64,000 nt of DNA, taken from sequence record LR756508.1. One strand, 5' to 3'. The notes below the pieces were generated by a model, which ran no database searches, was not told the DNA's origin, and worked only from the letters and a program-made list of their open reading frames with translations. A program made the position numbers and the translations under genes. Each line of letters starts with the position of its first letter. The stretch's first letter is position 1. This document shows, one piece after another, positions 1 to 64,000 of this stretch.

Positions 1-1
1 G

Positions 2-193
2 CAAACCTCTGATGCCCCTGCACCAGGATCGGTCGAAGCTCCTACTCCAAGCCGAGAACCCGCTCGGGAAGAAAACAATTATCAAACCAGGAGGGTAGAA
101 AAAGATGAGCCGAAAGATACCGATAGAGTTCAAACAGACGGCGGACACTCAAGAAAGAAAGAACAAACCGAGAGAGTAGAGTTTGACAACTAA
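2..193 (+). CDS. 3' end of a hypothetical protein (partial, begins before the window)
   Basis: Open frame from base 2 (QTSDAPAPGSVEAPTPSREP...VEFDN) to TAA at 191-193; not in the ORF track because it has no start in the window. Confidence 0.6.
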   Translation, partial: QTSDAPAPGSVEAPTPSREPAREENNYQTRRVEKDEPKDTDRVQTDGGHSRKKEQTERVEFDN

Positions 194-281
194 ACTCAGT
201 TAGGCTGGTTCTGTTTGTCTTGAGGTGAGGTTTCATCCTCACCTTTTTCTTCTTGACATCAAAATTTTGAAGCGAAAACCT

Positions 282-1613
282 ATGAACACAATATTTCGAG
301 TTTTTCTTGCCCTGTCTGCCATCTCAATAGCTGGATGCGCAGCTTTTTTCTCTGTCTCGGGTATTTCGGAGCTTTTCACGGCAAGTAAAACTTCAGTGAT
401 TGTTATGGCTGGTTCTCTGGAGTTTGGAAAGCTGGTAGCGGCAAGTTTTCTCCACCAATATTGGAGCAGGTCATCTGGCCTACTCAAAACTTACCTTACT
501 ACTGGTGTTATTGTGCTTATGATTATCACGTCTCTCGGGATTTTCGGGTTCTTAACTAATGCCTATGAACAGTCGGCTTCAAAACTTCAACAGGAAGAAA
601 CAAAAATTTCTACTTTGAGTGAGAAAGCTGACATCGTTCGAAGCGAATTGGAAAGTTTTAAAGAGAGAAGATCCAACTTGACGGACATACGAAGCCAGCA
701 AACAGAGAGGCTAAACTCTATTACGTCTAGCGACTCTCTTAATTCAAACGAAATCGGGTATCTTACGAGACAGACTCAAGATAGAATTGAATCTGCAGAT
801 AAACAACTTAATAAAGTAAATTCAAAAATATCAGTTCTCTCTGATTCTTTGTCTTCTCTTAAGTCTCGGTCAAATGAAATAAAATCTAGTTCTACTGCTC
901 GCTCAGAATTGGGTCCACTTCTTTTTGTGGCCAGGGAATTTAACACGAGTCCAGATACTGCTATTACCTGGTTTACGTTGATGATTATTTTTGTGTTTGA
1001 TCCACTGGCTGTGTCTCTCGTCTTGGCTTTTAATACCACCTTTAATATCCAGGATGATTCAGATCGCAGATCAATGAGACATGGTGAAAACGATGAAGGT
1101 GGAGGTGGAGAATACATCGACCCCCTTCAAAACGTACCCAGTCCAAAACATGCCAAAAATAATAATGAAACTTCTAAAGAATCAGAAAAAGAAGGAAAAG
1201 CGGCAAAAAAGACAGTCAGTCTTCCCGACCTAAACAAAAATAAAGGAAGTTCTAAAGAACGAAAATCTCAAAACAAAGAATCTACGGATAAACATTCTGA
1301 CAGTGAAAAAACAACTCTCTCCGTAAATGAATTGTTTAATGAAGGGAGCGGTGAAAACGAAAATAAGAAAAAAGAAGAAGATAGTTCAGATTCAAATAAA
1401 CAAAAATTTAATAAAGGTGAATTTAAGGAAGGGCCTATTTTGAAGACTTCTGACTCTAAAGAAAGCAGTAGCAATTCAGGTGATGACTTAGATGAATTTG
1501 TTGAGTCGCATAGCGGCTCTGAAGAAAACGTAGAAAATAAAAGCAGCGATTCATCCAGTACCAAACGAGTTGATTTTCATGGAGGAAAGAAAACCGAAAG
1601 AAATGACGATTAA
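282..1613 (+). CDS. Membrane-anchored coiled-coil protein with low-complexity acidic/lysine C-terminus
   Basis: Three N-terminal hydrophobic helices, heptad coiled coil, another TM segment (WFTLMIIFVFDPLAVSLVLA), then an E/K/S-rich tail; ATG at 282 preferred over GTG at 225. Confidence 0.7.
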   Translation: MNTIFRVFLALSAISIAGCAAFFSVSGISELFTASKTSVIVMAGSLEFGKLVAASFLHQYWSRSSGLLKTYLTTGVIVLMIITSLGIFGFLTNAYEQSASKLQQEETKISTLSEKADIVRSELESFKERRSNLTDIRSQQTERLNSITSSDSLNSNEIGYLTRQTQDRIESADKQLNKVNSKISVLSDSLSSLKSRSNEIKSSSTARSELGPLLFVAREFNTSPDTAITWFTLMIIFVFDPLAVSLVLAFNTTFNIQDDSDRRSMRHGENDEGGGGEYIDPLQNVPSPKHAKNNNETSKESEKEGKAAKKTVSLPDLNKNKGSSKERKSQNKESTDKHSDSEKTTLSVNELFNEGSGENENKKKEEDSSDSNKQKFNKGEFKEGPILKTSDSKESSSNSGDDLDEFVESHSGSEENVENKSSDSSSTKRVDFHGGKKTERNDD

Positions 1614-1670
1614 AGTTTTGACCTGATCTTCAAAAATAGTTTCATACATATAAGTTGATAAATCTTCAAA

Positions 1671-1735
1671 TTCATTGGCCGCCAGTCTTTTTAAGGCTGT
1701 GAACTGTTCTTTGAAGCAGTGAAGTGGTTAGTGGA
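1671..1735 (+). promoter_or_regulatory. Candidate structured leader RNA (three-way junction)
   Basis: 12-bp closing stem 1671-1682/1724-1735 with G-U pairs, hairpin CAGTC-TTTTTAA-GGCTG, hairpin CTGTT-CTTTGA-AGCAG, two TGAA linkers. Confidence 0.45.
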
Positions 1736-1777
1736 TGCTTTTTAATTTTAATTTTCAGAAAAGTAAACGAGATAACC

Positions 1778-2557
1778 ATGAGCAACAAGTCTATGCCTAA
1801 CGCCCACGTCTCTCTCAACAAAAATAGGTTAAAACACTACGAGAGAGTTAACGTAGGTCACAACTCATTTGAAAACGCAGTATTTCTTTCCGATGGAGAC
1901 GAGTTTGAGATTGAACTTGATAACCCCACTCAAGACACTTATTTAGCGAGGGTAGAGTTAAATGGAAAAAGAATTTCAACCAGTGGGGTTGTCTTGAGGC
2001 CAGGCCAGCACGTTTTTTTGGAGAGGTATCTTGAAGAAAAAAGGCGATTTAGCTTCGATACTTACAACGTGCCGAAAAGTAACTCCGACGCCATAAAAGA
2101 CAATGGAATCATTGAAGTGAAGTTTTTTAAGGAGCAAGAGACTCCAAGTTACGGCAAAACCCTCATTAAAACCGACTGGGATTTTTACGATTCCCCGATA
2201 ACTTACGAGTTCGATAGTGGAACCGAGTGGCACTCGATTAATAGCTCTTCTTCAGATTATGGGGCGACGAGCTTTACTGCTTCCACAAGTTCTAATCTAA
2301 GTACCTCTGGAGGCGAACCAGAGTCTGATGAGATTGAGACTGGAAGAGTAGAAAAAGGAAGTCAGAGTTCTCAAGATTTCGTTCAAGTCCAAGGAAACTT
2401 CAAAACTTTTGAGCGAAGAAGTGATAAAATTAAAATTCTTCCAAAGTCTTCAAAACCCGCTACTAAGCAGGATATAAGAGTTTACTGTCCAAACTGCGGA
2501 AAAAAGCTCAAAGACAGTTGGAATTTCTGCACGAAGTGTGGAACCGAGCGCCCTTAA
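1778..2557 (+). CDS. Hypothetical protein with C-terminal zinc ribbon
   Basis: C-terminal CPNC-x10-CTKC; beta-rich N-terminal domain. Confidence 0.75.
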   Translation: MSNKSMPNAHVSLNKNRLKHYERVNVGHNSFENAVFLSDGDEFEIELDNPTQDTYLARVELNGKRISTSGVVLRPGQHVFLERYLEEKRRFSFDTYNVPKSNSDAIKDNGIIEVKFFKEQETPSYGKTLIKTDWDFYDSPITYEFDSGTEWHSINSSSSDYGATSFTASTSSNLSTSGGEPESDEIETGRVEKGSQSSQDFVQVQGNFKTFERRSDKIKILPKSSKPATKQDIRVYCPNCGKKLKDSWNFCTKCGTERP

Positions 2558-2660
2558 TTGAAACATCAAAGGGTTAAATATCGTTTCTTAAAAGGTGGTA
2601 TGGCTTGCCCATGCCACCTTTTCGATTTTGCATGGTCTTTCTAACAATAATGAAACTTGT

Positions 2661-2909
2661 ATGGAACTTTACACCATTGAAGAGCTTAAAGAACTGTCAC
2701 AAGGGGACGAGATTTACGTAAAATACCTTGAGCTTCCAGCCAGTAAAGAAAATAGTTCTTACGATGGAACGTGCGAAGTCATGGTAAATAACGAGGAGTT
2801 CCTCACCACGAACAAAGAGGGAATTGAGTTCGATTATAATAAGGTTGAGAACTCTGAATTTGCCCTTATTATCGGGAGGAATAATACTCTTCAGATTTAT
2901 AAGGTGTAA
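2661..2909 (+). CDS. Hypothetical protein
   Basis: ORF with phage-like codon usage; ATG at 2661 chosen. Confidence 0.6.
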   Translation: MELYTIEELKELSQGDEIYVKYLELPASKENSSYDGTCEVMVNNEEFLTTNKEGIEFDYNKVENSEFALIIGRNNTLQIYKV

Positions 2910-3051
2910 ACCCCTTGTAACCCCTCTGCTTCATTTAAATCTCTAGTTATCGGGCTGTGAATCATAGTGTAAAGAAACATAACTCTCGCAATTCAGTTTA
3001 CATACTTAGCAACTGATTTTGACCTGGTTATAATCGCTATAACCTTAGAAA

Positions 3052-3711
3052 ATGGATTTTGTTAAGAAGTTCAAATATAAAAGTACAAAGCATGTCCCTT
3101 GGAGTCGAGAGGATTACAGGAAGTCCGACTGCCATTCTGATATAAGTTTTTTTGAAGGAAAAGAAGTTGTAATCACAGAAAAGATGGATGGCGAGGTGAG
3201 CAATATCTACCATGATGGATCTTTTCATGCCCGTTCACTTAACACACCTTATCATCCCTCTAGAGAATGGGCTGGACGTGTAGCTGGAGAGATTGGATTC
3301 AAGCTTCCAGGGGGTTGGAGAATCTGCGCAGAGAATGTTTATGCAAAGCACTCCATAAAGTATGATGACCTTAAAGCCTACATTCAAGCATTCTCGATCT
3401 GGAATAACGAGAACAGATGTTTAGACTGGGATCAGACAGAAGAATGGTGTAACCTCCTTGATATCGAACACGTTCCTGTTATCTGGAGAGGTGAGTATGA
3501 CCGCAAATTTATAGAAAACAAGTTCACACACAATAAACTTTGCGAAATGCGGGGCAGGGAGGTTGAAGGTTATGTGATGAGAACTGTTGATGGTTTTCAT
3601 TATAATGAGTTCGAAAAACATCTTGCCAAGTTTGTTCGCCAAAACCACGTTCAAACGAGCGAGCACTGGAGAAAGAAAAAAGTTGAACCAAATAAACTTA
3701 AATCGGAGTAA
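3052..3711 (+). CDS. ATP-dependent RNA ligase (short nucleotidyltransferase-domain-only type)
   Basis: Motif I EKMDG, motif III ENVY, IIIa AFSIW, IV EGYV, V KFVR. Confidence 0.85.
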   Translation: MDFVKKFKYKSTKHVPWSREDYRKSDCHSDISFFEGKEVVITEKMDGEVSNIYHDGSFHARSLNTPYHPSREWAGRVAGEIGFKLPGGWRICAENVYAKHSIKYDDLKAYIQAFSIWNNENRCLDWDQTEEWCNLLDIEHVPVIWRGEYDRKFIENKFTHNKLCEMRGREVEGYVMRTVDGFHYNEFEKHLAKFVRQNHVQTSEHWRKKKVEPNKLKSE

Positions 3712-3732
3712 TTAAAAATCAAACCTTTGGTT

Positions 3733-4131
3733 ATGGACATTTTCTGCGAAATTGATAAGCTTCATGTGGTAAAACTTCAAGATACTTTTGGATTATCACT
3801 AAACTGCAGACTCACTGTTACTCTTTGTAAGGATAAACAAAGCATGAGTTATGAAGTTTTCAACTATCTAAGAGACAATAACTGCTACGTCGAGCCATTG
3901 GAGAGAAATGATGAAGAAGTTTCGAAAGAAACAAAAAATAACAACTCTCTTCAAGTAGGAAGTAAGACTTCAATCGCTAAAGTTCTGATTACGACCACTC
4001 CATTCATTTCTAATGAAAACTTGGATGATAAAATTGAGAATCTGATTGGAGAAATTGAGTCAACAATTCGGTCGGTATATCTTAATATTAATCTTAATTT
4101 AGACGAAACCTATAATATTTCCAATGCTTAA
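3733..4131 (+). CDS. Hypothetical protein
   Basis: ORF coupled to the neighbouring genes. Confidence 0.55.
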   Translation: MDIFCEIDKLHVVKLQDTFGLSLNCRLTVTLCKDKQSMSYEVFNYLRDNNCYVEPLERNDEEVSKETKNNNSLQVGSKTSIAKVLITTTPFISNENLDDKIENLIGEIESTIRSVYLNINLNLDETYNISNA

Positions 4132-4459
4132 TATTTTTCTTGATGACAGTCGTAATCCAGAAGATGTTTATGGCGAAGGAGACGAGAGGGACTGGATAAT
4201 CTGCAGAAATCCATTTGAATTTAAAGAGGTTTTAAGAAACGAAAACTTGGATAACCGAAATCTTTTTGTGAGTTTTGACCATGACCTCGGAGAAGATGAG
4301 GACGATAAGTTAACTGAAACTGGCATGGACTGTGCGAAGTGGCTCGTTGAACAAAATATTGTTCCAGCCGATTACAACGTACACTCTGCGAATCCAGTAG
4401 GAGCAGAAAACATCCGCGTTTATATTAAAAACTGGATTGAATTTAATCAAGATGCTTAA
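4124..4459 (+). CDS. Cyclic-phosphate-processing receiver-domain protein (cREC-like)
   Basis: IFLDD-R-P, SFDHDLG, TGMDCAKWL, VHSANPVGAENI motif series. Confidence 0.8.
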   Translation: MLNIFLDDSRNPEDVYGEGDERDWIICRNPFEFKEVLRNENLDNRNLFVSFDHDLGEDEDDKLTETGMDCAKWLVEQNIVPADYNVHSANPVGAENIRVYIKNWIEFNQDA

Positions 4460-5090
4460 TCATCCGTTTTTTCGAAGCTTAGTTTCAAGCTTGCCAGTTC
4501 TTGGCTTCTGGTCTGTTGAAATTTTGATATGGGGAACTCTGCTTGTTCTTATTCCAGAGTCGACTCTTAGTTTGCCACTTGCCTTCTTCCTTTTATTCTT
4601 CTATCCAGTCCATCCTTACCTGTATAACTCCTCGAAGTTTTTCTCTAAAACGTTAAACAAAGAATTTAAAAAAAAGTATGGAAGCAAAGGCGTTCTTGCA
4701 AACTACAATGACGTTAAAGATTGGAAAGAAAAAGACGAACTCGAAGCCAAATTTTGGAGAAGCATAAAAAACAGAAAAGGTGAAGAAATTTACTGGAAAG
4801 AAGTTGAAGCTAGTTTTAACGAACCTGAGTATACGAAGTTCTATTTTCGTGGAATCTCTAGTCCAAACTATTTCATTCTTGAAGATATCTCTGGAGACCT
4901 ACATGAGGTTCATCACTGTGAGTTTCTGGACTTAACAAATAAAACCCATAAAGAAAGACTAAACGCCGAAAAACAAAAGGAGTTAAAACGAAAATTAAAA
5001 GAAGGAACTGTCTTCGAGAAAAGTCTACAAGAGCTCGAAGATAATTCAGTTAACGAGGTTTCATTCAAAAAGCTAAAAACAGGGGAGTGA
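4452..5090 (+). CDS. Hypothetical membrane protein
   Basis: Two N-terminal hydrophobic segments followed by a soluble domain. Confidence 0.6.
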   Translation: MLNHPFFRSLVSSLPVLGFWSVEILIWGTLLVLIPESTLSLPLAFFLLFFYPVHPYLYNSSKFFSKTLNKEFKKKYGSKGVLANYNDVKDWKEKDELEAKFWRSIKNRKGEEIYWKEVEASFNEPEYTKFYFRGISSPNYFILEDISGDLHEVHHCEFLDLTNKTHKERLNAEKQKELKRKLKEGTVFEKSLQELEDNSVNEVSFKKLKTGE

Positions 5091-6007
5091 GTACTTTTGA
5101 TGTCACCACAATTTATATGACCCAAGGCGTCCCTGCCTCTGGAAAAACCACATGGGCTCGCCAGAAGTTAAGAGAAGAGAATAGGATTAAACGCATCTGC
5201 AAGGATGATCTGCGTGACATGCTAGACAACGGAGAGTTTAACATGAAAAACGAACGTTATGTCTTGGATATGAGAAATGAAATGGTCGAAAGTGCACTTC
5301 TTCGAGGCAATGACATAATTCTTGATGATACAAACTTTAGCGACGACCATTGGAAAGCCATGCGAGATATTGCTAAACGCGTCGGAAATGTAAAAGTTGT
5401 TGAAATCTATTTTGAGGTAAGCCTCAAAGAAGCCAAGAAAAGAAATGAAAAAAGAAAAGAGACTGAAAGAGTTCCTGAACACATCATAGAAAACATGTTT
5501 GAAAAACACGTCAGGGGTGGAACTTCAGTATCGCAGCGAGAGGAGTTCTTTCCGAAAGCAGATCATCCTCATAGTCAAAGTCAAGCTGAAATTTTGACCG
5601 AGAGTTTTATAGTAGATTTGGATGGAACTTTAGCCTTGAACAATTCAGGTAGAGAATATAATGAGTTTCTTAAGGTTAAAGAAGATGACCCTAACATCCC
5701 TGTAGTAAGAATAGTGAATAAACTTTATGAGAGCTATGAGGATCTGGTTATCGTTACTGGACGTTCAGAGGAATGTAGAAAAGAATGCAGGGAGTGGTTA
5801 AATGTTTTTGAAATCCCTTTCGATCTGCTTTGTATGAGAGGCAAGCACGACTCGCGCCGAGACTCTGACGTAAAAAAGGAGATATACTGGGAAGTCATTC
5901 ACGATAGCCATTTTGTAAACTTTGTTATCGATGACAGGATGAGTGTAGTGAATATGTGGAGGTCACTTGGTATTCCTACTCTTCAAGTGTCTAAAGGCAC
6001 ATTTTAA
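5087..6007 (+). CDS. pseT: Polynucleotide 5'-kinase / 3'-phosphatase (T4 PseT-like)
   Basis: Walker A GVPASGKT, kinase DDTN, HAD DLDGT, VTGR and IDDR motifs; GTG start. Confidence 0.92.
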   Translation: MSTFDVTTIYMTQGVPASGKTTWARQKLREENRIKRICKDDLRDMLDNGEFNMKNERYVLDMRNEMVESALLRGNDIILDDTNFSDDHWKAMRDIAKRVGNVKVVEIYFEVSLKEAKKRNEKRKETERVPEHIIENMFEKHVRGGTSVSQREEFFPKADHPHSQSQAEILTESFIVDLDGTLALNNSGREYNEFLKVKEDDPNIPVVRIVNKLYESYEDLVIVTGRSEECRKECREWLNVFEIPFDLLCMRGKHDSRRDSDVKKEIYWEVIHDSHFVNFVIDDRMSVVNMWRSLGIPTLQVSKGTF

Positions 6008-6224
6008 GCCTCGAACTCAAATCTTCTCATACTCTCCTGTATTTAGAAATGATATACTATTGGTTTTTTGACCTAATTTTTTAAGCTCAGAAAAAGCTTG
6101 CCACAGGTTTTGTCTCTTGTACGTAAATTAAAAGTGCTTCTGTTTAGCATTATAAAACTTTTAACCATCAACTTTTCATATTATCGAAAATTAAAAAAGT
6201 TTCAAAAAGGTAATCAGAAATATT

Positions 6225-6497
6225 ATGACTGAAAACAATCTTAGTAAAAAGAAAATCTTAAAGCTTGCAAAGGGTATAAAAGAGAACGAGAATAATGGAA
6301 ATTTATCAGTCTCAGGAGTATACGTAGGAGGTGAAATTGGTTTTCCTTTAAGATTATTCTCTGAAGAAAGTGAGGTTAATCCTGGAGAACCCAAAAATTA
6401 TTCTAACGCCTACGATAAGGCTTGTTCAGTTCTGGATACTGAGAAGTGTTATTCATATGCTGAACAAGGTTTTGTATGGTTTGGCATCAAAGCTTAA
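6225..6497 (+). CDS. Hypothetical protein
   Basis: 90-aa ORF. Confidence 0.55.
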   Translation: MTENNLSKKKILKLAKGIKENENNGNLSVSGVYVGGEIGFPLRLFSEESEVNPGEPKNYSNAYDKACSVLDTEKCYSYAEQGFVWFGIKA

Positions 6498-6639
6498 TTT
6501 CCTTTAAACTACTTCTGCGAGCTACTATTTTTTCACATCTCTTTTGTACTTTAATTTTATTATTCTTCATACTCTTCTTTTCTTCCTACCTCTCTTTTTC
6601 TTTCCCTGCTTTTTTTCTTTAGTTTTCCATATTAGAGAA

Positions 6640-6675
6640 CTTAAGTACTTAAGAGTTAAAGAGTACTTGAGTACT
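6640..6675. repeat. Palindrome cluster (CTTAAGTACTTAAG plus two more AGTACT)
   Basis: Perfect 14-bp palindrome 6640-6653; AGTACT at 6644, 6662 and 6670. Confidence 0.8.
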
Positions 6676-6683
6676 GAAGTAGT

Positions 6684-7006
6684 AGAGAAAGCCCATAGCA
6701 CGTCCTCCCATCTACAGCTTCTCAGTTTGGCCGACTTATAGCCTTTCGGTTACAGTTTACAACATCTTATAAGCTGAGGTAGGGTTTTCTTACTCGTCCT
6801 TATGGCTGTAACTAACGCAGTACAGTCGCGAGTTACTAAAACTTGTAACCACCCTCCATATTTTTTTAGGTGCTAAAAGCCAACTACTCCGTGTCATTGG
6901 AGCTATGGAAGCTTGATCTCGGAGTTTTGAGTAACCATCCTGCGTCCCGTCTTGATACTTTTTTATCAGTCGGTCTCGTCGCTGGTCAACGCACAGGAGA
7001 CAGGAT
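6684..7006 (+). ncRNA. Unassigned multi-stem structured RNA candidate
   Basis: ORF-free, GC-richer than its flanks; nested stems 6686-6694/6782-6790, 6721-6725/6774-6778, 6735-6740/6768-6773, 6805-6810/6821-6826, 6941-6945/6989-6993; G-U pairs favour the + strand. Confidence 0.5.
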
Positions 7007-7486
7007 TTTAATTGAGAACGATGTTCAAAGTTAGATATAAAAAGTCATTTGCTCAGCCATCCAAATTAAAAATCTTTGCAGAAATTTTGCTATTTAGAAA
7101 TAGTTAACTTTGAATGACTCGAATTTTCTAATCAGCGGTGATACTGTATCCATCTATGAAGATGCGTTCACTGCTATAATATCGAAAATGCAGAAGTAGT
7201 TAAAATAAATGAAGATGACCTTCAAGATTAGGATATAAGCTTGATTTGAGATCGAAAAGACCGAATATCGTAAGACTCTTCATATGTAAAACAACTCATT
7301 TCTTTGCGGGAAACCAGAATTTGAGTAAAAGCACTACCTGGTTAAGATACAGTAACTAAAAAAATACTAATATATGCTTAAACTGTTGAGTTTCAGCAAA
7401 TTCTAATAAACAAGGAAACAAGGTCTATTTCAACCAGTACTTATTTTTGAATCATATATCATAATAGTTTTTAAGGGAAAATAATA

Positions 7487-7831
7487 ATGGATGGTTACTC
7501 AGAAAAAGAACTCGAAGCGGCTTACGAGACGTGGGAACCTACAGGACTACTCGCTGGTTTTGAAAAGAATGAAGCATCTAAACTTGCCGTTCAGCTCAGT
7601 GACTGCTATAATTTTGTAGAAGAAGAAAATCCAGACCTTGACAGAACTAATGGGTATGTTTTTCCTTGTATGTGCAAGGTTTTTGATCAGACTGGCTCTC
7701 TCGATATCGACTACAAGGCAATTCACACTTCCATTCAAAAAGAACTGGATGAAAATAATCCCGATTTAGAAGATATTGAAGAAGAGTCTGAGTTCTTGAA
7801 TGGGATTGTTGATGATCATTTGGAGAGTTGA
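7487..7831 (+). CDS. Small protein resembling the N-terminal region of T4-like major capsid proteins
   Basis: WEPTGLLAGF...LAVQL...FPCMCKVF pattern. Confidence 0.5.
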   Translation: MDGYSEKELEAAYETWEPTGLLAGFEKNEASKLAVQLSDCYNFVEEENPDLDRTNGYVFPCMCKVFDQTGSLDIDYKAIHTSIQKELDENNPDLEDIEEESEFLNGIVDDHLES

Positions 7832-7888
7832 GAAAATTCTGGGTTCAATAGTGATGTGCAGTAAGTTAAATGAAAGCTAAATGTAATC

Positions 7889-8068
7889 ATGTTTGTTGAA
7901 GTTGTAAATTTCGAAGAAGTTGAAAATGGGGGGGCTGATTTAGAGGTCGAATGTGACAGAGAATTTATCGATTTAGCAAAAGATCACACCGAAAAAGAAA
8001 ACGATACGGATGCTGTTCGAGAGTTCATAGTTGAAAGTATTCTTCAAAAAGCTAATACAACTGAATGA
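7889..8068 (+). CDS. Small acidic hypothetical protein (59 aa)
   Basis: MFVEVVNFEEVENGGADLEVECDREF...; stop overlaps the next ATG (ATGA); below the ORF-track cutoff. Confidence 0.65.
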   Translation: MFVEVVNFEEVENGGADLEVECDREFIDLAKDHTEKENDTDAVREFIVESILQKANTTE

Positions 8069-8532
8069 GTTACGTTAGTCTTGAGTCTGAAGAAGTGTTT
8101 CCACATGATTTAGAGAACTCTGAAGTCGAAAAAGTTGAAAACACCGGAAAGACAAAAAATATTCCCGATTCATTTCAAGTTCCAGCGGACAAAGAGCAGC
8201 TTTTAAACATCCTGTTCATTCGGGTAAATCAAATAGTGCGCGATTTATTTGGATTGAAAGAAAGAATTGAGTCGCTTGAATCGAAGTCAGATGAAAACGG
8301 AAATTCAATATTTCAGCTCCGACAAGAGCTTGAAAGCGCTCAAAATATAGTTTTGGATGCGAAAACAAAAGAAGAGATCGAGGATAAAGTTCAAGATTTA
8401 GAAGCAAAGTCTTTTGAAGTCCGAAATGAACTTAAAAATGCAGAGGACAAGGTAAAAAACATAAAGCCCGATATAGAAAAAACAAAAGAGGCAATGTATA
8501 AGTTCTTTAAAGCGATAGGAAAAGGTCACTGA
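8065..8532 (+). CDS. Coiled-coil hypothetical protein
   Basis: Heptad-rich E/K/L sequence. Confidence 0.65.
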   Translation: MSYVSLESEEVFPHDLENSEVEKVENTGKTKNIPDSFQVPADKEQLLNILFIRVNQIVRDLFGLKERIESLESKSDENGNSIFQLRQELESAQNIVLDAKTKEEIEDKVQDLEAKSFEVRNELKNAEDKVKNIKPDIEKTKEAMYKFFKAIGKGH

Positions 8533-8566
8533 GGGTGATTCTAATATTGCCTAAATTGAGAAATAG

Positions 8567-8968
8567 ATGACAAGCAAAAAAGAACTTTCTGCTGAAAACG
8601 CGAAAGACCTAAAAAATAAGACTGATACGTTTACGCAGCAGGACAAAATTTCTTTGGATTTTTTATACCAAAGAATACGAGCTGCAGCGAGCCGAGGAGA
8701 CGCAATGATTACTATTAGCTCCAAAAACAAGACTGACGACAGCCAGAGCCACCGAAACACCACCGATAAAATTTTAGGAAGTGGAAACAGGATCGATAGA
8801 GATGTTTTCGAAAAACTGGAGGAACTTGACTTTCGAGTAAAGGAGTATGAACAGCCGCTTTCTAAAGGCCATTGGAAAACGCAAATTTCCTGGAGGGACA
8901 GCGACCTAGCGAAGTTTTCTTCTTTTGCTTTTGGGCTTCGGCACGGTGGCGGCTTTCCGATTGTTTAG
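8567..8968 (+). CDS. Hypothetical protein
   Basis: 133-aa ORF. Confidence 0.6.
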   Translation: MTSKKELSAENAKDLKNKTDTFTQQDKISLDFLYQRIRAAASRGDAMITISSKNKTDDSQSHRNTTDKILGSGNRIDRDVFEKLEELDFRVKEYEQPLSKGHWKTQISWRDSDLAKFSSFAFGLRHGGGFPIV

Positions 8969-9031
8969 ATGCTGGAAAGAAAATATCTTTGGAAACAAGT
9001 CTCGACTCAAGGTATTTAACAGAATTGGAAT

Positions 9032-9119
9032 AGAGAGAGATGCGAGATGGCTCTCGCTACTGACTTGAAATCAGTGGGAACCTGAAATATGGTTTGGGGA
9101 TCGAAACCTCCTCTCTCTG
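9032..9119 (+). tRNA. tRNA-Ser(TGA), non-canonical 8/4 cloverleaf with Sec-like D arm
   Basis: Acceptor AGAGAGAG/CTCTCTCT (8 bp), 6-bp D stem with TGGC loop, anticodon loop CT-TGA-AA, long V arm, 4-bp T stem with ATCGAAA loop, G73, no CCA. Confidence 0.85.
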
Positions 9120-9127
9120 CAACACAA

Positions 9128-9202
9128 GCGGGTGTAGATCAAGCGGCAGATCACTGGACTTCCATTCCAGAGGTTTTGTAGTTTCGACTACTACCACCCG
9201 CT
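9128..9202 (+). tRNA. tRNA-Gly(TCC)
   Basis: GCGGGTG/CACCCGC acceptor, loop CT-TCC-AT, TTCGACT T loop, U73, no CCA. Confidence 0.9.
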
Positions 9203-9208
9203 CTTTTA

Positions 9209-9264
9209 AGGCTGCTAACAGCAATTCTCCTTATCCTTTTTTTGGATAAAAGGAACGCAGCCTG
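9209..9264 (+). ncRNA. Armless tRNA-like element
   Basis: 7-bp stem AGGCTGC/GCAGCCT plus G, then TAACAGCAA, then a 6-bp stem TTATCC/GGATAA closing a 7-nt T7 loop; no D or T arm. Confidence 0.55.
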
Positions 9265-9287
9265 TTTTTAGTTTGATTAATAGTCTT

Positions 9288-9378
9288 GGAGGAGTGGCAG
9301 AGCTCGGTTTAATGCGTCTCACTGCTACTGAGATTGGCTTGAATCATAGTCACGCAGGTTCAAATCCTGCCTCCTCCG
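9288..9378 (+). tRNA. tRNA-Ser(GCT), canonical 7/5
   Basis: GGAGGAG/CTCCTCC acceptor, loop CT-GCT-AC, long V arm, GCAGG-TTCAAAT-CCTGC T arm, G73, no CCA. Confidence 0.92.
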
Positions 9379-9410
9379 CTTTTTCTGTCTAGAAAATAGT
9401 TACAATTTTT

Positions 9411-9713
9411 ATGAATGCGATAAGAAAAAAATTCTTGGACTTACGTAAGACCTGGATAAAAGAAACAGGTCACGTGGCTTCCCCCAAAGAGCGAGCAAAT
9501 CATCCTGCGTACCAGCAGATAATTGGAATGGGTCCGAAGGTGGTTCCCTTTTTGATTCGGGACCAAATTGAAAATAACACGCACTGGTTCTGGGCACTTC
9601 AATCCATCACAGGCGAGAACCCCATAGAGGAAAAACATGAAGGGTACGTTCAAAAAATGGCACAAGACTGGAATGAGTGGTGGGATGAGCAGTTGGCGCT
9701 GAGTGATTCTTAA
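9411..9713 (+). CDS. Conserved small helical hypothetical protein
   Basis: HPAYQQIIGMGPKVVPFL...HWFWALQSITGENP; GC-richer than the genome average. Confidence 0.7.
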   Translation: MNAIRKKFLDLRKTWIKETGHVASPKERANHPAYQQIIGMGPKVVPFLIRDQIENNTHWFWALQSITGENPIEEKHEGYVQKMAQDWNEWWDEQLALSDS

Positions 9714-9748
9714 GAAAGATAAAGTTTGAGGGTCTGCTCAACTATTAA

Positions 9749-10531
9749 GTGTATCTTTTAAAATGGTTTGAGAAAATAAATAAGATCTCGAATCTGATAA
9801 CCGAAGATGAGTATAAAACAAAGGATGGAAGAATTTTAAGTTTTAAGTTTGAAGAAAACGTAGAAAACACAGAAAGAAAAGGTTTTGTTATCCATAAACT
9901 TGACGCTTTTTTTGAGCCTCAATCAGAGGCTTTTTCTTCTGGTAAGCATGTTGGATATATTAAAGTAATTTACATACCCACTGAAAACGTTGACCAATAT
10001 TACCCAACAACGCTTCATTTTATCGATCTAGCAAAAGGATGGCAACTTTTAGACTATAAAAGTTTTTCCGAACCTGGAGAGTATCCAGGTCACGAAGAGT
10101 TTGCCAAAAAAGCTCATAATAGGGCAAGAAGTAACCCTTATAAGCGAGTTAAAGACTTTCCTGAATATAGTGAATATGAGAGTATAACTGATAAGAGATG
10201 GGAAGAACTTGCTAAATATTACAGAGATGAGATAAGAAAAACTTTCAAAGAAGACTTTGAAAGGTATTTAAACTATTACGTTGATAAACCTGTTGTTGAA
10301 TATATTAAAGTAAAAAAACAGTTCAGGAGGAACCGAGTGGGTTTTAATCTATATAAGAAAATGGCGAAAATTCTTGGAAATAAAGGAATGGTTCTTTATG
10401 CCAGTGGAACTCAAAGCGAGTATGCTGAGAAAGCCTGGAAAAAGCTTAGAGACGTTCTTCCAGTGAAAACCAAAAAGATTAAATTACCTTCGGGGGGCTC
10501 AGAAACGAGATATTTCATAGATTACCGATAA
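9749..10531 (+). CDS. Hypothetical protein with possible C-terminal GNAT-like fold
   Basis: VEYIKVKKQFRRNRVGFNLYKKM...ASGTQSEYAEKAW resembles GNAT motif A/B. Confidence 0.45.
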   Translation: MYLLKWFEKINKISNLITEDEYKTKDGRILSFKFEENVENTERKGFVIHKLDAFFEPQSEAFSSGKHVGYIKVIYIPTENVDQYYPTTLHFIDLAKGWQLLDYKSFSEPGEYPGHEEFAKKAHNRARSNPYKRVKDFPEYSEYESITDKRWEELAKYYRDEIRKTFKEDFERYLNYYVDKPVVEYIKVKKQFRRNRVGFNLYKKMAKILGNKGMVLYASGTQSEYAEKAWKKLRDVLPVKTKKIKLPSGGSETRYFIDYR

Positions 10532-10606
10532 ATATACTCTTTAACTTCAAATAAAAAAAAAACTGCATAATACTATGAAAATGAATTTTCATCTTGTGAG
10601 CAGTAG

Positions 10607-11038
10607 ATGAGAAACATCGCTGTAATTCTAATCTTTTCAATTCAATTATTAGGATTTACAGCGTTAGAGGGGGACAAAGAAGAAGCGTTTCCGAGATATT
10701 TTTATAAGGTAAATCCAAATCCAAAGATAACTGAAAACATAAATCACGAGGGCAAGGGGCATTTTTACGATCTTGTAAACATGAGCGGGGATACCTTAAA
10801 CGTATACGTCCAAGGAGTCGTCAAGGGCAGCGTCGAGCCTGACTATAAAAGAGCTTCTAAAGCCGATCTTGTAATATGGTGTTTTCCTCAAGAATATTCG
10901 CATCCAAGTCACGTCTTTCCTGAAGCACAAGGAAGAATCTTGATTCAGGAGAAAAATGGGGAAGTGGTAGTTGCAAGTGAATCATTTTTGAAGAGTAATG
11001 ACCTCTGGAACGGTCATAGCTATAAGATGTTAAATTAA
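10607..11038 (+). CDS. Hypothetical secreted protein
   Basis: N-terminal signal-peptide-like MRNIAVILIFSIQLLGFTA. Confidence 0.6.
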   Translation: MRNIAVILIFSIQLLGFTALEGDKEEAFPRYFYKVNPNPKITENINHEGKGHFYDLVNMSGDTLNVYVQGVVKGSVEPDYKRASKADLVIWCFPQEYSHPSHVFPEAQGRILIQEKNGEVVVASESFLKSNDLWNGHSYKMLN

Positions 11039-11072
11039 ATGCTAATCTCTTTGAACTGAAAGCATCTGCCCC

Positions 11073-12281
11073 ATGTCAACTTTTGAGGTCCCAATTAAGA
11101 AGGTTCAAATTAAAAATCATCCAAATGCTGATCGGCTTTCTATTGCAGAAATCCAAGGAACAGAATATCAATCTTTAGTTGGAATTGGAGAATACGAGTC
11201 GGGAGATCTTGTGGCTTATATTCCTGAAGATTCTATCGTTCCAGAGTGGATTCAAGAAAAGCTTGGAGTGAAAGGAAAGCTTGCAGGATCTGACAAAAAC
11301 CGAATTCGTAGTGTTCGTCTTAGGGGGGTATATTCGCAGGGGCTCTGCTTTCCTGTTGAGAATATAACCAACCATCCGGAGTTTGATGATGGATACTATA
11401 TTTTTCGTGAGAGTAGAGCGCTGGATGGAAGGCTCAGTGAGATCGATAAGAACTATAGCGTTGATCCGCTTTACAAAAAAGTGGAAGTTGGAGATGACGT
11501 TCAAGACTTTCTTGGAATTGAAAAGTATGAACCTCCTGTGCCCGTTCACATGAGCGGAGAAGTGTTTAACGCTCGGGGCAACACCTTGAAGTACGATATT
11601 GAGAACTTCCGAAAGTATCCTGATGTCCTTGAGGAAGGTGAGGAAGTTGTGGTAATGGAGAAGCTCCATGGCACCTTTTGCTGCATTGGTGTGGTTCCCC
11701 AAGACGAAGCTTCCAGTTCTTCGGGACGCCACATTGTTACATCTAAAGGTCTTTCAGCCAAAGGGCTGGCCTTGAAGCTAAATGAAAAGAATGAAGACAA
11801 TGTTTACATTCGTGCAGCCAGAAAATACAAGCTCTTAGAGAAGCTTTCGCAAAAAGAGGAAGGTTATTATTATATCCTCGGAGAAGTTTTTGGTCGAAAG
11901 ATTCAAGACCTTGAGTATGGAGCAGAAAGAGATGAGCTATTTTTCCGAGTCTTCGATATTTATAAAGGATCTCCAAAACGCGGGAGTGAAGGAAGATATC
12001 TCAACGACGATGAACTTGATGAAGAAATTAATAGGTTCGGTCTAAAAAGAGTTCCCGTTTTTTATCGGGGACCTTATTCAAAGGAAAACGTTTCAAGGTT
12101 TGTAAGCGGCCAGGAAACAGTTTCTGGGGAAGAAAATCACATGCGAGAGGGAGTTGTTGTTCGCCCTACAGAAGAGCGACATGTCGAAGAAAACCTTCCG
12201 ATGGGTGGTCGCGTTCAATTGAAGTGGAAGAGTGAAGAATACAAGCTCAGAAATGAAAAGACAGCTACAGAAAGACGTTAA
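11073..12281 (+). CDS. RNA ligase, DRB0094/Rnl2-related family with N-terminal tRNA-binding-like domain
   Basis: N-terminal HPNADRL...GDLVAYIPEDS; motifs EKLHG, GEVFG, FDIY, EGVV, LKWKS. Confidence 0.9.
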   Translation: MSTFEVPIKKVQIKNHPNADRLSIAEIQGTEYQSLVGIGEYESGDLVAYIPEDSIVPEWIQEKLGVKGKLAGSDKNRIRSVRLRGVYSQGLCFPVENITNHPEFDDGYYIFRESRALDGRLSEIDKNYSVDPLYKKVEVGDDVQDFLGIEKYEPPVPVHMSGEVFNARGNTLKYDIENFRKYPDVLEEGEEVVVMEKLHGTFCCIGVVPQDEASSSSGRHIVTSKGLSAKGLALKLNEKNEDNVYIRAARKYKLLEKLSQKEEGYYYILGEVFGRKIQDLEYGAERDELFFRVFDIYKGSPKRGSEGRYLNDDELDEEINRFGLKRVPVFYRGPYSKENVSRFVSGQETVSGEENHMREGVVVRPTEERHVEENLPMGGRVQLKWKSEEYKLRNEKTATERR

Positions 12282-12282
12282 T

Positions 12283-13685
12283 GAATGTTCAATTCATCCG
12301 GATGAATTGAACCACTACTATTTACAAGAAAGTATTATTATTCGAATTTTCTTTTAAATCACATGAAACTGACGAAAACGTTGAAGTTCAAACTTGAAGA
12401 CTTTTCAAGTCACGGAAGGTACGTCTTAAGCCAGACGCAGAGTCAGTTCCGAAAGTCCGTCAACTTTTATCTCCACCAAGTTGGACGCAAAGGCTCTACA
12501 AACGTAACCGACTACAAGAATGAGTATAAAAGAGCGAGAAACATATTTCAATTGAACTCAGCTTTGATTCAACAGTCGAAAAGGTTTGCGATAAACCAGT
12601 ACAAGTCTTACAAGAACAACGAAAGCAACGACAGTTTTCCACATTTCGAGTCGTTCGTTGACGTCCGTTACGATAACAGAACGATAACCTTCATCGATGA
12701 AAACGAAAAAACTCATGAGCTAAAAGTCACATTAGCCACAACCCAGAGCCGAGTCGAAGCCACGCTTCAAGGAGGAGAATATTGTTTCGAGGAGTTTCAA
12801 GCTGGCGAGTTTCAAGATGCCAGGCTCTATCGTCAAGATGGCGACTGGTATTTAAACGTTCATGTTCAAAGAGAGGCCGAAATTTCCAAAGCCAGAGATT
12901 CTGAGTTCTATATTGGTGTTGATCTTGGAGTCAACAACCTGGCAACAGTTGCAGTTCAAAACCGAAGGGGAGAAGTAATCGAGACAAAGTTTTTCGACGG
13001 GTCTTACGTGAGCGAAAAAAAGCGAAGGTTCAACGCCAAACGTCACGAATACATGCGGAAAGGTTTGTGGTCAAAGCTCAAAGAGACTCGCGGGAAGGAA
13101 AAGCGTTTCATCAAAGACGTCAACCACAAAATCTCAAAACACGTCAAAGATTTATGTGAGAAATACGAAAACTCAACTGTCGTATTAGAGAATCTTGACG
13201 GCATCCGTAACATCATAAATTACAACAGAAAACAGAATCGAAGATTGCACAACTGGAGCTTCAGTCAGCTCCAAGAGTTTATCATCTACAAAGCTCACGA
13301 AGCTGGAAGTTCTTATAGACGAGTTCCACCCTTCAACACTTCTCAAGTTTGTGGGAGTTGCTTCAACTCAATTTCCCGAAGCTCGGAGAACAGGGTTGTC
13401 GGAACTTGTGAAACCTGCAAGAAAGAGGTATTGAACGTGGATCTCAACGCAGCAGTTAATATTGTTCAACGTTTTTGGTATTACGTAATTCAGGACAACC
13501 TCGAAGACACTGTACCAGAAACTGAGCTACGTGAATTTAGCTCGGAGGGTTCGAAGCCTGAACTCCATCAAGGAAGCTTTGACGGCAAAGTCGACACCGC
13601 TGCGGTTGATTCAGAGAATCAACTCGTGTCGTCATTGAGCTTGAGCTTGCCTTGAAGCCCCCATCCTTGGACGGGAGTCATTCAC
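12283..13685 (+). mobile_element. tnpB-only IS200/IS605-family element 1
   Basis: TTAAT target 12278-12282, palindromic left end 12287-12312, right end GAAGCCCCCATCCTTGGACGGGAGTCATTCAC ending at 13685; no tnpA. Confidence 0.8.
12363..13655 (+). CDS. tnpB: RNA-guided endonuclease TnpB (Cas12f-like)
   Basis: RuvC I GVDLG, RuvC II VLENL, Zn finger CGSC/CETC, RuvC III NVDLNAA. Confidence 0.92.
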   Translation: MKLTKTLKFKLEDFSSHGRYVLSQTQSQFRKSVNFYLHQVGRKGSTNVTDYKNEYKRARNIFQLNSALIQQSKRFAINQYKSYKNNESNDSFPHFESFVDVRYDNRTITFIDENEKTHELKVTLATTQSRVEATLQGGEYCFEEFQAGEFQDARLYRQDGDWYLNVHVQREAEISKARDSEFYIGVDLGVNNLATVAVQNRRGEVIETKFFDGSYVSEKKRRFNAKRHEYMRKGLWSKLKETRGKEKRFIKDVNHKISKHVKDLCEKYENSTVVLENLDGIRNIINYNRKQNRRLHNWSFSQLQEFIIYKAHEAGSSYRRVPPFNTSQVCGSCFNSISRSSENRVVGTCETCKKEVLNVDLNAAVNIVQRFWYYVIQDNLEDTVPETELREFSSEGSKPELHQGSFDGKVDTAAVDSENQLVSSLSLSLP

Positions 13686-13734
13686 TTTATAAGCTTTTGG
13701 ATAAAGAAAAAAGTGATTTTTTTTAATCATCCTC

Positions 13735-13742
13735 TATTTATA
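13735..13742 (+). promoter_or_regulatory. Candidate phage promoter core TATTTATA
   Basis: TAYTTA motif recurring in intergenic gaps upstream of starts; this copy precedes the ORF-rnpB-tRNA unit. Confidence 0.4.
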
Positions 13743-13795
13743 GAACTTCTCATTGATTTTTACGAGATGGATAAGTTATACCATCAAAAAGTGAA

Positions 13796-14014
13796 ATGAA
13801 TAAAAACTTTTTCGAGGATCGAGACATGTCGGTTGTTGGTGAGAATGAGTTTAGGCGTATTAACGTTTTCCAACAGGAAGTAAAAGGTGTGGTCGTATTC
13901 GAAAGAAAGTTTTGGAAGATTTGGAAGGTCGATCAAACACTAACTTGGGGCCAGTTTGATGTGAGCAGTTATTTTTTGAACCTTATCGGACAATTTTACT
14001 TCAAACTCAAATAA
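13796..14014 (+). CDS. Hypothetical protein
   Basis: 72-aa ORF whose stop overlaps the start of the RNase P RNA. Confidence 0.55.
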   Translation: MNKNFFEDRDMSVVGENEFRRINVFQQEVKGVVVFERKFWKIWKVDQTLTWGQFDVSSYFLNLIGQFYFKLK

Positions 14015-14228
14015 GGTCTATTCCGTCGCTCTACGGCTCAAAAAGAAGGTTGTAGAGAGGAAGCTCTAGATACCACCGCTCGCTGCGGGAGAGTCTGTTG
14101 ACTCGCTCCTAACCGCTTCACTGGTACAATCCCAAACAGTCCAGAGGTGTGAGCGGCCAGAGTTCTGGACGGGTAGGGTGCGCCGAGATAAATGATGGAT
14201 TGACACAGAATCTAGGCTATTAGACCTT
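14013..14228 (+). ncRNA. rnpB: Minimal RNase P RNA (~216 nt)
   Basis: P1 AAGGTCTA/TAGACCTT, P2 TCCGTC/GATGGA, P3 CTCTAC/GTAGAG, P4 AGC(T)CTAGA/TCTAGGCT with bulged U, CR-I GAGGAAG, CR-IV AGATAAATGA, CR-V ACAGAA. Confidence 0.88.
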
Positions 14229-14236
14229 TTAAAGAA

Positions 14237-14324
14237 AGAGGGTAAACTAGTGTTTGGCCTGCTAGGACAGACTCGAAATCTGTGCGTACCAAACTGGTAT
14301 GTGGTTCAAATCCACTGCCCTCTG
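14237..14324 (+). tRNA. tRNA-Ser(CGA), 8/4 cloverleaf
   Basis: Acceptor AGAGGGTA/TGCCCTCT (8 bp), T stem GTGG/CCAC (4 bp) with TTCAAAT loop, loop CT-CGA-AA, long V arm, G73, no CCA. Confidence 0.88.
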
Positions 14325-14419
14325 CTAAAAAAGTTGGTTCTAAAACCAAAAAAATAACAGTTTCTGTTATTTAAAGAATGGTAAACTGGTAGAATCGATA
14401 TGCATTTTTCAATATAAAA

Positions 14420-15245
14420 TTGAGTAGCTATAATTGTTAAATGTAAGTGTGGGAAAACGTTTAAGAATAAAGCAGGGTTGGGCAGCCATCAAAATTGGTG
14501 TGATGGAACAGGGTTGAGTTCAAATAAAAGTAAAAACAAAAAAGAGAAGAAGAAAGAGAAAATTGAAACTGAAAAATTATGTAACTATGGTTGCGGAGAA
14601 AAAGCCAAATGGAGTATGAAGAATGGAAATTTGTCCTGTTCCAAATATTCAGCTCAGTGTGAAGCTTTAAAAGAAAAGAACAGTAAAGGTTTAAAAGCTG
14701 CTTGGAAAGAAAATCCTTGAAGCAGTGGAGGTGATACTGGAGGCGGGTGGAATAAAGGAAAAACTTATGAGGAAGTCTACGGGGAAGATAGAGCCGAAAA
14801 AGTTAAAGACAAAATTTCTAATACACTTAAAAATAATGAAGAAAACTCATGGGATAAATTAAGTCCAAAGGAGAGGAAAAAAGCAGAAAAGAAACTGAGT
14901 GAGAATACAGGTGGTTATAGAAAAAAAGGTGGTAGAGGAAATGGATACTGGTACGAATCTGAAGTAAATGGGGAGATATGGCTTGATAGTAGTTATGAAT
15001 TAGCTTATGCTAAGTGGTTAGATAAAAACTTTGATAACTGGAAGAGAAACACATCCAAATTTGAATACTCTTTTAAAAATAAAAAGAAAAATTATATTCC
15101 CGATTTTTATATACCGAATAAAGAGGTTTATATTGAAATAAAAGGATATAAAACGGAACAAGATGAAGCTAAATGGAGGGATTTTCCGAAACAGTTAGAG
15201 GTTCTATACAAAGAGGACTTAATTGAAATCGGATGTGATTTATAG
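14420..15245 (+). pseudogene. Disrupted PD-(D/E)XK homing-type endonuclease (zinc finger + NUMOD3-like + nuclease)
   Basis: One frame runs 14424-15245 (KCKCGKTF..GLGSHQNWC; WNKGKTYEEVYG; DSSYE...YIPDFY...IEIKG) with an in-frame TGA at 14718-14720 and no canonical in-frame start before the zinc finger. Confidence 0.75.
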
Positions 15246-15332
15246 AGGGTAAAGCGGACAGGCGTGCCGCCGCTGCTTGGAAAGCAGTTGGCACCTGGAA
15301 CATGGTGTGGAATTCGAGTTTCCTGCCCTCTG
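15244..15332 (+). tRNA. tRNA-Ser(GGA), 8/4 cloverleaf
   Basis: Acceptor AGAGGGTA/TGCCCTCT (8 bp), T stem GGAA/TTCC (4 bp) with TTCGAGT loop, loop TT-GGA-AA, long V arm, G73, no CCA. Confidence 0.88.
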
Positions 15333-15455
15333 CTATCTAATAGCAGGTATATTTGATGTCATCTTAATCTTTTTGTCTTCACATTAAAGATAAGTTTAGT
15401 CCACAAGGTTTTAAGAAAAGATATAGTGAAAATAGATCCATAAAAATGAAAAAAA

Positions 15456-15659
15456 TTGAAGCAGAAAATAATAAAGTCATTTCAAAATCCCGAGGTTGAC
15501 AAATATTTTAATGCTTTTGAAACCAATTCTGTTGTCCTAAAGAACGACGGAATTTACCGTGTTGAAGACATAGAGTACAAAAAAAAAAGACCGACTCGGT
15601 TATACTTATACTTGAAAAAGACCCATTCTATATTTCTATGTAAAATTCTAAGTCACTAA
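15456..15659 (+). CDS. Hypothetical protein
   Basis: 67-aa ORF, TTG start. Confidence 0.45.
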   Translation: MKQKIIKSFQNPEVDKYFNAFETNSVVLKNDGIYRVEDIEYKKKRPTRLYLYLKKTHSIFLCKILSH

Positions 15660-15679
15660 TATTTTAAAGAAGAGATATA

Positions 15680-17926
15680 ATGAGCCGAACATATATTCCA
15701 GAGGAAGATCAGCGTGTAGCCGACAAGTCTGCTCTTAAAGATCTTTATCCAACGGCAGAAAGAACAGTATACCTTGATTCAGAAGATAACACTTACTTCT
15801 GGGATACAAGCGGCGATGCCTCTAACGCCAACGGAGACACGATTCTAAGTTCAAATGAGCCTGGGTTTCAAGACGGAGATGCTAACGAAGGTGTTTGGAG
15901 ACTTTCTCCTACCGATTTTTCTAGAAAAACCACTGATGATTTAGCTGAAGGTTCAAATCAGTATTACACTGACACCCGAGCAAGAAACGCCCTCTCGGCG
16001 ACTGGTGACATTTCCTACGATTCAAACACCGGTGAATTCAGCGTAACTTCTTACAGTTCAAGTGACTTTGATTCAGATTTCTCAAATCGAACTACCGACG
16101 ATCTTGTTGAGGGTTCTTCTCAATTATACTTCACTGAAGAACGTGTTGACGACCGTGTAGATAATTTACTTACTCCTGGTCTTCACGTAGCATCTACCTA
16201 TAACGACGCTTCTGATTCAATTATCTTGGACGTCGATGATAACTTAAGTAGTTACTCGAACGACGTCGGGTTTATTTCAGATTTAAGTGGATTTACAACC
16301 GATGACTTGGCAGAAGGAGCCAACAACCTGTATTACACAGACGATAAAGTAAAAAATGAGTTTGAAGCTTATGGTGACCTTACTTATGATATAGATCCTG
16401 TTACTGGCGGCTTTGACATGTCGAAAGCCAGCTATTCAAACACAAGTTTTGGCGTAGGATCTGAAGATTCAATTCCACGTGGAATTGCACTCAACAGCGA
16501 CGGAACGAAAATGTTCATTATTGGGGAAAATGGAGATAATGTTCATGAATATAGTATGAGCATTGGATTTGATCTATCTACAGCGACCTACTCTGGAACA
16601 AGTTTTAATATAAGTCAAGATGTCGAGCCAACGGGAATAGCGTTTAATGGTGGTGGAACGAAAATGTTCATTTCTGGATCGGCTAATGATAACATTTATG
16701 AGTATGGGTTGAATACTGGTTTTGATTTATCTACGGCAAGCTTTACTACAAGCTTCGACGTAAGCAATGAGCTTTTTGATCCGAGGGATATCGAGTTTAA
16801 TAATGATGGAACGAAAATGTTTGTTCCTGATGATGGAGTTTCCGACAGCATTCACGAGTATGATTTGAGTACGGCCTTTGATGTATCAACTGCGAGCTGG
16901 AATAGAAGCTTAGATACGAGTTCCGAAGACTTTGAAAGAAAAGACGTCGCGTTCAATAGTGATGGAACAAAGATGTTCGTCGTTGGAAGCTCTAACCAGA
17001 ATATTTATGAGTATAACTTGAGTACTGGTTTCGACCTATCAACAGCCAGCTATTCAGGAACAAATTTTGATATAGGGTCTGAAGACAGCGTGATGACGGG
17101 AATCGCGTTCAATAGCGATGGTACTACAATGCTTCTCGTTGGTGGGAATAACGCTGATGTCCATCAATACGAAGTTGGCGATACCAGCGACAAAGGTCGC
17201 TTCTCTATTGATGTTTCTGAGATTAGCGATCTTCTTTCAAGCTCTACTACCGACGATCTGGCGGAAGGGGGTTCAAATCTTTACTTTACAGATGAAAGAG
17301 TTGATGACCGAGTTAACAGTCTGCTTACCGGGGGAAATGGAGTTACCCTTTCCTACGACGACGCAAATAATACATTGTCAATAGCGGCAAGTGACCTCAC
17401 CACCGAAGAAGTTCAAGATGATGCCTGGGCCGTTCTTAGTGGAACGCAGAGCTTAATTAACGTTACATATGACGATGCAAATGATGAAGTTGATTTTGTA
17501 GTAGAGCCTAGTTTGAGTAACTACACAAATGACGCTGGATTTCTTACCGATATAAATGGGTTTACTTCCGACGACCTCACTGAGGGGTCTTATAACCTTT
17601 ACTACACTGATAGCAGGGTAGACAGTCGAGTTGATAATGTTCTTCCAACTGGTCAAGATTCATTTAGTGGAGATGGGAATCAAGAGCAGTTTCAGATTTC
17701 GCATGGACTTGGAGCAAAACCGAATACATGGCTTATAAGCTCTGCCTCTGACGACGCCAGTGGAATTTCGCATACCACTGCCGACGACACCACTCTTTAC
17801 GTAAATTACGACTCGGCACCTCCTTCTGGCACTGGGAACGTTGTGATTAATTGGATGGCAGTTGGACTTGGAACGAATGTCGCACCTCTTTGGGAAGACC
17901 AGGGAGATGTGGAGTATGAGAAGTAG
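15680..17926 (+). CDS. Virion fibre/adhesin-like protein with beta-propeller insert
   Basis: Five T(T/S)DDLxEGxxxLY(Y/F)T-type repeats flanking five GIAFNxDGTKMF...YxLSTxFDxSTA blades; very acidic; small beta-sandwich C-terminus. Confidence 0.75.
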   Translation: MSRTYIPEEDQRVADKSALKDLYPTAERTVYLDSEDNTYFWDTSGDASNANGDTILSSNEPGFQDGDANEGVWRLSPTDFSRKTTDDLAEGSNQYYTDTRARNALSATGDISYDSNTGEFSVTSYSSSDFDSDFSNRTTDDLVEGSSQLYFTEERVDDRVDNLLTPGLHVASTYNDASDSIILDVDDNLSSYSNDVGFISDLSGFTTDDLAEGANNLYYTDDKVKNEFEAYGDLTYDIDPVTGGFDMSKASYSNTSFGVGSEDSIPRGIALNSDGTKMFIIGENGDNVHEYSMSIGFDLSTATYSGTSFNISQDVEPTGIAFNGGGTKMFISGSANDNIYEYGLNTGFDLSTASFTTSFDVSNELFDPRDIEFNNDGTKMFVPDDGVSDSIHEYDLSTAFDVSTASWNRSLDTSSEDFERKDVAFNSDGTKMFVVGSSNQNIYEYNLSTGFDLSTASYSGTNFDIGSEDSVMTGIAFNSDGTTMLLVGGNNADVHQYEVGDTSDKGRFSIDVSEISDLLSSSTTDDLAEGGSNLYFTDERVDDRVNSLLTGGNGVTLSYDDANNTLSIAASDLTTEEVQDDAWAVLSGTQSLINVTYDDANDEVDFVVEPSLSNYTNDAGFLTDINGFTSDDLTEGSYNLYYTDSRVDSRVDNVLPTGQDSFSGDGNQEQFQISHGLGAKPNTWLISSASDDASGISHTTADDTTLYVNYDSAPPSGTGNVVINWMAVGLGTNVAPLWEDQGDVEYEK

Positions 17927-17937
17927 AATAATCAAGT

Positions 17938-18234
17938 ATGGAAAATGAAACCACTCTAAAAGATCAAGTTAACGCTTTAAAAAGGTTTGAAGAGTGGTTG
18001 CATTCTGCCTATCAAGAAGAAACCGTTAAAAGAATATACAGAGAACTTTCTACAATAGGAAGTAGAAAGGTAGATATCTATCAAGTTAATATTCTCTTGT
18101 ATCCTCTTGATTCCACTGAATTCATTTCTAAGATAGAAAACAAGTCTTTTGAAAGAGAGAAAGTTGAGTATACTATACATTTAGTTCCGATTAATGAGTG
18201 TTCAAGAAAACCTGCGGCTTTAGCCGCAAGATGA
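17938..18234 (+). CDS. Hypothetical protein, 3' end replaced by the IS left end
   Basis: The last 12 codons (ECSRKPAALAAR) are read from the element-2 left-end hairpin. Confidence 0.6.
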   Translation: MENETTLKDQVNALKRFEEWLHSAYQEETVKRIYRELSTIGSRKVDIYQVNILLYPLDSTEFISKIENKSFEREKVEYTIHLVPINECSRKPAALAAR

Positions 18235-19628
18235 ATTGAATCAGTTGATATTTAGAAACACATGAGAGTCAGAACCTTAGGTTCCAAATGCAAGTAACCA
18301 GAACTTTGAAATTCAAAATTCAAGATCCAAACGAGAGCAAAAAGTCGAGCTTAAACGAGACGGTTCGGCAGTATCGGAAATGCGTCAATTTCTACTTGCA
18401 TGAGATCGGACGAAAGCAGTCGACAACCAAGTCCGACTATCAGGATCAATACCAGAAAGCCAAAAGCCAGTACAACTTGCCAACGGCTTTAATCCAGCAA
18501 GCTAGAGATTTTGCTTTTGAGCAGCATAAGAGCTACAAAAACAACGATAAAAACAAAACATTCCCACATTTTAACAGTTTCACGCCAATCGACTACGACC
18601 AGAGAACTTTGAGCTTGAAGCCGAAAGACGGACATTTTTGGCTTTGGGCGAGTTTATCGACCACGAGAGGAAGAGCGAGAGTTCCAATTGAAGGTGGCGA
18701 AAAGCACTACGAGATGCTAAAACAAAAAGACTTTGATGTAAAAAGCGCAAAGCTAAGATACAAGCCTGAGACCGACGAGTATTATTTGGACGTTCACGTC
18801 AAAAAGAACGTTGAAATCCAAGACGCCGAAAGTTCAAAATATTATATCGGAGTTGACGTTGGGATCAACAATCTTGCTACAATTGTTGTCCAAAACCGAG
18901 GAGGAGAAGTACTTGAAACTAAGTTTTTCGATGGAAGCTACGTAAGCGAGAAACGCCGACACTACCGAAAGAAACGAAAAGAGTATATGTTGAAGGGCTT
19001 ATGGTCGAAGCTACGCAAGTCGAAAGGCAAGGAAAGGCGTTTCATGAAAGACGTCAACCACAAGATTTCAAAATACATCAAAGACTTATGCGAGAAGTAC
19101 GAGAGTTCAACGGTCGTGATGGAGAAGCTTGACGAAATTCGAGATCATATGAACTTCAATAAAAAGCAGAACAGAAGACTACACAACTGGAATTTCGCAC
19201 AACTACAACAGTTCATCGAGTACAAAGCCCATATCATGGGGACGAGTATTCGAAGAGTTCCGCCTTTTAAGACATCCCAAGTTTGCAGGAACTGTTTTAA
19301 CTTTCTAAGTCGAAGTTCGAAAAATGCAGTTAATGCAGTTTGCAAAACCTGCAAGAAGGGTGTCGTCAATGCGGACTTGAACGCAGCAGTCAATATTGTA
19401 AGACGTTTGTGGTATTACATAAGCGAGAATTCTGACATCGATATCACCGTACCGCAAATCGAGTCGCGTGAATTCGGCTCGGAGGACTCTAGATTAGAGT
19501 CCCATCAAGGAGGCGTCAAAAGCGAAGGCGACACCGCTGCAGTTGAAACTCCACATGAGCTTCAACTTGTGCCGCAATTGAGCTAAAGCCTGCCTTGAAG
19601 CCTCCGTCCTTGGACGGGGGTCATTCAC
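18196..19628 (+). mobile_element. tnpB-only IS200/IS605-family element 2
   Basis: TTAAT at 18191-18195, left end GTTCAAGAAAA-CCTGCGGC-TTTA-GCCGCAAG-ATGAATTGAA, right end GAAGCCTCCGTCCTTGGACGGGGGTCATTCAC. Confidence 0.85.
18288..19586 (+). CDS. tnpB: RNA-guided endonuclease TnpB, paralogue of 12363-13655
   Basis: GVDVG, VMEKL, CRNC/CKTC, NADLNAA. Confidence 0.92.
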   Translation: MQVTRTLKFKIQDPNESKKSSLNETVRQYRKCVNFYLHEIGRKQSTTKSDYQDQYQKAKSQYNLPTALIQQARDFAFEQHKSYKNNDKNKTFPHFNSFTPIDYDQRTLSLKPKDGHFWLWASLSTTRGRARVPIEGGEKHYEMLKQKDFDVKSAKLRYKPETDEYYLDVHVKKNVEIQDAESSKYYIGVDVGINNLATIVVQNRGGEVLETKFFDGSYVSEKRRHYRKKRKEYMLKGLWSKLRKSKGKERRFMKDVNHKISKYIKDLCEKYESSTVVMEKLDEIRDHMNFNKKQNRRLHNWNFAQLQQFIEYKAHIMGTSIRRVPPFKTSQVCRNCFNFLSRSSKNAVNAVCKTCKKGVVNADLNAAVNIVRRLWYYISENSDIDITVPQIESREFGSEDSRLESHQGGVKSEGDTAAVETPHELQLVPQLS

Positions 19629-19703
19629 TGTAAGCCTAAAGCTTGCCATGGAGATATCATAAAAACACTTCTTAAAAAAGCTAAATCTAAGTTAAACATA
19701 TAA
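19629..19703 (+). pseudogene. Orphan C-terminal fragment of a DUF4326-like gene
   Basis: Immediately after the right end, reads CKPKACHGDIIKTLLKKAKSKLNI-stop, matching the C-x-C-x-P-x-x-C-H-G-D signature tail. Confidence 0.65.
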
Positions 19704-19774
19704 AATTTAATTATATCTAAAAACTCTTTAGAACATCCTACAAATCCAATAAGAATTATTTTTTTTTTTAAACA

Positions 19775-20155
19775 TTGATCAAGAAAAGGGTTATGAGTGG
19801 TAACGTCAGTTTAGAAGACTATTTTTTAGATAGACTGTCTGTCGTAAACAAGTTTGTAGACGTATCAGATCTAAATGAAGGAGCGGCAAAAGCATCTCTA
19901 GAGATCCTTCAAGAACTCAGTTTAGAAAATACACAAATTTTTCCTGATCCAGATGGAAAAGTAACACTTTGTTCAACTCAAAACGGAAAACAACTTTATC
20001 TTGAAGTCGAAAACGAAGACGAAATATATTTTCGTCTTAACCGAGTCTCAGACAGAGGTCTAATTAAGGAGAGTTTTCAGTTAAACTTAGATAGGTGTAA
20101 AAACTTGATTCAAAAGAACTTCACGTCAAAACGGAACTCAGTGGCGAGTGCATAG
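19775..20155 (+). CDS. Hypothetical protein
   Basis: 126-aa ORF. Confidence 0.55.
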   Translation: MIKKRVMSGNVSLEDYFLDRLSVVNKFVDVSDLNEGAAKASLEILQELSLENTQIFPDPDGKVTLCSTQNGKQLYLEVENEDEIYFRLNRVSDRGLIKESFQLNLDRCKNLIQKNFTSKRNSVASA

Positions 20156-20205
20156 TAAAATGAGGTGCTTTAAGGAAGCATATTCTACTACCAGCACTTG
20201 AAGTC

Positions 20206-20652
20206 ATGTCTTACGTTCGGACTAATGAAAGAGAGATGGATGAATTCCTAGAACCGAAAGGGTTTCGTCCCTTGAACGTTGAAGGAACCAAAGAAAAGGT
20301 GTATGGCAAGCGCGTCGACCGCAGAGGTACCGCTTTGAGCTTGAGAGTGTATAGTTCCATCTGGAATGGAACTGCAAGAGATAAAGGAAGTGATGCTATT
20401 CGCGTTGAGCTTTTCAAGTGGGATTCCGATAGAGATGAACCTGTCCATGTAGGTCACGGAAAGCGCGTGCACCGCATTGAAACGTGGCGCAAAAATCTCG
20501 CTAAGCGAATTAACGACGTTGAGAGTATGCTTGGACCGGCCTGTCCGAGTTGTGGAGATATGATGGTTCTCAGAAATGGTTCCAACGGAGAGTTCTGGGG
20601 ATGCTCGAACTACAAAAAAGGTTGCAAAGGAACCCGAAGCTGTAAAGAGTGA
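20206..20652 (+). CDS. Protein with C-terminal topoisomerase-type C4 zinc ribbon
   Basis: CPSCGDMMVLRNGSNGEFWGCSNYKKGC. Confidence 0.8.
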   Translation: MSYVRTNEREMDEFLEPKGFRPLNVEGTKEKVYGKRVDRRGTALSLRVYSSIWNGTARDKGSDAIRVELFKWDSDRDEPVHVGHGKRVHRIETWRKNLAKRINDVESMLGPACPSCGDMMVLRNGSNGEFWGCSNYKKGCKGTRSCKE

Positions 20653-21425
20653 TGAATTTTCTAATTCAGTCAAGAGTTTTTGATACCTCCGAAAAGACAG
20701 TAAGGTATCTTGAAAATAAAGATCACGACATAACCGAATTCTCTTCTCAATTCTCCATTGAAGAACCTCACTTCTTTAGAGGATCGGTTGAAAAGGCTAA
20801 AGAGCATTATGACAATGATAATGTTCTCATGTATTATGATCCCAACTCCTATGACTTTTCATCTTTTGCTTCAAACTTTCCATATGGCTTTTTAAATGAG
20901 GACTACGAAATTTACTCCTTTAAGAAATTCCAGTCTTCAAAAAAAGAAATATTCCAAAAGTTCGGTAAAGAAGACTTTATAACAGGAAGCGATGAGCAGA
21001 TTATTTTTGTTCGTCCTGATTCTGGTCTCAAAAGTTTCAGTGGGCAAGTAATAGATGAAACATTTTGGAACGCTTATGTAAACATGTTTCGTAAAAGAAA
21101 TGTTGAAGATATAGTAGTGAGCACTCCAAAGAAGGTAGGAAATGAGTTTCGTTTTGTTGTTTTCTATAATGATTTAGTGAAAGCAGGATCAAGTTATATT
21201 AAAAATGGTGATGTTTGGTACGAAGAAATTAATTCACTACATCCTGCTTATAGGTCAGCAAAAAGAGTAGCTGAAGATTGTTCTGTTAAAACTGAAAACG
21301 GGTGTTATATCCTGGATCTGGTAGAAACTCCAACTGAGTATAAGGTTGTTGAAGTAAACGCTTTTTCAACTTCTGACTTGTACGATTGTGATCGCCGCCG
21401 AATCTTTAAAAGTTTAAGTTTTTAG
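20649..21425 (+). CDS. ATP-grasp protein, R2K/DUF4343-like
   Basis: FVRPDSGLKSFSGQV, EFRFVV, YILDL...VVEVNAFSTSDLY. Confidence 0.75.
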   Translation: MMNFLIQSRVFDTSEKTVRYLENKDHDITEFSSQFSIEEPHFFRGSVEKAKEHYDNDNVLMYYDPNSYDFSSFASNFPYGFLNEDYEIYSFKKFQSSKKEIFQKFGKEDFITGSDEQIIFVRPDSGLKSFSGQVIDETFWNAYVNMFRKRNVEDIVVSTPKKVGNEFRFVVFYNDLVKAGSSYIKNGDVWYEEINSLHPAYRSAKRVAEDCSVKTENGCYILDLVETPTEYKVVEVNAFSTSDLYDCDRRRIFKSLSF

Positions 21426-21429
21426 TCTA

Positions 21430-21780
21430 ATGCAGGAAGACTATAAACAGGTAATTATTATTCGAAAAGATTTGGAAATGAGAAAAGGAAAGTATGTGGC
21501 GCAAGGTTCTCACGCTGCCCGAGGTGCATCTATCAACGCGAGTTATGAAGTCGTAAGTCGCTGGGAGCGGCAGGGGGAGACTAAAATTGTAGTGGGGATA
21601 AAAGGCAAAGAAAATCTCCTTTCGCTTTATAATGAAGCACGCAGTGATGGACTTCCTTGTAAACTTGTTAGAGACGCAGCAAGAACTGAATTTGATGAAG
21701 AAAAACTAACTGCAGTAGCTATAGGTCCCGCAGAAGAAAGTAAAGTTGATAAGCACACTGGAAATCTAAAACTTCTTTAG
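21430..21780 (+). CDS. pth2: Peptidyl-tRNA hydrolase, Pth2 type
   Basis: KQVIIIRKDLEMRKGKYVAQGSHA, KIVV, VRDAARTE, TAVAIGP. Confidence 0.92.
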   Translation: MQEDYKQVIIIRKDLEMRKGKYVAQGSHAARGASINASYEVVSRWERQGETKIVVGIKGKENLLSLYNEARSDGLPCKLVRDAARTEFDEEKLTAVAIGPAEESKVDKHTGNLKLL

Positions 21781-21783
21781 TCT

Positions 21784-22239
21784 ATGAGATCTTTTAAATC
21801 ATTTCCATTTAAATTTAGAGTCTTTGATAAAAAAAGTGAGGAAATGGTTATTGAGCCTGAACAGTTCGTAGTTCGAGGCGATGGTATTCTTCTCAAAGCA
21901 GAAAAAGATAATGCCTCTATAACTTTAAAAAAAGTTGAAGATCGATATGAACTTATGTGGCATATCGGAAAAAAAGATAAAAAAGAAAAACCGATTTTTG
22001 AAGGAGACATTGTAGAGAGGGAAGCCAAAAGATTTGATGGAGAAGTAGCTCTGCCAAAATATGAAGGTGCTATCGGTGTTGTGGGTTTTGAATCCCACGA
22101 ATTTTACATTAAAAAAATAAAAGGAGAAAAGTGGGCATTCTATGGACCTGGAGGTTTAAATCTCTCCTGGAGTATGGACATTATAGTAATTGGAAATATT
22201 TTTGAGGATGATGATATTTTGGAAACATTAGAAAATTAG
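21784..22239 (+). CDS. YopX-family protein
   Basis: KFRVFDKK...KDKKEKPIFEGDIV...IVIGNIFE. Confidence 0.8.
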   Translation: MRSFKSFPFKFRVFDKKSEEMVIEPEQFVVRGDGILLKAEKDNASITLKKVEDRYELMWHIGKKDKKEKPIFEGDIVEREAKRFDGEVALPKYEGAIGVVGFESHEFYIKKIKGEKWAFYGPGGLNLSWSMDIIVIGNIFEDDDILETLEN

Positions 22240-22249
22240 CCAGTAAGGT

Positions 22250-22606
22250 ATGAAACAAGATGGCATAATTGACCCAACAAAGTTGAATGTTGGAGATCTG
22301 GTTCAATACGAAGAAAAAAGTTATGGAGGTTACGTAGTTGAGATAATTAATGACTTTTCTGATGATAACTTTCTTCAATATCAAGCTCAAATAATTGAAC
22401 CAATTTATGGTTTTCATAAAAAAGGTTCCACTTTCACATTTGGCCATTCTTTGAAGAAAGAGGATCAATCTATGGTGAGTGTCCATTGTAATTGGAAGGT
22501 AAAAAAGGTTGGAAGTTTAACTTGTCACACACCACTTTCTGAAGACTTTAGTGTAAATGAGTTTCAAAATTTTGTTAAGTCACTCACCGAAAAGTATGTT
22601 GATTAA
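22250..22606 (+). CDS. Hypothetical protein
   Basis: 118-aa ORF coupled to the next gene. Confidence 0.55.
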   Translation: MKQDGIIDPTKLNVGDLVQYEEKSYGGYVVEIINDFSDDNFLQYQAQIIEPIYGFHKKGSTFTFGHSLKKEDQSMVSVHCNWKVKKVGSLTCHTPLSEDFSVNEFQNFVKSLTEKYVD

Positions 22607-23120
22607 GAAGGCGATGCATTTTGCGGGAGATGCTCACGATGGACAGGTGAGAAAATTTCAAAATGTCCCTTATATCCTGCATCCCATTTCCGTAGCGAAA
22701 CTTGTTGAAGTTTATAAAAAACCTAATTCTACTAATTTACTTCGAGTTCTCGCTCTTCTTCATGATACCGTTGAAGACACTGAAGTTTCTCTTTCTGAAA
22801 TTTCAGCAGAGTTCAATTTTAAAGTGGCTACTGTTGTGGAAGAACTTACAAATGATGAAGAAAAGATTGAAAAGGTTGGAAAAACCAATTATCTGCAAGA
22901 AACTCTGGTTGGAATGAGCAATAGTGCCTTGTATGTAAAGCTCTGCGATAGACTCGATAATGTTCTTGATCTTAAGTTGACTCCTAAACACTTTCGGGAG
23001 CGGTATGCTCAGGACACTGAAGACATAATCAAACATCTTATTTCAGAGAGAACTTTGATTAATTCTCAAAATCAGGTTGTAAGTAAGATCGAGGAAACTT
23101 TGAATAAGACGAAGTATTAA
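22596..23120 (+). CDS. HD-domain hydrolase, RelA/SpoT (Mesh1-like small alarmone hydrolase)
   Basis: AHDGQVRK..VPYILHP, ALLHDTVEDT, VEELT, VKLCDRLDN. Confidence 0.88.
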   Translation: MLIKKAMHFAGDAHDGQVRKFQNVPYILHPISVAKLVEVYKKPNSTNLLRVLALLHDTVEDTEVSLSEISAEFNFKVATVVEELTNDEEKIEKVGKTNYLQETLVGMSNSALYVKLCDRLDNVLDLKLTPKHFRERYAQDTEDIIKHLISERTLINSQNQVVSKIEETLNKTKY

Positions 23121-23207
23121 TCTGAACTTCAACAGTTTTAGGGAAACAAATAAACAAAAATACGTACCTATTTAGTAGAATAATTTCTCAAAATAAGTTC
23201 CACTTTC

Positions 23208-23678
23208 ATGTCCACTCACGACACGGCGATGAAAGAAAAAGATGCTCGCACTGAAAATAGCATGCCTACTTACTCTAGTTCTGGTTCAGAACTGGTAGAT
23301 ATGTTTTTTTCTATGGGTGCCTCTAGAGGTCGAAGCGAAGAATACATAAGAGGTATGTTTGAAAAAGCTTACAATCAAATGCCTCTTGAAACTCTCAAGG
23401 CTGCCTTTTACTGCCGAGACGTTCGTGGGGGGCAAGGCGAGCGCCGAACATTTCGTATCTTCTTTAGATACCTAGCTGAAAACGATCCGAACGTAGCACG
23501 CAGAAATCTTGAGCTTATTCCCGAGTATGGAAGATGGGATGACGTTTTACATTCCACAGTCGGTACTCCTGTTGAAGAGGATGCTCTTGAATTTATTGAA
23601 GAGCAACTCGGTGAAGACTGTGAAAAGTTGTTTGGAGAAGAGTTTTCGTTCAACAGTGTAAATGAATTTATTTCCTAA
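23208..23678 (+). CDS. DUF2828/TROVE-like protein, N-terminal part
   Basis: TEN...SSS.SELVDMFF, RDVRGGQGERRTFR, PEYGRWDD. Confidence 0.8.
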   Translation: MSTHDTAMKEKDARTENSMPTYSSSGSELVDMFFSMGASRGRSEEYIRGMFEKAYNQMPLETLKAAFYCRDVRGGQGERRTFRIFFRYLAENDPNVARRNLELIPEYGRWDDVLHSTVGTPVEEDALEFIEEQLGEDCEKLFGEEFSFNSVNEFIS

Positions 23679-24759
23679 CTGGTTATATAAAAAGATGGTC
23701 CAAACCGAAGAAAATAACGTATCTCTTCTTGCAAAGTGGCTTCCTTCCGAGGGGAAGGCTGATCACGATCACTACGTTCTTTTGAGAAACCATCTTGACG
23801 TTTCACCCCGTCAATATCGCAAGATGATTACAAGGCTGCGGAGTGAAATCGATGTGGTTGAGCAGAAAATGTGCGAAAACAACTGGACTGACATTGAATA
23901 TAGCGAGGTCCCTTCGCAGGCGATTAACATCTATCGCCGAGCCTTTGAGCGCCACGATCCCCAAGGCTTTAAAGGTTGGGTCGATGACGTTTACGACGAA
24001 GAACAAGAAGATGAGGAAGTAAAAGCAAATGCAATCTATCCTCATCAGATTACAGATCGATTTATCGGGGACATGTGGGGAGGATTTGCTAATATGTCCG
24101 ACGATGAGCGGCGCATGCTTCAAGCCCAGTGGGATAGTCTCCCTGACTACATTCCAGATGGCAGAAATATTTTGCCCGTCTGTGATACTTCCGGCTCTAT
24201 GACCCGAGATCATGCTATTAATGTTTCTCTTGGACTTGGGCTTTACATTAGCGAGAGAAATGATGGGCCATTTGAAGATTATGTTGCTACCTTTAGCCAG
24301 AGTCCAGACTTTGTTAAAATTGAAAGTGATGGGCTTAATGACCGAGTCCAAGAACTAGAGGGGATCAACTGGGGAAGCAATACTGATTTTGAATCTTTAA
24401 TTCGTGGCCTTTTGAAGCTTGCGATAAGGCACAACGTGAATGAAGAATTTATGCCCGAAACTGTCTTGGTATTAAGTGACATGCAATTTGACAGGTGCGT
24501 TCGCGAGCCAGATGATTCGGCTTATGAGATGTTTGAAAGAGAGTATGAAGAAGCAGGATACAAACTTCCAAACATTGTGTTTTGGAATCTTCGAGATTCG
24601 AGTGGAAATCCGGTGAAGTTTTCTTCTCAGGGAACTGCTTTGGTTTCAGGGTTTTCACCTTCAATTTTGGAAAATGTATTGGAAGGTGGAAATCTTACCC
24701 CAATTTCTATTGTGATGGAGACTATCAATGACGAGAGGTACGATCCAATAACACTTTAA
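23662..24759 (+). CDS. DUF2828/TROVE-like protein, C-terminal part with vWA domain
   Basis: LLAKWLPSEG, MIDAS-like CDTSGSM, WGSNTDF, LSDMQFD, IVFWNL, VSGFSP; +1 frame, overlapping the N part by 17 nt. Confidence 0.82.
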   Translation: MNLFPNWLYKKMVQTEENNVSLLAKWLPSEGKADHDHYVLLRNHLDVSPRQYRKMITRLRSEIDVVEQKMCENNWTDIEYSEVPSQAINIYRRAFERHDPQGFKGWVDDVYDEEQEDEEVKANAIYPHQITDRFIGDMWGGFANMSDDERRMLQAQWDSLPDYIPDGRNILPVCDTSGSMTRDHAINVSLGLGLYISERNDGPFEDYVATFSQSPDFVKIESDGLNDRVQELEGINWGSNTDFESLIRGLLKLAIRHNVNEEFMPETVLVLSDMQFDRCVREPDDSAYEMFEREYEEAGYKLPNIVFWNLRDSSGNPVKFSSQGTALVSGFSPSILENVLEGGNLTPISIVMETINDERYDPITL

Positions 24760-24786
24760 TTATCATAAATAAATATTTAACAAGTT

Positions 24787-25140
24787 ATGTCTAGTGAAAA
24801 TGGAGAAATGACCGAAAATGATGATCTTGGATACAGAGTTCCAAACAGGGAAGAGTTAGAGTTGGAAAGAAAAACTTTCTCTGTGGTTCAAACTGATGGT
24901 CAAGAAACTTCTGTTAAAGGAACGAGAATGGTTCGTCCTTCTGACAGAGATGGTCTTTTGATCGTAGACGACACCGTAGCCCAAGAAAGCGGAATGGATC
25001 TCTCTTCTGAAGACGCTGGAGATAGTTTTGTGGTTCTTGCCATTCCAAACGCTACCCTGAAACTTGCCTATATTAAAGAGCACGAAGAAGAAAGTGACGT
25101 TGAGGATGAGTGGAGTGTTGATGAAGAGATGGAAATTTAA
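24787..25140 (+). CDS. Acidic hypothetical protein
   Basis: 117-aa ORF. Confidence 0.6.
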   Translation: MSSENGEMTENDDLGYRVPNREELELERKTFSVVQTDGQETSVKGTRMVRPSDRDGLLIVDDTVAQESGMDLSSEDAGDSFVVLAIPNATLKLAYIKEHEEESDVEDEWSVDEEMEI

Positions 25141-25172
25141 ATGAATCCAATCTATAGGTCAGGCAAAAAATA

Positions 25173-26288
25173 GTGGATTTTGATACCGTCCTTAGTGAAT
25201 TCAGCTTTCTGTCTGATATTCATCTCGCTGGTGGATGCGTCCGTGACTATATTATCGGTAGGAACTCAGACGATATTGATATTGCCACGTCTGATCTGCC
25301 GAAAACTGTCATCCACAAGGCAAAAAATAAAGATTTAAAGGTAATTGGAACAGGAATTGATTTTGGAACCGTTACGGTTTTTAAAGATGGAAAAAGTTTT
25401 GAAATTACCACGTTTCGGAGAGATCTAAATGCCGATGGCAGGCATGCTGATGTAAAGTTTACTGATAACATCGAAGTTGATCTTGAAAGAAGAGACTTTA
25501 CTATAAATGCCCTGGCGCTCGATAGAAACCTAAATCTTGTAGATCCATTTAGAGGCACTGTTGATATAAGACGTGAGCTAATCAAAGCCGTGGGTAATCC
25601 TATCGAGAGGTTTAAAGAAGATTATCTTCGGATAATTCGTGGATGTAGGTTTGCTTCAAGATATAATTACGATATTGAAGCTAATACGTTCATGGCTATG
25701 AAAGACCTCTCAAATGAAGTCTATAGTTCAGTTTCCATTGAGCGATTCTACATGGAACTAAAAAAGGCTTTCAAAGATAAAAAGCCATCTCGCTTCGTTC
25801 GTTTGATGAAGGTTTTTGGACTGAACCAGTCCGATAATATTCCATTAGAGACCCTGGATGAAGTGTATCCAAGACTGCGTCCAATAGTCTACTTTTTAAA
25901 CGTTTCCGATGTAGGTGAAAAATCTGAAGAACTCAAACTTCCTAATATTGTATCAAATGAAACGTCTCGCATTCAAGATCTTTTAGAGTTTGTTAAGAAA
26001 AGAAATCTTAGCGAGTATAACAGACGATTGTTTCAGTTTAAAACCCAAGGACTTTTGAATGAAACGAAAGAGATAGCTCAAAGTCTTAATACTATCTCTG
26101 ATCACAGAGTTAAATTCTTTTTTAAGCCTACAGATTTTCCTATTAACCCACTCGTCAATGGTACAGACTTTCTTGAATGTGGAGTTGAAGAAGGACCACA
26201 AATTGGAAAACTCATAGATAAAGCTCATAAAATTCAACTCAAAGAAGGAATCACTTCGAGCAGTGAACTGTTAGATAGAGTGGTTTAA
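25173..26288 (+). CDS. cca: CCA-adding tRNA nucleotidyltransferase (class II)
   Basis: AGGCVRD, DIDIAT, DLERRDFTINA, EDYLRIIRGCRF; GIDFGTV turn rather than a poly(A) polymerase signature. Confidence 0.88.
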   Translation: MDFDTVLSEFSFLSDIHLAGGCVRDYIIGRNSDDIDIATSDLPKTVIHKAKNKDLKVIGTGIDFGTVTVFKDGKSFEITTFRRDLNADGRHADVKFTDNIEVDLERRDFTINALALDRNLNLVDPFRGTVDIRRELIKAVGNPIERFKEDYLRIIRGCRFASRYNYDIEANTFMAMKDLSNEVYSSVSIERFYMELKKAFKDKKPSRFVRLMKVFGLNQSDNIPLETLDEVYPRLRPIVYFLNVSDVGEKSEELKLPNIVSNETSRIQDLLEFVKKRNLSEYNRRLFQFKTQGLLNETKEIAQSLNTISDHRVKFFFKPTDFPINPLVNGTDFLECGVEEGPQIGKLIDKAHKIQLKEGITSSSELLDRVV

Positions 26289-26315
26289 GGTTTTTTTCAC
26301 GTTATATTTGATAGT

Positions 26316-27320
26316 ATGGGAGGAAATGCTTTAAAAAATATTGAGACTTATCGGGCTGGACCTCAAAAATACATGAATGTATATAATCAGGTGATCTGCA
26401 GGCTTTCAAATGAGTATCCTGATTTAGTTCATTATCTGCCTAGACAGAACAGGAGTAAATCAGATCACGGCGATATCGATATTTTTCTCCGTTCTGATAC
26501 TGTTCCGAACCTTGGACCAGAAAAAATCAAGTCGCTTTTTAACCCAAACGAAATTTACTCAAATGGAGGTGTCTACAGTTTCGATCTATGGCAGTTTCAG
26601 GTTGATCTTGTAAAACAAAACCATGAAAATTGGCAATGCGCTAAAGTATTCTACGACCAAAGTGGTCTAGGAAATCTGAGTGGAAAAGTTGCTCGTAGAA
26701 TGAGGTTCAAGTGGGGGTTTCAAGGTCTTCGGTACATGGCTTTTTATGAAGATAATCGTTCGGTAAAGCTTGGTGAATTTGTTGTAAGTAAGAATCCAAG
26801 ACAAGTGTTCAAATTTCTTGGGTTTGATTTTGACAGGTTTTTGGAGGGATTTGAGACCCAGGAAGAAATGTTTGACTATGTAATTCAAAGTGAAAACTTT
26901 TCAATTGATGCTTTTCTACCAGAAAATTTAACTGCTGACCAGAGGCATCGAGATACAAAAAGACAGTCTTACCACGACTTTATGAATTATCTAGAGGAAA
27001 ACGCTCCAAACAAAAGAATGGAGCGTCCTTCTCATGAAGAAGCTGTAGAAATGGCCGAAGAGTTTTTTTCCGAATGTAAGCTTCGCGATAAAATAAGTGT
27101 TGCAAAAGAAAAATATGAAAAGAAGCAGCGTGCTAATGACATCTTTAATGGAAATGTATTGATTGATGAATTTGGCATAACTGGTAAAAGTCTTGGCGGG
27201 GCTATTGACAGGTTGAAAGATAAGTATGATAGTGAAGAAGCTTACCATAGTCACATCCTTGATGTAGGAAGAGAGGTCATGCTTGATGAATTTGCTGATG
27301 CCAATGATTTAGAGAGATAA
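26316..27320 (+). CDS. Putative nucleotidyltransferase (Pol-beta-like GDxD)
   Basis: N-terminal MGGNALK, KSDHGDIDIFL, FQVDLV. Confidence 0.55.
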   Translation: MGGNALKNIETYRAGPQKYMNVYNQVICRLSNEYPDLVHYLPRQNRSKSDHGDIDIFLRSDTVPNLGPEKIKSLFNPNEIYSNGGVYSFDLWQFQVDLVKQNHENWQCAKVFYDQSGLGNLSGKVARRMRFKWGFQGLRYMAFYEDNRSVKLGEFVVSKNPRQVFKFLGFDFDRFLEGFETQEEMFDYVIQSENFSIDAFLPENLTADQRHRDTKRQSYHDFMNYLEENAPNKRMERPSHEEAVEMAEEFFSECKLRDKISVAKEKYEKKQRANDIFNGNVLIDEFGITGKSLGGAIDRLKDKYDSEEAYHSHILDVGREVMLDEFADANDLER

Positions 27321-27345
27321 CTCCTTCCTTAAACAATAAAAAAGT

Positions 27346-28194
27346 TTGACTCTCGAAGTAGACATGGATACCTCCAGCCTTGGCGACCGAATAAAACAAT
27401 ATGAGAGCGTCAGTGAGCAGGTGCTTCCTAATAATATTCCTGTAATAATCAGGCTGGATGGCAGTAATTTTTCTAAACTAACTGACCAATATTTTGATAA
27501 ACCTTTTGATGAAGAGTTTGAGTCTGCGATGAATCAAGCAGCACTGAGTGTTCTACGGTACTGTTCTGGTGCTCAAATAGCCCTTGTTCAATCTGATGAG
27601 ATTAATATTCTACTTAGAAATGATCAAAGCTCCGACTTTGATCCCTTTCTTTCTAACAGGACACAAAAACTTGCATCTCTTACTGCATCCAAAGCTTCCG
27701 TAGCTTTCAGCTCAAAACTTCGCGAATTTGATATAAAAAGAAATGAAGTTTTCGATTCCAGGGCTTTTGTAGTTCCAAAAAGTGAAGTTGTAAATGTTTT
27801 TATATGGAGGCAAGAAGATGCGTTTAAAAACTGCGTAAGTTCTATAGCTTACTTTGGCTTGAAAGAAAAGTATGGGACGGAAAAGGCGAATGATACTCTT
27901 TACGAAAAAGATTTAGATGAACGGCAAGAGATCATTTTCCAAGAACTAGGAAAAAATGTAAACAATGTAGTTACGAGCAGGAAGAGGGGGAGGTTAATTT
28001 ACAAAGTAAATGAAGAAGAAAAATACGAAAGTTATTTTTCAGATCAGAAGTATGAAAAGCTATTGTCAAACGGCTATATTGAAAAAGGAGGACACGTGGT
28101 TAGAAGCAGTTGGAAAATTGATAATAATCCACCCCGCCTTACTTCCGATGATGCTTTAATCAAAAACTTAGTATATGAAGATGGACAAAAGTAA
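27346..28194 (+). CDS. thg1: tRNA-His guanylyltransferase Thg1-like protein
   Basis: IIRLDGSNFSKLT, QSDEINILL, FDSRAF, WRQEDAFKN. Confidence 0.9.
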   Translation: MTLEVDMDTSSLGDRIKQYESVSEQVLPNNIPVIIRLDGSNFSKLTDQYFDKPFDEEFESAMNQAALSVLRYCSGAQIALVQSDEINILLRNDQSSDFDPFLSNRTQKLASLTASKASVAFSSKLREFDIKRNEVFDSRAFVVPKSEVVNVFIWRQEDAFKNCVSSIAYFGLKEKYGTEKANDTLYEKDLDERQEIIFQELGKNVNNVVTSRKRGRLIYKVNEEEKYESYFSDQKYEKLLSNGYIEKGGHVVRSSWKIDNNPPRLTSDDALIKNLVYEDGQK

Positions 28195-29182
28195 AATTAA
28201 AGAGTATAGAGAATTTTTACTAAACAAAGAAAACGTAACGGGTGTGTCCAGAGGTTTTAGAGTTGATGAAGACGGTAATGTTGTAAGTGATGAAGAAGTC
28301 TGGGTTGTTACTGTCAAAGAGAAAAAAGACGAGTTTGAGCTTGCTTCTAGCGACGTTGTTCCAAAGAGTATTGATGGCGTTGATACTATTGTTCGCGATT
28401 TTGGAGATATTAAAGCTCAAAGCGAGTCGGAAGTTTACAAAGAGAAAACACGTCCGTTGAAGGGAGGGGTTAGCTTTGGCCTGCAGAATGGCCCTTCTGG
28501 AACACTTGGAGTTTCTTTGGAGAGTGAAAATAAATTTTATCTGCTTTCGAACAATCACGTTATTGCTGATACAAATGATGCCCAAATTGGTAGTGATTTA
28601 ATTCAGCCCGCATCTGCTGATAGTGAAAGAAGGAACTACTGCGGAGAATTAGAGAGATATGTAAAAATAGATTTCAAAGAAAACCGACTCTCAAAACCTG
28701 GACTTTTTTCAAAACTTTGTCAGTTTTTTAAAAGTTTGTTTGGCGGTGGCAGTTCAAATTCGAAGATTAAAGAAAGTGAATTGAAGTATAATCAAGTCGA
28801 CTGCGCATTGGGAGAGCTTCGTAGCTGTTCTACAAAGATAAATGAGGTATTAAAGGTTGGAAAAATAAAAGGAATTCGGAAACCTGAGCTTGGGATGCCA
28901 GTAAGAAAAGTAGGTCGGACAAGTGGAGTTACCGAAGGCCAAATTGTTCAGATGGACGCTACAATTGAAGTCGGGTTTTCTTTTGGAAGAAAAGCCATGT
29001 TCGAAGACCAAATTATAACAACTCCACTTTCAAGTCCGGGGGATAGTGGATCTGTAGTTCTAGATGAAGATAACTATCTGGTAGGTCTCTTATTTTCGGG
29101 GAGTGAGAAGGTCACAATCTTAAATCCCATTGGTCTCGTATTTGATAATCTTAATATTGATCCAAACTTTAAAAACGCATAA
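28175..29182 (+). CDS. Trypsin-like (S1) serine protease
   Basis: Catalytic triad: SNNHVIA (His), VDCAL (Asp), PGDSGS (Ser); KVGRTSGVT. Confidence 0.85.
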   Translation: MKMDKSKIKEYREFLLNKENVTGVSRGFRVDEDGNVVSDEEVWVVTVKEKKDEFELASSDVVPKSIDGVDTIVRDFGDIKAQSESEVYKEKTRPLKGGVSFGLQNGPSGTLGVSLESENKFYLLSNNHVIADTNDAQIGSDLIQPASADSERRNYCGELERYVKIDFKENRLSKPGLFSKLCQFFKSLFGGGSSNSKIKESELKYNQVDCALGELRSCSTKINEVLKVGKIKGIRKPELGMPVRKVGRTSGVTEGQIVQMDATIEVGFSFGRKAMFEDQIITTPLSSPGDSGSVVLDEDNYLVGLLFSGSEKVTILNPIGLVFDNLNIDPNFKNA

Positions 29183-29194
29183 CAACTCAAATCA

Positions 29195-29503
29195 ATGACT
29201 GAATTTCAAAAACAAGTCGTAAAAATATTAAAGGAAAATGGAGGAAGAATGACGACGAAAACGGTTGCAAAAAAAGTAGGTAGAGCAGAAAAATCGGTAA
29301 AAAAAGCTCTTTCTTATCTACATGGTGCTGAAATTGTTATGGACCATCAAAAAGCTCCAGCAAGAGAAGTTCCTTGTTCAGAGCAAGAGATGACAAAGTG
29401 GAGAGAGGAGGTTCAAAAATGGAAAAATAGTGATGACCCAGAGCGAGAAGACAGGTGGGAGCTGATTCCAGAAGACGAACGAAAAAAGACTTTGGAACTA
29501 TGA
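29195..29503 (+). CDS. Winged-helix-like small protein
   Basis: VVKILKENGGRMTTKTVAKKVGR...VKKALSYL. Confidence 0.55.
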   Translation: MTEFQKQVVKILKENGGRMTTKTVAKKVGRAEKSVKKALSYLHGAEIVMDHQKAPAREVPCSEQEMTKWREEVQKWKNSDDPEREDRWELIPEDERKKTLEL

Positions 29504-29715
29504 AATATTTGGAGTTTTTTGAAGTTCAATTAGATACGGAAGTGTTTCTTTTTAAAGAAAAAAATGAAGTCTATGACTTCTGGAGTGATGAAGACACGCA
29601 AAATTTTGCGCTTTACAATGGAGAAACTGCCGTATATGAAAAGAGCGAAGTAAAAGAAAAAACAAAAGAATTTCACCTCTCTGAAGATGCAGAAGATCTC
29701 ATTAGCTCGCTATAA
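29500..29715 (+). CDS. Hypothetical protein
   Basis: ATG overlapping the upstream TGA. Confidence 0.55.
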   Translation: MKYLEFFEVQLDTEVFLFKEKNEVYDFWSDEDTQNFALYNGETAVYEKSEVKEKTKEFHLSEDAEDLISSL

Positions 29716-29739
29716 TAATTTTGTAATTAACAAATACCT

Positions 29740-30258
29740 TTGTTGATGAACAATGAAATTGAGAGAAAGTATTTAGTTTTTAATCTTCCTGATCTCTCGA
29801 ACTTAGAAAAGAAAACATATAAACAAGGCTATATTTTTGACTTTCATCATGATCAGGTTAGGTTAAGAAAAACCATTAACTCTAAAGAACTCACGCAGTT
29901 TACTATTAAGAAAGGAGAGGGCGAAAAACGGAGTGAATTTGAGATTTCACTCACCGAGATACAATTTAAAAAACTCTGGCCAGCTACCGAAGAGAAAAGA
30001 GTTAAAAAAACAAGGTACTTTTATCCTTTATGGTCTTATCAAGCTGAAGTTGATGTTTACTGCGACCACCTCGATGGGCTCGTGACCGCTGAGGTCGAGT
30101 TTAATACTCAACTTGAAGCTGAAGATTTTGATCCTCCCGAGTGGTTTGGTCCGAATGTAATAGAAGAGCCGGAGTTCAAAAACAAACAACTTGCATTGAA
30201 TGGAATTCCAAAGGCATTTGAAGACTATAAAAAGTTGTATGATAAACCGCTTTCTTAG
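29740..30258 (+). CDS. CYTH-domain (triphosphate tunnel) protein
   Basis: EIERKYL, QGY, VRLR, RSEFE, KTRY, EVDVY, AEVEF. Confidence 0.9.
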   Translation: MLMNNEIERKYLVFNLPDLSNLEKKTYKQGYIFDFHHDQVRLRKTINSKELTQFTIKKGEGEKRSEFEISLTEIQFKKLWPATEEKRVKKTRYFYPLWSYQAEVDVYCDHLDGLVTAEVEFNTQLEAEDFDPPEWFGPNVIEEPEFKNKQLALNGIPKAFEDYKKLYDKPLS

Positions 30259-30433
30259 GTATATCCCTGAAGTTCAGAATTTAAGTGGCTGATTCTGAAA
30301 CATATTTGTATTAAACTTGTTGAAAAAGTAAGATAGAGCCGAAAAATAAAAAGGATATTCGGTACATATTCTCAGTGGATAAGGTTCAAACCTCACCAGA
30401 GTTAGGGTCAAACTCTTTGTTCTTTTACGTTTC

Positions 30434-30877
30434 GGGACTGATACGGCTTCGACATCTTGTATGGAGTTGGAGCCACTACCTGGCGCAACATATGAGCGCC
30501 GTAAAGAAATTGAATATGAATCTATAACTGGCGTAAACAACGCTGATTACGAGTCTGCTGGATTTACGGCAGAGGACTTCGCACAGATGGACGGCGAAAG
30601 CCTCTATCATGGTAGCGAGCGTAAGCCTGCTGCTGTGTAAGTGAAGTTTTGGACTTGATTTAAAAGTCCACTCCATCGTTCCCCAACGCAGATAAGGATC
30701 GAACGGTGTCATATTTATCTGCTTGAGTAGACTGGCTGGCATCTGCCATTCTGCCGACATTTGAAGATGCCTGCTCCGTTTTGTGAATTTTGGGAGCTAA
30801 AACTAAATTCACTATGGTAGTGAACAATGGCAATAGCAAAGACAAGATGGACTCGGGTTCGACTCCCGACAGTTCCA
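30434..30877 (+). ncRNA. ssrA: tmRNA
   Basis: GGGACTG/CAGTTCC acceptor with G3-U70, A discriminator, 5' GATACGGCTTCGAC, P2 ATCTTGT/ACAAGAT, T arm TCGGG-TTCGACT-CCCGA; tag frame 30530-30640. Confidence 0.93.
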
Positions 30878-30886
30878 GATTCCAGG

Positions 30887-30950
30887 TAAGAGTGACCGTC
30901 GCGTGGTTGGAATCGTAAGTAGCCTTTTCGGTGAAACTAATAACTCTTAA
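30887..30950 (+). ncRNA. Small structured RNA candidate downstream of tmRNA
   Basis: 7-bp closing stem TAAGAGT/ACTCTTA enclosing two short hairpins, located before the terminator. Confidence 0.3.
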
Positions 30951-30967
30951 ACATTTTTTGATAAAAC

Positions 30968-30995
30968 AGGGGAGTCCTTTAGGGACTCCTTTTTG
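30968..30995 (+). terminator. Intrinsic terminator
   Basis: GGAGTCC-TTTAG-GGACTCC followed by TTTTT. Confidence 0.75.
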
Positions 30996-31031
30996 CATGC
31001 AGATTTACTTTTCAAAGGCCAGAAATAAAAA

Positions 31032-31226
31032 ATGGAATACATTGAGCTTCCCGATGAATGGTTAGATGATCTTTCAAATGAAGAGTTAAGTGGTTCTGGA
31101 TACGATTTCGTTGTTTTAACTTTAAATGATGGAACTCGCCATTCTGCGACACTTTTAAACGAAAAAAGAATTAAGGTTAATAATGAAATGAGTTTAGATG
31201 ACGTTGAAGACATTGAAGTTCGATGA
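31032..31226 (+). CDS. Small acidic hypothetical protein
   Basis: 64-aa ORF. Confidence 0.6.
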   Translation: MEYIELPDEWLDDLSNEELSGSGYDFVVLTLNDGTRHSATLLNEKRIKVNNEMSLDDVEDIEVR

Positions 31227-31876
31227 TTGTCTTTGAAGGAAGTGAATTGAAGTTGGGGGAAATCAAGAAGAATGGTGAGACCACTACGAAAGGCGAATCT
31301 CTGCAAATCTCTCTTTTAGAACATTATAATGATAGAGTTTTGATAAGAGAGGGAACATCCCTGCAAAATTTAGTATGGGGGTTTCTCAACGATGAAAACT
31401 CTGAAGAGCTTTCGACTTCGTTAAACCATCTTACTAAGGGTAATAGTTTTTTCGGTCACCTCAGAGATGAATTAGAAAAAGGAACGAGAGGAACGTTTAA
31501 AAGCGCAGATTGGATTGAGATTATTTCAAAACCAATTTTACTTGATAGTTCTAAAGATGCTTATTTAAAAGAAAAATATGAAGAAAACTGGGGCTTTTTA
31601 GCGTGGAAAAATGATGAAAACGAAAAGGCAGACTTAAAGAATATCTCTTCAGTTTCAATCAATTCTCTGCTTTCACTTCCCCTCCGCCAAAATTTTAATG
31701 TATTAGTTTATGACGAGGATTGGAACAAAGTCGGGCAGTTTAAAGAACTTCCAACAGTAGCTGACATTTTAGAAGCATTGTGTTTTGAGTTTTATGTGGT
31801 TAGAAACTCGGAGAATCCAGACTTAGGTCACTATAGCGACAATAATAGCTTTAAATCTTTCACGGAATTAATTTGA
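31223..31876 (+). CDS. Hypothetical protein
   Basis: 217-aa ORF, ATGA coupling. Confidence 0.6.
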   Translation: MIVFEGSELKLGEIKKNGETTTKGESLQISLLEHYNDRVLIREGTSLQNLVWGFLNDENSEELSTSLNHLTKGNSFFGHLRDELEKGTRGTFKSADWIEIISKPILLDSSKDAYLKEKYEENWGFLAWKNDENEKADLKNISSVSINSLLSLPLRQNFNVLVYDEDWNKVGQFKELPTVADILEALCFEFYVVRNSENPDLGHYSDNNSFKSFTELI

Positions 31877-31885
31877 AAATTCTCC

Positions 31886-32125
31886 GTGAGTATACAAGAC
31901 TTTGAAAATATTGAGTACTTCATGAACACAAATGAGGCGATAGTAGCTGTCGAAAATGAGTCAGACGAAAGGGTTAAAGGGTTTGTGTTTTGTGCTAAAG
32001 AAGGATATAATCTTGATAAAAAAGTTCGGTTAAATAAAGATTCTGTTGTCGAAGCACTTCATGAAGATAAACTTGGAATAATTGAAGAAATTCCTGAGTG
32101 GTGGAGTTCAATACTTCCAGAGTAG
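31886..32125 (+). CDS. Hypothetical protein
   Basis: 79-aa ORF, GTG start. Confidence 0.55.
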   Translation: MSIQDFENIEYFMNTNEAIVAVENESDERVKGFVFCAKEGYNLDKKVRLNKDSVVEALHEDKLGIIEEIPEWWSSILPE

Positions 32126-32188
32126 AAACATGTTTGTTAATCCCTCGTTATTAATCATACGCTACAACTCGAATAATTTCCTGGTTTC

Positions 32189-32905
32189 ATGTCCTCTAAA
32201 AAGCCACGGTCGACAATCCCAGAACTTCTTGGTTCTTGCGCTTTTGTTTTTTCCCTTTCAATGCTTTTTATGATTAACGGCCTCTCGGATTCATATTCGG
32301 AGAGAAAAAAACTTAGGGCAACTATTGACTCTTTTCAAACAGAACATGAATCCTTAGAGCGACGTTTTGCTGATATCAAGAAAAAGGCAAGGTCCACCGA
32401 TCCACGTGTAATCTGGCTTGCTCGGGCAATTTACAGCGAAACAAGGAGGAAAAGAGAAATGGAGCTTGTAGGATGGGTAATTAGAAATCGAGTTGAAAAA
32501 GAGTTTAGAAATGATAAAACTTACCGTGATGTAATTCTTTCATCTTATCAGTTTAGTGCATTTAATCCAAGATCTAAACTTCGGTTCTATTACGCTACTC
32601 TTCCATACTCCCACAAAGAAAGGAAAGAAAATTGGAACATGGCACTTCGAGTAGCAAAAGATGTTGTATTTGCCGAGCATCATGAAATGCCAAAGTATTT
32701 GACCGAAGACACTTTCTGGTTCTATTCAGAGGTATCTATGCCACCCGATAAACCACATCCGCAGTGGAGATATGAATATGAGAGAGTAGAAGTTCCGTTC
32801 GTGAACGAAGAGAGGTTTAGATTTTTTAGAGATCCTAACAGGGCGAGAATTGCTGCTGAACCTATTAAAAGAAATAAAAACACTCACACCTCCACATTGA
32901 GATGA
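32189..32905 (+). CDS. Cell wall hydrolase, SleB/Hydrolase_2-like, with N-terminal TM helix
   Basis: LARAIYSET, VGWVIRNRV, YQFSAFN. Confidence 0.8.
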   Translation: MSSKKPRSTIPELLGSCAFVFSLSMLFMINGLSDSYSERKKLRATIDSFQTEHESLERRFADIKKKARSTDPRVIWLARAIYSETRRKREMELVGWVIRNRVEKEFRNDKTYRDVILSSYQFSAFNPRSKLRFYYATLPYSHKERKENWNMALRVAKDVVFAEHHEMPKYLTEDTFWFYSEVSMPPDKPHPQWRYEYERVEVPFVNEERFRFFRDPNRARIAAEPIKRNKNTHTSTLR

Positions 32906-33507
32906 TAAATCCACATGATATAACAAACTTCGAAAGATCCGAAAAAGAGCTTGAAGAGTTTTTGCTATTTGCAGTGTCTGTAGCTGGAAAAACTGCAGAG
33001 GTTCAAGCAGATAAACTTGATCAATTCTTAAACCTTGTTCCGCTACCCGAATATTATTCACCTTTTGAGAAAGTAAGATATCTTGTATTAAAAAGTTATT
33101 GTTCACTGAACAACTATCTTAAAACCGTAAAACTTGGAAAATACTCACTTCTTGAAGACTCGTTCCGTTCTCTTTCTTTTAGTAACATAGATTTGAGGTC
33201 TATATCCTGTAAAGATTTACAGTCGTTTCCAGGAATAGGACCTAAGACTTCTCGTTTTTTTATCTTGCATTCTCGGTTAAATGCTGGGGTCGCTTGCCTG
33301 GATACTCATATTTTGAAATGGCTCTCTGAGTATTTGAATGAAGTAGATGTGCCTAATTCTACTCCAAGACGAAGTGAGTATAATACTCTAGAGAGTAGGT
33401 TTATAGAAATCTGCAATTCAAATAATGTCCATCCAGCCAAATTGGATCTGAAAATTTGGAAAATGTACAATAAAAACAATGAAGAAGAGATAGCTTCAGT
33501 TCTCTGA
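32902..33507 (+). CDS. HhH-GPD family DNA glycosylase-like protein
   Basis: LQSFPGIGPKTSRFF (HhH with Lys), LDTHIL. Confidence 0.8.
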   Translation: MINPHDITNFERSEKELEEFLLFAVSVAGKTAEVQADKLDQFLNLVPLPEYYSPFEKVRYLVLKSYCSLNNYLKTVKLGKYSLLEDSFRSLSFSNIDLRSISCKDLQSFPGIGPKTSRFFILHSRLNAGVACLDTHILKWLSEYLNEVDVPNSTPRRSEYNTLESRFIEICNSNNVHPAKLDLKIWKMYNKNNEEEIASVL

Positions 33508-33552
33508 TCACATATTTTAAACCTAAAAGCTCAGAAATAATTAAACGAGGTT

Positions 33553-34221
33553 ATGAGTGAATCTGTTGAAGAAGATAATATAATTCCGCTTGTTAAAAAC
33601 AATAAAGTTAAACTACGTCAATCCTCGGAGCCAGTTACTGAAGAAGACGACTGGGAAGGACTGAAAGATCTTTTATATTGTAATCTCGCTCACTATGGGG
33701 GAATTGGACTTTCGGCTATCCAGTTGGATATTCCTAAGTCTGCTTGCGTTGTCAACGTAAAAGAGCCAATTTTTCTTGTGAATCCCGAAATTGTGGAGGC
33801 GCAAGGAAACACGAAGTACGTAGAGGGCTGCCTTTCTTTTCCAAATGACGTGGTAGCTACAGAGCGTTATACGGAAATTCTTGTCGAGGCCGATAATTTT
33901 GACCAAAAACTCCATTTCGCTCCCGACGATGAGGATCTAATTCCAGCTTCATACGAAGACAATATGGAGATGGAGGATGACGAGGGTCTGCTTGAGTGTA
34001 TTGCTACTCAACACGAAACGGATCACACCAATGGTTTATTGTTTTTTGATCGCCGCGCCGAACGTGGCGAGACTTACGAGAAAGAAAAAACTCAAGACAT
34101 CGGGCGAAATGATAGAGTGAGGGTTCGCAATAAGGATGGCGTCGTTAGCACAGTAAAATATAAATACGTGAGCGACCAGATTGAAAACGGAAACGTCGAA
34201 CTTTTGGAAGTCGTGAATTAA
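33553..34221 (+). CDS. def: Peptide deformylase
   Basis: GIGLSAIQL, EGCLS, QHETDH. Confidence 0.93.
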   Translation: MSESVEEDNIIPLVKNNKVKLRQSSEPVTEEDDWEGLKDLLYCNLAHYGGIGLSAIQLDIPKSACVVNVKEPIFLVNPEIVEAQGNTKYVEGCLSFPNDVVATERYTEILVEADNFDQKLHFAPDDEDLIPASYEDNMEMEDDEGLLECIATQHETDHTNGLLFFDRRAERGETYEKEKTQDIGRNDRVRVRNKDGVVSTVKYKYVSDQIENGNVELLEVVN

Positions 34222-34234
34222 AACATGAAATTTT

Positions 34235-34591
34235 TTGGCTAAATTTACCTTAAAAGAAGAAAAAGAAAGAAAATTAAAAAAATATATAGGCTCTGAGTAC
34301 GTAAGAAGAGTTACTTTTTCTTTGACTGAGTCTGCAATAAGTGTTGTGTTTAAAAATGGTAAAAAAGTAAATCTTAAGTTCGGTAAAAACTACCGTTTCG
34401 AAAAGTTGTTTTTAACAAATTCCGAAATTGGAAATTTAAGTTTGAATGGAGTATATCTTGAAGACGGCGATAAGGTAGATAAGGCTATGCTCTCGTTCAT
34501 TTATAATGTTATCAATCGAACAGCAGACTCATTTATTTTCTACTCCGAACAATTAATTAAAGAACTAAATAAAAATCAAATGGATACATAA
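34235..34591 (+). CDS. Hypothetical protein
   Basis: 118-aa ORF, TTG start. Confidence 0.5.
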   Translation: MAKFTLKEEKERKLKKYIGSEYVRRVTFSLTESAISVVFKNGKKVNLKFGKNYRFEKLFLTNSEIGNLSLNGVYLEDGDKVDKAMLSFIYNVINRTADSFIFYSEQLIKELNKNQMDT

Positions 34592-34598
34592 AGATATT

Positions 34599-35744
34599 AT
34601 GGAGAACGAAGTAGAGAATTTAAGCTCCACAGTAAATTACTATAATGAAAACGGTGAGAGTCCAGAGAAACAAAATGAATACTTGACCTACAACGATGTT
34701 CAAATAAGGCCAAAGTACAGTGAGATAGCTTCTCGCTCTAACTGCGATCTGTCAAGTCAGTTCACAAAAAATTATAGTATGGAGGCTCCCTTCATCGCTT
34801 CTCCAATGGACACTGTTTGTGAAGAAGACATGGCTTTTGAAATGTGGAGGCTTGGAGGAGTTGGAATTATTCATCGCTTCGATGAAATTGAAACTCAAGC
34901 TAATCGGGTTAAGGAAGTAATAGATCGATCTGAAAAATACCTGCAAGAAAATAATATTCCCCCTGAAAGCAAACCGAGAAATTTTTCTGCAGCTATTGGA
35001 GCTACAGGTGATTATATGGATCGGGCTCAGGCACTTATTGAAGCTGGTGCAAACGTGCTTCTTTTAGATGTGGCACACGGGCATCATTCTTATCTAAAAA
35101 CTGCCCTGAGTAATTTGAATAATGAGTGGCCTGGTGTGGATTATATCGCAGGTTCTATCGCTACCAAATCTGCCGCTAAAGACCTTATTGACTGGGGAGC
35201 AGATTCTATAAGAGGAGGTCAGGGCAATGGCTCAATGTGCGAAACTCGAATCAGGACGGGAATTGGAGTTCCTCAAGTTTCTGCATTGAGGGAAATATCG
35301 AATGCGGTAAAAGATAAAGATCAAAATATCCCAATTATTGCAGATGGTGGAATCAAAAATCCTGGTGATCTAGCGAAAGCCGTCGCCTCTGGCGCATCTT
35401 CTGGAATGCTTGGATCTGTTTTTAGCGGAACGAAGGAAACGCCAGGTTCTATTCAAAGAAAAGGGATGTGGCCTGACGAGGAACTTTTTAAGCAGTATAG
35501 AGGATCTGCTTCGTTTTCAAGCAAAAAAGATAGGGAGGAAGAGACTAAAAATATCGAGGGAAACGCAAAAACTGTAAAATATAAAGGAAAAACAAAGAGA
35601 ATTTTTAGAGGCTTGAAAGAGGGCCTCCAGTCTTCTATGAGTTATGTCGGAGTAGATAATATTTCAGACTTTCAAAAAGAGGCTGAACTTTTGAGGGTAA
35701 CGAACGCAGGTCACGCAGAAGGAACACCACATGGTAAGGACTAA
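34599..35744 (+). CDS. IMP dehydrogenase / GMP reductase family enzyme (no CBS domains)
   Basis: LTYNDV, ASPMDTV, LDVAHG, GNGSMCETR (catalytic Cys), IADGG, YRGSAS, VKYKG. Confidence 0.9.
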   Translation: MENEVENLSSTVNYYNENGESPEKQNEYLTYNDVQIRPKYSEIASRSNCDLSSQFTKNYSMEAPFIASPMDTVCEEDMAFEMWRLGGVGIIHRFDEIETQANRVKEVIDRSEKYLQENNIPPESKPRNFSAAIGATGDYMDRAQALIEAGANVLLLDVAHGHHSYLKTALSNLNNEWPGVDYIAGSIATKSAAKDLIDWGADSIRGGQGNGSMCETRIRTGIGVPQVSALREISNAVKDKDQNIPIIADGGIKNPGDLAKAVASGASSGMLGSVFSGTKETPGSIQRKGMWPDEELFKQYRGSASFSSKKDREEETKNIEGNAKTVKYKGKTKRIFRGLKEGLQSSMSYVGVDNISDFQKEAELLRVTNAGHAEGTPHGKD

Positions 35745-35839
35745 TGATTTTTGTCTCGATAAAGAAATATTAAGTAACCGTATACCTTAAACTAAGAGTT
35801 TAATTTTTAAGTTGAAAATGTTAGCTAAAGAGAAATATA

Positions 35840-36019
35840 ATGAGTGGAGAAGATGAAAATAACGGCGAAGAAAGCATAGCTGATAAGCTCGGTGAAAAAC
35901 TTGACAACGCTTATAATTCAGGAAACAAATCTTACGAGATGAAAGTAAGAGATGGTGCTTATTGGAAGAAGGTTCAAAGATATAGTAAGTTAAAAGATAT
36001 CATAGAAGGAAATATCTAA
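35840..36019 (+). CDS. Small hypothetical protein (59 aa)
   Basis: MSGEDENNGEESIADKLGEKL...IIEGNI; fills the gap exactly up to the helicase start. Confidence 0.6.
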   Translation: MSGEDENNGEESIADKLGEKLDNAYNSGNKSYEMKVRDGAYWKKVQRYSKLKDIIEGNI

Positions 36020-36022
36020 AAA

Positions 36023-37315
36023 GTGAGATCAAAAAAGTTTAAATCTATAGAACTTACTGATGATCAAAAGCAAGCTATAGAAGAAATAAAGAAGAATCTT
36101 TTTGGGGGAGACGGAATCGCAACTCTTAAAGGATTCGCAGGAGCGGGGAAAACAACCTGCATACAGAAAATTATAGATGAGATTGAAAGTAATTTAAATG
36201 AAATTTATCTTTTAGCTCCCACGCATAAAGCCGCCGAGGTGCTTGGCAGAAGAACGAAAAAGTCAGTAAATACCGTACACTCTGCTTTTGGCTTAAGGCC
36301 AGAGTGGGACGGTGAAGGCGGATATAAATTTGTAAAGACCGGTGACGAGCCTACTAACTTCATATACAAAAGTCTTCTGGCTATCGATGAGGCTTCAATG
36401 ATCGATGACCGCCTTTACAACTACATAATTAATGCGAAAAACCAGTATAATTTAAAGATTTTGTTCTGTGGAGATCCTGCTCAACTTCCTCCAGTAAACC
36501 ATGAAATGTCGCCAGCATTAAAACATGATGGTTTCACTTTAGACGAAATTGTCCGCCAAGAAAAAGGTAATCCTATTCTTTCAACCTCTCAGGAGGTAAG
36601 AAAAAATGGATTAAGCCATAGTTTTAAAGAAAAAGTTACCTCCGATGGAGATGGAGTTTATGTTTTGGACGACGTAGGTGAGTTTTTTGAAAGTGCGTTA
36701 GCTGACTTCGATACACCGAGATACAAAGATACTGGCGACTTTAATAGAGTTCTTGTTTATAGAAATGACACGGTTGATGAGTATAATCAGACTTTCCGCT
36801 CTGCTCTTTATAACGACGCTAATATCGAGTATTTAGAAAGCGAGTGGCTCGTGTGTAGGGAACCCTGGACTCCCATTAGCTCTGGCAAAGAATATGAGCC
36901 TATCATCCAGAATTCGGAAGAGATCGTAATTAAAGACAGAGATATAATCATCCAGGATGGATGGATCGCCTGGGAATTAATTGTTGGATCTTATCCAGGT
37001 TCCAAAGACGAAAGAAGAATTAAAGTTCTTCACAAGTCTGAGCAGAATCGATACGATAGAAAACTCGAAAAACTGAAGCAAAAAGCCCTGGAAGATGAAT
37101 ACAGGTGGCCTGAATACTACGACCTCAAAGAAAAGTTTGCTAACGTAGATTACAATTACGCGCAGACAACTCATACCGCCCAGGGCTCTACTTTTAATAG
37201 AGTTTATGTTGACACACGTGACCTTAAAGCTTGTTACCGAAAAGAAGAAAGAAATTCATTAGCATACGTGGCGTGTTCTCGACCTTCTCACAGGCTAAAC
37301 ATACTCACACGTTAA
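36023..37315 (+). CDS. dda: SF1B DNA helicase, Dda/RecD-like
   Basis: GFAGAGKT, APTHKAA, IDEAS, GDPAQLPPV, RQ, YAQTTHTAQGSTF, YVACSR. Confidence 0.9.
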   Translation: MRSKKFKSIELTDDQKQAIEEIKKNLFGGDGIATLKGFAGAGKTTCIQKIIDEIESNLNEIYLLAPTHKAAEVLGRRTKKSVNTVHSAFGLRPEWDGEGGYKFVKTGDEPTNFIYKSLLAIDEASMIDDRLYNYIINAKNQYNLKILFCGDPAQLPPVNHEMSPALKHDGFTLDEIVRQEKGNPILSTSQEVRKNGLSHSFKEKVTSDGDGVYVLDDVGEFFESALADFDTPRYKDTGDFNRVLVYRNDTVDEYNQTFRSALYNDANIEYLESEWLVCREPWTPISSGKEYEPIIQNSEEIVIKDRDIIIQDGWIAWELIVGSYPGSKDERRIKVLHKSEQNRYDRKLEKLKQKALEDEYRWPEYYDLKEKFANVDYNYAQTTHTAQGSTFNRVYVDTRDLKACYRKEERNSLAYVACSRPSHRLNILTR

Positions 37316-37330
37316 CAAAAAAATTAAAGT

Positions 37331-37987
37331 ATGAAATTGAGCACTGATTCAGAGTTCTACAACTTTATTGACCAAAATATGGAAAAATCTGGAGACCTAA
37401 AAAAAGTAATAAAAGACCTCTCCAATGTTAGTATTGATGAAGAAAATCTGGTTAGTTATTACGAAGATAATCTTGGAAAGGTGTATTCTAACCCAACTGG
37501 ATTTATTTCCTATTCCAAAGACCTGGTAAATACTGTAAATCACTATTTTGAAGAATACAACTTTGAGTTTGAAGCTTCAGAGTGTGTTCGAGTGCTTATT
37601 TTTGAAGCTCTAACTGCGTTTGTAGAAGAAAAGATTGAAAGCGGTGAGTTGAATGACAACAACCTTGTCTTGTATTACCTGCAGCAGTCTGGTGTAGAGC
37701 TTTCCTATAATGAATTTCAATACCTGTCTCCTACTGGACTAATCGATGATCTCCAGTTTACAAAGTTTACTTATGGGTTGAAATCTACTCTCTCCGTGAT
37801 TTCAGAGCGCGAAAGTAGCGGTTATGAAGAAGTGAATGAAGTCAAGGAACAAAAAGAAGAAGACGCGGTAGAAGAATTTGGAAAAGATGAAATGTATGAT
37901 GGCGAGAGCGAAACTGACGAAGAACCTGTTGAAAACGATAAAGAAAAAGAGGCGGCTGCATCTTTTGATGAACTGTTCAACGAGTAG
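37331..37987 (+). CDS. Acidic hypothetical protein
   Basis: 218-aa ORF with acidic tail ending SFDELFNE. Confidence 0.65.
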   Translation: MKLSTDSEFYNFIDQNMEKSGDLKKVIKDLSNVSIDEENLVSYYEDNLGKVYSNPTGFISYSKDLVNTVNHYFEEYNFEFEASECVRVLIFEALTAFVEEKIESGELNDNNLVLYYLQQSGVELSYNEFQYLSPTGLIDDLQFTKFTYGLKSTLSVISERESSGYEEVNEVKEQKEEDAVEEFGKDEMYDGESETDEEPVENDKEKEAAASFDELFNE

Positions 37988-37993
37988 AATATT

Positions 37994-38317
37994 ATGGGTA
38001 TTTATACAATCGTAATTGGAGCACTAAGCATTTTTCTTTTACTTTCTCTTTACGTAAATTACCAGTTATACAAGAAAGTATTGTTTTTTGAAAACTGGTA
38101 TGAGAATTTTGCGAACGTAGTAGAGACAATCTATGAAAACATGCAGATTATGGACAAGAGGGGAGTAATGGAAAGCGACGATGAATTTGCTGCCTTTTTC
38201 GAGGCAATGAAAGATATGATGATTGAACTTTTTTCTATGGGGTTTTATAGTCCAGAAGAAATTGAAAATCTTGAATCTGAATCGTCTGAACCGAACGAAA
38301 ACCAGCCTCAAAGTTAG
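37994..38317 (+). CDS. Membrane-anchored hypothetical protein
   Basis: N-terminal TM helix. Confidence 0.65.
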   Translation: MGIYTIVIGALSIFLLLSLYVNYQLYKKVLFFENWYENFANVVETIYENMQIMDKRGVMESDDEFAAFFEAMKDMMIELFSMGFYSPEEIENLESESSEPNENQPQS

Positions 38318-38320
38318 TTA

Positions 38321-39031
38321 ATGAGTAAAGATAATTACTATTTTGATCAAGATACCGAAGATGCGATTGTTGAGTATAACAATACTGACAATCCGAGGGA
38401 GCGCTCGATTCTTTATAAAAAAGAAATCCATCCTGCATTCAAAAAGATTGCAGAAAATATAATTAACACCTTTAATTATTCTTATTTTGATGTTTCTCAA
38501 AATGACGTTGAAAACCGGATCGTATCTCATCTTGTAGAAAAGATGCACATGTATGACCCTGAAAAAGCGAAAGCTTTTTCATACTTTTCTAAAATAGCTA
38601 AAAATTATTGTATTCGACATAACAAGAAAAACTATAAGAGGTATAAAAAAGAAGTTCGGATTGATAAAGAAGATCTTGACTTTGATATCGAGGACGATTT
38701 TGATATTAGGGAGGAGATTCAAGAGCAAGAGTTCTTTGACCAGCTAATTAATCACTGGGAAGATAATATTACAAACATGTTCTCAAAAGAGAGGGACATT
38801 CGAATTGCCGACGCTGTTTTGGAACTTTTCAAAAAACGAAAAAACATTGAGACGTTCAATAAAAAGGCACTTTACATTATGATTCGAGAAATGGCCGGAG
38901 TTGAGAGAACTCAGCACATAACAAAGGTTGTGAAGAAGTTTAAAGATCAGTTTTTTGAACTGTCAAAAAGGTATCATAGTGGCGTCGGTATTGAGGATAA
39001 AAATGAGTTTTCTCAGAAGTTTTTCGGCTAG
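38321..39031 (+). CDS. Phage sigma factor for late transcription (gp55-like)
   Basis: YYFDQDTEDAIVEYN, YDPEKAKAFSYFSKIAKNY region-2-like motif. Confidence 0.72.
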   Translation: MSKDNYYFDQDTEDAIVEYNNTDNPRERSILYKKEIHPAFKKIAENIINTFNYSYFDVSQNDVENRIVSHLVEKMHMYDPEKAKAFSYFSKIAKNYCIRHNKKNYKRYKKEVRIDKEDLDFDIEDDFDIREEIQEQEFFDQLINHWEDNITNMFSKERDIRIADAVLELFKKRKNIETFNKKALYIMIREMAGVERTQHITKVVKKFKDQFFELSKRYHSGVGIEDKNEFSQKFFG

Positions 39032-39062
39032 TTGTAATTTCCAAAATAAAAATCTTGATTTG

Positions 39063-39089
39063 GGGAGTTCCGAGAGGAACTCCCTTTTT
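39063..39089 (+). terminator. Intrinsic terminator
   Basis: GGGAGTTCC-GAGA-GGAACTCCC-TTTTT. Confidence 0.85.
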
Positions 39090-39152
39090 CTTCTGCTTGG
39101 TACTTAATATCTGAGTGCAGAGGTTTATTTTTTAAGTAAAAGAGAAAGGGTC

Positions 39153-39575
39153 ATTGACACTTCTAGCATAAAAATTTTCAAAAATAAAAACTTAGATGAT
39201 CTGTTAGAAGATGTTTATGATAACTCCGTTCAAACAAGTGAACGTATTGATAAACTGATAGATCAGTTAGCTGATTTAATTGAAAAGCCAGAACATGCAA
39301 ATATTATTGTTCCTTTGATTAAAGAGTATTTGGAAGTTGATATAAGTAACGATAAACAACTCATTGAGATAGCCAAAATCGTCCAGCGGTTAGAGTCTGC
39401 TTATGTCCGTTCTCCCGATGAGGGCGGTGGTTCTGGGCCACAGCTTAGTGATAATGAAAAAAATCAGATTAGGCAAAAAATTGATGCGTTTAAGGAGGAA
39501 AAGGAAGAAGATTTAAAAGAGTTGAAAAAGAAAAAAGAAGAGGTTGTCGATGACGTCGAGGAAGACAAAAATTAA
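39153..39575 (+). CDS. Conserved hypothetical protein (probable ATT start)
   Basis: Frame is open from 39108; coding-like sequence DTSSIKIFKNKNLDDLLEDVYDNS precedes the track start at 39315. Confidence 0.65.
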   Translation: MDTSSIKIFKNKNLDDLLEDVYDNSVQTSERIDKLIDQLADLIEKPEHANIIVPLIKEYLEVDISNDKQLIEIAKIVQRLESAYVRSPDEGGGSGPQLSDNEKNQIRQKIDAFKEEKEEDLKELKKKKEEVVDDVEEDKN

Positions 39576-39583
39576 GTTTGTCA

Positions 39584-41035
39584 ATGGCTTACTTTCAAAA
39601 TGATTCAAGGCAGGTAAGAAAAAGCAGGCAAAAGAGCCTCGGCACTAGCTCTTCAAAAGCGCAAAGAAGCACCCAGCACAAATTTTATGAGTTGGAGCCT
39701 GCCGAGGTTATTGACGTAATTCGAACACCCGACCATCCTGCCCATGACAGTTACGAAGACGTCGGCAAAGCTAAAGTTAGGATGGTTCATTCTGACTTTA
39801 ACCAGACAAAAGATTCTCTCGTCTGGGCAAAGCCTATTGAGCCTAATAGGAGAGGATATCCAATGAAGCATGAGGTAGTGGTTATAGCAAAATACCTCGC
39901 AAACTATTTTTATACACACCGAATCAATTTTCTTTCCAATATTAATCATAACGAAGATACCTGGATATCGATAAACTACCAGAAACACAAAAAGAAAAAT
40001 AAATCTAGAAATTATGAAAAGAGGGCAGCAGGGAGTACTCGAAATCAAAATATAGAGCCAGATCCGCCACTCGGAGATATTTTTGTAAGAGATGATGAAA
40101 ATAAACCTTTAATTCATGAAGAGGGAGACATAATTTTGGAAGGAAGGTTCGGAAATTCAATTCGGTTTGGAAGTAACCAGAACACACACAATCCTCTTAT
40201 AAAAATAAGATGTGGACAGTATCCTGAAGCTGACAACAAAGATTACTTGGAGCCGATCTTTGAAGATCTAAACAAAGATGCCTCTTCAATTTATCTTACT
40301 GAGGACGAACCCCTTGATCTGAAGCCTGCAACGAGGGATATGTCTTCGCATTATTTTTCTGTAAAGTATTCCGACGATAAACCACCCCCTGATCCTGCTA
40401 AGAAAGACAACAAATGGGAAGGTAAGCAGATTATTGAGAATTCCGACAGGATCGTGTTAAACACGAAAGTAAATCAGCTTGTTACGTTCTCGAAGGATTC
40501 AACCCATATGCTTTCTAATGAAGATTTTACGAAAGACATAGAACGAGATTATATATCTAAGGTCGTTAGGGATCGGTATCATGAAACTGACAGGGACTTC
40601 ACAAGACTTACGAAAGGTAATCATAAGGGTCTTACAAGGGGACATAGAAGAATTTATGTGAATGCAGAAGAGTATCATGCGGCAGGCGACTCGTTTATTG
40701 TCGAGGTGCCGCAGTCATTTCTTTTTACTGGCGGTGGCACTTTTGCGAATTCTTCGGGGAGTGAGGACCGAAATAGTGGAAAAGAACCGCCCACCGTTCC
40801 CTCTTCTCCAGGGTTTGATACTGAAGAACCACATGCTCTAGGTTGGAGTCTAGCCGATTTTCTTCGGAGGATGATTTCTTGGATTGATCAGCATACACAC
40901 CCCTCTCCTGTTGGGCCAACTGGACCCCCTCCTCCTACAAGTCCGGGAGGACCTTTAAAGGGTTATATGCCCGGAGCGACAAATCAGGATATTGATCGTC
41001 AGATTAATAGCGACAATCACTGGTTACAAAGATAG
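39584..41035 (+). CDS. Baseplate central spike / gp5-like protein
   Basis: N-terminal OB-fold-like region, EGDIILEGRFGNSIRFGS, beta-helix-like repeats, C-terminal HTHPSPVGPTGPP tip motif. Confidence 0.7.
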   Translation: MAYFQNDSRQVRKSRQKSLGTSSSKAQRSTQHKFYELEPAEVIDVIRTPDHPAHDSYEDVGKAKVRMVHSDFNQTKDSLVWAKPIEPNRRGYPMKHEVVVIAKYLANYFYTHRINFLSNINHNEDTWISINYQKHKKKNKSRNYEKRAAGSTRNQNIEPDPPLGDIFVRDDENKPLIHEEGDIILEGRFGNSIRFGSNQNTHNPLIKIRCGQYPEADNKDYLEPIFEDLNKDASSIYLTEDEPLDLKPATRDMSSHYFSVKYSDDKPPPDPAKKDNKWEGKQIIENSDRIVLNTKVNQLVTFSKDSTHMLSNEDFTKDIERDYISKVVRDRYHETDRDFTRLTKGNHKGLTRGHRRIYVNAEEYHAAGDSFIVEVPQSFLFTGGGTFANSSGSEDRNSGKEPPTVPSSPGFDTEEPHALGWSLADFLRRMISWIDQHTHPSPVGPTGPPPPTSPGGPLKGYMPGATNQDIDRQINSDNHWLQR

Positions 41036-41038
41036 AAA

Positions 41039-41566
41039 ATGGCAGTAAGTCCAACCCCTTTAATCAATACATTTAAGAATAACAGGGATGCGCCTCGAAC
41101 TCAACCAGTTGATATCGCTAAGCAGATTACCGACTGGTATCACAAAGAGGTTTTTGCAAAAAACACTGAGAACCAGTATAACAATCCACCTCTAAGTGTG
41201 AATAAAGGCGCGTTTTATTCTGCTTTAGCTCCCGCATACGTCGACGTGGAGAGCAGTATGAAATCTGCTAATCCCTCGCAGCTTATCACTATAGCTGGAG
41301 CACATGAAGCAGCTTCGCTGGCTTATTGGAGTGGAGCACTGATGCAGAAAACAAATCCACCACCACCAGCAGTGGCTATACAAGAGCATCCAGTCGTAAA
41401 CCCAGGGTCTTTTTCGGTTGGCCTACCAGAGATTAATAGTATCGAGGGATACTGTGGACTTTTAGCTGATGCTCATACAAAACACTTACTTACTGTTCAA
41501 GGAAAAGCTGTTTCTCAAATGCCTGATGGATCAATTCAAGATTTTCCCTGGACTGGAATCGGCTAA
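41039..41566 (+). CDS. Putative virion structural protein
   Basis: Position in the baseplate cluster; ends PWTGIG. Confidence 0.55.
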   Translation: MAVSPTPLINTFKNNRDAPRTQPVDIAKQITDWYHKEVFAKNTENQYNNPPLSVNKGAFYSALAPAYVDVESSMKSANPSQLITIAGAHEAASLAYWSGALMQKTNPPPPAVAIQEHPVVNPGSFSVGLPEINSIEGYCGLLADAHTKHLLTVQGKAVSQMPDGSIQDFPWTGIG

Positions 41567-41648
41567 AAAATTTTAGACATGTACTTAAAGTCAGGTGATC
41601 AAAAAAATTCTAAATAGAAGTTATCTAATCAAATATTTTTGATAAACT

Positions 41649-42320
41649 ATGGGTCAGAAAAAAAAGCTGGCAAAATTTATAAAGAAGATTGTTAAAGAAG
41701 AAGTTAAAAAACAACTGGAAAAGCAGAAGACTGATATTATATCTGAGGTCCTGAGCTACGTAGAAAAAAAATCTTTTTCTGGGAGAGAAGATGATGGTTA
41801 TGAAACCGATGATCCTGTTTTACAGCGGGTAATGGAAAAAAACAAAAAGAAAAAAGAAAACGATCCAGTCGAGAAGGCACTTGAAGAAGATCACTCTAGA
41901 GATCCAGAAACAATTAGAGAGAAGATTCTTCAGGTTCAGCAAAATGCACAGGAGCAAGGTGGACAGCAGATGAATCCCATGCAACAGCCTGGAGCGCAGC
42001 AACCTGCGAGTTCACAGGCAGGTGGAATGGGAGATCCTCGATCTAATCCATCGCAGCAAGCTGGAATGGGGCAGCAGCAACAAAGACCTCAAGGGCAGAC
42101 GCCTAATCCAGCCAACCCTGCTCAGGGAGGTCAGCAAGGTCCTGGTGGAGAACCAGAGATTCCTTCTCAAGATGAGTTCACTCCATCCAATCCTCAGCAG
42201 GCACGTGAACAGCATGGTCAACAGCAGGCCGTTGATCCTAATCGCAGTGACGTGCCTGATTATCTGCAAAATGCGGCGAACAGAGATTATTCAGAACTTG
42301 TAAATAGGTTTGGAGATTAA
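41649..42320 (+). CDS. Hypothetical protein with Q/P/G-rich disordered region
   Basis: N-terminal IKKIVKEEVKKQL, central QQPG/QQG repeats, C-terminal NRDYSELV. Confidence 0.7.
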   Translation: MGQKKKLAKFIKKIVKEEVKKQLEKQKTDIISEVLSYVEKKSFSGREDDGYETDDPVLQRVMEKNKKKKENDPVEKALEEDHSRDPETIREKILQVQQNAQEQGGQQMNPMQQPGAQQPASSQAGGMGDPRSNPSQQAGMGQQQQRPQGQTPNPANPAQGGQQGPGGEPEIPSQDEFTPSNPQQAREQHGQQQAVDPNRSDVPDYLQNAANRDYSELVNRFGD

Positions 42321-42322
42321 TT

Positions 42323-42724
42323 ATGCCAGAAAACAATGACGTTTCTATTGGAATGAACTATCCCATTCAAAGATCTGAGGACGGGTATTTTAATAAGACA
42401 TACACCTCCCTACAGGAAGTTAAGGTTAATATTCTTAATGTCCTTGCTACTCGGAGAGGAGAGAGGGTAATGAAACCGAATTTTGGAAGTGACCTTCACC
42501 TGATTGTTTTTGAGCAGTCTACAAGAGACTTAGAAGAAGCAGTTGAAGAAGAGATTACGAACGTAATTGATCGATGGGTCCCACAGGCTTCTATAAACAC
42601 AATTAACGTAGAAAGAAAACCTAAACAAAATTCAGTTCTTACGGAAATTACTTTTACTACCCCATTCCTTCCTGATAATAAAGAAGAAAATCTAGAACTT
42701 TGGATTTCCCAAGATCAAGAATAG
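42323..42724 (+). CDS. Baseplate wedge subunit, gp25-like
   Basis: NILNVLATRRGERVMKPNFGSDL...IDRWVP. Confidence 0.9.
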   Translation: MPENNDVSIGMNYPIQRSEDGYFNKTYTSLQEVKVNILNVLATRRGERVMKPNFGSDLHLIVFEQSTRDLEEAVEEEITNVIDRWVPQASINTINVERKPKQNSVLTEITFTTPFLPDNKEENLELWISQDQE

Positions 42725-42733
42725 TGACTGTTG

Positions 42734-44641
42734 ATGGCAAATAATAATGAAAAGGAAGTTCGCTATCTTAATAAGGATTTTGACTCTTTAAAAGATAAAC
42801 TTGAGAACTTCCTCCGAGTATACTATCCCGATACATACAATGATTTCTCTGAGTCCTCGTTAGGATCAATTTACGTTGATCTTGCTGCTTACGTAGGCGA
42901 CGTTCTTTCTTACTATACAGACTCGCAATTTAAAGAGTCGTTGATTCAACATGCAGAAGAAAGGGAGAACATCCATGACCTGGCGAACTCCCTGGGTTAT
43001 CGCCCTCAGAATTCGAAACCAGCAGTTACCACACTCGATGTATTTATAGTGCTCCCCGCCAAACAACTAAATGCTTCAGATGATAAAATTATTTTTGGAG
43101 AATCATATCAGGTTGGAGATATTGTTCCAGATTTGAAGTTCGCTCCTATAATTGAGGAAGGAATGGTGATTTCGTCTGATACCAATAGCTCCGTAAAATT
43201 CCGAACTACTAAAGAAATAGATTTCGGAGAAGATAATTTCGATAATCCAGTTGAAGTTAGAATATTTGAGGAGGACAATCAGGGAAACCCTACCTCTTTT
43301 CTTTTAAGAAAAAAAGTGCAGGCAGTAGCAGGATCTATTACGACAGAAAGGTTTGATTTTACTGATCCCATTCAGTTTAATCAAATTGAACTTTCAAGAG
43401 ATAATGTCTTGGAGATTTTAGATGTAAGAGATTCGGATGATAACAAGTGGCACGAAGTTTCTTATTTAGCACAAGACACAATATTTGAGGAGTTTAGAAA
43501 TACAAAACAAGTTGATCCTGATCTCGCCGAAGACGAAGATATTCGTTTTGTATTGGATGCCATCAGGACGCCACGTAGGTTTACGAAGAGGACGAGGTCT
43601 GATGGAACTACCTTACTTCAATTTGGAAGTGGAGTTTCCAAAAACCCCAACCAGAGAATAATTCCAGACGCTAAAAATATAGGAGATCCTACGGCGGATC
43701 CAATAGACAGATTGGACCAGCCAATAGATCCATCTAATTTTCTCCTTAGCGATTCCTATGGTCAAGTTCCGTTTGATACTACGTTAGAGGTTACTTACAC
43801 TTATGGTGGCGGAATCCAATCAAATGTTCCGAACAACGACTTGATAAATGTCGATAGTGCGAGTTTTGACATTGATAATGTCGCGGGCTTAGATCCACAG
43901 ACCATCCAATCAGTTCAAAATTCTCTGGGGGTAGTAAATAAAGAGCCAGCTACTGGTGGAGCTTCAGGAGATACCGTTGAAGAGATTAGGCAGAATGCGA
44001 TGGCATTCTTTTCTGCTCAGGACCGAGCAGTTACGAGAGAAGACTATCGCGTAAGGGCACTGAGCATGCCTGCAAGGTATGGCTCTGTTGCCAAAGTATT
44101 TGTTTCTCCTGATCACCTGCGCAAGGAAGAAAACTTTAGAAAAAACCCCCTCGGAATAGATTTACACGTTTTAGGTTATGATAATAACCAGAACTTAATT
44201 GAGGTTTCCGACACAGTAAAACACAACTTAAAAACTTACCTCTCCCAGTTCCGAATGTTAACCGATGGGGTGAATATAAAGGACGGATATATAATCAACG
44301 TTCAAATTGAATTCGATCTTGTGGTTTTTAATTCTTTTAACCGAAGAGATGTGCTTACAAGATCTATTGATGAGGTAAGAAATATGTTCTCCGTTGAAAA
44401 AAGAAGTTTTAATCAGCCGATAATTCGAGGTGAAATTATAAATCAAATTAACGATGTTGAAGGCGTGCAGAACGTAGCCGATCTGAGAATAAACAACGTG
44501 TTTAATAAGGACGAAGGTTACTCTGGAAATATTTATGATATTGAGTCTGCTACGAAAGACGGTATTATATACCCGTCATTAGATCCATCTGTTTTCGAGG
44601 TTCGGTATCCTAATCGGGATGTAAAAGCGAGAGCCATATAA
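42734..44641 (+). CDS. Baseplate wedge subunit, gp6-like
   Basis: YLNKDFDSLK, YYPDTYNDFSE, AYVGDVLSYY, ATGGASGDTVEEIR, QDRAVTREDY. Confidence 0.88.
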   Translation: MANNNEKEVRYLNKDFDSLKDKLENFLRVYYPDTYNDFSESSLGSIYVDLAAYVGDVLSYYTDSQFKESLIQHAEERENIHDLANSLGYRPQNSKPAVTTLDVFIVLPAKQLNASDDKIIFGESYQVGDIVPDLKFAPIIEEGMVISSDTNSSVKFRTTKEIDFGEDNFDNPVEVRIFEEDNQGNPTSFLLRKKVQAVAGSITTERFDFTDPIQFNQIELSRDNVLEILDVRDSDDNKWHEVSYLAQDTIFEEFRNTKQVDPDLAEDEDIRFVLDAIRTPRRFTKRTRSDGTTLLQFGSGVSKNPNQRIIPDAKNIGDPTADPIDRLDQPIDPSNFLLSDSYGQVPFDTTLEVTYTYGGGIQSNVPNNDLINVDSASFDIDNVAGLDPQTIQSVQNSLGVVNKEPATGGASGDTVEEIRQNAMAFFSAQDRAVTREDYRVRALSMPARYGSVAKVFVSPDHLRKEENFRKNPLGIDLHVLGYDNNQNLIEVSDTVKHNLKTYLSQFRMLTDGVNIKDGYIINVQIEFDLVVFNSFNRRDVLTRSIDEVRNMFSVEKRSFNQPIIRGEIINQINDVEGVQNVADLRINNVFNKDEGYSGNIYDIESATKDGIIYPSLDPSVFEVRYPNRDVKARAI

Positions 44642-45903
44642 TGTTTAAGATTAAAAGACCAAAAAGAGATACCACAATACTTTCTGGTGATCCTTGTGAA
44701 AACCGAGGTCTTGATGAAGTTCTTCAATTAAAGGTGGAGGGGGGAGAACTTCCAGTTTCTCCTGTTTGCGACAGTAATTTTGTTGATACAAGTTCTGTTG
44801 AATTTGAAAATAATTATTCTCCTACCGAACTGTTAGATGACCAGAGCGCTAACGCTGAGGACTTAGTAAATGAACTTTATCCTCCTGTTGAAGATTCTGG
44901 ATTTAGAGCTTTAAAGTCAAGAATACTTTTAAAATGGAGTGTTGATGATTGGATTCAACTAATATCTGGCGGGTCTGGAGTAAAACCAAAGGACCACGAC
45001 GTATTTCTAAAAATGTATCACACGCAGTCCCAGAAACTTCCAATATCATATGGTTTAGAGTTTTATCCACTTGGAGCTAAAAATACGTCATTTGGCGCTG
45101 GATTCAAACAGGGAGATGGAAGAGAAGGCCAGAACAGGTCGAAAGGCGCGACGTGGATCTTTAAAAATGCAGTTCAAGACAAAAGGTGGGTTAAACCTGG
45201 TGGAGATTTCTTAGAGAAAGATTCGGAAGGAAATCAGATACACGTTAAAAAACAATATGATTTTGAAGATCCAGATATAAATGTAAATATTAAAGATGTA
45301 TTCAATTACTGGAAAGAGCACGAAAATAATGGTCTTTTAATAAAGTTTTCTAAGGAAGTTGAAGATCTAAAATCTGACAGCTTTGGATCCGATAATTTCA
45401 CAGATCCAACCGAGTTATTTTTCTTTGGTTCTTTAAGTCATACGATCTATAAACCAGAACTGCTACTAGGGTTTGACGATCACGAGTGGAATACTAGCGG
45501 CGCAGATATGCTTCTTTACAACGATAGATTAAAACTCACTATAAGTAATTTAGAGGATGAATTCTTCGAGGGCGAAAAAATAAGACTCAGAGTAAATGTA
45601 ACAGAGCGATACCAAAATAAAAAGTATTTGGATAGAGACAATTACCATAAAAATAAAAGAACACCTAAATTTTTACCAGAAGGATCGTTAAAGTATTCTA
45701 TCGAAGACAATATAGCTGGAAAAACGATTATACCATTTTCAAAATACAGTCAGCTTAGCTTCGATCCAAATGGCTATTATTTCGATCTCGACTTGACGAA
45801 CTTTTATCCCGAAAGAACATACGAAATTAAATTTAAATTTGATGATCCTGTAGGTGGTTTCGAAGAGATTTATGACAATAAACACAAATTCAAGGTGAAA
45901 TAA
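44641..45903 (+). CDS. Virion structural protein (baseplate/tail region)
   Basis: Coupled to the gp6-like gene; KRDTTI...N.GLDEVL, NNGLLIK, HTIYKPEL pattern. Confidence 0.6.
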   Translation: MFKIKRPKRDTTILSGDPCENRGLDEVLQLKVEGGELPVSPVCDSNFVDTSSVEFENNYSPTELLDDQSANAEDLVNELYPPVEDSGFRALKSRILLKWSVDDWIQLISGGSGVKPKDHDVFLKMYHTQSQKLPISYGLEFYPLGAKNTSFGAGFKQGDGREGQNRSKGATWIFKNAVQDKRWVKPGGDFLEKDSEGNQIHVKKQYDFEDPDINVNIKDVFNYWKEHENNGLLIKFSKEVEDLKSDSFGSDNFTDPTELFFFGSLSHTIYKPELLLGFDDHEWNTSGADMLLYNDRLKLTISNLEDEFFEGEKIRLRVNVTERYQNKKYLDRDNYHKNKRTPKFLPEGSLKYSIEDNIAGKTIIPFSKYSQLSFDPNGYYFDLDLTNFYPERTYEIKFKFDDPVGGFEEIYDNKHKFKVK

Positions 45904-45904
45904 T

Positions 45905-46129
45905 ATGCCATTTGACATAAATGATCCAAGAGTCGAAAATGTCTTAGGTGAAATTGATGAAATTAGCCAGGACGACGTAGAAGAAGTGACGCGAGAGAGA
46001 AGAAATTATATGGTTTTTCTAGAGGGCCAGTCCTCCGAACAATTTCTGGGAATCTCGCTCCGAGAAAGATCTTTTGATTCAGGAGAGTTTAAGAAAGTAG
46101 TAAATACAGAAATTAAAGAGTTAACTTAA
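45905..46129 (+). CDS. Small structural-region protein
   Basis: 74-aa ORF ending FKKVVNTEIKELT, coupled to the next gene. Confidence 0.6.
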   Translation: MPFDINDPRVENVLGEIDEISQDDVEEVTRERRNYMVFLEGQSSEQFLGISLRERSFDSGEFKKVVNTEIKELT

Positions 46130-49100
46130 TGTCATTGGACTTAATTGACAACATATCAGAATTAGAACGAGGGGTTTTTTCTCCGTTTCGTGGAAGATAC
46201 CTTGAAAGTAACAGGTATGATAAGGCTTCAAGGAGTAAAAATCCTTCAAGCTTTGGAAATTCTGATTCTGATTTTGTAGAAGTTTCTATCTTTGATGGGG
46301 ACAGGCTTCTTTTAAACCAGAGTGTTGATAAGTCGTTTATAAAAGTCGAAGAAGGCAAAGCTCTTTTTAATGTAGGAAGACATATTCAGAACTCTAATCT
46401 TTCCGATGGTTCTAATTATATCCTACTTTACAAATTCCTTCGTGGAAGGTTAGGTTCTAAAGATGGTTTTAAGCTTTTTGTAGAAGAAGTTTCTCCTAGT
46501 GGAGATGAGATAAGAGTTTCGCCAGTTTTAGTTGGCAATCAAAACGTTGATACAACTGCCAGCGAGAGATTTAATAGTTTCTTTTCAAAAAGCTTCGAGT
46601 CTTACACATCTAATAGAAAGACAACGGCACTTAAGTTCATCACGAACTTCGGCAACAACATTTATTATCATATAATTAACTGGCAGGTAAATTTTGACAA
46701 CTCGGATGGTGTCGATTCAGTAATTTTAAAACTTTTAAACCCCGTCGGGGATCAAATTACAGTTGGAGACGAATTCTGGATTGACGAAGAACTAGCTAAC
46801 CCTTATCTTGATAGATTTACTTACGAGACAGTTGATCAAGAAAGAGAGGGTCAGGTTTTAAGGGGTCCTAATTTTTCTATTGATACGTTTCGAAATGAGG
46901 AGCAAGACACAGGTTTTCAAACCTGGGATTCGCTCATAGAGTCTCAAGGCGATTCTTCCTCAACTACTCAAAGCCTGGTTAACAAGTTTTTAAATCAAGA
47001 CACAGAAAAAGTAGACTTAAATGTCAACTACAACGACTTTGATAACTTTGTTAAATTTTCCTCTGCGGAAGAACGAATTAAAAATTTTCGGTACAAACTA
47101 AGGGTTATTCAGGAGTATCAAAAAGAAATTGAAAAAATTCAAAAAGACAGTCCGTCTTATGATAACTTGAAAGACGACTCATTCACATCCAATATATTAA
47201 AAGAAAACAAAGAAAAGGTAGCAGATACTATTAATACCTTTGATAATTATGAAGAGTGGCTTTTTAATGCCGATTCTGATAAGTATCAAAATACATATCC
47301 GAAAGAAGGTGGGAAACTCAAAGACATAAATTCTAGCGAGGCGCAGGAGTGGTTTGATCGAGTCATTAAAGAGGCGAGTAGATACGACGAGAAAAACAAT
47401 GACAGGCTCGTCAACAATATTCCTGCATTTATTAAGGAAGATCCAGAAAACGAAGGGTTTACTTTGTTCTTGGAGATGATCGGGCATTTTTTTGATCTTA
47501 TGTGGATCTACATCGATCACATGAAGTATACTTCTGACAGAACTGAAGACATAAATAAGCTTGAATCACTCTCTAAAGATCTATCTCAGTACGTCGCTAA
47601 AAGTTTTGGGTATGAAACTTATAATGGGTTTGACAGTCAGGACTTAGTTGACTTTGGGTTTAAACAGGGGGAGGAAGAAGAGATTGAGTATATATTTAGC
47701 CCTTTACATGGATCGGGTTCTGACTTAGATAATTATGGCGAGTCTACTCAAAAAGTATTTCCTGAGCAAAAGCCAACTGGAATCGATAAATTTAGAGAGT
47801 CGGGAGAAGATATACAGAGGCAGATTTGGAGGAGGGTGTTAAACACGATTCCACACTTATCCAAAACAAAAGGAACAGAACGGTCGATCTCAGCTATTCT
47901 TTCAGCCTATGGAATCCCAAAAAGTGCACTAACCGTAAGAGAGTATGGTGGAACTCAATTAAATCATATTGATACGCTATATGAGTTTACCGATGAAACG
48001 CATGGTTTAGGTTTCGTAAGTGGGGAGTGGGTTGAAATCCCATTTGGGCAGCCGAACACACAGTTTGTTGGATCTGCTTCAAACTGGAGTAAGGCCATGG
48101 ACTTTCACAGGAATCGGCCTAACAGTATAGAGGTTAGGTTTAAAAGTGAATACGTCGGACCCGAAAAACTAGCTCTTATGGAGATTCAACAGACAGTTTT
48201 AGTAACTGCAGAGTCGCATTCAGCTTTTGATAAACCCTGGGGTCAAATAAGAGTATCAATATTTGACGAAGATGGTCTTAAAGACTCTTTCAAGCTTGGT
48301 GGAATGCCGAGCAAAGATCATCCAAACGGACCTATTCCTATTTTTGACGGGAACTGGAACAATTTAGTTTTAAATATTAATCCTGACGAGTATGGAGTAA
48401 GTGCCTGCATTCAAAAAAGGTCGAGGTTTGGGAATTTAATGTTTTTCCGAAAAAACGGAACAGGAACTGGATCTTTTGATAACACAGACTTTCCTATTTT
48501 CGAGCAAGAGGTAACAGGTACAGACGTTTCAAACACCGACTTTCCGATCTTTGATAAAACTACTAGTAGTTTAGCACAGAGGTTTATCAAAGCTGATAAC
48601 ATATATCTTGGGGGCCGCCCACTTAATCTATTTGAATCAGATCCAGATAACAATTTATCAGATACTCAAATTCCGCAAGGTAGTCTTAGAAAGTTTTACT
48701 CGGAGTTTAATGGAGACATTGACAATGTCAAACTATGGAAAGATCCGCTGCCAAGAGAACAGTTTGATGAGCACACGCTGGGGCCAGCCAAATACGATTG
48801 GGATAATGAAATCTTTATTCGAGAAGATGAAAAACAGAAGCTTTACAGCAAAAACTATACGATAAACCGCAAACTTATTGGACATTTAGACTTTACACAT
48901 GCCCATGATTTAGCGGATGAAGATATCATTTACAATGAGTCTCCAAATAAAGAGTTTTTGGATAATGAAATAAAGAAAGCGGTAGCTGTGGGATATTCGA
49001 CTATAAACGAATACCCTTACCAGTATGACAGGTACACGAGGACAAATTTTATTTATTCTGTTAAAGTTGGGGCTACTGCTCTTCACAGCGAAAAAATCCG

Positions 49101-50331
49101 AATCGAGGATAATCAGTTAATAGGAAACCTTTCCTCTGATAAGAAAAAAGAGATTGGATCTCTCGATGAAATTATAAAAGATTCACCGAAACTCGGAATA
49201 TTCTTCTCGCCACAGAAAGAGATTAACGAAGATATTCTTCTTTCGATAGGTGTTGATAATTTAAATGACTTACTTGGAGATCCAAGAGATAATGCGAGGA
49301 AAAATTATCAAGATCTTAAAGCCTTTAACAGAAAGTACTGGATTAAGTATCCAAGACCTTACGACTTTGAAGAGTATATTGATTATGTAGCTCAGTTCAA
49401 CAAAGCCTTTTTCAAACAGGTTCGAGATCTCGTTCCAGCAAGAGTTGATTTGAGAGACGGTCTTCTTATAAAGCCACACCTCTTGCAAAGAGACAAGGTA
49501 GATGAAACGAAAGTTAATCTTGACCAGGAGAAAAAAGGAGATAATATAGACTTAGATGTTCGCGATTTACCAAGCGAGTCTCAAGTTGATGAGGCAGAAA
49601 GAGGAGTAAAAGACGTTTTTGAAGAGGTTGATCCCGATGCTCGCGATTCAAGTTTTACAAATGTAAAGACGTTCACGGCGTTTCCAGATTACAGGTATGC
49701 AGGAAACTTTGATCCAGATACTAATTTCCAGACGAAAATTGAATATACACTAGAAGAACGGTTCGAGGACTTTGATAGAAGCGATTATGAAAATGCCCAA
49801 GACAAAGAGGCTTACTTAGAGAGCAGGACATTCAACTGTAGTCTTCGAAGAGTTTATCGCAGGCTTCCATTTAAAGAATTCGTGGGGAGAAGAATTCAGC
49901 CGATTAATAATCCAGAAGAATACTTTCACAATAATTATGCGTACTTCTACGGAAACACCTTCGTCTATGGAGATCCAGCGGCACAAAGCCTTCCGCCTTA
50001 TAACGGGCAGCCTCAGTATGCTGGCATTTATGGAATTTGTAGCTTTTATAGTGGAGGCGTTGATCCAATTGATGAAAACTTGTTTGTGCCTGACAATTTT
50101 GGGGGCACAATAAGAAAACCGAGGTATCCTTACGCCAGAAACAGGCATTACATTTACCACAGAGAGTTTCGCACTTCAGTGAAGAGAATGAAATTTAGAG
50201 GTGTGGTTAGTGATTCTTCCACATCAATAACAGACGAAGGTCCAGTTGACGTAACCTTCAGTTCTCCAGATAGGCTTGTTGTTGACCCGGCTGATCAGGA
50301 TGAAAGTGGAACGATTTTGGAAGTTGAATAA
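46129..50331 (+). CDS. Large baseplate/tail structural protein (1400 aa) with LamG-like segment
   Basis: FSSAEERIKNF, FLEMIGHFFD, KTKGTERSI, LTVREYGG; LamG-like IEVRF...WNNLV...FNGDIDNVKLW. Confidence 0.7.
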   Translation: MSLDLIDNISELERGVFSPFRGRYLESNRYDKASRSKNPSSFGNSDSDFVEVSIFDGDRLLLNQSVDKSFIKVEEGKALFNVGRHIQNSNLSDGSNYILLYKFLRGRLGSKDGFKLFVEEVSPSGDEIRVSPVLVGNQNVDTTASERFNSFFSKSFESYTSNRKTTALKFITNFGNNIYYHIINWQVNFDNSDGVDSVILKLLNPVGDQITVGDEFWIDEELANPYLDRFTYETVDQEREGQVLRGPNFSIDTFRNEEQDTGFQTWDSLIESQGDSSSTTQSLVNKFLNQDTEKVDLNVNYNDFDNFVKFSSAEERIKNFRYKLRVIQEYQKEIEKIQKDSPSYDNLKDDSFTSNILKENKEKVADTINTFDNYEEWLFNADSDKYQNTYPKEGGKLKDINSSEAQEWFDRVIKEASRYDEKNNDRLVNNIPAFIKEDPENEGFTLFLEMIGHFFDLMWIYIDHMKYTSDRTEDINKLESLSKDLSQYVAKSFGYETYNGFDSQDLVDFGFKQGEEEEIEYIFSPLHGSGSDLDNYGESTQKVFPEQKPTGIDKFRESGEDIQRQIWRRVLNTIPHLSKTKGTERSISAILSAYGIPKSALTVREYGGTQLNHIDTLYEFTDETHGLGFVSGEWVEIPFGQPNTQFVGSASNWSKAMDFHRNRPNSIEVRFKSEYVGPEKLALMEIQQTVLVTAESHSAFDKPWGQIRVSIFDEDGLKDSFKLGGMPSKDHPNGPIPIFDGNWNNLVLNINPDEYGVSACIQKRSRFGNLMFFRKNGTGTGSFDNTDFPIFEQEVTGTDVSNTDFPIFDKTTSSLAQRFIKADNIYLGGRPLNLFESDPDNNLSDTQIPQGSLRKFYSEFNGDIDNVKLWKDPLPREQFDEHTLGPAKYDWDNEIFIREDEKQKLYSKNYTINRKLIGHLDFTHAHDLADEDIIYNESPNKEFLDNEIKKAVAVGYSTINEYPYQYDRYTRTNFIYSVKVGATALHSEKIRIEDNQLIGNLSSDKKKEIGSLDEIIKDSPKLGIFFSPQKEINEDILLSIGVDNLNDLLGDPRDNARKNYQDLKAFNRKYWIKYPRPYDFEEYIDYVAQFNKAFFKQVRDLVPARVDLRDGLLIKPHLLQRDKVDETKVNLDQEKKGDNIDLDVRDLPSESQVDEAERGVKDVFEEVDPDARDSSFTNVKTFTAFPDYRYAGNFDPDTNFQTKIEYTLEERFEDFDRSDYENAQDKEAYLESRTFNCSLRRVYRRLPFKEFVGRRIQPINNPEEYFHNNYAYFYGNTFVYGDPAAQSLPPYNGQPQYAGIYGICSFYSGGVDPIDENLFVPDNFGGTIRKPRYPYARNRHYIYHREFRTSVKRMKFRGVVSDSSTSITDEGPVDVTFSSPDRLVVDPADQDESGTILEVE

Positions 50332-50370
50332 TAATTTAAATGATTGGGAAGAAAATTTGAAACCACACTC

Positions 50371-50378
50371 TACTTATA
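50371..50378 (+). promoter_or_regulatory. Candidate phage promoter core TACTTATA
   Basis: TAYTTA motif 42 nt before the endonuclease ATG. Confidence 0.4.
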
Positions 50379-50412
50379 GATGGTTATTATTTATTAACGG
50401 TTACTAAAAGTT

Positions 50413-51417
50413 ATGCTTGAAATCAATACCAGAGATGAAATCCTGCGGCTGTATTCTGAAGAAAAGTGGATTATGGGTAAACTCGGAAGAGAAAGCGAGT
50501 TTTCTTTCCAGAAAGTAAGGAACCTTGTAATTGAGAGTGAAGAGGTAGAAAAAAGGTCACATAAAGAGGCTTGTAACACCCAAAACTTTAAAGAGGCTCT
50601 TCATGAGGCTAATCAAGGAAGTGAACTTTCTGATGAGCACAAAGAAGCTATTAGTGATGCGATAAATAGCTCCGAGAAATTCGAGGAGGCGATGAAAAAT
50701 CAAGGAAAAGTGAAAGACATATCTAACGAGAAGCTGAAGAAATTGTACTTTGAAAACGATGAAAACGCTCGGAAAGTGTCTGAGTTCGTTGATTTAACCC
50801 ATAGGCATGTTTTGAACAGGCTTAAAGAGGTTGGCGTTGATACGAGTCAAGATGAAGCTTGGAATAAAGGTAGAGCGTGGAGCGAAGAGTACAAGGAAAA
50901 AATGAGTAAAATCCGAAAAGGAAAAACCTGGGAAGAGATATATGGTGAAGAGCGTGAGCAGAGACTGCGGGAAAACAACGGCGAGAAAATAAGTAAAGCA
51001 AAAATGGGACATGAGGTCTCAAAAGAAACTAGAAGAAAACTTAGGAAAGCAAGAATTGAGCAGTTAAAAGAGATAAAGGGAGAAGGCCAATTATCTCCCT
51101 GTTACAATCTAGACTCTATTGAGATTATCGAACAATTAGGCGATAAGTTAAACTGCTCATTTCAACATGCCGAAAATGAAGGTGAGTTTTTCATTGAAGA
51201 ACTCGGGTATTGGGTAGATGGTTACGATGAAAACAAGAACATTGTTCTAGAGTATGATGAAGATTTCCACTTTAAAAACGGAAAACTTCAAGAGTCGGAT
51301 CAGAAACGAATGAACGAGATCATTAACTATTTGAACTGTGGATTCATTCGTGTAAAAGAGGAAAGTGGCAAGATCTATATGACTAAGAACCTTGAAAACA
51401 AAATTATTAAAGAATAA
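50413..51417 (+). CDS. Free-standing homing-type endonuclease (NUMOD3 repeats + C-terminal nuclease)
   Basis: AWNKGR..SEE.KEKMS, KGKTWEEIYG, GHEVSKETRRKL; C-terminal QHAENEGEF...YWVDGYD...VLEYDEDFH. Confidence 0.78.
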   Translation: MLEINTRDEILRLYSEEKWIMGKLGRESEFSFQKVRNLVIESEEVEKRSHKEACNTQNFKEALHEANQGSELSDEHKEAISDAINSSEKFEEAMKNQGKVKDISNEKLKKLYFENDENARKVSEFVDLTHRHVLNRLKEVGVDTSQDEAWNKGRAWSEEYKEKMSKIRKGKTWEEIYGEEREQRLRENNGEKISKAKMGHEVSKETRRKLRKARIEQLKEIKGEGQLSPCYNLDSIEIIEQLGDKLNCSFQHAENEGEFFIEELGYWVDGYDENKNIVLEYDEDFHFKNGKLQESDQKRMNEIINYLNCGFIRVKEESGKIYMTKNLENKIIKE

Positions 51418-51466
51418 AGTTATAAAATACTTAAAAACTAGCCTTAAAACCAAATAGAGAAAAAAA

Positions 51467-52105
51467 ATTGGATATTTACAATCTGAGGAGATATCAATCG
51501 AAGCAATACTAACGACAGCGGGAAAAGAAAAAATTGCAAACGGGGAGTCTCTAGGCATCACTCGTTTCGCCCTGGCTGACGATGAAGTGGATTATTCACT
51601 CTACCAGGCAGAGCACCCTAGCGGAAGCGAGTTTGCAGGGGACGTAATCTTGAACATGCCCCTCTTTGAAGCTTTTGTGGACGAGACGCAGGTAATGCGC
51701 TACAAGCTCGTATCGCTCCCTAAAAATACAGCAAGGGTTCCGATTATTACCGTATCGAACCAGAACTTCACGTTTGAGGGTGCAGAAATTCAGGGAAGTA
51801 TTAATCCTTCCACGAAAAACGGCTCGAATGGAACGCTAGGTTATACTGCTATTGTTCACGACTCAGACGTTGTTGATATCGGAGTGGCACAGGGAGGTTC
51901 TGTCGATACGACGACTGGCACGATCCCTACCTTCCTTTCTGATACCGATGAACGCACGACCGAGACTGTAGTGGGAAGAAGGTTTGTATTGACTTCCAGA
52001 GCAGTTGCCCAGACGTCAAACACAAAAGTTACGATTATTGGAAATGAAACAGGTGGAACTGTTCTTATCGATGTTACAGTAAGACCTGACGATTCAGTTA
52101 CTTAA
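51467..52105 (+). CDS. Virion structural protein (probable ATT start)
   Basis: In-frame GYLQSEEISIEAILTTAGKEKI...ITRFALADDEVDYSLY lies upstream of the track start 51587; in-frame TAG at 51455. Confidence 0.7.
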   Translation: MGYLQSEEISIEAILTTAGKEKIANGESLGITRFALADDEVDYSLYQAEHPSGSEFAGDVILNMPLFEAFVDETQVMRYKLVSLPKNTARVPIITVSNQNFTFEGAEIQGSINPSTKNGSNGTLGYTAIVHDSDVVDIGVAQGGSVDTTTGTIPTFLSDTDERTTETVVGRRFVLTSRAVAQTSNTKVTIIGNETGGTVLIDVTVRPDDSVT

Positions 52106-52149
52106 TTTTTAAGTTTTTTGAAAGTTGACTTTAAATTTGAAGAGATACT

Positions 52150-53598
52150 ATGCCGATACCACCTGACGTGTTATCTCAGCTTCAACAGACGCTTCAAGCT
52201 GAGGATGCAGAAAACCTTTCTCCAGAGCAGATAATTCAAATTGTGAACTCTGGATTAGATGACGAGGACAGGTTTGTTGAAACTGATCAAGATGCCCTGG
52301 CTCAAAACATTCCAGACAGCGTCTTTAAGAGATTTGATAGGGACGATATAGTAAGAAATAGAAGACAAATTGTGACCCAGGGGGTTTGGTCAGGAGGAAC
52401 ATCCAAACTCACTCAAGACGAAATGCACCTTTCTAGCTGCCAGCAGTCTGAGGTTTCAGGCAGATATTTTCATGAAGTGTGGGATTCTAATCCAGACACA
52501 GGACAAGACGTTGAAGCTGCGAGAATTCAATTTTACGTTTCTTATGGCCACAGGTCGGGAAGTGGCTCCTTGAACATTTCCAGTTCAAATCCGGATGCAT
52601 TGGAAGTAACGAAGGCTACTTACGCACAATATAGAAACGTTCTGCTTCCACAAAACCAGTCTCAATTTGAGTTTGGAGATGCCGCTGAAGCACCCGACGA
52701 TTTCTATGCGATAAACATAGCAAGGGCAAGATATAAAGAAGTTTTTGATCCAGGCAACTGGGAGCTGACTTTAAAGTTTGAAGATCCCCACGACTCTGGT
52801 GGAAATAATTACAGCACTGCTACGCTAGTTGATGAAAGTGCTGAAACCGACTTCCAAAACGAACTTTCAACAACTGGAAAGGTTGGAAGAGAGTTGGACG
52901 TGGTTTCCGGTTCTTTAAATTTGGATACGAATAACCCACCCGACGCCATTCAACCTGACGAGGACCTTTTGGATGGAACGAAAACGTATGGAAAGTTTTA
53001 CCCGGATGTTGGAATTATTCTTTTGAATCCTAAAGCTCTCGTTGAGCACGCCGAGAAAATCTACCAAAATGGGCCGAAGCGTGAGTATAAGACTATCAAT
53101 GATAGCGACCAGTGGGTTTACGAGCACCCTACTGTCGCCAACCCGACGCCTGACGAGGCGCTTGAAAATTACATTGATAAACTGATTGCAAATAACACGT
53201 TTAGCGACCGCTCTTCGTATGAGGTTGAAGGAATGGCTCGCGCAGAATCTATTAAACCTGACCTTGGAACCGACTCGTATAAGTTCAATCATGCGAAGCT
53301 TTTTGAAGTTATTAATGCTGGTGGGAGCTTTATTGGTAGGTCTCTGGAGGAGGTAAACTCGACTCACTTCTTCGTTCGAGTTCGAAATCGAGATTATAAT
53401 TTTTCAAATAATCCAACCTATTCAACCAATTCCGGAGAATTTGCTCAATCTTCATTCTTTAAAGATCCGAAAGTTTATCCTACAACTGTTGGATTGTATG
53501 ATGATGATAATACGCTGGTAGCGGTTGGTAAGCTTTCAAAACCAGTGCAGAAAGATTTCGGCAGAGAGCTACTTTTAGAAATTAAGTTAGATTTTTAA
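52150..53598 (+). CDS. Virion structural protein (tail/baseplate)
   Basis: NFSNNPTY, C-terminal TTVGLYDDDNTLVAVGKLSKPVQK...IKLDF. Confidence 0.65.
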   Translation: MPIPPDVLSQLQQTLQAEDAENLSPEQIIQIVNSGLDDEDRFVETDQDALAQNIPDSVFKRFDRDDIVRNRRQIVTQGVWSGGTSKLTQDEMHLSSCQQSEVSGRYFHEVWDSNPDTGQDVEAARIQFYVSYGHRSGSGSLNISSSNPDALEVTKATYAQYRNVLLPQNQSQFEFGDAAEAPDDFYAINIARARYKEVFDPGNWELTLKFEDPHDSGGNNYSTATLVDESAETDFQNELSTTGKVGRELDVVSGSLNLDTNNPPDAIQPDEDLLDGTKTYGKFYPDVGIILLNPKALVEHAEKIYQNGPKREYKTINDSDQWVYEHPTVANPTPDEALENYIDKLIANNTFSDRSSYEVEGMARAESIKPDLGTDSYKFNHAKLFEVINAGGSFIGRSLEEVNSTHFFVRVRNRDYNFSNNPTYSTNSGEFAQSSFFKDPKVYPTTVGLYDDDNTLVAVGKLSKPVQKDFGRELLLEIKLDF

Positions 53599-53763
53599 AT
53601 ATTTTGTGCATTTGAGCAAAAAAATACTCAAAATTAACTCAAATTTCTGATAAAAGAGCGTATAAATTATTGATTAACTGGCGTGCTTAATTTTGAGGTA
53701 GAATAAAATAAAAAAGTGTTTTTAGTTAAAAACAAAAGAGATTGTAACAGTCTATAAAATAAG

Positions 53764-55119
53764 ATGAATGGGATAAGTGAGAGCAGAGTTACAAAAAGTG
53801 AGATATGCAGCTTAGTTGAAAACAACTTCTCATTAAATCTTGATCACACTAACAAAAGGTTTTACGTTTATGGGCTTTTCTACGAAGAAGAAAATCAAAA
53901 AGTATGTTTTTATATTGGAAAAGGAACGGATGATCGCTATAAAGCTCACTTCACTAATTTTTTCTTAGAAGAGCACTGTTACAATTCGCATAAAAATAGT
54001 AAAATAAAAAAATTAAAAAAGGAAGATAAAGACCCTTACTCCCAAATTTTATATGAGGGTTTGAGTGAAAGCAGGGCGCTTGACATCGAAGAGTTTCTGC
54101 TTAAAAGAGATCATGTTTTTAAAAACTTAACCAATATCTTAAGAGAAAATTTCCCTCTTTCTGGAGAAGACCATCCAATGTATGATGTGGGACACTCTCA
54201 AGAGACGAGGGAGAAAATGTCAACTATTGAACGCGAAGTAGTAGAGAAGATTAACTGGCTCGCTAAAAATTCAATATTAACAAACAAAGAAATTGCTAAA
54301 AAGCTCAATGTTTCAGTTTATGCAGTCGGGGACATAAAGTATGATCGAATGCGCTCATACATTCAGAATACTAGAAAACCTGAATGGTATGACGAAGATT
54401 ATGAAAAGAAAATTAAGCAGCAGAGAAGAGAAAAACGCACTGATATTTCAAAGCAGGAAGTTAGAGAAATCCGCTGGCTGAGAGAGGAAACAGAAGCAAC
54501 CCATAAGAAAATTGCTGAAAATTATGATTATGTTAGTGGCATAATTTGCGCTATTGCCAACAAAACTAAGCTAGGCCATATTGAGGGAATAAAACGGCCT
54601 TCTTGGGTCGATAATCAGTTTATCAAAAACGCCAGACAGTCTCGTGAAAACTATATGTCAGGAGAGAGAAACCCAAGTAATGTTCTCCTAGACGAAAAAG
54701 TAAAAGAGATAAAATGGTTACTTAACAATACTGAGTTGACTCACAAACAGATTGCTAGTCCGTATGGTGTTTCCTTCACACTGATCTCTGCAATAAATTT
54801 GAGAAGGGCAAGATCTTATATTAAAGATACAGAAAAACCTGAGTGGTATTCTGAAGAGAAAGAAAAAGAAGTAATTCAAGAGAAACGTCGAAAGTTTAAA
54901 AGAAACAGTGATACTGTTAAACTTACGGACAAAGACGTAAGAGAAATTAAATGGCTTCTTGAAAATACTGACTTCTACCAGAGAGTTATCGCAGAAAGGT
55001 ATGATGTCTGGTCTACCCAGGTGAGCCATATTAAAAACGGAAGGTCTAGATCAGATATTAAAGGAACCAAAAAACCAGACTGGTTCGAGTCAGAAGAAAG
55101 CTGCACAGAGCTAACCTAA
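53764..55119 (+). CDS. GIY-YIG homing-type endonuclease with four tandem HTH modules
   Basis: FYVYGL...FYIGKGTDDRYKAH, E..L, LTN; four V(R/K/E)(E/K)IxWL...IA...KPxW repeats. Confidence 0.8.
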   Translation: MNGISESRVTKSEICSLVENNFSLNLDHTNKRFYVYGLFYEEENQKVCFYIGKGTDDRYKAHFTNFFLEEHCYNSHKNSKIKKLKKEDKDPYSQILYEGLSESRALDIEEFLLKRDHVFKNLTNILRENFPLSGEDHPMYDVGHSQETREKMSTIEREVVEKINWLAKNSILTNKEIAKKLNVSVYAVGDIKYDRMRSYIQNTRKPEWYDEDYEKKIKQQRREKRTDISKQEVREIRWLREETEATHKKIAENYDYVSGIICAIANKTKLGHIEGIKRPSWVDNQFIKNARQSRENYMSGERNPSNVLLDEKVKEIKWLLNNTELTHKQIASPYGVSFTLISAINLRRARSYIKDTEKPEWYSEEKEKEVIQEKRRKFKRNSDTVKLTDKDVREIKWLLENTDFYQRVIAERYDVWSTQVSHIKNGRSRSDIKGTKKPDWFESEESCTELT

Positions 55120-55264
55120 TCAAAAAAAAAATAATTTCTGTTCAATCCAACGCACTCCCAGCCAAAACTCAAGTATACAGAAGAGGGGTAAAAAAGCAAA
55201 ATAACAAAGTCTACACAAAAAAGAGAAAAGTAGTCGCCATGTAAACCTGCAACTGAGAGTAGCA

Positions 55265-55462
55265 ATTGACGTTTTCCGTCACTTTAGAAACCACAAGTTT
55301 TTTTGGCTGTTTTCTTATTGTGGTTTTTGCACGAAATCATATTTCGTAATAGGTTTTCACGACTGGTCGGATTGGAAAGAGGTTGACAGAGAAACGAAGG
55401 ACTGGACTCACATTAAAAGATGCAAAAAATGCGGACTGTTAAAATTTGATGAAAAAAGTTGA
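55265..55462 (+). CDS. Small Cys/His-rich hypothetical protein (possible ATT start)
   Basis: IDVFRHF...CGFC...IGFHDWSDW...RCKKCG; no ATG/GTG/TTG in frame after the TAA at 55202. Confidence 0.5.
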   Translation: MDVFRHFRNHKFFWLFSYCGFCTKSYFVIGFHDWSDWKEVDRETKDWTHIKRCKKCGLLKFDEKS

Positions 55463-55466
55463 TAAT

Positions 55467-55748
55467 ATGATAAAACTTTCCTCGAAAAATTACGTTTTCG
55501 GCGGAGTGTGCGGTGGACTTGCTGAACACTTTGATATTGATGTTTTTCTCTGTAGGGGTATGGCCGTATTTTTGTTTTTCGTTGAGCCTCTTGCTGTCTT
55601 ACTTAGTTACTTTATACTTTACCTGGTTCTGCCTAAGCAGAACCTTCCGAATAAAACTACGAAAGAGGCGATAAACAGTATGAATAACGGCAGATACAAC
55701 GAGTATTCCTCTGTTGATGAAATGAAGAAAGAAATAATAGGCAAGTGA
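55467..55748 (+). CDS. PspC-domain membrane protein
   Basis: VFGGVCGGLAEHFDID...YFILYLVLP. Confidence 0.85.
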   Translation: MIKLSSKNYVFGGVCGGLAEHFDIDVFLCRGMAVFLFFVEPLAVLLSYFILYLVLPKQNLPNKTTKEAINSMNNGRYNEYSSVDEMKKEIIGK

Positions 55749-55840
55749 AGGAGAGTAGAAAAACTCCAAAAGAGAATTTTCCTCGCGCCGACAAGAGTAA
55801 AGTATCTTAAAGCTTCCAGAGATGAATTGAATAGAAGAGT

Positions 55841-56755
55841 ATGTTTAAACGGGTAAGTAACCAAGATTATACTGTTACGCCTTATGAAGCCAATAAAAAA
55901 TTTATAATCGAGGAAGGGCACGAATACGTTACTACACATTACGGAGTAAACTATCCTGACCACTATTACTGGGATGAGGACACCGAATACGAGAACTCAG
56001 GCGAAAGTACGAGCGTTAGAAACGTCTATAATTTAGTAAACCACTTCTATTATAGGAGCGACGAACCTTACCAGCGCTTTGCAATAGAAAAGCAGGAAGA
56101 GATTGATCTATCTTTTTTTCCTACCGATCCACTCGAATCCATATCTGTTTTGAACATATCTCGCCAGCTTTTCGGAAAAAAAGTTCGTCCAGGTTCCTTT
56201 GAAATTTACTTCGAGTTTGAAGCAGATCCATCTGTCAATTTTATCGTCACTGGAGACGGCAATGGAAACTTGTTTATAGGCGATAAGCAGGTTGGAAATA
56301 TTTTTTATGCAAATGGACTTGCCGTGTTTTTTTGGAAAGAGATTTACGACAAACCCAGCTCAAGTGCTTTTGAAGACAAAGATCTTAACTTTCAAAACAC
56401 AAATTTCCTTGGGCACGTTTCGAACTTCGAATATCTATTCACGTTTTTCGATTGGAAGTTAACGTTTGATAGTACGGTAAGAAGATACGAGCATGAAGTT
56501 GCCTGTACGGTAGATCCTGGCGAATTCAATGGAGTTACGAATCCAACAGTAATCAATGAAAATGGCGAAGCCATTGATTATTATAAAGGAGAAGTAGAAG
56601 ACAAGGATGGAGATCAGATCGATTTTTCACCTTTTATTACGACCGTTGGACTTTACGACGAATTTTTGAATTTGATAGCAGTTGGCAAACTTTCCAGGCC
56701 AATTCGAAAACCGGATGACATTCCAATTACATTCATCGTTGAATTTGACACTTGA
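55841..56755 (+). CDS. Virion structural protein, paralogue of the 52150-53598 C-terminus
   Basis: FNGVTNPT, TTVGLYDEFLNLIAVGKLSRPIRK...VEFDT. Confidence 0.65.
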   Translation: MFKRVSNQDYTVTPYEANKKFIIEEGHEYVTTHYGVNYPDHYYWDEDTEYENSGESTSVRNVYNLVNHFYYRSDEPYQRFAIEKQEEIDLSFFPTDPLESISVLNISRQLFGKKVRPGSFEIYFEFEADPSVNFIVTGDGNGNLFIGDKQVGNIFYANGLAVFFWKEIYDKPSSSAFEDKDLNFQNTNFLGHVSNFEYLFTFFDWKLTFDSTVRRYEHEVACTVDPGEFNGVTNPTVINENGEAIDYYKGEVEDKDGDQIDFSPFITTVGLYDEFLNLIAVGKLSRPIRKPDDIPITFIVEFDT

Positions 56756-56811
56756 TTTTGGAAGAGAATTTAAACTTGAGCATCTTAGCTTAACTGCTCA
56801 AAGATATTTAT

Positions 56812-58166
56812 AGACACGTTCAAGAAATCCCATGGCTTTAACCGAGGGATGAATTGAACCACTTTAAGTTTTTAATTGTATGCATAAAGTAAGAAAACTA
56901 AAAATTAAAGATTCTGAAGATCTTGAAGAGCAGCTTGACGAGCTTGCGTCGGCTTCCGCAGACCTGTGGAACACGATCTGCACCTGGTACTGGCGCACGG
57001 TCGACCGGCAAAAGCACAGGCTCAGCCAGGGAGCGATGATGAGGTGGCACTGCAAAGACCATCCAGATTTTCACAGCCAAACTGCACAAGCCGTGGTTGA
57101 TCAGTTTTACAGTTCGATCAAGAGCTGGCAAGCTAAAGGTCCACAGAGCAAGCCACCGCTTGACCGAGAGAAAGACTGGAACAAGATCTGCTGGAAGTCC
57201 CAGGCCATCAAACTTCGAAGCGACGGACAACTGCGCCTATCGAACGGACGTGACAACGATCCAGTTTTGATCGATTGGCCCGTCGATGAGAAGCCAGTCT
57301 ACGTCGAGATCGGATGGAATCAAGGCTTTGAGGTCAGAGCCACATACAAAACTGAAGCTGAAGACAGGACGACAGGCAACAAAATAGCTGGCGTCGACCT
57401 GGGCGAAAAGCACCTGGCTGCAGTTGCCACTGAGGAAGACAGTTTTCTTTTGAATGGAGGAAAATTGCGAGCGATAAGAAAGTATCAAAACCAGACGAAA
57501 GCAAAATTACAAGAAAAAATCAGCCGAAAAGAAAGAGGATCGAATCGCTGGAGGAAGCTGGTCAAGTCCAAAAACAAACAGCTTGATCACCTGGACAGCA
57601 AGATCACGGATCTTCTGCACAAGCTTTCCCGAAAGCTGATCGACATGCTCCTTGAGCGAGGTGTGTCGACAGTGGTTATCGGTGAGTTGAAGGGAATCCG
57701 AGATCATATTGACTACGGTCAATATATGAACCAAAGGCTCCACCAGTGGGCACACGGCAAGTTTAAAGACTACATCGAGTACAAAGCGAAGCAAAACGGC
57801 ATTGACGTTGAATACATCGATGAGAGTTACACATCTCAAACGTGTCCTCGATGTGAAACTGCAAAAGAGTCTCACAAGAATGGAAGGCAGTTCGAGTGCT
57901 CAAACTGCAGCTATGAAGCCCAGAGAGATTCAGTTGGAGCCTGGAACATTCGAAAAAAGTATGTCAGCGAGGATACGGATCAGAGCGTGTCTAGCTGTCT
58001 ACCTGGAGCGATGGCGTCTCCCTCGGGAGTGCGATACCACTCGCACATCCCGTGTAGCTCGCGAAGCAAGGACCTCTGCATGCCAAGTCCGAGCTAAGAA
58101 CGCGAGAAAGATGTTTTGGAAGTAAGTAAAGCAGAATCCCCTCGCTTTAGCGAGGAGAGATGTCAA
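56812..58166 (+). mobile_element. tnpB-only IS200/IS605-family element 3
   Basis: TTTAT target 56807-56811, left-end hairpin ATCCC..GGGAT plus GAATTGAAC, right-end hairpin CTCGC-TTTA-GCGAG and terminal TCAA; higher GC than the flanks. Confidence 0.85.
56880..58097 (+). CDS. tnpB: RNA-guided endonuclease TnpB (IS605-type, distinct clade)
   Basis: GVDLGEKH, VIGEL, YTSQTCPRC, CSNC, QRDSVGAWNI. Confidence 0.92.
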   Translation: MHKVRKLKIKDSEDLEEQLDELASASADLWNTICTWYWRTVDRQKHRLSQGAMMRWHCKDHPDFHSQTAQAVVDQFYSSIKSWQAKGPQSKPPLDREKDWNKICWKSQAIKLRSDGQLRLSNGRDNDPVLIDWPVDEKPVYVEIGWNQGFEVRATYKTEAEDRTTGNKIAGVDLGEKHLAAVATEEDSFLLNGGKLRAIRKYQNQTKAKLQEKISRKERGSNRWRKLVKSKNKQLDHLDSKITDLLHKLSRKLIDMLLERGVSTVVIGELKGIRDHIDYGQYMNQRLHQWAHGKFKDYIEYKAKQNGIDVEYIDESYTSQTCPRCETAKESHKNGRQFECSNCSYEAQRDSVGAWNIRKKYVSEDTDQSVSSCLPGAMASPSGVRYHSHIPCSSRSKDLCMPSPS

Positions 58167-58214
58167 AGATTTGATTCTATCACTCAAAAATAATCAACAG
58201 TTTTAAAACAAATT

Positions 58215-58514
58215 ATGACTGAACTAAAACCCGAAAAAGACTTTGTTCTAGTAGAAGAAGACGACACGAATAACAGAACTGAGGCAGGGCTTTTCATTCC
58301 TCAAGGATCGCAAGAAGCAGATATTCGGTATGGAACAGTCCTGGACTATGGTCCAGGCCGATACGAGCACGGCGAATTTGTCGAAGTTGACCGAGAAGAA
58401 GGTGAAAAAGTAGCGTGGAAAGGGTTTAACCACGTGGAAGTTCGGTTTGGGGGAGAAGAGTATATTCTTGTTCCCGATGACAGCATTATCGCTACAGTAA
58501 GTGAGGAAGAATAA
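58215..58514 (+). CDS. groES: Co-chaperonin GroES (gp31-like)
   Basis: LKPEKDFVLV, TEAGLFIP, GTVLDYGPG. Confidence 0.9.
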   Translation: MTELKPEKDFVLVEEDDTNNRTEAGLFIPQGSQEADIRYGTVLDYGPGRYEHGEFVEVDREEGEKVAWKGFNHVEVRFGGEEYILVPDDSIIATVSEEE

Positions 58515-58613
58515 CCTCTCTTTTCTGGCATTTATTAAGCTGGTCTTGTTTACCAGTTGAACTCAAATCGATTTTCACGTCTCCGTGTGAAAGCGGAGAT
58601 GCTCTAATATAAA

Positions 58614-59180
58614 TTGAAAGAACGCTTTGTGAAAGTATGTGGTCTTGATCTAAGTACTTCTGTTGTAGGTTACTCAATCTTCGAGGATAAAAAACTAGTT
58701 TCTTATAACTGGTATAAATTTAATAAACCTAGTGACTACGAGCTGATTGACCTCGTTGAACAATTCGATGAAGAGGTCTGGCCAGAAATTAACGAGTGTG
58801 ATACCGTTGTCTTAGAAGACAGCCTGAAAAAGTATCAAGGTGGTTTTTCAAGCAGAAAAACAATTACTGTTCTGCTTCAGTTTAATGCTATTATTGAGTA
58901 CGAACTGAGAAAAAGGTTAGGAAAAGAATGTCTTACAAAACTTCACCCTGCAACGGCCAAAAAAGAGTCTTTTCTTGGAAGGGGGAGAGTTCCTTCAAGC
59001 TATGAAAGCCCTTGGAGCACTTACGATGACGGTAAAGCCTGGGTTATCGAAAATGCAGAAAAACATTTTGAAAATTTTGAAATTAATTATACGCATTCTG
59101 ACAACCCAAAACCTGGTACAGATGACTGCTCAGATTCTATAGTCTTGGCTAACGCTTTTTTGAATGAAGAGGTTGAATAA
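58614..59180 (+). CDS. RuvC-like Holliday junction resolvase
   Basis: GLDLSTSVVGY, VVLED, DDCSDSI. Confidence 0.8.
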   Translation: MKERFVKVCGLDLSTSVVGYSIFEDKKLVSYNWYKFNKPSDYELIDLVEQFDEEVWPEINECDTVVLEDSLKKYQGGFSSRKTITVLLQFNAIIEYELRKRLGKECLTKLHPATAKKESFLGRGRVPSSYESPWSTYDDGKAWVIENAEKHFENFEINYTHSDNPKPGTDDCSDSIVLANAFLNEEVE

Positions 59181-59183
59181 CAG

Positions 59184-59579
59184 ATGGAGTTCAGTGATAT
59201 TGTTAACTATTTGATAGAGCAGAAAGAGGAGTCCGAAGACTTTAATGTTCCTGGATACCCTGACCTGCCTATCGAAGATTCTCCACCTGAAATTAAAAAA
59301 CTTCTTCGAAGAATTGTAAATGAAAAGTCGGAGGAAGAAATCAAAAGTCAAATCCTCCTCTATCAAGTCTTAGGTTCAGGTACTCCCCAGTATAAAATGA
59401 GTAAGGAGGACTCAGAATACACCGACCAGTCTTCAGGAAAACAAAAGTGTATAAACTGCGAGTTTTTGTACCAGAAAGTTCCGAGTGGAGAATATATCTG
59501 TTCGCAGATTAGAGGGAAAGTCAAGCCTGAAGGATGGTGTAATCAATGGAAGAAGGCAGATGCTCTTAAAACCGGTTAA
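59184..59579 (+). CDS. Protein with C-terminal HiPIP-like Fe-S domain
   Basis: Y..Q...QKCINCEF...CSQIRGKVKPEGWCNQW. Confidence 0.65.
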   Translation: MEFSDIVNYLIEQKEESEDFNVPGYPDLPIEDSPPEIKKLLRRIVNEKSEEEIKSQILLYQVLGSGTPQYKMSKEDSEYTDQSSGKQKCINCEFLYQKVPSGEYICSQIRGKVKPEGWCNQWKKADALKTG

Positions 59580-59588
59580 CTCATAAGA

Positions 59589-60536
59589 ATGAACGAACGA
59601 CTTCTTGATCTTTTGAGATCGGTTCTTGGAGAATATAAAAAACTTAACGGCGGCGAGTTTTCATTCAAATCTCCCTTTAAAAGACACAGGAAGAAAAAAC
59701 TTCAAATCCAACTTGATCCTAAGTCGGGGCGGTTTGGGTATTGGAACGATTGGATTACTGAAAACAGTGGGAAGAGCCTATTTTCACTTTTTAAGAAGCT
59801 GGATGTAAGTCAAAAAAAGTTCGACAGACTTTCAGATCTAGTAGATCGCCCAGATTATAACTTTTCTAATGGGAGTGGTGATGACAAAGAAGAAAATAAA
59901 AATGTTACCCTGCCACCTGAATTTACTCCACTATGGAAAAAACAAAACACCCCAGAGTACAAACATGCTCTCAAACACATTCATAGCAGGGGTTTAAGGG
60001 AGTATGAGATTATAAAGTATCAAATTGGTTATTGTGAAACCGGAGAGTATAAAAATAGAATAGTTATTCCTTCTTTTGATTTGGACGGAAGGTTAAACTA
60101 TTTTGTAGCCAGAACTTTTTTTGACGATTTTCTAAAGTATAAAAATCCTTCACACCCAAAAGACGGTCTCGTCGGGTTTGAAAACCTCTTGTCTTGGAAT
60201 TACCCAGTCGTTATTACTGAAGGAGCATTTGATGCTATAGCAGTTCGGAGAAACGCAGTTCCCCTTTTTGGAAGTCAATTAAGCGACGGTCTTTTACGTA
60301 AAATTGTCGAAGAAAAGCCACCTGAGATAATTATCGCCTTGGATAGCGATGCCAAAAACAAGGCTCTAAAAATAGCCCAAAAGCTCTTGGATTTTGAAGT
60401 TGACGTTTCTATTGTTCGTTTTCCTGAGGAAACTGATCCATCCGACCTTGGATTCGGAAAAGTCTGGGAGTTTATCGAAAAAAGAGATCCAGTCAACTTT
60501 GAGAATATGGTTCGCTTCAAACTAATTGATTCTTGA
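59589..60536 (+). CDS. DNA primase (DnaG/Toprim)
   Basis: RIVIPSFD, YFVAR, KYKNP, ITEGAFDA, IALDSDA. Confidence 0.88.
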   Translation: MNERLLDLLRSVLGEYKKLNGGEFSFKSPFKRHRKKKLQIQLDPKSGRFGYWNDWITENSGKSLFSLFKKLDVSQKKFDRLSDLVDRPDYNFSNGSGDDKEENKNVTLPPEFTPLWKKQNTPEYKHALKHIHSRGLREYEIIKYQIGYCETGEYKNRIVIPSFDLDGRLNYFVARTFFDDFLKYKNPSHPKDGLVGFENLLSWNYPVVITEGAFDAIAVRRNAVPLFGSQLSDGLLRKIVEEKPPEIIIALDSDAKNKALKIAQKLLDFEVDVSIVRFPEETDPSDLGFGKVWEFIEKRDPVNFENMVRFKLIDS

Positions 60537-60537
60537 G

Positions 60538-61257
60538 ATGAGTAAAATTAAAGACCTAAATCTTGGTTTTGATAAAATTGAAAGAATTCATCATTTAGCT
60601 GACATTCATTTCAGAAACTTTAGTAGGCACAAAGAATATGAAACTGTTCTAAACAGACTATATAAAAAAATCAATAAAAACGCAAATGAAAATAGCTTAA
60701 TTACAATTCTGGGAGACGTCGCCCACTCAAAAACTGATATGTCTCCTGAACTGATCAAATACACGTCCGAGTTCTTGACTAAATTAGAGTCTATTCGTCC
60801 AGTCCTTCTTATTCCAGGAAATCATGACGCTATAATCCAAAATGCAGGGAGACTGGATGCTTTAACGCCCATCGTAGAAAATTTAAGTCTTAATGACCTA
60901 AGATATATTAAAGAGCCTGGACTTTTTAAAGTTGGCGATACGGTATTTTCGCATTTCTCAATTTACGGTGAAAACTCAGATTACGTTCCTGCCTCTGAGA
61001 TTCCTGATAAATATCGGAAAGTAGTTTTATATCATGGAACTGTAGATCGTTCAGTTACCGATCAAGGTTATGTCTTAAAAAACAAAGACATGACAGAAAT
61101 GAAGTTTGTAGGCTTTAATATAGCTTTACTCGGAGATATCCACAAACGGCAAAAGGTTTCAGAATATGAAGTAGAAGAAATGGTTGTAGAAGAAGACGAG
61201 TTAGAAAAGTATCTCAATTCGGGTTGGAAGTTAGATGAGAATTTAGATGATTACTAA
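60538..61257 (+). CDS. SbcD/Mre11-like nuclease, N-terminal part of a split gene
   Basis: ADIH, LGDVAH, GNHD, YHG, GDIH motifs. Confidence 0.85.
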   Translation: MSKIKDLNLGFDKIERIHHLADIHFRNFSRHKEYETVLNRLYKKINKNANENSLITILGDVAHSKTDMSPELIKYTSEFLTKLESIRPVLLIPGNHDAIIQNAGRLDALTPIVENLSLNDLRYIKEPGLFKVGDTVFSHFSIYGENSDYVPASEIPDKYRKVVLYHGTVDRSVTDQGYVLKNKDMTEMKFVGFNIALLGDIHKRQKVSEYEVEEMVVEEDELEKYLNSGWKLDENLDDY

Positions 61258-62164
61258 AAAATGTAAGAACTGCGAAGAACCATTTAAGACTTATAAAAGT
61301 AAAGATAATAAGTTTTGTTGTCAAGATTGCTATTCGGAGTGGTGCGATAAGAAAAAAGAAGAAGTTTGTGATGAATGCGGCAGTAAATTTAAGAGAATCA
61401 GAGAATCACAAAAATATTGCTCAAAAGAATGTAGCGGCAAAGCGCAGCGAACGGTAGAGAGAATTCAGAAAGAGTGTCCAACCTGTGAAACTAACTTTGA
61501 GACTGTTGATGCATACTATGGAAAAGATTATTGCTCCGTTGAATGTGCAAATGAATCCTTTTCTGAGAGATTCAAAGGAAAAAATTTACATAGTGAGGAA
61601 CATAAAGAATATATGAGTGAGTTGATGACTGGAAGAGAGATAACCTGGAAAGATGAAATAAAGAAAAACCACTGGTCTAAAACAGATAAGGCTGAAGAAG
61701 TCATTGAGAAGAGAAGAAAAACAATGAACAAAAAGTCCGAAAAAGAGTTAAGAGAAATCTATGACAAAATTTCAAAGTCAAATATAAGACATATAGAAAA
61801 AAATGGACATGGCACAATTTGGAAGCATTGTGAGACTGGATATTATAAATCAAAGAAAACAGAAGTAGAAGAGTATTATCACTCTTCGTATGAGAAAACT
61901 CGAATGGAGGAGCTAGATGAAAACTCGAATGTTGACTTTTGGACAAAAGATCATAATATTGTCTTAAAGTATAAGTTGGATGGGAGAGTAAGAAGGTATA
62001 TCCCTGATTTTTTCATCGAGTATCAGAGTCAAAATGTTTTAGAAGAAGTAAAGGGGTGGGTTAGAGATGAGGAGATGTTTGACTCTAAGAAAAAAACTGC
62101 TTTAGAGTTTTGTAGGAATAGAGATATGTGTTTTGTGGTTAATTTTATGGACCATTTAGACTAG
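61247..62164 (+). CDS. Free-standing endonuclease (Zn-finger repeats + NUMOD3-like + TnsA-like PD-(D/E)XK)
   Basis: CxxC...(F/Y)CSxEC repeats; HSSYE, YIPDFFIEY, LEEVKG. Confidence 0.8.
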   Translation: MITKKCKNCEEPFKTYKSKDNKFCCQDCYSEWCDKKKEEVCDECGSKFKRIRESQKYCSKECSGKAQRTVERIQKECPTCETNFETVDAYYGKDYCSVECANESFSERFKGKNLHSEEHKEYMSELMTGREITWKDEIKKNHWSKTDKAEEVIEKRRKTMNKKSEKELREIYDKISKSNIRHIEKNGHGTIWKHCETGYYKSKKTEVEEYYHSSYEKTRMEELDENSNVDFWTKDHNIVLKYKLDGRVRRYIPDFFIEYQSQNVLEEVKGWVRDEEMFDSKKKTALEFCRNRDMCFVVNFMDHLD

Positions 62165-62171
62165 ATTGTTT

Positions 62172-64000
62172 ATGAGTGATGATAAATATAGGGTGAAGAG
62201 GGTATGGCCTGAGGCTGTATTTTCAGGTTCATTGATCCAGCAAAACCATGGAGAATCTTTAGACCATGGTTATTACGAATGGGACTTGACGAAGAATCAT
62301 CCTGAATGCGAGTTTGAAAAATTAAACAACGAGTATGGTTTTTATACGCTTCACATAAACGATGGGGTAATTCCAGTAAGAGAAAATGTTCCTGAAAAAC
62401 CTCGGCTACGGTTAAAGGTTAAAAATACAAATCCAGCAGAACTCAAGAGAGTAAAAACTGACCTTAAACGTGTTTATGACGTTCAAGAAATAACTGTCAA
62501 TCGAGTAGCCTCTGGCACAAAAGAGTCGAACGATAGAAATTTCGAATTAGGAGATGTTACATCTACGAATTACCAGACAGACTTAATTGCCGATTATGTA
62601 AAGAGAAATTTTGCCGTTGATGACAGGCTTCTTTCTAAAATTCAAACAATAAACCAAAAATTAAACCAAGATCTTAATGAAAAAGACCTGGCAAAAAGTC
62701 TACGCTGGGAGCCGCTTGAATTTAAGTTTTCGAACATGTTTTCTTATGGAGAAGATAATGTTATTGACTTTTCTAAAATGGGCGGTATTATGGGGATTTT
62801 CGCAGAGAACGCGACGGGTAAGTCTTCCCTTTTTGGAGCACTTTGTTACTGTTTATTTGCCAAATCACCGAGGACATACAAGGCACAGAACGTATTAAAC
62901 ACTGCTAAAGAATCTTTTCGTTGTGCCCTAAAATTTAAAGTAGGAGACCAGAAATATATTATTGATCGAAATGCAGAAAAAAAGACAACGGGAAGAGTAG
63001 CGGAGTCTGTCGATTTCTATGAGATTCAAGATAATGGTGGAAAAAAGTCGTTAAATGCCAAGTCAAAGAGAAAGACTGATCAGAAAATTCGGAGGTATGT
63101 AGGCGAATATGATGAATTTATCCTCACAACCCTTTCTGTTCAGGATAATAATACGGTCTTTATTGATAAGTCTCAAAGCGAAAGGAAAGACGTATTAGCT
63201 CAGTTTATTGGGATCGATGTTTTTGATGAGCTTTATAAGCTTGCTAAAGATAAAAGCAGAGACTTGAAGGGGATTATAAAAGAATTTGAAAATGAAGATC
63301 TCTCATCCAAAGCTGCAGAAGCTGAAAAGTCTTATAAAGAATATAAAAACAGGTATCAAGAACTCAAAGAAGAAAAGAATACTTTAAATGAGGAAAAGTC
63401 TGAAAAGATGGACGAGATCCTTCAGCTAAACAAAAAACTTAAAGACGTTCCCGAAAAAGACCTTGACTTAGAACATCTAAAAGAAAAGAAAGAAGAAGTT
63501 ACTCAGAAAGTTGATAAGAAACGGGAAGATTTTGAGCACAAGAAAATTAAAAGAAAAGAAAAGCAGCAAGCGAAAGTAGGCTTAGAAAGTCTGGTTAAAA
63601 AGGTTGATGAAACTGAGCTGAAAGAAAAGTATGAAACCTACAAAGAAAAAGAAAATATTCTTGAAAACGTAGAGGGTGAGATTAGTCTTGTTGAAAATGA
63701 CCTTGACAAAAATAAGTCCTCGTATGATCATCTAAAAAACCATTCGGAGTTTGATCCTGAATGCGAATACTGTGTGGAAAGAAACAAAAGAGATGCTGAA
63801 AAATTGGAAGACCTAGAAGAAAAAATTAAAAACGACGAAGAAGAATTGGAGTCTCTAAAAGAAAAGAAGGATGAGTTGGAAGCCTTTTTTGAAAACAATG
63901 ATACGGAAAAAAAGTGGAGTAAATACCAGGACATCAAAGAGAGACTTGAGGAGCACGAGTCATATATTTCTCAAAAAGAGTATGAGATATCAAAAATTGA
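62172..64000 (+). CDS. SbcD C-terminal part fused to SbcC/Rad50 ATPase (partial, runs off the window)
   Basis: Open from ATG 62172 to the window end: FSGSLIQQNHGE, then FSNMFSYG, Walker A AENATGKSS, Q-loop LSVQD, long coiled coil, Zn hook CEYC. Confidence 0.88.
   Translation, partial: MSDDKYRVKRVWPEAVFSGSLIQQNHGESLDHGYYEWDLTKNHPECEFEKLNNEYGFYTLHINDGVIPVRENVPEKPRLRLKVKNTNPAELKRVKTDLKRVYDVQEITVNRVASGTKESNDRNFELGDVTSTNYQTDLIADYVKRNFAVDDRLLSKIQTINQKLNQDLNEKDLAKSLRWEPLEFKFSNMFSYGEDNVIDFSKMGGIMGIFAENATGKSSLFGALCYCLFAKSPRTYKAQNVLNTAKESFRCALKFKVGDQKYIIDRNAEKKTTGRVAESVDFYEIQDNGGKKSLNAKSKRKTDQKIRRYVGEYDEFILTTLSVQDNNTVFIDKSQSERKDVLAQFIGIDVFDELYKLAKDKSRDLKGIIKEFENEDLSSKAAEAEKSYKEYKNRYQELKEEKNTLNEEKSEKMDEILQLNKKLKDVPEKDLDLEHLKEKKEEVTQKVDKKREDFEHKKIKRKEKQQAKVGLESLVKKVDETELKEKYETYKEKENILENVEGEISLVENDLDKNKSSYDHLKNHSEFDPECEYCVERNKRDAEKLEDLEEKIKNDEEELESLKEKKDELEAFFENNDTEKKWSKYQDIKERLEEHESYISQKEYEISKI

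Follow-up and report, generated by a model that had tools for sequence, protein, structure and literature searches.

[quoted passage not shown] The bacterial type A RNase P RNA (M1 RNA/rnpB; Rfam RF00010) combines a catalytic domain, consisting of P1–P2–P3, a pseudoknotted P4 with a bulged U, P5, a P6 pseudoknot to L17, and P15–P16–P17 with the L15 GGU that binds the tRNA CCA end, with a specificity domain (S-domain) of roughly 150 nt that comprises P7–P14 with CR-II and CR-III, and its length is given as roughly 350–400 nt in the first-pass annotation of the locus described here and as about 400 nt in PMC5066622. Several reduced forms have been described. The archaeal type T RNase P RNA of Thermoproteaceae (Pyrobaculum) keeps the catalytic domain, has lost most of the specificity domain and is missed by the standard covariance model (PMC3579882, PMC7191817); it has an archaeal core, a 3-bp P2, a 2-nt P5/P15 linker and retained P7–P9, and it works with archaeal Rpp proteins. 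The RNase P RNAs of CPR/Patescibacteria are divergent, fall below the Rfam threshold and lack P12–P14, P18 or P15 in some genomes, but they are the only rnpB of the cell and keep an S-domain (PMC8172020). Engineered C-domain-only RNAs of Escherichia coli (CP RPR and its P18-deleted forms) are catalytic without the S-domain, with and without the protein, although removal of the S-domain lowers their activity; their efficiency depends on a P6-type pairing, and P18 adds nothing once the S-domain is gone (PMC5839562). A literature check for viral RNase P RNAs, which had been named in advance as a test, found no report of a phage RNase P RNA in the open-access papers and bioRxiv preprints searched, so that an earlier report elsewhere cannot be excluded; a 2024 RNase P review mentions none, and two jumbo-phage reviews, one dated June 2026, do not mention RNase P at all. 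The only viral case found is the RNase P-like RNA of camelpox virus, a eukaryotic virus, which shows only loose secondary-structure similarity, was inactive in vitro and was discussed as a possible decoy (PMC3001073).

A 216-nt element was examined in a 64,000-nt stretch (hereafter the window) of the unannotated 484-kb uncultured phage genome LR756508.1, in which window positions 13990–14340 correspond to record positions 75990–76340. The first-pass annotation, made from the sequence alone, had read this element as a phage-encoded minimal RNase P RNA with a complete catalytic core and a nearly absent specificity domain, which probably uses host RnpA to mature the phage tRNAs, with a tRNA starting 9 nt downstream. 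The observation was confirmed, as each listed helix and motif was found at its given position (Table 1), including the 8-bp P4 with its bulged U. The default Rfam scan of the window reports no RNase P. However, when positions 13900–14400 (501 nt) were searched with E-value reporting, RNaseP_bact_a (RF00010) was the best-scoring Rfam model and aligned over its whole length (model positions 1–367) at 49 bits (E 3.5e-14), which is half of the gathering score of 100 bits; the absence of a covariance-model hit had been set out beforehand as a condition that would refute the reading. The alignment keeps P1, P2, P3, CR-I, both strands of P4, P5, J5/15, P15–P17 with the CGGGUA loop, CR-IV and CR-V, whereas about 110 model positions of the specificity domain and the 24-nt P18 are deleted. 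Read by eye against the bacterial consensus, 5 of the 8 P4 pairs differ on both sides and still pair. A plain MFE fold is not significant (z-score −1.78), but such a fold cannot model the P4 and P6 pseudoknots and was therefore not used as a test. The two alternative P5/P7/P15 registers left by the first-pass annotation were settled by comparison with homologues.

Table 1. Features of the mini RNase P RNA locus in the window of LR756508.1 (pairing percentages refer to the aligned family).
Feature	Position (strand)	Description	Support
Whole mini RNase P RNA	14013–14228 (+)	P1 5' strand to P1 3' strand, 216 nt	RF00010 full-model hit at 14010–14235; nhmmer family profile hit at 14013–14229; profile built without the window, hit at 14017–14227
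P1 5' strand	14013–14020 (+)	Pairs with 14221–14228, 8 bp	Family P1 74% paired; all 7 family P1 pairs tested show changes on both sides
P2 5' strand	14022–14027 (+)	Pairs with 14194–14199, 6 bp, one G-U	Family P2 90–96% paired, covaries
P3 hairpin	14029–14057 (+)	About 9 bp (14029–14037/14049–14057), loop about 14038–14048; longer than the 3-bp plus tetraloop P3 of most relatives	Family P3 96% paired
CR-I and P4 5' strand	14057–14070 (+)	CR-I GAGGAA (14057–14062); P4 5' strand AGC-[U14065]-CUAGA (14062–14064, 14066–14070) with bulged U14065	RF00010 alignment; family P4 98.5% paired (selection criterion)
P5 5' strand	14071–14075 (+)	Pairs with 14122–14126	Family P5 94% paired; 4/4 pairs covary
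P6 5' strand	14076–14081 (+)	CCGCUC; 6-bp pseudoknot with 14151–14156 (GAGCGG) in the P17 loop	Family P6 82.5% paired; 4/4 pairs covary
Remnant in place of the specificity domain	14082–14121 (+)	P7-like stem 14085–14088/14113–14116 enclosing hairpin 14091–14095/14100–14104 and an asymmetric internal loop; about 40 nt	Both stems covary; P7-like stem 93.5% and inner hairpin 90.5% paired; family remnant 35–59 nt (median 40)
J5/15, P15, P16, P17 and L15	14127–14185 (+)	J5/15 CAAU; P15 14131–14133/14176–14178; P16 14139–14144/14165–14170; P17 14146–14147/14157–14158; L15 GGU 14172–14174; no P18, only 7 nt (14179–14185) before CR-IV	Family P15 92.5%, P16 87.4%, P17 91.2% paired; GGU kept in 57/58 and J5/15 AA in 56–58/58 members
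CR-IV and P2 3' strand	14186–14199 (+)	CR-IV AGAUAAAUG (14186–14194) running into the P2 3' strand (14194–14199)	RF00010 alignment
CR-V and P4 3' strand	14205–14218 (+)	CR-V ACAGAA (14205–14210); P4 3' strand UCUAGGCU (14211–14218)	RF00010 alignment
P1 3' strand	14221–14228 (+)
tRNA-Ser(cga)	14237–14325 (+)	Starts 9 nt after P1; +1 lies 18 nt after the end of P4	ARAGORN

BLAST of the element against GenBank phages found only itself, and a scan of IMG/VR with an exact 14-mer (GAGGAAGCTCTAGA) returned only chance matches, none of which had the 3' half. A gapped pattern (GAGGAA-NN-T, 105–135 nt, AGATRAATG, 4–34 nt, ACAGAA) matched at least 120 loci in IMG/VR. When the 8 nt around the bulged T were scored against the 8 nt after ACAGAA, the distribution over about 122 matches was bimodal, with 59 matches at 8/8, 6 at 7/8 and most of the rest at 1–5, whereas chance would give 8/8 about 0.04% of the time. 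The P4 sequences differ widely, for example AGTCGCGA/TCGCGGCT, AACACGGA/TCCGTGTT and AAGCCCGA/TCGGGCTT. An nhmmer profile found about 14 more members in the same loci, which were searched by sequence profile only and not with a structure-aware model, giving at least about 70 homologues of 185–245 nt (median 194). The window contains exactly one copy according to this profile, and a profile built from 57 homologues without the window also finds only this site in the 64 kb (61 bits, E 2e-18).

Fifty-eight distinct sequences were aligned with MAFFT, so that the alignment was not fitted to any structure (mean column identity 37%). RNAalifold recovered P3, P4, P5, the P7-like stem with its inner hairpin, P15, P16 and P17, and 30 of its 34 pairs have compensatory changes. 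The full catalytic-domain model (P1–P6 and P15–P17), with P4 and P6 as pseudoknots, was then written out and its pairs were counted. In this model, 89.7% of cells are paired, against 33–43% when partners are slid by 1–3 columns, and 45 of 49 pairs show changes on both sides. The covariation score is 0.711, against 0.08–0.14 for slid partners and 0.20 for shuffles, and none of 500 shuffles reached the observed score. Compensatory changes in P4 among homologues, whose absence would have counted against the reading by the criteria laid down beforehand, were found, as they were in every other helix; P4 pairing was, however, a selection criterion and does not count as independent evidence, while none of the other helices was selected on. 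The invariance of GAGGAA, AGAURAAUG and ACAGAA in the IMG/VR set was likewise imposed by the search and filter. In contrast, several residues that the pattern did not demand are almost invariant, namely the L15 GGU, the J5/15 adenines, the CGC at the P2/P3 junction, and a GGAG...U-N3-A motif in the hairpin that replaces the S-domain.

Compared with bacterial type A RNase P RNA, the element shares the catalytic-domain topology and the CR-I, CR-IV (AGAUxAAUG) and CR-V sequences, but it lacks three defining properties of that family, as P8–P14 with CR-II and CR-III are absent, P18 is absent, and the score lies below the Rfam gathering score. P18 is absent in most members, although a P18-like insert exists in some relatives, namely the family members labelled L143, L160, L201 and L211 and the phage LR756501. 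The resemblance to type T, which the first-pass annotation had invoked, is an analogy only and is limited to the loss of the S-domain. The P2 (6 bp), the J5/15 linker (4 nt here; 3–4 nt in the phage RNA) and the core sequence are bacterial, and a single bulged hairpin stands in place of P7–P9; the two look like convergent minimization and not the same family. Compared with the CPR RNAs, the phage family is far smaller in length and nearly absent from cellular genomes. The design is the same as that of the engineered C-domain RNAs, but the phage RNAs are natural and under selection, and they keep a conserved 35–59-nt hairpin module that the constructs lack. In contrast to the camelpox RNA, the phage RNA is a clear sequence and structure homologue of the bacterial ribozyme.

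In 51 of 71 loci, the RNA lies among same-strand tRNA genes, with up to 32 tRNAs in 8 kb, whereas 20 of 71 loci have no tRNA at all. In 25 of 71 loci, a tRNA starts within 60 nt downstream, mostly at 4–9 nt, and in 14 a tRNA ends just upstream. The distance from the end of P4 to +1 of the next tRNA is 15–23 nt in 22 of 72 elements, a spacing shared by the window. Among 520 tRNAs in these loci, 71% have U at −1 and 73% have G at +1, which is the canonical bacterial RNase P substrate signature, although the tRNA-Ser adjacent to the window element has A at both −1 and +1. No conserved neighboring protein gene was found across the family, as only homing-endonuclease-like and tRNA-related ORFs and a few other small families recur, and none is shared by more than 10 of 82 loci.

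The same pattern applied to 596 Gb of genomes from 185,579 species gave 76 matches, of which only 13 are real. Most of these are on short MAG contigs full of tRNAs; one is in an isolate, Achromobacter anxifer LMG 26857, next to 32 tRNAs; and one is on a 425,361-bp contig binned as an archaeon, which has the same length and the same profile score as an IMG/VR viral contig and is very likely a huge phage. No match was found in a plasmid collection. Of the 58 strict IMG/VR members, 23 are on contigs of 100 kb or more, against about 6 of 48 chance-hit loci from the same scan. A family consensus, which was needed to reach relatives in GenBank phages, found the RNA in the huge phages LR756501/03 (735 kb), LR756502 (642 kb) and LR756511 (595 kb), and in cultured Microbacterium phages. 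In phage Zooman (OK040793.1, 89341–89555), it exactly fills an unannotated 215-nt gap between tRNA-Arg(ccg) and tRNA-Arg(cct) and scores 53 bits against RF00010, and Big4, A3Wally and a fourth phage also carry it. These BLAST-found members were not forced to match the pattern and do vary (UAGGAAG, AGACAAAUG, ACAGGA); the family is therefore wider than the pattern. Rfam-based annotation would miss the family, since of 12 members tested, 7 get no RNase P hit at E <= 1e-3 and 5 score 26–49 bits against any RNase P model.

With respect to the protein partner, the window has no RnpA "RNR" motif and no plausible small basic gene, and tblastn with E. coli C5, Bacillus subtilis RnpA and a phage RnpA returned no hit in the whole LR756508.1 record, although such a search can miss divergent homologues. 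These observations leave undecided whether the RNA of this phage works with an RnpA protein. On the other hand, an ORF at 525186–525488 of LR756502.1, carrying KRAVDRNRVKRLMRE, matches Pfam Ribonuclease_P (PF00825) at 53.1 bits against a cut-off of 22.3; it sits among phage-type ORFs and lies about 90 kb from the mini RNase P RNA of that phage. At least one phage thus encodes both subunits, which supports reading the RNA as a working RNase P RNA that uses an RnpA-type protein. A 52%-identical ORF is present in LR745206.1, and two more relatives are in IMG/VR, whose loci carry no mini RNA within 10 kb. Most RnpA hits in GenBank phage records appear to be host contamination and were not counted.

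Based on these results, the interpretation given by the first-pass annotation is supported, in that each of its refutation tests that could be run came out in its favor, and the finding points beyond one gene to a widespread, unannotated class of phage-encoded minimal RNase P RNAs. It is considered likely, with fairly good confidence, that 14013–14228 is the gene for a phage-encoded RNase P RNA of the bacterial type A lineage, reduced to the catalytic domain plus a roughly 40-nt bulged hairpin, and most likely transcribed together with the downstream tRNA-Ser, although no recognizable sigma-70 promoter or terminator was found flanking the gene. In the proposed mechanism, the RNA folds through the P1/P4/P5 and P2/P3 helices, braced by the P6 pseudoknot, and may bind an RnpA-type protein, which in this phage would be that of the host. 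It could then cleave the 5' leaders of the phage pre-tRNAs, and possibly of the phage pre-tmRNA, by means of the conserved P4/CR-I/CR-IV/CR-V active site and the L15 GGU that pairs with the tRNA 3'-CCA. Cleavage at the 5' end of the adjacent tRNA would also define the 3' end of the ribozyme, which would be released from the same transcripts by tRNA-processing cuts. The homology, the fold, the conservation, the genomic context and the distribution rest on the analysis, whereas expression, catalysis, the folding pathway and the identity of a protein partner, if any, are inferred, as neither transcripts nor pre-tRNA cleavage were assayed. The position in tRNA arrays is only indirect support for the removal of pre-tRNA 5' leaders. 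The published biochemistry fits this design, because the phage family retains the P4 core, P6 and L15 and has lost the S-domain and P18 (PMC5839562). The conserved 40-nt hairpin may brace the fold or touch the tRNA, which was not examined. The benefit to the phage would be a tRNA-processing capacity that does not depend on host rnpB expression during infection.

Other explanations appear less likely. A non-catalytic decoy that soaks up host RnpA or pre-tRNAs, and so disturbs host tRNA maturation, would be consistent with the camelpox precedent, the missing S-domain that helps to position tRNA, and the failure to detect an RnpA in this phage. However, a decoy would not need the active-site elements, yet the P4 bulged U, the CR-I adenines, CR-IV and CR-V are kept, as are the unselected L15 GGU and J5/15 adenines, and the position inside the phage's own tRNA arrays and a phage carrying both subunits point to use rather than sabotage; this reading is unlikely. 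Similarly unlikely is a dedicated or cis-acting ribozyme that acts mainly on the tRNA tethered to its own 3' end, or on non-tRNA targets allowed by the loss of the S-domain. The tight spacing to the next tRNA, with the P1 3' end only 4–9 nt from the cleavage site, makes a cis reaction look geometrically conceivable, but the geometry was not modeled, only about a third of members have a tRNA directly downstream, short spacers are typical of tRNA arrays in any case, and the conservation of L15 GGU fits ordinary recognition of a tRNA 3' end.

A decaying fragment of a captured host rnpB could be suggested by the length, about half that of bacterial rnpB, and by the sub-threshold Rfam score. This pseudogene reading is very improbable and effectively refuted by the covariation result, since the same deletion architecture, with closed P1 and compensated helices, recurs in more than 70 divergent sequences and is kept across unrelated phage genomes of 190–735 kb. 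An unrelated structured RNA, for example the guide (omega) RNA of the TnpB-like gene that ends at 13655, 358 nt upstream, is also rejected, because a 72-aa ORF separates the two, family members occur without a conserved TnpB-like neighbor, and the RNA matches RNase P over the full model and covaries accordingly.

A broader reading, which is possible but tentative, is that phages of many lineages carry their own RNase P, a ribozyme of about 190–220 nt that would be the smallest natural bacterial-type RNase P, in which the conserved 40-nt hairpin replaces the whole specificity domain. The hairpin has an invariant A and a U spaced as in a T-loop and might act as a minimal tRNA-elbow ruler. Some huge phages would pair the RNA with their own RnpA, making tRNA 5' maturation independent of the host and perhaps resistant to host shut-off or to defenses that act on tRNA supply; no description of this was found in the literature searched. 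RNase P RNA is treated as a cellular housekeeping ribozyme, and a widespread phage-encoded form would add tRNA 5' maturation to the functions that large phages carry, alongside tRNAs, tmRNA and synthetases, and would be a clear case of a virus encoding a trans-acting ribozyme of the translation apparatus. The family also shows which parts of bacterial RNase P are dispensable (S-domain, P18, long P3) and which are not (P4 core, P6, L15), in agreement with earlier engineering work. At about 190 nt, it would suit structural study and RNase-P-based tools, and a dedicated covariance model is needed for its annotation. Cultured, non-pathogenic host-phage pairs exist for Zooman, Big4 and A3Wally with Microbacterium foliorum NRRL B-24224.

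As for the surroundings of the element, all long ORFs of the window run on the + strand and include an RNA ligase, two TnpB-like genes, a structural protein and a baseplate wedge subunit, in agreement with the phage origin of the genome. ARAGORN finds four tRNAs and a tmRNA in the window, and tmRNA genes are also located near the RNA in two other loci of the family.

The window also encodes a tmRNA, which was recovered with the Rfam model RF00023 at 72 bits and for which ARAGORN gave the tag peptide GRRKPLSW*. tmRNA genes also lie close to the mini RNase P RNA in two other loci of the family (L202 and L166), and tmRNA is itself an RNase P substrate. A small tRNA cluster lies 4.6 kb upstream of the RNase P RNA, and, together with tRNA-Ser(cga), three of the four tRNAs in the window are serine tRNAs. 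An RNA ligase gene is located about 2 kb upstream of the element, and an RtcB-like ligase lies about 2 kb from the corresponding element of phage Zooman. In addition, a Thg1-like ORF, which was assigned by reading the sequence and was not compared with Pfam, recurs in four family loci. Genes for tRNA repair may travel with these arrays. The block holding the RNase P RNA, tRNA-Ser, and a structural gene is bracketed by two TnpB/IS605 OrfB-like ORFs (phrog_506), the guide RNAs and element ends of which were not sought. Furthermore, two ORFs in the same frame are separated by a single TGA, which could reflect a pseudogene, read-through, or local recoding, whereas elsewhere the genes look intact under code 11.

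Coordinates of additional features in the window and in other loci
Sequence	Position	Strand	Feature
Window	9032-9379	+	tRNA cluster: Ser(tga), Gly(tcc), and Ser(gct)
Window; locus L314	11073-12281; 4684-5101	+ (window)	RNA ligase gene (window); possible tRNA repair gene (L314)
Window	12363-13655 and 18288-19586	+	TnpB/IS605 OrfB-like ORFs
Window	14478-14862 (14478-14720 and 14725-14862)	+	Two in-frame ORFs separated by TGA
Window	30434-30880	+	tmRNA
LR756502.1 (locus L315)	525186-525488 (L315 2998-3303)		RnpA ORF
NZ_CAHLAR010000005.1 (locus L294)	8001-16000		Achromobacter anxifer LMG 26857 locus with a family member

A 642-kb phage that carries the mini RNase P RNA, LR756502.1, also encodes an RnpA protein, which matches Pfam PF00825 at 53 bits and possesses the RNR motif. 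The two together would make a complete phage RNase P. An ORF with 52% identity is present in LR745206.1, and two relatives are found in IMG/VR (loci L319 and L320). In contrast, several GenBank records labelled as phages, including MG065691.1, MG065686.1, and OR850986.1, contain RnpA genes that are 97-99% identical to the E. coli/Salmonella protein, and these look like host DNA contamination rather than phage genes.

Among the records assigned to cellular organisms, a contig of 425,361 bp deposited in a "Candidatus Pacearchaeota" MAG (JBBACR010000001.1, locus L300) has the same length and the same profile hit as an IMG/VR viral contig (3300035208_004923, locus L204), and is probably a huge phage binned as an archaeon. 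On the other hand, the cultured isolate Achromobacter anxifer LMG 26857 carries a family member inside an array of 32 tRNA genes in 8 kb; whether this is a prophage or another mobile element was not determined. Finally, some family members (loci L143, L160, L201, and L211, and L317 from LR756501.1) possess an extra P18-like insert before CR-IV, which consists of two short hairpins with GNRA-type loops, for example GCC-GAAA-GGC and CACC-GCAA-GGUG, and which the RNA of the window lacks.
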